Shown in pieces: positions 1 to 35,443 of a DNA stretch of 35,443 nt. Under the pieces are notes generated by a model, which saw nothing but the letters and a program-made list of their open reading frames with translations, was not told where the DNA came from and did not search any database. Source of the DNA: an uncultured delta proteobacterium (GTDB lineage: Bacteria > Desulfobacterota > WTBG01 > CAIYCZ01 > CAIRTM01); the NCBI GenBank assembly GCA_963804955.1, contig CAWDSQ010000029.1:1-35443 (forward strand), given 5' to 3'. Both the position numbers and the translations under genes were made by a program. The number at the start of each line of letters is the position of its first letter. Within the stretch, counting starts at the first letter, position 1.

Positions 1-411
1 TAAAAGCAGTGCCTATTTTTCCGGCAAGCTCGCGCGCCTTTACAATAGATCCTTTCATACCGGCTTCAGCATCGGTTAATATAACATGCGCTCCCAGAGC
101 CTGCAGCAGCATGCGGCGCTCGCTCGTCATCTCCTCGGGCATTGTCAGTATGAGGCGGTAGCCCTTAATGGCCGCCACCCAGGCAAGGGCAATGCCCGTA
201 TTGCCGCTGGTTGGCTCGATTATGGTCATGCCGGGCTTAAGCTCACCGCTTGCCTCGGCAGCCTCTATCATGGCAAGGCCTATGCGGTCTTTAACGCTGC
301 CGCCCGGATTGCAGGCCTCAAGTTTTGCCGCAAGCCGTGCATCTGACAATCGCCGCAGCCATACAAGAGGCGTGCGGCCCACAAGATGGTCAGAGAATCG
401 GCAATCTTCAT
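1..411 (-). CDS. cysK: Cysteine synthase A, N-terminal part (runs off window; 1-nt frameshift near 388)
   Basis: Manual minus-strand translation gives MKIADSLT/(D)[76 protein letters not shown], with the PLP lysine motif SVKDR and the EPTSGNTG loop. Not in the ORF track. Confidence 0.93.
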
Positions 412-443
412 ATTTCAGCCTGCGCTTACAAGTTTAATCTACA

Positions 444-483
444 AATCTATGGTTGTTATAGATTAATATGCTCTGACAGTCAA
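444..483 (-). promoter_or_regulatory. Sigma70-type cysK promoter with overlapping palindromic operator
   Basis: Minus strand TTGACT(483-478)-N17-TATAAC(460-455); perfect AATCTAT-N7-ATAGATT palindrome at 444-464. Confidence 0.65.
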
Positions 484-1018
484 GAATTTTTATTCATTGT
501 TTTTTTATAGCAGCACACCCCACCTGCCAGGCGGGGCTTTCACAACAGAATTACGGTCAACAATCAGCCGCAGAGCGGGTGGCTTGCTTGCGCCCTGAAA
601 AGGCCTGATCAAAAAACACGAAGTGCTGCCGGTGCCTTCTTCGGGGAAGCACTGCCAGAGATGATAATTTTTCTAAAAAAATTACCATGCGGTACAATAT
701 AATGGACATTCCACCGCGCAGCATCACTATATATGCTCGCTGTGCTGCAATCCACAAATAATGTATAAAACCTGTTGAAAACTAGGGCTGGAACATTACA
801 GGGATGGCTTAAAAACAGAGGGTTTGTTCTCTTTGCTCAAATTGTGAGCACTAAAAAAATAAAGCTTTTTCAATTAGTTGCATATTTTGACAAAAAAATA
901 TTCACGCACATGTACCTTCATACAAAAATGCAAGTTTTTTTCAACAGGTACACCAGAAAGCATCGATACTATCTCAGACAATGCTGTTGTCATCCCATCT
1001 GCGCAGCAATTTATCTGT

Positions 1019-2390
1019 TCAGGTTTTTATTCTGAGCTGAGCTGGTTTCTCACAGCAGAAAACGGGTTTTGCCAGCACCGCAATGATGGAGTCGCAGGCA
1101 GCCCGCACAGCCGTTGTACAGGATTGACTGGAAATATACCGGTTCAGCAGTGGACTCATGCGGTAATAGAAATTTATGAGCATCCTGCCTGCCTCTGATG
1201 AGGCCAGCACCTCATCGCGGAACCTGCGCAGCAGCCGGGTTTGAGAGGCATGCTCACCATAGAGTTTCTCGACAGGGCAGCGGTCGCCGGGAACAGTTGT
1301 TGTGGTTGAACTGTTGTCGGAAACAATGCCGCGCACAGCCCGCAGATGGCTGGCTGCACCCTGATCAGACTTGCCATACACCTCAGCCCGGCCCCGCAGA
1401 AAGCATATATGATAGGCTTTGCGCGGCTCTGAGGGACAGGTGGTTGAAGACCAATAGTGCAAAGAGGTATTGATAAAGAAGCTCTCGTCGATGGATGGTG
1501 ATAATTGCGAATAATCGACAAGAGAAACAAGCTCATTGACATCCGGCAGGCGCCAGTCGCTGTAGCCGCCCAATTGCAGATCACTGCAGTAGGCAAGGCC
1601 GTCTTTCCATGATATGCCCTGCACGCTGTCCTGCTGCCACATGAGCCCGGTTGCGAGATCGCTCACCGTGCCGTCGCCGTTATCACGGAACTGCTGCGGC
1701 GGCGATGATCCGCGCACTGCCATGGCTGCATAGGAGGCCGCCTTTACCGGATAATTCATCATCCCGATTTTGAGCGTCACGGTGGCGCAGCGGCTGCTGC
1801 CGCTCGGGTCGGTCGTGCCGGTCCAGTATTCTTCCGCTGCGGCTGGAAAATACAGCGAACTGATACAGGGCGGGCCGCCGGCCCCCCGGTCAAGCAGCCA
1901 GACAAGTTCTTTGGCCGTGGGCAGCCGCCAGTCGGCATAGCCGCCGAAAGACCGGCTGTTCAAAGCCTCAATAAAATCGCCCGTGTCCGTTGCGTCGCCC
2001 GGCATGCCTGCATCACCGCCATTGCGCGATGCATTGTCGTTAAACCAGGTATACCTGTTGTCGGCATCATGGGGGTTGGCATAGTCGGCTGTGCCGTTTT
2101 TGCTGTCCTTGACCTCCCAGACAAGACCGGTTACCGTGTCGCGCACCATGCTCCAGGAGGAAGCAGTGTCAGGCAGCTCACGCGCCCTGGCTGTCAAGCC
2201 TGGTATAGGAGCGCTGCGCGGTGTGGCGCTGGGCATCCTGCCCGTAAAACGGCTCGCCCGGCTCCGGGCAGGCAATCGCACCCGTCATGCCGTAGCACAT
2301 CGTCTGGCCGGTATCCGGCACCTGCCCTGCACCGGCAGCAGAGGCCCCTGCTGCAAAAAAAACCATCGCAAAAAACAAAAGCTGTTTCAT
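1019..2390 (-). CDS. Secreted tandem DUF1566 (Lcl C-terminal-like) protein with CFI-box-CTERM-like tail; frameshift near 2185
   Basis: Signal peptide plus VPDTGQTMCY...FYGQDAQ (ORF 2178-2390) joins ORF 1019-2281, which has two VxDxxTGLxW...GGYxDWRLPxxxEL...YW repeats. Tail CPVEKLYG...LRRFRDEVL...GRMLINFYYRMSP follows a Ser/Thr linker. Confidence 0.85.
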
Positions 2391-2515
2391 ACTTCTCCCC
2401 CGTCACAACGCTGATTATATGCCTGCGATGCTGCCGGCCCCGGTTGCGCAACCATTGTGCATATGGTAGCTTATGCATTATATAGTATCAAAATAATTTT
2501 ATTGAAAGGGCCGGC

Positions 2516-2953
2516 ATGAAAATATCTGATTTGATCGTAAAGGTTCGGCACGTTGGCGTCATTGTTGATGATGTGAAAGCTGCAACCGGGCTGTATCAGA
2601 AGCTGTATGACATCGATGACCAGGACGTGCGGGTCGTGCCGCCCTGGGATGTGGCGGATGCCGAAACCCGCTTTACCTTCGTGCCGGTCGGCGGCATGGA
2701 GTTCGAGCTCATTCAGCCCATTTCGGACAATTTCAAAAATTTCATCGGCAACCCGCCCGCCGGCATCAACCATATAGCCTTCATCGTCACCGACCTTAAT
2801 AAAGCCGTTGAGCTGATGGCGCAGAAAGGCGTGCGCCTGGGGCATGTCACCAAAGACGGCATACTGGACATGAAGCGCAGCCGCGTCGCCTATTTCAACC
2901 CGCAGGACACCGGCGGCGTGCTGCTTGAGTTTGTTGAGCCGGTAGAAGATTAA
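2516..2953 (+). CDS. VOC/glyoxalase family protein (methylmalonyl-CoA epimerase-like)
   Basis: HVGVIVDD, FELIQP, GINHIAFIV and GGVLLEFVE metal-ligand pattern. Confidence 0.85.
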   Translation: MKISDLIVKVRHVGVIVDDVKAATGLYQKLYDIDDQDVRVVPPWDVADAETRFTFVPVGGMEFELIQPISDNFKNFIGNPPAGINHIAFIVTDLNKAVELMAQKGVRLGHVTKDGILDMKRSRVAYFNPQDTGGVLLEFVEPVED

Positions 2954-3469
2954 GCGCAGTTTATGTCCCGCGGCATCCATGCCGCCTCAGGTAAAAAAAC
3001 GGCCGCCCTGCACATGCGCAACGATGCGGGACCCGTTGCGTCTGATGGGTACACGGGATGGCCGCACTGTTTTATTGATTTGGCACACCGCATCAATGAT
3101 GCCCGGTCCTTGACGCGGACTCTGCCGGGCGGCAGCTCATCGTATGGCTTTCATGACCGGCAGTTGCTGCTCGCAGAGCCGCACCTGCTGAAACATGACC
3201 ACGGGCCGGCTGCTCTCTCTCATGGGCCCGGCACAATCATCATGCTCATGGCTTCTCTGTGGGGGCGGGTGTCCTTATAAAACAATACAAGAAAAACAGC
3301 TCAGCCTGACCGGATTGTTCCGCGCAAGCCCGGCCTGGCAGCGGGGATATCACTGCTTTCAGCGTTCGGCGCAGCTCATTATTACAGCTTGTAATAGCAT
3401 GCGTCATTTTGTAAAATGACGCACAACCACAGTGCAGTTCTCATTACATTCATTCCGGGGGGTCGGGTT

Positions 3470-4243
3470 ATGAAAAAGAGTCTGCTGCCATTTTTACTTG
3501 TACTGCTTTCCTTAAACAGCGATTGCTGTGACGCGTATCAGAATGTCTGCACAGCTACCGGTTGTGCGGACATAGATTTTTCACGGGACAGCGGCGCCCT
3601 GCAATTCAGCTGCACTGCTACAAAGGGCCTCTTTCTTTTTTCCACCCGCAATGTGAAGATTGTTCAGGGCTCCAACACCCTGAGGCTGCATCCGTTTTTT
3701 GCCGGCGGGCATCTGAATGCGCCCCTAGTAGAGTGCGATGAAGACTCCCTTTGTTTGCACATACTAAAAAAAGATGCTGCCATCAGCGGCACAATACGCT
3801 GCCTGCCCAAGTGGTTTGAAGTTGATCAGCCGTTTACCGTCTCCTATAAAAGGGCTGAGTTCCCGTTCGACGCTCTCCCTGCACCCCCGGCAGATACGCC
3901 CTTTACCGTCACTGCTCATGTCATGGCTAAAGACATTGAAAATGCTTCTTGCGCGACACCGGTTGCCGTAGACAGTTTCAGCACGGCAGATGCCGTCTTT
4001 CACAGCTGGCTGAGCTTTAAAAACGCCAAAATCAATGATGTGCTGGAATGGAAATTCTATGGGCCGAACTCGGCCAGATATCACTGTCACCACCGTGTCC
4101 TTGAGTATGAGGAGGGGTGCCTCTATTGGGGCGTTCGCATACAAGGCAACCGCGTGCAATATATGCCCGGCAGCTGGTCTGTAGATGTGTATCACAATGG
4201 CATTTTTCAATTCACCGATACCTTTACTCTAACGAAAGAATAG
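3470..4243 (+). CDS. Secreted hypothetical protein with C-terminal beta-rich (Ig-like) domain
   Basis: MKKSLLPFLLVLLSL signal peptide at 3470; C-terminal ...WKFYGP...PGSWSVDVYHNG...TFTL pattern. Confidence 0.65.
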   Translation: MKKSLLPFLLVLLSLNSDCCDAYQNVCTATGCADIDFSRDSGALQFSCTATKGLFLFSTRNVKIVQGSNTLRLHPFFAGGHLNAPLVECDEDSLCLHILKKDAAISGTIRCLPKWFEVDQPFTVSYKRAEFPFDALPAPPADTPFTVTAHVMAKDIENASCATPVAVDSFSTADAVFHSWLSFKNAKINDVLEWKFYGPNSARYHCHHRVLEYEEGCLYWGVRIQGNRVQYMPGSWSVDVYHNGIFQFTDTFTLTKE

Positions 4244-4246
4244 GCA

Positions 4247-5037
4247 ATGGGTATGACACGTACGCTGCATGTGGCGCTTATGCTTGCTCTGGCGGCATGT
4301 ACTGCAGGCCTGCAGAGCTGCATCTGGCTGTATGACCGCAACGAGATAATCGACGGCATCGAATTTGTGGAGTGCCCGGCGGGCGAGTTTCAGATGGGCA
4401 GCACCGGCATTGCCGCGGCAATCCCCGCCCACACGGTGACATTCGCCCAAAAATTCTGGATATCAAAATATGAAGTGACGCAGCTGCAGTGGCTGGCCGT
4501 CATGAAAAAAATCCGATGAGACAGCGCATAGACTATACCGCGCAGTATCCTGTGGGCGGCGTTACCTGGGACGATACGCAGGAATTTATCGCCGCCCTTA
4601 ACGCGGCCAGGCCCGGTAAAAACTTCCGCCTGCCATCAGAGGCCGAGTGGGAATATGCATGCCGTGCCGGTACGGGCACACACTACTTCTGGGGCGACGA
4701 CCCGGACAAGCTGCGCATGACAGGCTATGCCTGGGTGCCGGCCAATAGCGGCGATAGCACGCATCCCGTCGGGCAGCTCGAGCCCAATGCCTGGGGCATC
4801 TACGACATGTGCGGCAATGTGTGGGAATGGGTTCAGGATTACTGGCACGATTCCTATGAAGGCGCACCCGGCGACGGCAGCGCATGGGAGACCCCTGCCA
4901 CGAACAGGCGCTGCGCCCGGGGAGGAAGCTACTATAATGATACGGGCTGCCCCTCGGCCTTCCGCGCCGGGAGCGGTATTTCCCCAGACAGCCGCTACGC
5001 CGATTACGGGTTCCGCATCGTTCGTGAAGAGCCATAA
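4247..5037 (+). CDS. FGE-sulfatase (SUMF1/C-type lectin fold) domain protein, probable lipoprotein; frameshift in the A-run near 4505-4511
   Basis: PAGEFQMGS, ISKYEVTQ, FRLPSEAEWEYACRAG, PNAWGIYDMCGNVWEWVQD, RGGS and GFR motifs split over two ORFs. Confidence 0.9.
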
Positions 5038-5187
5038 ACGTATCCGGCTTCACACGGCCACAAAAAAAACAGCTTGAAAAGCAGACAGGTAAGTACGCCC
5101 GATATCTTGAAATTGAGGCCACCGGCGCGTGATTGTACCGGTGCAGGCACTGCTGCAGTGAGCTATTGATTTGCTGATAAACGCCCG

Positions 5188-5832
5188 CTAGTCAGCCCCA
5201 TCCTCCGGAGCGCGCTTGCGCATAAAGCAGCAGAAAGCCCGCGGGGCGGGCAGGTCCGGGGAAAAGCCCAGCTCCTCGCGGTCTTCAGGGCTCAAGTGAT
5301 CAAGGTCTGTAGCGGTAAGGGAAAGTATTTCAAAATACGGCTCAACAGCCGCGGTAATCTCACGGGCAGACAGCCGGGAAGGGCAGACGGCCGGACCATC
5401 AAGGCTGCTGCTGATATTGAGCCAAAAGCCGCCATCGGTCAGGCACCGGGCAATTCTGCCGGCCAGCAGGCCCCTGTGCTCCGGATTTTTAAACCCGTGC
5501 AGGCAGCCAAGGTCGAAAACAAAACCGAAATCCGTCCCCGGCAGCGGGTCATCAAGAAAGTCAGACAGCATAAACGTGCAGGCATCAGCGCCTGCTTTTT
5601 TTCTTGCCTGATCCAGAGCGGTTTCCGACAGGTCGATTGCCGTAACGGCAAAGCCCTGCCGTGCAAGCCAGATTGCATTGGTTCCGGTGCCGCAGCCCAG
5701 TTCAAGAGCACGGCATGGCCTGACAGGGGTAGTTTGAACGATCTCCGCCAGATGGCTGTCGGGCCTTTTAACATCCCAGGGTGTAAACTTGACCTGATAC
5801 AGCTGTTCCCAGTCGATACCGTCTTTGCCCAT
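5188..5832 (-). CDS. Class I SAM-dependent methyltransferase (TPMT/TehB-like)
   Basis: TPWD, ALELGCGTG, AIDLSETAL and FVFDLGCLH motifs. Confidence 0.88.
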   Translation of the reverse strand: MGKDGIDWEQLYQVKFTPWDVKRPDSHLAEIVQTTPVRPCRALELGCGTGTNAIWLARQGFAVTAIDLSETALDQARKKAGADACTFMLSDFLDDPLPGTDFGFVFDLGCLHGFKNPEHRGLLAGRIARCLTDGGFWLNISSSLDGPAVCPSRLSAREITAAVEPYFEILSLTATDLDHLSPEDREELGFSPDLPAPRAFCCFMRKRAPEDGAD

Positions 5833-6551
5833 GGCAGCTCCCTTTATTTAGTGGTGTGGTTGCGAACAGGCATACAGCTGAGAGAAATTCCCTCAGACTG
5901 CTCATGGTGGAATCAGGGGATGCGCCTATGAAAACAATGCCATTGACAGAAACCCTTTTCCGACCGCTGAGACTATAAGATGCGGGTGTTTGAGTGTCAA
6001 GAATGAAATAGAGCCCCGCCTGCAAAGCGCTTCATGCCTGATGGCATGCGCCATGCGCCCTCTTCGAAGCGCCTGACCGCAGCGTCCATATTAGCCTTGA
6101 CACATAATCGCCCCCGTCCTATATTCGTCCTGTCACGGGGCGGGTTTTTATCAGCCCGGGTTCAGACTTTTTCTCAACCTTGAACAGTCTGTTCGCCAGA
6201 TACACCAGCGGGGCATCGTGCATCCTGGCATTGGCTCTATGAGCAGCAGTGTGGTGAATGATGCGGGCGACCCGCTGCTGCCGGATTTTCAGACAAAGCT
6301 GTTTCTTAACCGGATACCGCGCTTCATGCATCAGCTCCTTGAAAACAGCGGCATCTCCGGCCTCTACACGTGCTGGGAACGGGCCGGCGAAAAGACAATT
6401 TCCCCTGAGCCCCTTGCATTTTTCAACACAATGGAATAAAAACGCTCGCTGCGGGTGCTCATGGCTGAGCGCCGGGCACGCAGCGCATCGAGGCGCTGAC
6501 AGCCCTGAGCGCGCAATTCCGAACGACATGAACTCCTTACCTGACTGACCC

Positions 6552-7472
6552 ATGACACCACGATCATCTATTCGCTACAGGCTTGAATATGCAGGGTTGA
6601 TCCTGTTTGATTCAATGATGCGGGCGCTGCCCGCCAGAGTTGCCATAAGCCTTGGCAGAAATGCCGGGGCGCTTGCGGAAAAATTTTTCAGGGCGCGCGT
6701 TCGCCTCGCCCATGAAAACCTGCAGATCGTTTTCGGCGACAGTCTTTCTCGCGCGCAGCGGCAAGATCTTATCAAAAAGCTCTTTCGCATGCTCGGCGAA
6801 GGTTTTGTCGAGTCGGTTATCAGCTCACCGGCTGATCTGCTCAAAAATGTTTCCGTTGAAGGCCTGGAACATCTTAAAAAAGCCCTTGCAAAAAAAAGGG
6901 GGGTAATAATTCTCGGGCCGCATATGGGTATGTGGGAGCATGCCTCATCGGCCTTCGCTCAGCATGTCGAGAATGCTGCTTCACTGTACAAGCCTCTGAA
7001 AAACCCGTATGTCGATGCCTATATTGTCCGCACCCGCGGCCAGGGCAGAATAGAGCTCATCTCAAGCAAAAACGGCCTACGCCAGCTGTATCAGCGCCTG
7101 AAAAAGGGCGGCATGGTAACCCTGCTCTTTGACCAGAACGCTGGCCGCAACGGGCTCCCTGTGCCGTTTTTCGGAAAAACAGCTTCGACCTACTCCACCC
7201 CTGCCGCTTTTGCCCTGAAAACAGGCTGTGCCGTTGTGCCGGCCTATACGATCAAAGAGCCCGGGTTCAGGCATAACCGCACGATTCTCTGTGAGCCGTT
7301 TCCCCTGATCAGGACAGGCGATACTGAACAGGATATCATTGCCAATACCCGCCAGTATAATGCCTTTATCGAGGACATGGTGCGCCGCTATCCCGAGCAG
7401 TGGTTCGGCTGGCTGCACCGCCGATGGAAGCTGCCCCGGACTTTTGCCGGCAACGAAAAAGCCGGCGAATAA
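6552..7472 (+). CDS. lpxL: Lipid A biosynthesis acyltransferase (LpxL/HtrB family)
   Basis: HMGMWE, LFDQ, VPFFG and YPEQWFGWLHRRWK motifs. Confidence 0.88.
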   Translation: MTPRSSIRYRLEYAGLILFDSMMRALPARVAISLGRNAGALAEKFFRARVRLAHENLQIVFGDSLSRAQRQDLIKKLFRMLGEGFVESVISSPADLLKNVSVEGLEHLKKALAKKRGVIILGPHMGMWEHASSAFAQHVENAASLYKPLKNPYVDAYIVRTRGQGRIELISSKNGLRQLYQRLKKGGMVTLLFDQNAGRNGLPVPFFGKTASTYSTPAAFALKTGCAVVPAYTIKEPGFRHNRTILCEPFPLIRTGDTEQDIIANTRQYNAFIEDMVRRYPEQWFGWLHRRWKLPRTFAGNEKAGE

Positions 7473-7850
7473 TCGTAAAAAAGATACCGCCCTTGCCCGG
7501 GCTTCATCTCACACATTAGCCTTTCGGGTCAGACAGGCGCGCCTGCCACCTGACAGCATGCACAACCGCTCATTCCTGCTTTGGTTTTCAGCAGCTGCAG
7601 CAGCTCAGAAACACGCTGAGGCGCTGGCACCGTGCAGCAGCATTTTTCAATGCATGCGCCCTCTCCGAAGTGTCAGCGCCAGCCTGCTTAATGAAACTCA
7701 TTCGACAGCGCCGCCGCAATACAAGCGGCCGATATGCTCAGTAATTGCAAGGGAGTATGCTATAATCCCCGATAAAGGAACATGAGGTGCGGCTGAATAT
7801 GGCCGGGCGGCCGGAAGCCGCACCGCGCACCCGCTTTCTCATTGCCGTCC

Positions 7851-8015
7851 AGCAGGGTGTTGAAAAAACCAATAGGGGAAGGCTGTTCAAAAATGCCCGG
7901 ACGCAAGGCGTGCGATATCATGCGCAATGAGCCGTACTTTTTCTACGCCGCAGTGAAGCATGGTGAGCGAAATCCCGCTCCAGCGGGACAGATGGGCGTT
8001 TTTCAACAGCCTGCT
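7851..8015. mobile_element. MITE-like element with 17-bp terminal inverted repeats
   Basis: AGCAGGGTGTTGAAAAA (7851-7867) vs TTTTTCAACAGCCTGCT (7999-8015), 16/17 complementary; second left-end-like GGCTGTTCAAAAA at 7881. Confidence 0.7.
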
Positions 8016-8024
8016 AAAGCTAGT

Positions 8025-9050
8025 ATGAGCAGAACCCTCACAGCACTGTATGCCTGTATCGCCATCATGCTCCTTGCAGGGGCCGGCTGCAGGGATGGCC
8101 GCAAGCTGCAGTTTCCCGCAGACCACGGCCCGCATTTTGACAGCAGCCATGAGTGGTGGTACTTCACCGGCCTGGCCTCCGACGGCAGCGGCAGGGCCCT
8201 GGGTTTTGAATGCACGATTTTCAAGAACCGGGGTTTAAGTAAAAAGGAGTTCGTCTACCTTGGCCATGTGGCAGTCAGCGACCCGGAGACGCAGGACTAT
8301 GCGTACAAAGAAACCCTGACGCGGCCGCCGGTTGACGGCATAGCCGAAGGCATCCCCGCAATCGGCATCACGAATTTTTCCTTCGATTTTTCCGACAACC
8401 GGACCATGTTCATACACGCAAGCTCAGACAATGCAAGCCTTGATCTTGAGCTCGCGCCCCGCAGCGCCGTGCTGCTGCACGGCCGCGACGGCGCCATTGC
8501 CATGGGCGACGGGCTGACCTCCTTTTATTATTCATTCACCGATCTGAGCACCACGGGCAGTATTACATTCAGGGGGCGAGAGTATCATATCATTGCAGGC
8601 CGCACCTGGATGGACCATCAGTGGGGCAATTTCACCGTCTTCGGGATCAGCTGGGACTGGTTTTCGCTACGCCTCGACGACGGCGGCGCGCTCATGCTGT
8701 TTCACTTCCGCAACATCTTTGGCCGCACGGCCAGATCCAACTGGACCTACCGCTCCGCCTCCGGCGAAGTTACCTATGGCACGGTCTTCCACATGCAGGC
8801 GCACCGCACCTACGAGGATGCTGCCGGCGCCTGCAGCTTCCCGCTTGACTGGACGCTTTCCATCCCTGACCTGAATGCGGAATTTACCATCCTGCCCCTT
8901 TTTGACAGTCAGGTATTCTACAGCACCATGACGCCCGATTACTGGGAAGGCCTCTGTTCGGCTGCCGGCTCCATCAACGGCGCCCCTGCTGCAGGCTCTG
9001 CCTATGTTGAGCTTTCAGGCTACTGCGGGCTGCCAGGCGCCGCGCACTAA
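8025..9050 (+). CDS. Lipoprotein, CrtC/AttH-like lipocalin-fold protein
   Basis: Lipobox LAGAGC after ATG 8025; FPADHGPH, EWWYFTG, WMDHQWG, WDWFSL and YWEG motifs. The ORF-track start at 7842 runs through the MITE. Confidence 0.85.
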   Translation: MSRTLTALYACIAIMLLAGAGCRDGRKLQFPADHGPHFDSSHEWWYFTGLASDGSGRALGFECTIFKNRGLSKKEFVYLGHVAVSDPETQDYAYKETLTRPPVDGIAEGIPAIGITNFSFDFSDNRTMFIHASSDNASLDLELAPRSAVLLHGRDGAIAMGDGLTSFYYSFTDLSTTGSITFRGREYHIIAGRTWMDHQWGNFTVFGISWDWFSLRLDDGGALMLFHFRNIFGRTARSNWTYRSASGEVTYGTVFHMQAHRTYEDAAGACSFPLDWTLSIPDLNAEFTILPLFDSQVFYSTMTPDYWEGLCSAAGSINGAPAAGSAYVELSGYCGLPGAAH

Positions 9051-9161
9051 GACCGGCCGGGAGAGCTTGCGCCAGCCGGCTTGCAGGATACGAAAGAAGG
9101 CCTCGAGAATCATGGGTTGATCAGTACAGGGCGCTGCTGTCCCCTTTTTATTCATTGCCGT

Positions 9162-10331
9162 TCACCTGTAAGGCCGCACGCAGCTGCGCAGCTTCAGAAG
9201 CCGCCTTCCGGCTTCAGCCAGGGTGTCTTCTTTTTTTGCAAAATGGAATCTGATGTACGTGTGTACCGGTTCCCTGAAAAAACTTGATCCGGGCACCGCA
9301 GCAACACCGATTTCACTGGCCAGCCACTCGCAAAATGCGGCGTCATTTTCAACGCCGAACTCCGACACGTCAACCATAACATAATACGCGCCGGCCGGGG
9401 CAATGTAGGAAAGGGCTGCCTGGTCAAGCGCATCGAGAAACAGTAAGCGTTTTGAGGTATAGGCTGCGGTCAGGCCGCTGTAATAGGAATCGGGAAAGTT
9501 AAGCGCCGTAACCGCTGCTTCCTGCAAAGGGGCGGCAGCGCCAACGGTTAAAAAATCGTGGACTTTCCGCGTTGCGTCGATGATGTTCGGCGCTGCGATG
9601 ATAGAGCCCAGGCGCCAGCCGGTAATGGAATATGTTTTAGAAAGCGAGCTGCACGAGATGGTCCGCTCAAACATGCCGGGCAGCGCTGCGAAATAGGTAT
9701 GTACGTGCGGGGCATAGACAATATGCTCATAGACCTCGTCGGTAATCACAAAGGCATCAAACTCTTCGGCAAGACGGGCAATGCACAGCAGCTCCTCGCG
9801 GGTAAAAACCTTGCCGGTCGGGTTGCCGGGGTTGCAGAGAATAAGGGCTTTAGGCCGCTTTTCAAAGGCGCGGCGAAGCTCAGCCGGGTCAAAGGTGAAA
9901 TCGGGCGGCCGCAGCGGCACGTGCAGAGGCTGCGCGCCGGTAAGAATCGCGTCTGCCGCATAGTTTTCGTAAAACGGTGAAAATATAATGACCTGATCAC
10001 CCGGATTGGTCACTGCCATCATGCTGGCCATCATTGCTTCAGTGCTGCCGCAGGTAACCGTGATATTTGTCTCGGGATCAATCGGGATGCTCATGAACCG
10101 CTGCTGTTTTTTCGCAAGGGCCTGCCGGAAAGCGGGAGCGCCCCAGGTAACGGCATACTGATGGGGCCCCGATACTGCGACCCGCTGCAAAGCCTCGATA
10201 AGCTCGGCAGGCGGATCAAAATCGGGAAATCCCTGTGAAAGGTTTACGGCCCCTGTCCGGTTGGCAACGCGGGTCATGTGCCGGATAACTGATTCAGTAA
10301 ATGCTGCTGTACGATTGCTGATTTCCGGCAT
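9162..10331 (-). CDS. PLP-dependent class I/II aminotransferase (YbdL-like)
   Basis: NLSQGFPDF, NPGNPTGK, DEVYEH and SLSKTYSITGWRLG motifs. Confidence 0.93.
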   Translation of the reverse strand: MPEISNRTAAFTESVIRHMTRVANRTGAVNLSQGFPDFDPPAELIEALQRVAVSGPHQYAVTWGAPAFRQALAKKQQRFMSIPIDPETNITVTCGSTEAMMASMMAVTNPGDQVIIFSPFYENYAADAILTGAQPLHVPLRPPDFTFDPAELRRAFEKRPKALILCNPGNPTGKVFTREELLCIARLAEEFDAFVITDEVYEHIVYAPHVHTYFAALPGMFERTISCSSLSKTYSITGWRLGSIIAAPNIIDATRKVHDFLTVGAAAPLQEAAVTALNFPDSYYSGLTAAYTSKRLLFLDALDQAALSYIAPAGAYYVMVDVSEFGVENDAAFCEWLASEIGVAAVPGSSFFREPVHTYIRFHFAKKEDTLAEAGRRLLKLRSCVRPYR

Positions 10332-10396
10332 GAGTACATTCGCCCTATCGGTAAAAGTTGTGTTTTTTATTGCAGCCTGGCTTGCCTCAAACTACA

Positions 10397-10532
10397 TGGC
10401 GGACTCAAAAAAGTTAAAAAAACACTTATATAATCGTCATACCGGCGGAAGCCGGCATCCAGAAAAATCAAATAGGTTCTAAACACTGGACACCGGTTTT
10501 CACCGGTGTGACGCCTTTTTGCGATTTCATCA
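10397..10532. repeat. Degenerate TIR shell enclosing a CGTCAT...TGACG double-hairpin repeat
   Basis: CGTCATACCGGCGGAAGCCGGCATCCAG (10435-10462) ... CTGGACACCGGTTTTCACCGGTGTGACG (10486-10513); outer ends TGGCGGACTCAAAAAAG / CTTTTTGCGATTTCATCA. Confidence 0.65.
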
Positions 10533-10620
10533 TAGAGCGCCCATGCAGGGAAGGTGCAGTTCCGGTTAAGCATAGTCTGTCGGGTCCCCGCAACGGTGAG
10601 TTTGTATGCACGAGCAGGTC

Positions 10621-10779
10621 ATGACATTTCAATTTTGTATCTACCCCACCCAGCCTCCCCTGTTTTCCAGGGGAGGAGTGATTGTGATGGCAAACTTATG
10701 CCGGATGCCATTGTTTCTTTGCCCCTCCTGGTCAGGAGGGGTGCGGGGAGGTTGTTGTACTCATAATTTCAAGTGTCAC
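10621..10779. repeat. Imperfect TIR shell enclosing a CCCC..CCTCCCC/GGGGAGG double-hairpin repeat
   Basis: ATGACATTTCAATT ... AATTTCAAGTGTCAC ends; inner hairpins CCTCCCCTG..CAGGGGAGG and CCCCTCCTG..CAGGAGGGG. Confidence 0.55.
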
Positions 10780-11172
10780 AATCTACTGGTAATGTGCAGG
10801 AACCCGCGAAGGGCAGAATATAAAATGAGGCCGGTGGCGTGTCAAGGGTAATATCGAAAGGAATGAGGGGCAGCCGCACTGTATATATCACACAGTGCCT
10901 GCGAAAATTCAAGGCAGCCAGCCCGGGAAGCATCATCAGAAAAAACAACCCGGTGATTGTCGCCCCGCGGGGGTATTTGGCAGGGGTGATTTCAATGAGT
11001 GATTCCGGCGACATGCAGCAGGCTCCTCCCCTTCCAGCGGTACTGCCACAGTACGGTGTTTTACTTCTCCCGCTCTCAATTCCTGGATAAAAAATCGCAA
11101 AATATGCTATATTTTAGTACACGTACAGACCATATGCTTCATGCGAAACGATCAATACAAAAAGGACCTGCA

Positions 11173-13332
11173 ATGTCTCGATCAGGCATAACAATTCTGT
11201 GGTGTGCTGTGCTGGCGGCCCTTTTCTGTTTTGCTGCCGGGTGTAAAAAAATGCATCAGCGCACAACACCCGATCTGGTCAGCTTTACCGCCTGCAGCGA
11301 TCTTGAGCTCAGGCTCAAAGACAATCTCCGGCAGGAGATGCGCGCCAGCCTCCTTTCCTATACTGATGCCATGCTCTACGCCCCTGAAACCGGCGGCATG
11401 CCGCCGGGCGGGCCGCGAAGCGACAGCGCCTTTGATAACGGCAATGGCCCTGCGGAAGGAGTTGACTACTCTGGCACCAACAATCAGGAGCCGGGTGTCG
11501 ATGAAGCCGATTTCACCAAAACCGACGGGCACTCTCTCTTTGTGCTGGACAATAATACTTTCATGATGCTTGCCATTCCGGCATTCGGCAGTATCGACGG
11601 GGGGACTGCAACGCGGATTGAGGGCTCTGCCCTTGAGATGCTTATTCACAAACAATCCCCCGGCGGCAGAGCTGACCGGGCGATTGTTTTTTCATCGCTG
11701 TATCCGTACGCCCTTCCTGCAGCGCATCCCCTGCACCCCTTTATCGAAACGGCGCCGGGGCCCGCGGCAAACGACAGCAGCAGGCTGTATCGCACATCCG
11801 TCCTGACAAAAATCACCGTTCTGGACCTGCAGGGGGCCGATGCTCCGCAGGTGAGCAGGGAGTTTTATGTGGAGGGCGCATACCAGACGGCACGCCTGAT
11901 TGAAAGCTTCGTGCACATGGCCTCCTATGCCTGGATGGATGTGCCGGGACTTGTCTACTGGCCCGACCTGCCGGACATGTATTATTCCATCACCAGCCCA
12001 GCCCTGCGCAGGCTTATCTGGAACCAGGCCGCTGCGAGGGCCATTGCTGAAAATGAAGCGCTCATAAACAGGCTGACGCTTCAAGACCTCGTACCGCGCC
12101 GGTATGAGCTTGCGGGCTCAACGCTGATCGAGCATGACAGTGCGGCAGAGTCCTGCGGCAATTTCAGCATCGCAGAAGACGGGGTCAGCCGAGGCTATAC
12201 CTCCATCCTGAGCCTTGACCTGCTGGCCGAGACCATGCAGCCTGATGATCGGCATATTGTCAGCAACTGGTCAACGGTCTATGCCAGTGACGACACCCTG
12301 CTGCTTGCCGAGCCGTCCAATGCGTCATGGTGGTACACGGCCGACAGTGCGTTTGAAGAAGCAACCAACATTCATAAATATATTCTTGATAACGGAACCT
12401 CTCTCTATGCGGGCAGCGGAAGAGTTGACGGCACTGTCGGCAGCCAGTTCTGCCTTTCCGAGTATGAAGGGGCTGTGCGCGTTGCCGCCACCACGAATGC
12501 ATGGGGCCGCTGGTGGAGCCAGACTCCGGCTGAGCCTGAAAATCATGTCTACGTGCTCACCCCTGCAGACAATGGCAGCCTCAGCATCACCGGCCACCTT
12601 GGCGGTATTGCTCCGGGCGAGAGCATCTGGGCGGCGCGGTTTATCGGCGCGAAAGGATATCTGGTCACCTTCCGCAATACGGACCCCCTGTGGACCATTG
12701 ACCTCAGCAACCCGTCTGAGCCCGCGGTCATCGGCGAAATCCAGGTGCCCGGCGTCTCAACCTATATTCACCCGATTTCTGATGACCGCCTGCTCACTAT
12801 CGGTTATGGCGGTGACGAAAACGGCCTTGACGGATCCATTATGGTGTCACTTTTTGATGTCTCGGATTTCAGCAACCCCCTCATGGTCGATAACCTGACG
12901 CTCTTTGTTAATCAGAGCGATAATGGCAGCTCCACCTGGGGGTACAGCGAGGCTGCCTACGAACACAAGGCCTTCCAGTACTGGGAGCCGGAACAGCTGC
13001 TTGCCGTGCCCCTGAGCGCTTCCACCTCCTCATGGGACGTCTCGGGCAACTGGAGCTACAGCTACATAAGCAAACTTGTGCTCATCAAGGTCGATCCTGC
13101 CGCGGGCTTTACCATCCATGGAACTGTTGACCATTCAAATTATTACAACAGTGACACGGACTGCTACTGGAGCAGCCAGGATATCCGCCGCAGCATATTC
13201 ATGGGAGAGTATATATACGCGCTCAGCGACCGGGCGGTCACCGTCAATCTGACCGACAACATGACCGAAACTGACGCGATTGAACTGCCCGGCACCTGCT
13301 ATGAAGGCATTGTATACCGTGACATTGAATAG
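11173..13332 (+). CDS. Lipoprotein with C-terminal beta-propeller domain (Beta_propel family)
   Basis: AAAGGA RBS; lipobox FAAGC; YSGTNNQEPGVDEADFTKTDG, GESIWAARF, YLVTFRNTDPLWTIDLSNP and IRRSIFMGEYIYALS motifs. Confidence 0.9.
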   Translation: MSRSGITILWCAVLAALFCFAAGCKKMHQRTTPDLVSFTACSDLELRLKDNLRQEMRASLLSYTDAMLYAPETGGMPPGGPRSDSAFDNGNGPAEGVDYSGTNNQEPGVDEADFTKTDGHSLFVLDNNTFMMLAIPAFGSIDGGTATRIEGSALEMLIHKQSPGGRADRAIVFSSLYPYALPAAHPLHPFIETAPGPAANDSSRLYRTSVLTKITVLDLQGADAPQVSREFYVEGAYQTARLIESFVHMASYAWMDVPGLVYWPDLPDMYYSITSPALRRLIWNQAAARAIAENEALINRLTLQDLVPRRYELAGSTLIEHDSAAESCGNFSIAEDGVSRGYTSILSLDLLAETMQPDDRHIVSNWSTVYASDDTLLLAEPSNASWWYTADSAFEEATNIHKYILDNGTSLYAGSGRVDGTVGSQFCLSEYEGAVRVAATTNAWGRWWSQTPAEPENHVYVLTPADNGSLSITGHLGGIAPGESIWAARFIGAKGYLVTFRNTDPLWTIDLSNPSEPAVIGEIQVPGVSTYIHPISDDRLLTIGYGGDENGLDGSIMVSLFDVSDFSNPLMVDNLTLFVNQSDNGSSTWGYSEAAYEHKAFQYWEPEQLLAVPLSASTSSWDVSGNWSYSYISKLVLIKVDPAAGFTIHGTVDHSNYYNSDTDCYWSSQDIRRSIFMGEYIYALSDRAVTVNLTDNMTETDAIELPGTCYEGIVYRDIE

Positions 13333-13404
13333 CCTGCCCCCGGGGGGATTTAATGAGATCGGCAAACCCCTCGGCCAAAGCTTTTCACAGGCTACAAGGG
13401 GGCA

Positions 13405-13430
13405 GCCTAAAGAGCCCCTTCTCTTTAGGC
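13405..13430. terminator. Hairpin between convergent genes (probable terminator)
   Basis: Perfect 10-bp stem GCCTAAAGAG-CCCCTT-CTCTTTAGGC. Confidence 0.55.
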
Positions 13431-13437
13431 CACTGCT

Positions 13438-13593
13438 TTATTTCTGCCCGGCCTTATCGTCTTTAACCTGATGTTCCGCCGCCTGGCGGTTTTGAGGCAT
13501 CAGTCAGGTCTTAAAGCCGAATTTAGGCAGCACATAAGCCTGAAGGATAAACCAGCCTGCTAAAAAGGCAATCAGTATAAGGATTTCTTTCAT
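13438..13593 (-). CDS. Small membrane protein, candidate selenoprotein (51 aa if UGA30 is Sec; otherwise 29 aa, 13504-13593)
   Basis: GGAGG RBS, then MKEILILIAFLAGWFILQAYVLPKFGFKT-UGA-LMPQNRQAAEHQVKDDKAGQK-TAA; SECIS-like hairpin directly after the UGA. Confidence 0.6.
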
Positions 13594-13703
13594 ACCGCCT
13601 CCGCGTTCGTGTGTTTATATCATTTTTTAAAAATACTGTTCGCTACGCTATGACCTGCTGTCCCGCATCAACGGATTAATTCCACGGCCTGCGGCAGAGC
13701 CGC

Positions 13704-14051
13704 TCAGGGATTGTTGCGGTCATCCGGATTGTCAGTTTCCTCGTCCTCGCTGTCCTGCATATTGCCCGTAGCGCCTTGTGTACTGCCTCTCCCCGTGGCG
13801 CCCCTTGGCGCCGTTTTCCCGGTGACGCTTCCCGAACCCATACTCCCCGTAGCCTTCGCTGGGGCCTGTTTCCCCGTAACGCTTCCGGAACCCATGCTCC
13901 CCATGGCGCCTTGTGTGCTCCCGCTGCCCGTAGCGCCTACCGGGGGCTTCCCCACTGTGGCGTCTTGTTTCCCACCGGTCTGCGCAAAGCTCGGGCCGGC
14001 CAGACAGATAATAAATAAGCCCGCAACTGCCAGGTAATATCCGCTCTTCAT
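13704..14051 (-). CDS. Small secreted Gly/Ser/Thr-rich repeat protein
   Basis: AGGAGG RBS; signal peptide ending SFA; GATGxGSTQGA x2 and GSMGSGSVTGK x2; acidic tail. Confidence 0.75.
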   Translation of the reverse strand: MKSGYYLAVAGLFIICLAGPSFAQTGGKQDATVGKPPVGATGSGSTQGAMGSMGSGSVTGKQAPAKATGSMGSGSVTGKTAPRGATGRGSTQGATGNMQDSEDEETDNPDDRNNP

Positions 14052-14486
14052 ATCGTACCTCCTTTGTATGATGGTCAATGAATCAATACACCATACCTTA
14101 TAATATAGAGACCATCGGGAAAGATTGCAATCGATTACGCGCAGGCCGCGCATCGCCATGTGTACCAGGCGGTCTTTGTCGATGGGAATTCATGGCGCAA
14201 CGAGTCCTGCCGGTTGTGGCATAAAAGATAAAATCCCCATTGTATCCTTTTTGAATTGCCTTGCAAACCGGGGCAGGTTCAGCAGATATTCACATATTTC
14301 AACAGTGCCTACTTGAAATCCTGCTGATTACTAGCTATGAGATACCTACTGGTAAGCTTAGTGTATCGGCCTGCAGCAGGGGCAGACAGTATAGAGCTGA
14401 GCTGCCGCGGTAATGATTCATCGCAGGCGGCAATCGGCATGCCTCCATGCCTGTGGGCATAACCACTCTGGATAAGGAGTACGCGC

Positions 14487-14885
14487 ATGAATGGACTAAT
14501 TCGAAACAAAAACAAGCGGGTCGCGGCGCTTGCTCTGACATGTGCCGCACTGTTTTTTGCAGGCGGGTGCGTCACAACTCCCGGCAGCAGCAGCACAGCA
14601 GCAATGAAAATAGCCGAAAGTGAGCGCTCCATTGATGCTGCGCGGCATGACTGTGTTCACAACGAAGCTGATGTGAAAAACGCCGAGCTTAAGCTGAAGC
14701 AGGCCAGGGAGGCTTTGGATGCGCAGGATTATCCTGGTGCAGCCTGGCGGGCTGATGAGGCTACGGCAGATGCGAATTATGCCCGCACAAAGGCTGCACA
14801 AGAGCAGGCCGAGCAGTCTGCAGAACAGCTTCAAAAGTCAAATGAGAGACTGAAAAAAAGTCTCAACGACGCCAAAAGTTATTGA
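14487..14885 (+). CDS. DUF4398-type helical lipoprotein
   Basis: AAGGAG RBS; lipobox FAGGC; AELKLKQAREAL...ADEATADANYARTKA. Confidence 0.8.
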   Translation: MNGLIRNKNKRVAALALTCAALFFAGGCVTTPGSSSTAAMKIAESERSIDAARHDCVHNEADVKNAELKLKQAREALDAQDYPGAAWRADEATADANYARTKAAQEQAEQSAEQLQKSNERLKKSLNDAKSY

Positions 14886-14897
14886 GGGAGGAGCACC

Positions 14898-15362
14898 ATG
14901 ACCGTCAAAATGCATGCCCTGTCCGGATATGGGCTCATACTGGCACTTGCACTCATATTTTCAGGCTGCGCAGCATCCCGGCAGGAAATAATGGCGAGGG
15001 ATCATCTGGCAAACGCCCGGGCAGCCTATAACCAGGCGAAAGCCGATCCCACGGTAGAAGCTAATGCCCCGATGTCGCTCATGGATGCCGGCAAAACTCT
15101 TGAAGCCGCTGAGCAGGCCCGTGATTTTAATGAAATGAACCACCTTGCCTACATGGCTGAAAGAGCAACTCAAATCGCTACTGCCATCGCACGCATACAA
15201 GCAGCCCGGCAGAAAAGCGACAAGCTTCGCCTCGAAAACGATCAGATGCTCCGGCAGCTAGACGCTCGCGCACGATCAGCAGTGGACCCTGAAGCGGACA
15301 GGCGTGAGGACCGTGCAAAGGCGGAAGAGGAGCGCAGGCAAGGCGCACCGCAGCATGACTGA
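14898..15362 (+). CDS. DUF4398-type helical lipoprotein (no OmpA domain)
   Basis: GGAGGAG RBS; lipobox FSGC; ARAAYNQAKADP...HLAYMAERATQIA. Confidence 0.78.
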   Translation: MTVKMHALSGYGLILALALIFSGCAASRQEIMARDHLANARAAYNQAKADPTVEANAPMSLMDAGKTLEAAEQARDFNEMNHLAYMAERATQIATAIARIQAARQKSDKLRLENDQMLRQLDARARSAVDPEADRREDRAKAEEERRQGAPQHD

Positions 15363-15487
15363 GCCATGGCCCATGCGTTGCCATGTGCCGTGACACTACA
15401 CGTGATGTACAACTGTTATTATTCAGCCGGTCTGTCGATTAAAACAGCGGCTGGTGATCCGGATTAACTGGTTACACCTGCTCTCCC

Positions 15488-16024
15488 TTATCTATTGAGC
15501 GTCGGTTGCACAGGCGTTGTTCCGGGGTTAACGGTAAAGAAGTCCTTGAGGAAAACATCCATATCCTCCGTTATTGAGTCTTTTAAGAATTGCTGCGCTC
15601 TGTCTAGCTGTACGGAGAAGATTGAACCCTTATCCCAGGTAATAAAAGTGCTGCACATTGCTTTCCTTGACAGACACGCCTCCTCTTCAACCTGAATTTT
15701 TGTGCTTCCGTACACAAAGCCATCATCGGTAACCTTTATGCTCATACGCAGATAGAGATACGGCATACCGGGAGTGCTTAAGCGTTCTTCCCTGGTTAGC
15801 ACTTTTATCCCGGCCATCCGTAATTTCTGTTCAGCGATGTCCTGAATATCCCTGTTGGTAATATGTATTTTTTTTGCGTCTTCAGACAACGCCCCCACTA
15901 CTACCGCTAATCCCGTTAGCCCTTGAAGAGATTTTACATTTATGCGAGGCTCTTCCGCCCGCGCATACTGAACGAAAGCAAAAAACAGAACGGCTGCCAC
16001 TACTGAAAAAAATTCTGTTCTCAT
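15488..16024 (-). CDS. Secreted hypothetical protein
   Basis: GGAGG RBS; signal peptide ending ARA; clean 178-aa ORF. Confidence 0.75.
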   Translation of the reverse strand: MRTEFFSVVAAVLFFAFVQYARAEEPRINVKSLQGLTGLAVVVGALSEDAKKIHITNRDIQDIAEQKLRMAGIKVLTREERLSTPGMPYLYLRMSIKVTDDGFVYGSTKIQVEEEACLSRKAMCSTFITWDKGSIFSVQLDRAQQFLKDSITEDMDVFLKDFFTVNPGTTPVQPTLNR

Positions 16025-16043
16025 AGCACCTCCACCTTGTATT

Positions 16044-16380
16044 AATCGGGGACAGCCACTTGTTATTTTGCTGTTTTAGCTGGCCGGCCTGCTGACAACA
16101 ACTTCCCGCCTCAGAGCGTCTATGGCCTCAGGGTCATCATTCTTCCGCAGGTATGTACCCCGGCCGACGATCGTATAGGCAGGACGATCATCATCGCTCA
16201 CAAACACATCCAGCCTGCGATTGCCCCGCTGGACAATGCGATGCGGATATCCAGTCGCTGCTATTCCTGCTCTTCGTGGCATAATGATGTGACAATTACT
16301 TCCTTCCGGCCATACTGTCAATATAAAGCAGTGGCTGTCCACGATTAACGAGCAGAAAAAGGGTGCGGCTGTCCCTGATT
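16044..16380 (-). pseudogene. Internally deleted REP-associated tyrosine (Y1/HUH) transposase relic with flanking inverted repeats
   Basis: From ATG 16282: MPRRAGIAATGYPHRIVQRGNRRLDVFVSDDDRPAY, a RAYT N-terminal signature. AATCGGGGACAGCCACT (16044-16060) is inverted at 16330-16346 (16/17) and 16367-16380 (13/14). Confidence 0.75.
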
Positions 16381-16386
16381 TATCAC

Positions 16387-16435
16387 TTGACAAAACAGCA
16401 GAGCGGGTATTAAAAACATACTGAGTAGTTAGTAT
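16387..16435 (+). promoter_or_regulatory. TetR gene promoter (-35 TTGACA) and operator ATACTGA-N4-TTAGTAT
   Basis: TTGACA at 16387; near-palindrome at 16418-16435 repeated at 17092-17109. Confidence 0.65.
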
Positions 16436-16462
16436 TTTATTAAAAGTCTGGAAAGCCCCGGC

Positions 16463-17065
16463 ATGCCGCAATTAAAAAACAAATCGGAAAAGCGCAAGGA
16501 AGAAATACTGGAAGCGGCCCTGAAGTGCTTCAATAAAAAGGGCTATTACAGAACCTCGATTGATGAAATAGCCCATAAAACCGGCCTGACCAAAGGCGCT
16601 GTCTATTATTATTTCAAATCGAAAAAGAAGCTTTTCATCGAGCTGTTTAATTTCAAAATGAATCCGTATTTTGAAAGGTTCGCCAGGCAGGGCGCAGGCG
16701 GAAAAAGTGCCGCTGACCAGATATGGCAGACGATCGTGCAGCAGGCTGACAGGGATTTCGAGAATAATCTGGAAATCCACAAACTGGCGCTCGAGTTTTT
16801 GTATGTCAGCTCCCGGGAAAAAGACGTGCGGCAGGAAGCCTCGCTCTTTTATAAAAAGAAAACTGTTTTTTTCACTACCGCCATAGCGGCAGGCATCAAG
16901 TCCGGTGCTTTCAAAAACCTGAATCCCGAAATGGTCGCCTGGAATCTTAATTTTCTTTCCATAGGCTTCTTTCTGCTGTATTTCGCCACGGACGGCCACT
17001 GTAGCCCGCTCAAGCAGCACGCGATCAATCTTAAAATATTTTTTGAAGGAATAAACCGCTCCTGA
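16463..17065 (+). CDS. TetR/AcrR family transcriptional regulator
   Basis: ILEAALKCF...TSIDEIA...LTKGAVYYYFKSKKKLF helix-turn-helix. Confidence 0.95.
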   Translation: MPQLKNKSEKRKEEILEAALKCFNKKGYYRTSIDEIAHKTGLTKGAVYYYFKSKKKLFIELFNFKMNPYFERFARQGAGGKSAADQIWQTIVQQADRDFENNLEIHKLALEFLYVSSREKDVRQEASLFYKKKTVFFTTAIAAGIKSGAFKNLNPEMVAWNLNFLSIGFFLLYFATDGHCSPLKQHAINLKIFFEGINRS

Positions 17066-17091
17066 ATGAAGGTTTGATTTTCATTTTTTAC

Positions 17092-17109
17092 ATACTGACC
17101 ATTTAGTAT
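17092..17109. promoter_or_regulatory. Second copy of putative TetR operator
   Basis: ATACTGACCATTTAGTAT with identical AC/TTT flanks to the 16418 copy. Confidence 0.65.
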
Positions 17110-17193
17110 TTTTTGTTGCCGTTTTTGTTTTTGACCGGGTACGGCCTGAGCGCAGGCCCATGCCATTACCCGAAACAAGGAGAACTACCGCTT

Positions 17194-18111
17194 ATGGATG
17201 CCGAAAAAAACCGCTTGTCTGAAGATGCGGGCCGCGCTCTCGAAGCGCTTGTATCTTTCTATCCCGAGGTGAGCAGAAATTTTCACAGGCAGCGGATCCT
17301 TCAGGCTGCCGGGATGTTTGCCGGCGCGGCAGCCCCGCCTGAAATCGGCAGGCAGGCCGTTGTGCAGGCTTTCGAGTTTCTGTACCCCGCTTTTGAAACT
17401 TTTGCCCTTGCGGTCAAGGAACCGGCAAGGCTCTCTGCCGTGGTACAGGCGCAGAAAGAGCTCGATACGGCAAAGCCCCTGATTCAGATTTCCCGCTGGG
17501 CCGACAGCCCTGTTCTGGAGTTTCCGGACAAAGCACGGGACGTGTTCGCATTTCTGGCAGGCCCCCGGCCGGGGGGCAATACCGATGCGATTATGGATGC
17601 CGTGCTCGCAGGGGCCCGGGAGCATGGCAGCCGTACGGAAAAGCTCTGCTTTTCGAACATGAACCTTCAAACCTGCACGGGCTGCATGGCCTGCAAAAGC
17701 GGCAGGCTTACAACCTGCTGCAGCATCGGTGACGACATGGAGAGGCTGTACGAACGGTTTCAGGAATGCGATGCCTTTGTGCTGGGCTTTCCGGTTTATT
17801 CCGGCCGCGAGTGCTCGCATCTGACCCTGGTGCTTGACAGGCTGTTTGCCCTGTCTGACCCCTGGGGGCAAAAAAAATGGAAAAAAAGGCGGGGCTTGAT
17901 TGTTGCCACCTGGGGCTGGCCCTCGCCGGATATCTACGCACCGGTTGTGCATAATATTGCTTTTATACTCCGGCATTTCGGCATCCACACCATTGAGATC
18001 GTTACCGGCTGCGGCTTCTGGGACGCTGCCTATGCCAGGGGAACAGCCTCGCTGGATATTGATAAACTTGAACCTGCCCGGGCAGCAGGCAAGGCTCTTG
18101 CCCTGTCCTGA
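17194..18111 (+). CDS. Flavodoxin-fold iron-sulfur flavoprotein / NAD(P)H-dependent FMN reductase family, with N-terminal helical extension
   Basis: AAGGAG RBS before ATG 17194; GPRPGGNT, CTGCMAC...CC and LGFPVY motifs. Confidence 0.85.
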   Translation: MDAEKNRLSEDAGRALEALVSFYPEVSRNFHRQRILQAAGMFAGAAAPPEIGRQAVVQAFEFLYPAFETFALAVKEPARLSAVVQAQKELDTAKPLIQISRWADSPVLEFPDKARDVFAFLAGPRPGGNTDAIMDAVLAGAREHGSRTEKLCFSNMNLQTCTGCMACKSGRLTTCCSIGDDMERLYERFQECDAFVLGFPVYSGRECSHLTLVLDRLFALSDPWGQKKWKKRRGLIVATWGWPSPDIYAPVVHNIAFILRHFGIHTIEIVTGCGFWDAAYARGTASLDIDKLEPARAAGKALALS

Positions 18112-18398
18112 GCACCGGGAGAGGGATGCATAAAGCGCCCCTGTCATTCACATTATTTGGCGACGATACATAGCCAAAGCATTCTCTTTATTGTGCGGCC
18201 GGATATCCCGGCTCGCGTACGGCTCTGTACCTGTTTGCCCCATGCCCGTTGCGCAGAACCCTGCCGGGCGGGGACCATTCGGGCATGAGCCTTGAGGAAG
18301 GCTTTTGTAAAAGAACCCTGTGCGGGCGTTTACGGCACGTAAAATTCTGACGAATGCTTTTAAACCACAAGAACTGTTCATATGAAAGGAGAAACACC

Positions 18399-19169
18399 GT
18401 GAAACACGCAACTGCTTCAGCACTCATTATTTTTCTGGCTGCCATACTCATCTCCCCGGGCGCTTCCGGGGCCGCAGCCGATGCGCAGAAAAAAGACCCG
18501 CCCCAAAAGGCAAAGCAGATCGAGGCCACTGCCGGCATAGCCGACAAGCACCCGGAAATCGAGGCCGGCATGAGCTGCAATGACTGCCATGAGGTCAAGC
18601 TGGACGCAAACACGAGCGCCACGCAGGTCTGGATAAAGGGCGATTACCTGAAATGGAAAGCGGGCGAAGGCGTCATGACCAAAGACCAGGTCTGGGAGCG
18701 CATCATGAACATTTTCAAAACAAAGAACATGAAGGCGACCTTCGTCATGGCCACCTGCCTCAACAACCGTCCCTACACCTATACTGCCGATTTCGCCCTG
18801 GATCCGGCAAAAAAAGTGCTGTATGCTTTTCATGAGAAGGGCACTGAAAAGCTGGCCCATATAAAAAACAACCCCGGTATAAGCATGAACTGGCACCGCG
18901 AATTCGATGACAATTTCGCCAATGTGGCCTGCTTTCAGGTTCTGGGCAAGGCTGAAATCTTTGAGGGCACTACACCCGAGTTCGACGAAGGGCTGAAAGT
19001 CTACCCCTATGAATATGCCGCAAAGGCCCGGAAAATGAATATCGAACAGTGGCGGGATATTGTCAAAAAAAATATGATCATGACCCGCACCACCATCGAC
19101 CGGATCAGATTAACGGAAGGAGCCCTGGCGCCGCTGAACTTCAGGACCACGCAGGAATGGACCCGCTGA
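18399..19169 (+). CDS. Periplasmic protein: CxxCH haem c motif plus pyridoxamine 5'-phosphate oxidase-like split-barrel domain
   Basis: AAAGGAG RBS and GTG start; signal peptide; SCNDCH (18576-18590); VMATCLNNRP...TEKLAHIKNNPGIS...QVLGKAEI. Confidence 0.8.
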   Translation: MKHATASALIIFLAAILISPGASGAAADAQKKDPPQKAKQIEATAGIADKHPEIEAGMSCNDCHEVKLDANTSATQVWIKGDYLKWKAGEGVMTKDQVWERIMNIFKTKNMKATFVMATCLNNRPYTYTADFALDPAKKVLYAFHEKGTEKLAHIKNNPGISMNWHREFDDNFANVACFQVLGKAEIFEGTTPEFDEGLKVYPYEYAAKARKMNIEQWRDIVKKNMIMTRTTIDRIRLTEGALAPLNFRTTQEWTR

Positions 19170-19208
19170 GCCTGCGCTTGTAAAGACGACTCACACCTTC
19201 CTTCAGAA

Positions 19209-19239
19209 AAAAACAGCCGCTTTCTCAGCGGCTGTTTTT
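19209..19239. terminator. Bidirectional intrinsic terminator
   Basis: AAAAACAGCCGCT-TTCTC-AGCGGCTGTTTTT. Confidence 0.8.
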
Positions 19240-19278
19240 GTATGCAGGCAGTGAAAAAAGGGTGGCAGACGTCCCCTT

Positions 19279-19510
19279 CTATCCAACTTCCCTCACATGC
19301 CCGATGGGCTGCTGATTCACACCCTGTTCTTTCCCGGATGCTTTTGCCTGATACAGCGCATCGTCTGCATGCCTGATGATGTTCTGGAGTATATCCCGGG
19401 GCGAGGCTTCGATCTCCTGCCTGACGAGCTTCAGCCAGGTCCGTTTCCGGAAGCATGCAGACACATTCTTCTCCGCCGTACCGCGCAAGGATATCGATTT
19501 TTCGCATGGC
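19279..19510 (-). pseudogene. GGDEF diguanylate cyclase relic
   Basis: RKIDILARYGGEECVCMLPET in one frame and IIRHADDALYQAKASGK in another; middle of the domain missing. Confidence 0.75.
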
Positions 19511-19754
19511 TTTTTCAGAGGCGGCCGCAGGTATCATTGAGCTTTTAAAATGAAACATGTCATAGATAAAAAGAGCTGCCTGATTAATGAGAATCAACTC
19601 CCCCCTGTTTTTTCTTTCTGTTCCCGGGCTTGCCGGGGTGGATATTAGTCTATGAACATGCTACAAATACAATAAGTGATTGCGTGGCTCTGGAAATACC
19701 TGCCGCATGACAGCCCCGCGCAGGGGCACATACTTTAACCGCTGGATGGTCAAA

Positions 19755-21077
19755 ATGAAAAAAACAAGGTACGCGCTCCCTGTGGTTTTGCTTATCCTGC
19801 TTATTAGTTGCAAACAAGCGCCTGATACGGCATGGCAGGAAATTGACCCGTCGGTGGTGTATCCCGATTTTACCTACAAGGGCTTGAAGCCATCGTGCTC
19901 GTCCTGTCCGGCATATACTGATCTTGCAGGCAAGGCCCATGCCGCCGGAGACCCTTCCTTTAAATTCTTTTTCCGAGAGGGTTCCTCCAATAATCTGGTA
20001 GTGTATTTTCAGGGCGGCGGCGCGTGCTGGGCCACTGAAAACTGCCTGTACGAACACACCTACACCGGGGAGGTGGAGAGTTTTGAAAATGTAAAATTTC
20101 TGCAAATGCTCAGCAGGGGCTCTTTCGAGTATCTGGGCTATGGCGGGATATTTGATTTCTTTCATGCAGGCAATCCATTACGGGACTGGGATTTCGTCTA
20201 TATCCCGTACTGCACGGCCGATCTGCATGCCGGGGCGCATGATAATGCCTACCCTTCAGCTCCCGCGGTGCCGACGGCACAGCTCCATGACCAGTACGGC
20301 GGCGCTGCTCAGACCATACGCCACCGGGGCGCGGTCAATTTTCAGGCGGTGCTCAAGTGGATAGCGGAAAACCGCGCTTTGGGCAGCGCCGATAAAATTC
20401 TGGTAACGGGCATAAGCGGCGGGAGCTATGGGGCCATGCTGAATTTTTCAAACATATGCGAGGCATTCCCGGACTCAACCGCGTATCTTCTGGGCGATGC
20501 AGGCAATGGAGTCATCCCCCCGGGATTTCTCGGCACGGCCGCGCCCATCTGGGGAATGGAACTGCCGGCTATTGCCGAATTCGCCGGCAGCGATTTCAAC
20601 ACCATCACCATTGCCGGCTTTTATGCAAAGCTGGCCGACCATTATACCGGCAGCAGGATTGCGCAGTACACGACCAAGTATGACAACACGCAGGCATGGT
20701 TTTACAATATACAGCTTGCCGACACCATCAACTATCCTGAAACGTGGGGCATCGGTGAGAATGACAACCCGGGCACAGTTCATTCCGGCGGAACATGGGA
20801 AGAGCTGGTGGAAACATGGAGCGCCAGCATGCAGTCGCTCCTTGACGCAACTGTCGCGGGCCTGACCGCGGGCAATTACAGGTATTACGTCGGTGAGGGC
20901 CGCGATCATACCGTGCTTATGTCGAGAAAATTTTATACGGAGAAGTCGGGCGGAGCATCTTTTGTTCAGTGGGTTGATGCTTTTATTTCGGGCGACACAC
21001 TGCCTGCTAGCCTGGAGTGCGCTTCCTGCGGAGATCCTGTCAAAGGCGCCGGGGAAAAGCTGTATATGCATAACTGA
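19755..21077 (+). CDS. Pectinacetylesterase-family alpha/beta hydrolase lipoprotein
   Basis: Lipobox LISC; VYFQGGGACW, YIPYCTADLHAG, GISGGSYG nucleophile elbow, DHT. Confidence 0.88.
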   Translation: MKKTRYALPVVLLILLISCKQAPDTAWQEIDPSVVYPDFTYKGLKPSCSSCPAYTDLAGKAHAAGDPSFKFFFREGSSNNLVVYFQGGGACWATENCLYEHTYTGEVESFENVKFLQMLSRGSFEYLGYGGIFDFFHAGNPLRDWDFVYIPYCTADLHAGAHDNAYPSAPAVPTAQLHDQYGGAAQTIRHRGAVNFQAVLKWIAENRALGSADKILVTGISGGSYGAMLNFSNICEAFPDSTAYLLGDAGNGVIPPGFLGTAAPIWGMELPAIAEFAGSDFNTITIAGFYAKLADHYTGSRIAQYTTKYDNTQAWFYNIQLADTINYPETWGIGENDNPGTVHSGGTWEELVETWSASMQSLLDATVAGLTAGNYRYYVGEGRDHTVLMSRKFYTEKSGGASFVQWVDAFISGDTLPASLECASCGDPVKGAGEKLYMHN

Positions 21078-21150
21078 AGCTGTGCAGGGCCTTGCTTCGG
21101 GATGCTCATTACATCAGGGTACGGCCACTGATTAATCCGAAAAAAGTACT

Positions 21151-21468
21151 TCAGCAGGCTGCGGAAGCGGCTTGCTTTTTAACCGGCGGAATCTTTTTAT
21201 ATTCGCCCGCATTGCGCTGAAGGGTATCCCACATATCCACATCCATTTGAAGCCCCAGCCAGAAATCCGGAGTTGTATTAAAATACTGCGCAAGGCGAAA
21301 GGCGGTATCGGTTGTAATTGATCTCTTTCCAAGCACAATCTCGTTTACCCGCACTCTGGTAATGCCGATAGCCGTGGCAAGCTGCAGCTGGGTCATGCCC
21401 AGCGGCTCCAGGAACTCATATTTCAATATTTCCCCCGGAGGGGTTGGCCGCCTGTGTTTAGGTAACAT
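21151..21468 (-). CDS. higA: HigA family antitoxin (Xre HTH)
   Basis: PTPPGEILKYEFLEPLGMTQ...ITTDTAFRLAQYFNTTPDFWLGLQ. Confidence 0.93.
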   Translation of the reverse strand: MLPKHRRPTPPGEILKYEFLEPLGMTQLQLATAIGITRVRVNEIVLGKRSITTDTAFRLAQYFNTTPDFWLGLQMDVDMWDTLQRNAGEYKKIPPVKKQAASAAC

Positions 21469-21479
21469 GGTGCACCTCG

Positions 21480-21761
21480 TTAATGGTATTGGGTTAATTC
21501 AAGGTTTACAATTTCGCCGTCTTTAAACAGAAAGCATAATCTCCATGGCCCGTTGACCGAGATAGCCCACTGGCCTTTGCGGTCGCCGCGGAGCTGATGC
21601 AGGTGGTTTGAAGGCGGCGAGCAGATGTCCTTGAGCTCCCGTGCACGGTGAAGCATATCCATCTTCCGCAGCAGCTGTGCAACAAGTTCCGGCTGCACTC
21701 TTTTGTGCCTGCCGTTATGCCAGAAGTCTTCAAGCCATGGTTGGGCAAAAGATTTGATCAT
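21480..21761 (-). CDS. higB: HigB (RelE/ParE family) toxin
   Basis: MIKSF...PPSNHLHQLRGDRKGQWAISVNGPWRLCF...YH, upstream of higA. Confidence 0.93.
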   Translation of the reverse strand: MIKSFAQPWLEDFWHNGRHKRVQPELVAQLLRKMDMLHRARELKDICSPPSNHLHQLRGDRKGQWAISVNGPWRLCFLFKDGEIVNLELTQYH

Positions 21762-21767
21762 TGGTTT

Positions 21768-21796
21768 AGTGTATCATGCAACGGTACTCGTTGCAA
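21768..21796 (-). promoter_or_regulatory. higBA promoter with operator-like inverted repeat
   Basis: TTGCAA-N17-TACACT; GTATC-N7-GGTAC at 21771-21787. Confidence 0.6.
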
Positions 21797-21928
21797 GCAG
21801 TACGTTTTTGGAGCTGCCGAATTGCTGTATTCATTTATTCATGGACGTCCCCTTTTTGGTTCACAGATTCCTGTATCATTGCAAGTCAACAAAGCCAACA
21901 ACGCCCCCTTAATGCCTCAAAATAATCC

Positions 21929-21956
21929 TTGCATATAATTATATAAGAATTATTAT
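21929..21956 (+). promoter_or_regulatory. brnTA promoter with palindromic operator
   Basis: TTGCAT-N16-TATTAT; perfect palindrome ATATAATTATAT at 21933-21944. Confidence 0.55.
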
Positions 21957-21962
21957 AGCAAT

Positions 21963-22253
21963 ATGGATAAAATAATATTTACCTGGGATGATCGTAAAGC
22001 AACCGAAAATCTGCGCAAGCACGGCGTTTCATTCGAAGAAGCTGCCACCGTATTTATGGATGAACATGCCAGACTTTTGCATGACCCGGATCATTCCGGT
22101 GATGAAGACCGTTTTATTCTTCTTGGATTGTGTTCAGTCATTCGTTTGCTTGTTGTCTGCCACGCCTATAGAAGTAATGATCAGGAAATACGAATCATTT
22201 CATCTCGAAAAGCAAATAAACAAGAAACCAAACAGTACAGAGGTTTTATATGA
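21963..22253 (+). CDS. brnT: BrnT family toxin
   Basis: FTWDDRKATENLRKHGVSFEEAATVF...EDRFILLG...IRIISSRKA. Confidence 0.93.
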   Translation: MDKIIFTWDDRKATENLRKHGVSFEEAATVFMDEHARLLHDPDHSGDEDRFILLGLCSVIRLLVVCHAYRSNDQEIRIISSRKANKQETKQYRGFI

Positions 22254-22462
22254 GAAAACAGTACGACTTTTCAAAATCAGTAAAAAACCCTTATGCAAAG
22301 CACCTTAAAAAACAGGTAACGCTGCGGCTGGGCACCGATGTCGTCGCATATTTTAAATCGCTGGCGGCGGAGACAGGCGTGCCGTATCAGAATCTGATTA
22401 ACCTCTATCTTCAAGACTGCACCCGATCAGGCAAAAAGCTCACGTTGAAATGGGCGTCCTGA
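22250..22462 (+). CDS. brnA: BrnA/CopG-like RHH antitoxin
   Basis: ATGA overlap with brnT; YDFSKSVKNPY...VTLRL...YFK...PYQNLINLYL. Confidence 0.9.
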   Translation: MRKQYDFSKSVKNPYAKHLKKQVTLRLGTDVVAYFKSLAAETGVPYQNLINLYLQDCTRSGKKLTLKWAS

Positions 22463-22886
22463 ATTTTTTTGGATTGCAGAGTGTGGGTGCGCTTTAGTTT
22501 GTGTGATTTGTCAACAACGCCCAAGAATTTGGACGCCCCCTTTTATTTCCAAAAAAAATGGAGCAACAACACCCTTTTTTAGCGTTTGGGGAGAAGTGCC
22601 TTCCACGTCTTCTGCTGCATATTTTTCCAGTGTCCGCCAAAACGGGCAAGATTCATAACGCCCCCCCCTTTTTCCCTCTTCGGCTTCTTCCGTATTATCC
22701 AATTGCATCTTTAAAACGGCTATTGTATAAAGCGCGGCAGGTACGGCAACAGCCGCACCCTATCAGGCAGGTATCGACAAATATATAATATGACAGACAA
22801 CCGATCTGCCTTCTGAAAATGCTTGGCCGGCATGCATCCCTCTACCGGAATGCTGCTGACGGCTTGCCTAACTGAGCATATGCGCC

Positions 22887-22976
22887 ATGGACAACTTTTC
22901 AATGTTCATTATCAGCCTCGCCCTGGTTTTTTATACAGTAGGCGTATGGAGTGAGCGCCTTTCAGGCAGACTCAAG
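22887..22976 (+). pseudogene. N-terminal fragment of an HsmA/TIGR03987-like membrane protein
   Basis: IISLALVFYTVGVWSERLSGRLK, then abrupt loss of similarity into repeat DNA. Confidence 0.6.
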
Positions 22977-23126
22977 ATGCCAACTGTTGAGAATCCTGCA
23001 TTTTGTCCAACCCTTTTTATTGCACCGCATACGCCGTGCGTTATACAAACAGAAGTTAGAATTCAGAAGCCAGAATTCAGCAGGGCTAATCAGAATCCAA
23101 AAGCCCGTAGTCAGAATAAAAAAGAA

Positions 23127-23489
23127 CTACATGCTGAACCGGTCACAGTTTGTGACCAGTTCATTTTTTTCTTTCCGGGTTAGCTGAAACATGAAATCTT
23201 GAGGGAAACGGCTGCTATTTCGTTTAACCGCCTGTTTTAGGACTTTTGTATCTACAGCGTAGAGAGCTGCCAGATCGCGGTCGAGCATTACCTTCTGCCC
23301 GCGGATCAGGTAGGTTTTATTGTCTTCAGGAAAATTATCGCCTATGGCGATGTTTTTCAGAAGGAGGCAACTTAAACACTTCGTATTTTTTGCTTTCCGC
23401 CCTTTTAGGGCGAAAGCAAGCCCCCTGCTGTGCAGATGGTTGTTGGCTACGTTGAGTTCAACCGGAACAGGCTGCTTTGAATCCCCCAT
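23127..23489 (-). pseudogene. ORF6N-domain DNA-binding protein, C-terminally truncated, with in-frame ~126-bp insertion
   Basis: [12 protein letters not shown][42 aa][50 protein letters not shown]. Confidence 0.8.
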
Positions 23490-23681
23490 GATCCCCGCCT
23501 TCTTGCATGCACTGACTTCCGAATCTTTTATGACGCGTTCTTTTTGCGTGCTGGTGTTTTTAAAGGCAAAAAGAAGCTTAATTTTTATAAACCTATTAAA
23601 AAATGATTTCTGTGTCAATTAAAATAATAATTATATAAAAAATAATTCAGAAGCCAGTAAGAGCGCGATGCTCGCGCTCTA

Positions 23682-23781
23682 CAGTTCAGAGTCATGAGTT
23701 CGGAGTTCAGAGTTCGGAGTTGGGAGTTCGGAGAGCGAAGAGCGAAGAGCGAAGGACAGAGGCCAAGGAACTGAGGTCAGA
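23682..23781. repeat. Degenerate heptamer tandem repeats
   Basis: (GAGTTCG/GAGTTCA)n then (GAGCGAA)x3. Confidence 0.75.
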
Positions 23782-23944
23782 AAAAAAGCTGTCATTGCAG
23801 CAGTTGGAGCCGTGTAGTACAAAAACATCCAGCCACCTCAGCCCGACCCTCTCCCCCATACAACAATGGCGGAGAGGGAGAAAGATCAGAAACCGGTAGA
23901 TGGAAGCCGTGATTAATCGGGGCCATTATGATCGCCGGGCCCGG

Positions 23945-24052
23945 TACGGAGAGAAGTGCAGGATCTCTTGTAGAGCATGACCTTATGCCCGCGGATGAGG
24001 TACATTTTATTCTTAACCAGTTCAACCGGAACAGGCTGCTGTGAAGCCCCAT
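23945..24052 (-). pseudogene. Second ORF6N 5' relic (frameshifted)
   Basis: Shifted frame reads QQPVPVELVKNKMYLIRGHKVML; nucleotides 24019-24060 match 23454-23496. Confidence 0.7.
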
Positions 24053-24086
24053 GAAGCCCCCTGCCCCCGTTTAGTCTCCGGCATTC

Positions 24087-24449
24087 TTACAAATATAATT
24101 TGACCGGCTCAGCGCTGCTGTCCGGATTACAATTCTGCTCAACAAAATCGGCTATTTTCTTTTGATGATCGGGCAGAATGTGAATAAACTGTATGCCCAT
24201 ACCGGCAGGAGACGCGTTGGAAACAGATTTCGTCCAGACGACGCGTCCGTCAATGGCCATAATTTCAGGATCGCCGGGCAGCTGAAGATTTAAAGAAAAT
24301 TCAGCATCGATTGGCAGAAGGTGACTGGTTTTAATAAACATGCCGGAGCTGCTCATATTCATGACATAAGCATCCCGGCCATTTCCGGTATCACATGACA
24401 GAAGCTTCAGATTGATCGATATGCGCGCTGTTTTTCTTAAATCATCCAT
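24087..24449 (-). CDS. Stand-alone PilZ domain protein (c-di-GMP receptor type)
   Basis: RKTAR (RxxxR), NMSSSG (D/NxSxxG), GRVVW and GMGIQF motifs. Confidence 0.85.
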   Translation of the reverse strand: MDDLRKTARISINLKLLSCDTGNGRDAYVMNMSSSGMFIKTSHLLPIDAEFSLNLQLPGDPEIMAIDGRVVWTKSVSNASPAGMGIQFIHILPDHQKKIADFVEQNCNPDSSAEPVKLYL

Positions 24450-24720
24450 GTACCCGCCTCATCTAGTTTTATAAGGACCGATAAGTTTTATGCAGATTCA
24501 ATCAATAAAGCCGGTAGAGCGGCAAGCCTGGAGACTGTCATACAATCGCAACCTGCTTATATAAAAATGTTGCGACTTTCGTATAAATGTTAAAGCAAAA
24601 AATAGTAATCCGCTTTTTTTTAGCCTGCTGTAAGTTTAATTAAGCGAAAGATATTTAATATTAAATAGACATATTAAAAATAATTCTATGTGTCAATGAA
24701 TAAATGAAGAAAAATAAAAA

Positions 24721-24879
24721 AAGGCTGTAGGCTTTTAGGCGGTAGTGAGACAGAAGGGTTCAGGGGGCGGGGTTCAGGGATCAGGGGGCAGAAGTCAGAA
24801 GCCAGGAGTCAGAAGGCGGAACAAGAAAGGCTGTAGGCGGCAGGCAGTGGGGACAGTTAGGAGTTAGGAGTTCGGAGTG
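24721..24879. repeat. Degenerate heptamer tandem repeats
   Basis: AGGCTGT, GGGTTCA, AAGTCAG and GGAGTTA 7-mer runs. Confidence 0.7.
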
Positions 24880-24940
24880 GCATCCGGCGGGACGCCCAAT
24901 AAAACGTAAGGGGCCGCCGCGGCGGACAGGATGTAACCCC

Positions 24941-25144
24941 CTATGCTTTTGATGCAGGGCTCTTTTCTTTTCGTGTTTCCCAGGCAAACCGGACGCACTG
25001 CGAAAGCCATTGAAGCTTCTGTTCGGGCTTTAAAACGCTAAACTCCGTATGCCCGTCAAAAAGCTCATCGGGCAGAGCCCGCACATTGGCCTTCATGCCC
25101 TTTGAATCCCGTTTTGCTGCACCGGGTGAGCGCTGTGTCTTCAC
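24941..25144 (-). CDS. Small hypothetical protein coupled to the NTase
   Basis: GTGA overlap with the upstream stop; AGGAGG RBS; FDGHTEF..LKPEQKLQWL. Confidence 0.6.
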   Translation of the reverse strand: MKTQRSPGAAKRDSKGMKANVRALPDELFDGHTEFSVLKPEQKLQWLSQCVRFAWETRKEKSPASKA

Positions 25145-25665
25145 GCTTCCTCCTCAGGAGAGCTTAAAAGTTTTTTCAGCATCCGGATATCGAACAAATC
25201 TTTTTCCCGCGGCGGATCAATGGCTTGTTTAAGGGCCAGAAGCTTCTGCCGGGAAAGCACCCGTATGGATTGGTTTTCAATATCGATCAATTCACTGTCA
25301 TCTTTAAGTTCGTTGTAGGAAAGGCTGTCTGCTATAAAAAGATCAACCTGCCGGAATGGCTTGTCAGGATCAACAAAAGTAAAAACAAGAGCGTGCTTTT
25401 CTTCGACAAACATTTTTCTTGTTGCAGGGTCAAGCAGCGATTCGGCAGGCACAGGAGCACGAGGTTTGAGGCGCAGCTTGTGCATTGCGCCGAGAAATCT
25501 TTTAAGATTTGCCCGGCGTAAATCCACAGACAGATCAATATCCATGGTAAGGCGCTCGACACCCTGAACAACGAGGGCGACCCCGCCGCAGACAATAAAA
25601 TCCACACCGCTTTCTTTGAGCGTCAAAAGTATTTCCGAAAGATGGTTTAAAGCGCTCGTGGGCAT
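25141..25665 (-). CDS. Nucleotidyltransferase (DUF6036/AbiEii-like, pol-beta fold)
   Basis: IVCGGVA...RLTMDIDL, VDLF and LLALK...REKDLFDI motifs. Confidence 0.8.
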   Translation of the reverse strand: MPTSALNHLSEILLTLKESGVDFIVCGGVALVVQGVERLTMDIDLSVDLRRANLKRFLGAMHKLRLKPRAPVPAESLLDPATRKMFVEEKHALVFTFVDPDKPFRQVDLFIADSLSYNELKDDSELIDIENQSIRVLSRQKLLALKQAIDPPREKDLFDIRMLKKLLSSPEEEA

Positions 25666-25848
25666 GTGTCAACCGTACGGATATGCGTCGTGCATCATAT
25701 GTGTTTGTACATATAACTAAATGCGTTTATTTGCAACAGGCATGCGGCACTATGTTCGCAGGGGCGTTCGGCTGGAGCAATTAACTAAATCGTGTAGACT
25801 ACAATCAAAGCATAGTTGAACGTGTCAGCAGTAGTGCTTCATTGCGTG

Positions 25849-25913
25849 CCATTTCCGCTTGACGGGAATCCCTTTTGGCACGCAGAAAAATGATTCCGGA
25901 CAAGCCGGAATGA
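25849..25913. repeat. GTCAT-type double-hairpin repeat (degenerate)
   Basis: CCATTTCCGCTTGACGGGAATC ... GATTCCGGACAAGCCGGAATGAC. Confidence 0.55.
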
Positions 25914-25996
25914 CTGGGTGTGTTCCTCGATACCACATGAATACCGGTTATAGTAATTTATTAAAAGCTCTAAACGCCCGGTGTGCGGTGTAAAAA

Positions 25997-26045
25997 ATTC
26001 TGAATCTTAATTCTGGATTCCGACTTCTGAATTCCGGCTTCTGAC
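25997..26045. repeat. Heptamer tandem repeats (TTCTGAA-like) after the ABC-F stop
   Basis: ATTCTGA ATCTTAA TTCTGGA TTCCGAC TTCTGAA TTCCGGC TTCTGAC. Confidence 0.65.
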
Positions 26046-26046
26046 G

Positions 26047-27680
26047 TCACGCCGCCTGAACAGTGCGCTGGGTTTTGCTGACATAGTATTCGTAGCTGCC
26101 TTCATAGATGATCATCTCGCCGTGGTCGATCTCAAACACGCGGCCCACGAGGCAGCGGAGGAAATAGCGGTCGTGGCTGACCAGCACCACCGTGCCGGTA
26201 AACTTGGCAAGGGCCTGCAGCAGTATCTGGCGCGACTGGAAATCGAGATGATTGGTGGGCTCATCCAGTATCAGCAGATTTAAGGGCCGGGCAAGCAGCG
26301 TTGCCAGCAGCACCCTGCTTTTCTCGCCGCCGGAGAGCAGCTTGATGCGCTTCTCAACAGCATCGCCCTGAAACAGAAATGCCGCGCAGAGATTTCTGAC
26401 CACGCCGATATTTGCCATGGGTATGGCATCCTGCACAGTTTCGTACACGGTTTTGTCGGGATCGAGCAGGTCCATGGCATGCTGGCTGAAATAGCCGGGC
26501 ATAACGTTTGCGCCGATGGCAAGGCTGCCGGTTGTGGGTTCGGTCTGGCCGGCCAGCACTTTCAGAAAGGTCGACTTGCCCGCGCCGTTGACGCCAACCA
26601 CGGCGATCTTGTCCTGCCGCCGGATGGTGCCCGATACGCCGCCGAAGACCGATTTCTCTGTGCCGTCGTCATGCTGCCACACCTTGCCGAGATTCACAAT
26701 GCGGGCCACATCATCGCCCGAGCGCGGCGGCTCGGCAAACTCAAAGGATACGACCCTCTGCTCGGGCGGCAGCTCGATGCGCTCGATTTTATCTATCTTC
26801 TTCACCCGCGACTGCACCTGCGAGGCATGGGAGGCCCGGGCGGCAAAGCGCGCGATGAAGTCCTCTTCCTTGGCAAGCATTTCCTGCTGCCGGCGATAGC
26901 TGGCCAGCAGCTGCTCGCGCCTGATCTCGCGCTCGCGCAGGTAAAAGTCGTAATTGCCCGAATAGGTGGTGAGGCTCTGGTTGGCAACCTCGATAATGCG
27001 CGACACGATGCGGTTCATGAAATCGTGATCATGGCAGGTCATGAGAAGCGCGCCCTTAAACTGCGTGACAATCCAGTCTTCGAGCCAGACGATGGACTCA
27101 AGGTCAAGATGGTTGGTCGGCTCGTCAAGCAGCAGCACATCGGGGTTGATGGTAAGTATTTTCGCCAGCTCGATGCGCATTTTCCAGCCGCCGCTGAAGG
27201 ACTCAACGGGCCGGTCATAATCATCGGGGCCAATGCCAAGGCCGGTCAGCACGGTCTGCGCGCGAGACTCAAGGTCATAGCCGCCGCTGTGCTCGAACTG
27301 CTCCACGGCATTGCCGTAGCGCTCAAGCAGCTCGCCATTTCCTCATCAGCCATGGGCAGGGCCATGGCCTGCTCCATCCGGCGTATCTCCTCCCCCAGGC
27401 TCATCACATCCCCTACGGCCGACATGACCTCGCCAAGGGCGGTCCGGCCGGCCATATCGCCCACATCCTGGGAGAAATAGCCGATTTTCGTGCGCTTCGG
27501 GACCGATATATCGCCAGTGTCAGCCTCTTCCTGACCGGTAATGAGGCGGAAGATGGTGGTCTTGCCCGCGCCGTTTGGCCCCACCAGGCCCGTGCGCGTG
27601 CCGGGCAGGATCTGAAGGCTCGCATTCTTGAAGAGGATCTGCGAGCCGTGCTGCTTGCTGATATTGGTAATATGGATCAT
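26047..27680 (-). CDS. ABC-F family ATPase; frameshift near 27330
   Basis: GPNGAGKT, FSGGWKMR, LLLDEPTNHLD, second Walker A GVNGAGKST, LSGGEKSR, VSHDRYF. Confidence 0.93.
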
Positions 27681-27809
27681 TATAGCTGCTCCGGTAAAAC
27701 AGGTATACTACCACGCGCAGCGCAGCCGGGCAAGGGTTTTGGCAACATTCAATACACCGCAAGACCGCCTGGGCCCCCCCCCCCGACTGTGTAGCAATTA
27801 AATAGTGCG

Positions 27810-28696
27810 GTCATCCTGAGTGAAACGAAGGATCTCTGGCGTTGCGTCGTGGGCCTTCACATTTGAATTTGTTGGATGAGATACAAACTTTGATCTGAAC
27901 AGCAGGACGCTGGGATTTTATTTTTTCAATGAACCTATGCCCCTGATTTTCATAGAGTGGCATTAAGAAAAGGGTGACTAAAACAGTTAATTTCAAAGGT
28001 GAAGGCCCAAGTAGGGGCGAATGGCCATTCGCCCTTTCTCATATATCATCAAGCAACCAGATTCTTCGTCGCCTGCGGCTCCTCAGAATGACATTTATTT
28101 TAGTCAGCTACCTCCGGCAGAGCCGGAGGCCTGCCGTTTGCTGGCCCCTCAAAGGGGCCTATTCGCAAACGGTGAAAAACAAAATCCGTTACGTTTTGCG
28201 GCTGTAGGGCGGGTGCAGCAAAGCGAAACCCACCACATGTATTCATGCCCGTTAATGGTGGGTTGCACCCACCCTACCGATTCTGAATGAAAACCCCGAA
28301 CCATACATGTGTTGGGTTCGCCCTTATGCCTGTACTTCTTCGTAAGCAATTGTTTTTGCATAGGTTGGGTTGAGGTACGAAACCCAACGGTTTCTTTGAG
28401 GTAATTCAACCCGATCGTCATGCCGACGAAAGTCGGCATCCAGAGTATTAAAAATCAGGTGTTTTCTGGACCCCGTTTTTCAACGGGTGACGGCTTTTTA
28501 AAATTTTATCAATTGAAGCTACCGACTGCAACAGGGCCCACTTGGGACTGGTGGGCCTTCACATTTGATTCTGCAGGCCCCCTCACCCCAACCCTCTCCA
28601 ACCAGGGGAGCGGGAGCCAACAATTTTACCCTCCCTTGATGGGAGGGATTAAGGGGAGGGTGATAGCAACTGATTATTTCAAATGTAAAGGCTTAC
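27810..28696. repeat. Composite cluster of nested palindromic repeats and MITE-like elements
   Basis: GTCATCCTGAG pair (27810/28059-28093), TIR shells (27849-28010, 28551-28696), GTAG-type REPs (28011, 28204-28277, 28361-28388), CCTCCGGCAGAGCCGGAGG hairpin (~28111), CGTCAT pair (28416-28492). Confidence 0.8.
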
Positions 28697-29028
28697 AAGA
28701 GTAAAAACGGGGGAGTTAAAATACAATGCATACATTGTGAACACAATAATCCAAGGATTTGGTCAATAAGTATACACAAATAGCCGGTTAGTTTCTCCAG
28801 GCTTTTTTTCTTATCCGCTCCCGCCACTTCAAACACATCACTAAAAATTTTAAATAACATAAATAGCATATTTAAAAACCTCTTTCGGCATAATACGGTG
28901 CCCCTTAAATAGCATATCCCCCTACGGCATATAAAAGTAAAGGCAGTCCGGCAAATATTTTTTTAGAATCTTGTTCATAAAGAGAACATGTGTATGTATA
29001 TTTTTTTTACGTATTTTCATTTTTCCAC

Positions 29029-29059
29029 TTGACAGTGTTTAAATTGTGAAATATATAAC
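29029..29059 (+). promoter_or_regulatory. Putative sigma70 promoter of the DUF485-actP operon
   Basis: TTGACA at 29029, TATATA/TATAAC 17-19 nt downstream, within an AT-rich leader. Confidence 0.5.
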
Positions 29060-29109
29060 AGTCAGTTTGTTCATTTTCTTTACCTATTCACTTAACAAGG
29101 AGAAAAAAA

Positions 29110-29380
29110 ATGGGACACGGACCAGCAACACAATGGGGAGAAGACAAGGCGTCCGATTACAAGGCCAGGCTTGGGGTATACATGTTTATCATTCTACGTC
29201 ATCGTTTATGCCGGCTTCATCGTCATCAACCTCACCAGCCCGAAATCCATGGGGACAATCCTCTTCGCAGGGCTCAACCTCGCCGTCGTCTACGGGTTTG
29301 GCCTGATTCTTCTGGCCATCGTCATGGGGCTTATCTACAACCACATGTGCACCCAGAAAGAAAACGAACTCAACAAATAA
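29110..29380 (+). CDS. DUF485 (YjcH-like) small membrane partner of ActP; frameshift near 29190
   Basis: AAGGAG RBS; MGHGPA..DKASDYKARLG joins YVIVYAGFIVIN...GLNLAVVYGFGLI. Confidence 0.85.
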
Positions 29381-29405
29381 ATACAAAGGACGACGAGGAA
29401 CTGCA

Positions 29406-31314
29406 ATGACTTACATCGCATCACCATTTGCCATCGGTATATTCGTCGCTTTCGTGCTGGGCGTGTTGGGCCTGTCGTCCTACTTCGCTAAAAAAACCCA
29501 GTCTTCCAAAGGGTATTACGCCGCCGGCGGAACCATCCACTGGGCCGTGAACGGCATCGCCTTCGCCGGAGACTATCTTTCAGCCGCCTCCTTTCTCGGG
29601 ATCTGCGGCATGATCGCCTTTGACGGCTATGACGGCTTTCTTTACTCCATCGGCTATCTCGCCGGCTGGGTGGTGGCCCTGTTCGTGGTGGCCGAGCCCC
29701 TGAAGCGCTTCGGGAAATACACCTTCACCGATGCGCTCAACTACAAGTTCAGCTCCAAGGGAATCATGTTCACCGCAGCCATCAGCACCCTGGTGGTGTC
29801 GGTATGCTACCTCATCCCCCAGATGGTCGGCGCCGGCGACCTGGTCACCCCGCTTCTGGGGCTTCCCCATTACGCGGGCGTCATCCTCGTCGGCGTCATC
29901 GTTATCTTCATCGTGGCCACCGCGGGCATGACCTCAACCACCTATGTGCAGTTCATCAAGGGCGGACTGCTGATCGTCTTTTCAACGATCCTGACCATCG
30001 CCATCCTCAAGAACGGCATTAACACCCCCCCGTATGCAAACTATCACAAGTTTCAAAACCATCGAAGCCACCCTGACAAACGACGCCGTTACCGCGGTGG
30101 CGGATCCGGCCTACACCGTCGCCGGCACCTTCAAGGACGGCAAGAACCTCTTTGCCAAACTCAGACAGGACGGCGTTGCCTCCTGGTGGCAGTGTGAGCG
30201 CCAAAGACGGCGGAACAGTGCTGAAGGAAGCCCTGTCCATGACAAAGACCGCCGACGGGAAGATCCTGTATAACGGCGAGCCGAAGGAGGCCAAGAAATT
30301 CTTCCAGGTCGGCCATGCCAGCAAGATCATCGTGGACGGCAAGGAAGTGGAGAAAACCGGCGCCCTCGGGCCCTTTGAATTCTTGGCCACCATTGATCAT
30401 CCGAAGTGGTCCGCTTTGCCAAGGCAGCCGTCAAGGACGGAAGCGACAAGGTCACCGTCTGGAGGCAGAACCCCACCTCGGGCTGCAGACATCATGCGGC
30501 CGGGCCTCAAGTTCAAGGTCGACAAGGGAGCCGACTTCATGTCGCGCCTGAATTTCATTTCGCTCATGATCGCCCTGTTCTTCGGCACCTCGGCCCTGCC
30601 CCATATTCTCATCCGCTACTACACCGTCCCGAGCCCCAAGGATGCCCGCAAGTCAACCATCGTGGCCATCGGCTCCATCGGCTTTTTCTACATTCTGACC
30701 CTGTTCATGGGCCTTGGCGCCATGATGACGCGGCGTTCTTGACATGGAGAGCAGCAACATGTCGGCGCCGCTGCTGGCGAAATACTTCGGCGTCACGATC
30801 TTCTCCTGCATCTGCGCCATCGCCTTCGCAACGGTTCTCGGAACGGTGAGCGGGCTCATCGTTGCGGCCTCAGGCGCGGTGGCCCATGATCTGATGACGG
30901 GATTTCTGGGCATCGAGATGACGGACAAGGGGCAGGTGAAGGCAGGCAAAATATCAGCGGTTGTTGTCGGCATCATCGCCATTATCCTGGGCATTTTATG
31001 CAAGGGCATGAATGTTTCATTTCTTGGTCGGCCTTGCATTTGCAGTTGCCGCCTCGGCAAACCTGCCGGCCATCACCATGCTGCTGTTCTGGAAAAAGAC
31101 GACCTCCAAGGGCATCGCGGCATCCATCGTGGTCGGCATGGTCACGGCGCTGGGCATCATTCTGCTGTCGCCCAGCACCTATGTCGACCTGTACGGCCTG
31201 CCCAAAGCCTCAGCGCCGATACCCCTTGACAACCCGGGCATCATTTCAATACCCCTGGGCTATCTGACGCTTATTGTCGTATCGCTGTTTACGCAGAAAA
31301 AAGCCGCCGCCTGA
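29406..31314 (+). CDS. actP: Cation/acetate symporter ActP (sodium:solute symporter family); several frameshifts
   Basis: NGIAFAGDYLSAASFLG, YLIPQMVGAG, GTSALPHILIRYYTVP, AFATVLGTVSGL and AFAVAASANLP motifs across consecutive frames. Confidence 0.9.
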
Positions 31315-31349
31315 ACGGACAGGAAGGTTGCGCCATGATGCATACCGTG

Positions 31350-31391
31350 ACGGGGGAGAACAGCTTGTGGGGTGTTCTCCCCCGTTTTTTT
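31350..31391 (+). terminator. Intrinsic terminator after actP
   Basis: 13-bp stem ACGGGGGAGAACA/TGTTCTCCCCCGT followed by a T-run. Confidence 0.8.
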
Positions 31392-31521
31392 ACCGGCCTT
31401 TCGCACAGGCCGGGGAAGGATTGTTTGCCTGTGCTTCTTGACAGGAATGCAGTCCGCCGTGTATTCTGTCAGACACACGGCAGCCCGGGTAAGGATTCAG
31501 CAAACAAATAAAGGTTAAGCG

Positions 31522-34463
31522 ATGTTTGCCCCGCACATATCAACTCAGTGGAAGTCCTTTGCGGTACGGTTCGTTTTCCCGACGGCTGTCACCATAGCGC
31601 TGTTTGTCATCGCCTTCTTTTCCGTTATTATCCCCGCCATTGAAAAAAACAGCATGGACCGCAAGCGGGAAATGATCCGCGAGCTGACCAACTCGGCCTG
31701 GAATATTCTCGCGAAGCTCGAGCATGATGAAAAGCAGGGACTGCTCACGCGGCCGCAGGCCCAAAGCCAGGCCATCGAGCAGATTAAAAACCTGCACTAC
31801 GGCCAGGAGATGAAAGACTATTTCTGGATAAACGACATGCACCCGCGCATGGTTATCCACCCCTACCGGACCGATCTCAACGGCAAAGACCTGTCCGATT
31901 ACACCGACCCCGAAGGCAAGCGGGTTTTTGTGGATTTTGTCGACCTGGTGAAGCGGCAGGGCGCCGGCTATATGCAGTACATGTGGCAGTGGAAGGATAG
32001 AGAGGACCGCATCCTGCCGAAGCTCTCCTATGTCAAAGGGTTCCAGCCCTGGGGCTGGGTCATCGGAACCGGCATTTATATCGACGATGTCCAGGTGGAA
32101 ATCAGGGAAATCACGCGCAACCTTTTTGAAATTTCCCTTTTCATCCTGCTGATCATCTCGCTGCTGCTGGCGAGCATCATCAGGCAAAGCTACGCCACGC
32201 TCCGGCAGCAGCAGCTCGCGGAGCAGGCCCTGCGCGATTCCGAAGAAAAATACCGCACCCTTGTCGAATCGGCAGGCGAAGGCATGCTCATGGCCCTTGA
32301 AGGCACCTATATGCATGCCAACCAGACAATAGCTGCCATGCTGGAATACGACAAAAGCGAGTTTGCCGGCATGCCGGTGCGCACGGTACTGGCAGAATCA
32401 AACGGCCCGCAGAGCAGCCTGCTCCTTGAGGAGCTGCTGGCCGGCAAATCGGTTCCTGCAACCTTTGAAGCGCGGCTCAAAACAAAGTCGGGCGCAACCC
32501 GGGATGTTATTCTGTCGGCATCCCCTATTGAGGTCGGCGGCAAAACCGGCTTCATGGCCGTGGTCACCGATATTACCAAGCGCAAGCAGGCAGAGGATGC
32601 CCTGGGCCGCAGCGAAGAAAAATTCAGAACACTTGCCAACAATCTCAACGTGGGCATTTTCCGGCGGACCCTCGGCCCGAACCCGAAATTTATCGAGGCA
32701 AATCCTGAACTGGTAAAACTGCTGGGCTACGCAAGCAAGGAGGACCTGCTGGCGACCCCGGTCATAAGCCTGTACTGCAACCCCGAAGACCGCAAAACCC
32801 TGGAGCCGAAAGCATCTGCCGAGGAATTGAAAAGGGAGATCGTCAGGCTCAAGAAACAAGACGGCTCCGTATTTATAGCCTCCATCTGGGGCGTCATGGT
32901 CGAAGACGAAGACGGCGTGCCGCGATACTGCGACGGCATCATGGAAGATATTACCGAGCTGCATATGCGGGAGGAGGAAGGGGAAAAACTCCTTGACGAA
33001 ACGCAGTCGGTGCTGCTGTTTTACAATCAGCCCCTTGGCGGCCTGCCCTGTCGCCAGCCGACACTATGCCATCCCGGCATGCCGATCGGGGAAGCGGTGC
33101 GCTTGCTGGAGCAGCAGCGCAACGAGGTCCTGCTGGTGCGCGATGCAGAGGGCAGGGACTGCGGCGTCATCACCGACCATGATCTGAGAAAGGCCGTGAT
33201 GCTCCTGCACGAGCATGAGGATCGCCCGGTATCCGAGATCATGTCGTCTCCCGTTATTTCACTGCCGGGCAATGCATCGGTATTCGAGTCCTGGTGGCTT
33301 ATGCAGAATAAGGGCATTGCCCATCTTTTCGTCACCGATACCGATGGCGCCATCATCGGCTTGATCAACAGCAAGGATATCGCCGCCATTCAGAAGTATT
33401 CGCCGGCGGTGCTGCTCTGGGAAATACGCAATGACACATCACCCGACGAGGTGATCAGGCATAATGAGGTCCTCCCCTATCTCATAACAACCCTTATCAA
33501 AAGCGGCGCGAAACCTCAAAGCATAAACCATCTGACCACCATCGTGATCGACACGATTCTGCAGAAGCTCATGGAATTTGCCATCCGGGAGCTGGGCCCG
33601 CCCCCGGTGCGGTTTGCTTTTCTGGTGTTCGGCAGCGAGGGCCGGCAGGAACAGACCCTCATGACCGACCAGGACAATGCGATTATTTTCGAGGATACCA
33701 GCCGCCGACCTGGAGTCATCGGTTGTACAGGCATATTTCCTCAAACTGGGCGCCATGGTCTGCAGATGGCTGAACCATGCCGGGTATCACTACTGCGATG
33801 GCAACAACATGGCGCAAAACCCCCAGTGGTGCCAGCCCCTTACCGTATGGAAGCGGTATTTCAGCCAGTGGATTCATGCGGCTTCGGCTGAAGACCTCCT
33901 GAAAACAAAAATATTTTTCGACTTTCGCTGCGCCTATCGGAGACGGCGGCCTCGCGGGAGAGCTGCGGGATTTTCTTGCTGCCATGGTTGCCGGCAACCC
34001 GAGATTTTTTCAGCTGCTGGCCCGCAATGTTCTGCCGCTCAGCCCGCCCATCGGGCTGTTCGGAAAATTTGTCGTCGAGTCGGTGGACGAGCACCGCAAG
34101 GCCTTTGACATTAAAAGCGCCATGATGCCTATTGTCGACTATGCCCGCATCTATGCCCTCAAGCACGGCGTACCGCGCCACCAACACGCTGGAGCGGCTG
34201 CTGGGGCTGCATGAGCGCGAGCGTACTGACGCTGCAGAATTACCAGGAAATGGTGCAGGCGTACAGCTATCTCATGCAGATACGGCTGCAGGTTCAGGCT
34301 GCGGCAATAGGGTCCGGGAAAGCGAAAGCCCGACAATTATGTGACCCCGAAAAACCTGACCTCTATCGAGCAGAAGCTTCTCAAGGAAATTTTCTCCCAG
34401 ATAAAAAACTTCCAGGCAAAGCTGAGCTATGATTTCACCGGCCAGCTCGGAGGCGTCCAGTGA
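31522..34463 (+). CDS. Membrane sensor: TM-Cache_2-TM, two PAS, CBS pair, DUF294 nucleotidyltransferase, DUF294_C; several frameshifts after 33695
   Basis: YFWIND..MVIHP..KLSYVK..WGWVIGTGIY (Cache); DITKRK/DITE PAC ends; GVITDHDL..VSEIMS (CBS); FGSEGRQEQTLMTDQDNA (33631-33675); CDGNNMAQNPQW, IFFDFR, DIK..PIVDYARIYAL..NTLERL; ends GGVQ-TGA at 34461. Confidence 0.88.
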
Positions 34464-35220
34464 TTCTGGTAATCTGCGATACCCATTGCTACTACGACAC
34501 CATCAACCAGCAGCTTGACTATGCCGAAAACGTGCTCGGCCATGACGGTCTCCTGCATCATTCACCTGGGGGACTTCGGCATCTACAGATCCCATTTGCA
34601 CGATTTTTTCATAAAAAAAGGGCAGCGCTTTAGGCGGCCCCTGTATTTCATCGACGGCAACCATGAGGATTTCAATGCTCTTGAGAAGCTGACCAAAAAG
34701 TATCAGGCCTTTTTCACCTATCTGCCCCGCGGCACGGTTCACTGCATAGAGGGCTACCGTTTTCTGGCTCTGGGCGGAGCGGCCTACATGGACTCCATGC
34801 TGACCGAACAGGGTGCGATCATAACCGATCAGCAGATTAATGCCTGCCTGGCCTTTGCCCGGGCAGAGGTCGATATTATTTTGACCCATGACTGCCCGAC
34901 CGGTATCGGCGTGCCCAGCACGCCCGGCCTGGACCATTTCGGCGCTACCGGTTTTCCCCGCGAGCCAGGAGCTGGCTGCGCATTTCCAGCCGAAGCTGTG
35001 GCTGTTCGGCCATCATCACAAATGGTTTTCCTGCAGCGACAGCCATACGTCCTACTATGGCCTGGAGGGTGCATGGAAAGGCTTCGGGCTTCTGGACGCG
35101 GACTTCCAGCTGACCATCATCAAGCACAGGCTTGAGTGGGAAAAAACGCCGTTTATAGAAAAGCTGCTGGCGAAATTAAAAATCATTCGGCCGGATGGAC
35201 CGCGGGAGCTGTCTGACTAG
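34460..35220 (+). CDS. Calcineurin-like metallophosphoesterase; two frameshifts
   Basis: GTG 34460 overlaps the upstream TGA; motifs DTH, LGDFG, DGNHE, THDCP and FGHHH. Confidence 0.88.
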
Positions 35221-35443
35221 TGGGCCTTCACATTTGATTTTGTTAGATGAGATACAATCTCCCGTACATAACCCCAGCCTGTAATTCCGGCTGTCCGGAA
35301 GTCTTTTCCGCCACGGCGGAAGAATTCCGGACAGCCGAAATGACGCTGGAATTTAATTTTTCAATTAACGTTGTCCCTGATTTGGGTATCATAGCATTGA
35401 GAAAGATTTTGAAAACAGCTTAAATTCAAATGTGAAGGCCCAC
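35220..35443. mobile_element. MITE-like element with perfect 18-bp TIRs
   Basis: GTGGGCCTTCACATTTGA ... TCAAATGTGAAGGCCCAC; homologous to 27849-28010. Confidence 0.8.

Follow-up and report, generated by a model that had tools for sequence, protein, structure and literature searches.

A 51-codon gene of an uncultured delta proteobacterium very likely encodes a selenoprotein of a widespread, uncatalogued family with a predicted membrane helix

We have analysed a 35,443-nt stretch of DNA (the window) from an uncultured delta proteobacterium, in which a short gene on the minus strand, encoding the product P0001, contains an in-frame UGA at codon 30. Sequence comparison indicates that this UGA very likely encodes selenocysteine (Sec) and that P0001 is very likely a selenoprotein, a reading to which we assign a probability of roughly 0.93. 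From the same comparisons, the P0001 family is very likely an uncatalogued, widespread selenoprotein family lying outside the catalogue and libraries compared. The bacterial selenoproteome would thereby gain a large overlooked family: the 150 matches listed for 401 sampled genomes of the window's phylum come from about 146 of them, and 27 of 251 genomes of a second phylum matched as well.

Organisation of the P0001 gene

The gene and the elements surrounding it are as follows.

13614..13622, minus strand: TG-A-TATAAA, also present in the second genomic copy (sequence; promoter scan negative)
13598..13602, minus strand: GGAGG, Shine-Dalgarno-like site, 4 nt 5' of the ATG (sequence)
13438..13593, minus strand: predicted selenoprotein P0001, 51-codon ORF, ATG to TAA (sequence and family alignment)
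13593-13591, minus strand: start codon ATG (sequence)
13522..13590, minus strand: predicted single membrane helix, residues 2-24, with W14, L17, L22 and P23 conserved (alignment, hydropathy, AlphaFold2)
13504..13506, minus strand: in-frame TGA, codon 30, predicted selenocysteine (TGA 125, Cys 12, TAA/TAG 0 of 137 loci)
13468..13503, minus strand: SECIS-type hairpin; lower stem 13503-13498/13473-13468, upper stem 13489-13485/13480-13476, loop AGGC 13484-13481 (folding and bSECIS test)
13441..13503, minus strand: hydrophilic 21-residue tail, low-confidence coil, no Cys; Cys at +5/+6 in most family members (alignment, AlphaFold2)
13440-13438, minus strand: stop codon TAA (sequence)
13405..13430, no strand assigned: 10-bp hairpin without a U-tract, between the P0001 gene and a convergent beta-propeller gene (folding, terminator scan)

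The original prediction, made from the sequence of the window, had described an ORF running from ATG 13593 through the UGA at 13506-13504 and 21 open codons to the TAA at 13438, and each of these elements was verified in the sequence. The GGAGG proposed as ribosome binding site is present at 13602-13598, though just 4 nt from the ATG; purine-rich stretches, judged by eye, lie upstream of the starts of many homologues. The proposed single transmembrane-like helix is predicted by two approaches, residues 3-22 being hydrophobic with a top 19-residue Kyte-Doolittle mean of 2.43, and AlphaFold2, supplied with a 46-sequence alignment, returning one helix at residues 2-24 (pLDDT 87-91) followed by low-confidence coil, with a pTM of 0.36. 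The hairpin at 13430-13405 described as terminator-like is real, the 60-nt stretch which holds it folding at -20.3 kcal/mol, but it lacks a U-tract and a terminator and promoter scan called no site. We take the TG-A-TATAAA sequence to resemble an extended -10 box. The suggestion that ORF callers had missed the gene is correct for its full length, but the gene is often called in a form shortened to 29 aa, as is the case for P0026 in the window.

The P0001 gene is convergent with a PF09826 beta-propeller gene and has no redox neighbour in the window. Rfam gave no match over 13300-13800. A metatranscriptome contig from a relative (25 differences over 265 nt, depth 3) spans 13461-13725 and is not counted as evidence, since it may derive from library DNA; the other possible RNA run, among four runs examined, yielded nothing for the P0001 gene.

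The codon at the Sec position in homologous genes

The principal evidence comes from homologues. When 401 genomes of the window's phylum were searched with a single sequence, the best 150 matches listed represented about 146 genomes; 149 of these matches contain TGA, the lone exception being a false hit. Named relatives which carry a homologue belong to Deltaproteobacteria, Desulfobacterales, Desulfobacteraceae and Syntrophaceae, together with one Pirellulaceae bin. With the codon at the Sec position located from upstream residues alone, TGA was observed in 64/64 first loci and in 19/20 further loci, the remaining one again a false hit. Among 251 genomes searched in the Pirellulaceae bin's phylum, 27 had a match, with TGA in 26; in the bin's order 31 of 201 genomes had one, 22 with TGA and 9 with TGC or TGT instead. 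Pooled non-redundant loci (n = 137) contain TGA in 125 cases and a Cys codon (TGC/TGT) in 12; TAA or TAG, the outcome named in advance as speaking against Sec, occurs at 0 of these 137 homologous loci. The real stops of the 125 TGA-type genes are TGA in 48, TAA in 47 and TAG in 30.

The 137-locus count leaves out the false hits L070 and L100, L116 (whose match our script failed to locate), L126 (probably a member, with its TGA displaced by one codon), L125 (degenerate, with TGG), the broken paralogue L002 and the duplicates or near-duplicates L013, L051, L090-L092, L095, L096 and L152; loci L157-L174 also lie outside it. At L125 (G633:C61) the TGG stands at the Sec position, the downstream motif is absent, and selB was found in the genome and selA was not; this copy is probably in decay.

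Coding conservation continues past the UGA. The frame remains open for at least 14 codons in 125/125 TGA copies compared with 500/851 true TGA stops, M, L, I or V occupies position +1 in 118/125 compared with 108/851, and Cys is found at +5/+6 in 107/125 compared with 57/851. Cys homologues aligned with the UGA, which the original prediction had proposed should be sought, were recovered as 143 distinct proteins, and 12 genomic loci have TGC/TGT. In the protein databases, 121 family proteins consist of 76 cut at the UGA, 40 Cys forms besides the query and 4 with W at the Sec position, while 144 new top profile matches consist of 89 with C, 25 with W, 22 truncated and 8 with other residues, two of the latter being false or misregistered. 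Judging from the proteins rather than from DNA, the W entries are likely TGA copies translated under another code.

The SECIS-type hairpin

Over the first 40-60 nt counted from the UGA, the fold of lowest energy is the hairpin which follows that codon (-14.2 kcal/mol), with a 5-bp upper stem (CCGCC/GGCGG), G at loop position 2 and a loop located 19 nt from the UGA. The bSECIS model, as set out in section 5 of PMC13188914, specifies a loop of 3-9 nt, G in the first two loop positions, a spacing of 16-37 nt and an energy below -7.5. Scripted by ourselves from that section rather than run as bSECISearch, the model is satisfied by the window hairpin, in agreement with the bacterial SECIS geometry originally claimed for it. 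The test was passed by 110/125 TGA copies (15 failed) vs 4/12 Cys copies and 39/150 sampled true TGA stops of the window's genome. As so many true stops pass the same loose test, the hairpin alone is weak evidence and the case rests on the homologues.

In one planctomycete order, 19/20 TGA copies passed, and the folding energy of the TGA copies differs from that of the 12 Cys copies, 9 from the same order and 3 from metagenomes (p = 0.0009). RNAalifold detected no consensus structure in a 79-sequence alignment. The named 6-pair stem beat 500/500 shuffles on paired cells but had no advantage over itself shifted by +1 or -3. These weak results of structure tests at the alignment level probably reflect variation of the loop length from 3 to 9 nt.

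Sec machinery and genetic code

The Sec machinery, whose presence was to be checked, is complete in the window's genome, with selA, selB and selD above curated cut-offs and tRNA-Sec (selC) found; selD has its own in-frame TGA. UGA is otherwise a stop in this genome, as indicated by the 851 of 1789 long ORFs which end in TGA, and the only UCA-anticodon tRNA found is tRNA-Sec. In the planctomycete order, selA and selB are both present in 19/21 TGA genomes vs 2/9 Cys genomes (Fisher p 5e-4), at least one of the two occurring in 21/21 TGA carriers, and in the second phylum selA is present in 24/26 TGA carriers vs 186/251 genomes overall (p 0.03), the 2 carriers without selA having selB; these p values are overstated because the genomes are related, and therefore not independent, and incomplete.

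Combined, these data bear on two readings in which the UGA does not encode Sec. The first, that it is a true stop terminating a 29-aa peptide, with the downstream ATG or hairpin belonging to a second mini-gene or a terminator, would account for the 29-aa products of gene callers (76/121), the ATG following the TGA at 73/125 loci and the true stops which pass the SECIS test. We consider it very improbable, as TAA or TAG is absent from all 137 loci, 52/125 loci have a codon other than ATG at +1 (CTG in the window), Cys homologues are read through with the same Met at +1, and the TGA form tracks selA and selB. The second, translation of UGA as Trp (codes 4 or 25), is hardly credible: W at the Sec position in 4/121 and 25/144 database proteins and the TGG at L125 are set against termination of 851 long ORFs by TGA, a sole UCA-anticodon tRNA that is tRNA-Sec and genomic homologues which carry Cys codons, with the W entries themselves likely due to translation under another code and the TGG copy lacking the downstream motif.

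A family outside the catalogues compared

The family consensus is helix-LP[KR]xG[IV]xT-U/C-[ML]xxx-C, with W, LP and G invariant in the helix region of the alignment and C-x4-C present in 135/143 Cys-type proteins. Profile searching (E up to 0.001) recovered 2040 clusters at 50% identity. For Pfam, NCBIfam and PDB, the original description of P0001 as a member of no recognised family is borne out: P0001 and 63 members gave no significant match in Pfam and NCBIfam (June 2026; best E 0.015), and a PDB profile search returned a single match with an E of 0.99. In the ESM Atlas a Cys homologue used as query retrieved one unnamed 123-member cluster (score 0.87), which we regard as a lead only. Sources which name members call nearly all of them 'hypothetical', apart from two stray JGI labels, and the Trichlorobacter ammonificans member CAH2030981.1 is annotated as a 29-aa hypothetical peptide. 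The family would also give likely working residues to more than 140 Cys-type hypothetical proteins.

P0001 resembles the bacterial selenoproteins with a SECIS inside the ORF, as described in section 5 of PMC13188914, in combining a UGA and stem-loop, Sec/Cys pairs and Sec machinery. None of the 119 prokaryotic families in Table 1 of that paper fits by description or motif, entries resting only on CDD or PANTHER models having been compared by description, and the sole x4 motif in the table is the UxxxxU of the rhodanese/DsbD-like TsoB. The families of Haft and Tolstoy 2025 appear in this table and in NCBIfam. No description of the family was found in the portions consulted of the literature, including PMC12013277, PMC1976440, bioRxiv 2022.07.06.499078 and PMC13326102; the unnamed candidates of Deng et al. 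2026 could include it. The small NCBIfam selenoproteins KCU-star (NF033934), dual CXXC OS_HP3 (NF041197), SaoC (NF040734) and FmdB-family UxxU are likewise short, uncharacterised and often truncated at the UGA, but have other motifs (CU, RxU, UxxU) and gave no match to the 63 members; FmdB-type genes are neighbours of the P0001 family, not homologues.

Eukaryotic single-span selenoproteins offer a further likeness in layout. According to the parts consulted of PMC5981252 and PMC3628699, SELENOS and SELENOK share with the P0001 prediction a single span and a disordered tail bearing Sec, but they are longer proteins with Sec near the C-terminus (Sec188 and Sec92, respectively) and a SECIS in the 3'-UTR. 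Conversely, members of the P0001 family are 45-75 aa peptides with Sec 6 residues past the helix and a SECIS inside the ORF, Sec lies at least 14 residues from the protein end in 125/125 TGA copies, and the SELENOS and SELENOK Pfam models matched none of the family members scanned. SELENOS, in which Sec resides in a disordered cytoplasmic region and for which thioredoxin-dependent reductase activity and a proposed Sec-Cys bond are described (PMC5981252, in part), may by analogy offer a model for how the P0001 peptide works. A peptide of 50 residues is within reach of synthesis, which opens Sec chemistry at a membrane surface to direct testing, and natural Sec/Cys pairs of nearly the same sequence are available together with a natural variant without the second Cys.

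The Cys-less variant and the second genomic copy

P0001 is one of 17/125 TGA copies without Cys at +1 to +7. The residues after Sec are U-LMPQNRQ, with Arg where others have Cys and CTG at +1, and the stem is re-paired. In the window's class the gene occurs in 11/42 genomes, 10 of which have the Cys-less form; the Sec of this class, mostly lacking the second Cys, would therefore need an intermolecular partner. Two class relatives, G873 (L169, L173) and G876 (L167, L172), have two gene copies each, and of the eleven positive genomes in the class G873 is the one that retains the second Cys. A 32-column tree poorly resolves the Cys-less copies and the Sec/Cys interchanges.

A second copy of the gene is located on contig C30 of the same genome, where the ATG is lost and the upper stem has a 1-nt deletion. 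Window 1-24700 and G000:C30:142600-166200 share ~25 kb at 85-97% identity, and 5/6 tested genes of the C30 block, the selenoprotein paralogue among them, are frameshifted or interrupted; the block may stem from a duplication in decay, from a second strain or from an assembly rich in errors. The C30 copy lacks the 1.8 kb upstream of 13683 (window 13684-15480), so that the P0001 gene with its 90-nt leader does not seem to depend on the upstream ORF. That 1.8-kb region contains a 151-aa ORF with a hydrophobic N-terminus, Gly/Ser/Thr repeats and no family match, plus two DUF4398 ORFs.

These observations raise the question of whether the family is functional and the window's lineage retains a decaying version from which the second Cys has been lost. 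Such decay would fit the lack of Cys after the UGA in P0001, the broken second copy and the restriction of the gene to 11 genomes of the class. However, Cys-less copies across three families of the class retain the TGA, a tail that stays open and a hairpin whose stems have changed without loss of pairing, and the broken copy sits in a block where most of the tested genes are broken. We therefore judge decay improbable.

Fusions, neighbours and a proposed function

Of 12 longer homologues, 8 have a thioredoxin domain (WCGPC/WCSPC) after the motif and 1 a rhodanese domain; P0122, P0126 and P0133 among the 12 are apparent gene-calling artefacts. In-frame thioredoxin fusions are visible in DNA at a TGA-type locus (L023) and a Cys-type locus (L137). 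The Sec side of the helix is net positive in 101/137 members which, together with the thioredoxin fusions, favours a cytoplasmic tail.

Same-strand neighbours were scanned as sets of 114, 84 and 79 proteins, the last being 79 of 101 picked, and are reported as raw counts. They include thioredoxins, ArsR-type regulators, rhodanese-bearing MBL-fold proteins, TauE, a YeeE-type sulfur transporter, DsrE and SQR-like proteins, as well as peroxiredoxin, rubrerythrin and prismane proteins. Genes of these types function in the handling of sulfide/persulfide and of oxidants. At L160 the order is rhodanese, TauE-like, MBL/rhodanese, peroxiredoxin, selenoprotein-family gene and YeeE-type; at L162 it is ArsR-type, selenoprotein-family gene and SQR-like (below the NCBIfam cut-off); and at L157 it is zf-HC2, selenoprotein-family gene, YgaP-like, cydA-like, second membrane protein, RND adaptor and pump. 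The majority of Desulfobacterota-type loci are flanked by unrelated genes, most often by one for an FmdB-type zinc ribbon (14/114 proteins scanned, 2 in the second set). At 16 loci an FmdB-type gene (PF09723) is the immediate upstream neighbour in the same orientation (L031, L038, L040, L044-L046, L052, L054, L058, L060, L062, L064, L084, L086, L098, L099), and a UxxU selenoprotein form of the FmdB family is catalogued in Table 1 of PMC13188914.

The motif, the thioredoxin and rhodanese fusions and the sulfide/persulfide-detoxification operons point to a redox mechanism. On these sequence-based grounds we slightly favour a membrane-tethered selenol acting as a redox handle for reactive sulfur species or peroxides and recycled by thioredoxin. 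SelB would, with the high probability given at the outset, read UGA30 as Sec, and helix 2-24 would anchor the peptide with its tail, as predicted, most likely in the cytoplasm. The selenol would be oxidised or persulfidated by sulfane sulfur or peroxide and, in most members, would then close on the Cys five residues on, thioredoxin subsequently re-reducing the pair. In the Cys-less lineage closure would presumably be on a second copy of the peptide, a partner protein or a small thiol. Against a redox role in the window, the P0001 gene stands alone and the second Cys is absent. A bolder reading is possible, although we place the odds somewhat against it: P0001 would rank among the smallest bacterial selenoproteins and, within Desulfobacterota and anaerobic Planctomycetota, among the most frequent. 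As a bare membrane selenol, it would capture sulfane sulfur or peroxide at the inner membrane face for transfer to thioredoxin, rhodanese/YgaP or cytochrome bd-like partners. It would be a functional counterpart of SELENOS/SELENOK, with the window's clade a one-Sec form working via a Se-Se or Se-S bond between helices.

Two further readings accept a real selenoprotein and assign it a different role. The Sec/Cys centre might bind or sense a metal (Zn, Cu, Hg) at the membrane with no redox cycling, consistent with the two or more further Cys within 24 residues in 57/143 Cys-type proteins and with the zinc ribbons, zf-HC2 proteins, MerR- and ArsR-type regulators and RND adaptor among the neighbours. 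A metal role is nevertheless unlikely, given that the window's class retains Sec and has mostly lost the second ligand, that thioredoxin and rhodanese fusions exist and that His or acidic ligands are not conserved in the alignment.

CydX/CydS-type proteins are single-helix subunits of cytochrome bd. They have one short helix in common with the P0001 family, which occurs near cydA-like genes in one planctomycete order; they show no sequence match to the family, which has a conserved Sec/Cys motif and is mostly unlinked to cyd genes. A conserved planctomycete operon with a divergent cydA-like gene (PF01654, about 52-60 bits) is found at L157:5817-10558, L131, L138, L148, L151, L155 and L129, and its oxidase-like subunits received no NCBIfam name. 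The selenoprotein could serve a membrane complex, such as a cytochrome bd-like oxidase or a YgaP-like protein, as a small accessory or regulatory subunit, in what we liken to a CydX-like role. The gene order zf-HC2, family gene, YgaP-like, cydA-like would suit such a subunit, cydA-like adjoins 6/29 and YgaP-like 5/29 loci of the planctomycete order, and a helix with invariant W, LP and G suggests packing. The cyd/YgaP context is limited to that one order, however, and is absent at most loci including the window, and a weak likeness to ATP synthase subunit b falls short of significance (E 0.022, 2/63 members); we rate the subunit role marginally below metal binding and likewise unlikely.

Other features of the window

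Short intergenic elements at 556-671, 7851-8020, 23315-23450 and 25770-25970 each have several to more than ten diverged copies in the genome, and we take them to be MITE- or REP-like. Three long genes seem to be split over two or three frames (26047-27680, 29406-31314 and 31522-34108), which suggests indel errors or pseudogenes; from their translations, we assume that they encode an ABC ATPase, a solute symporter and a sensor/CBS protein. Small gene pairs at 21151-21761 and 21963-22253 resemble, in our estimation, HigBA- and BrnT-type toxin-antitoxin modules.
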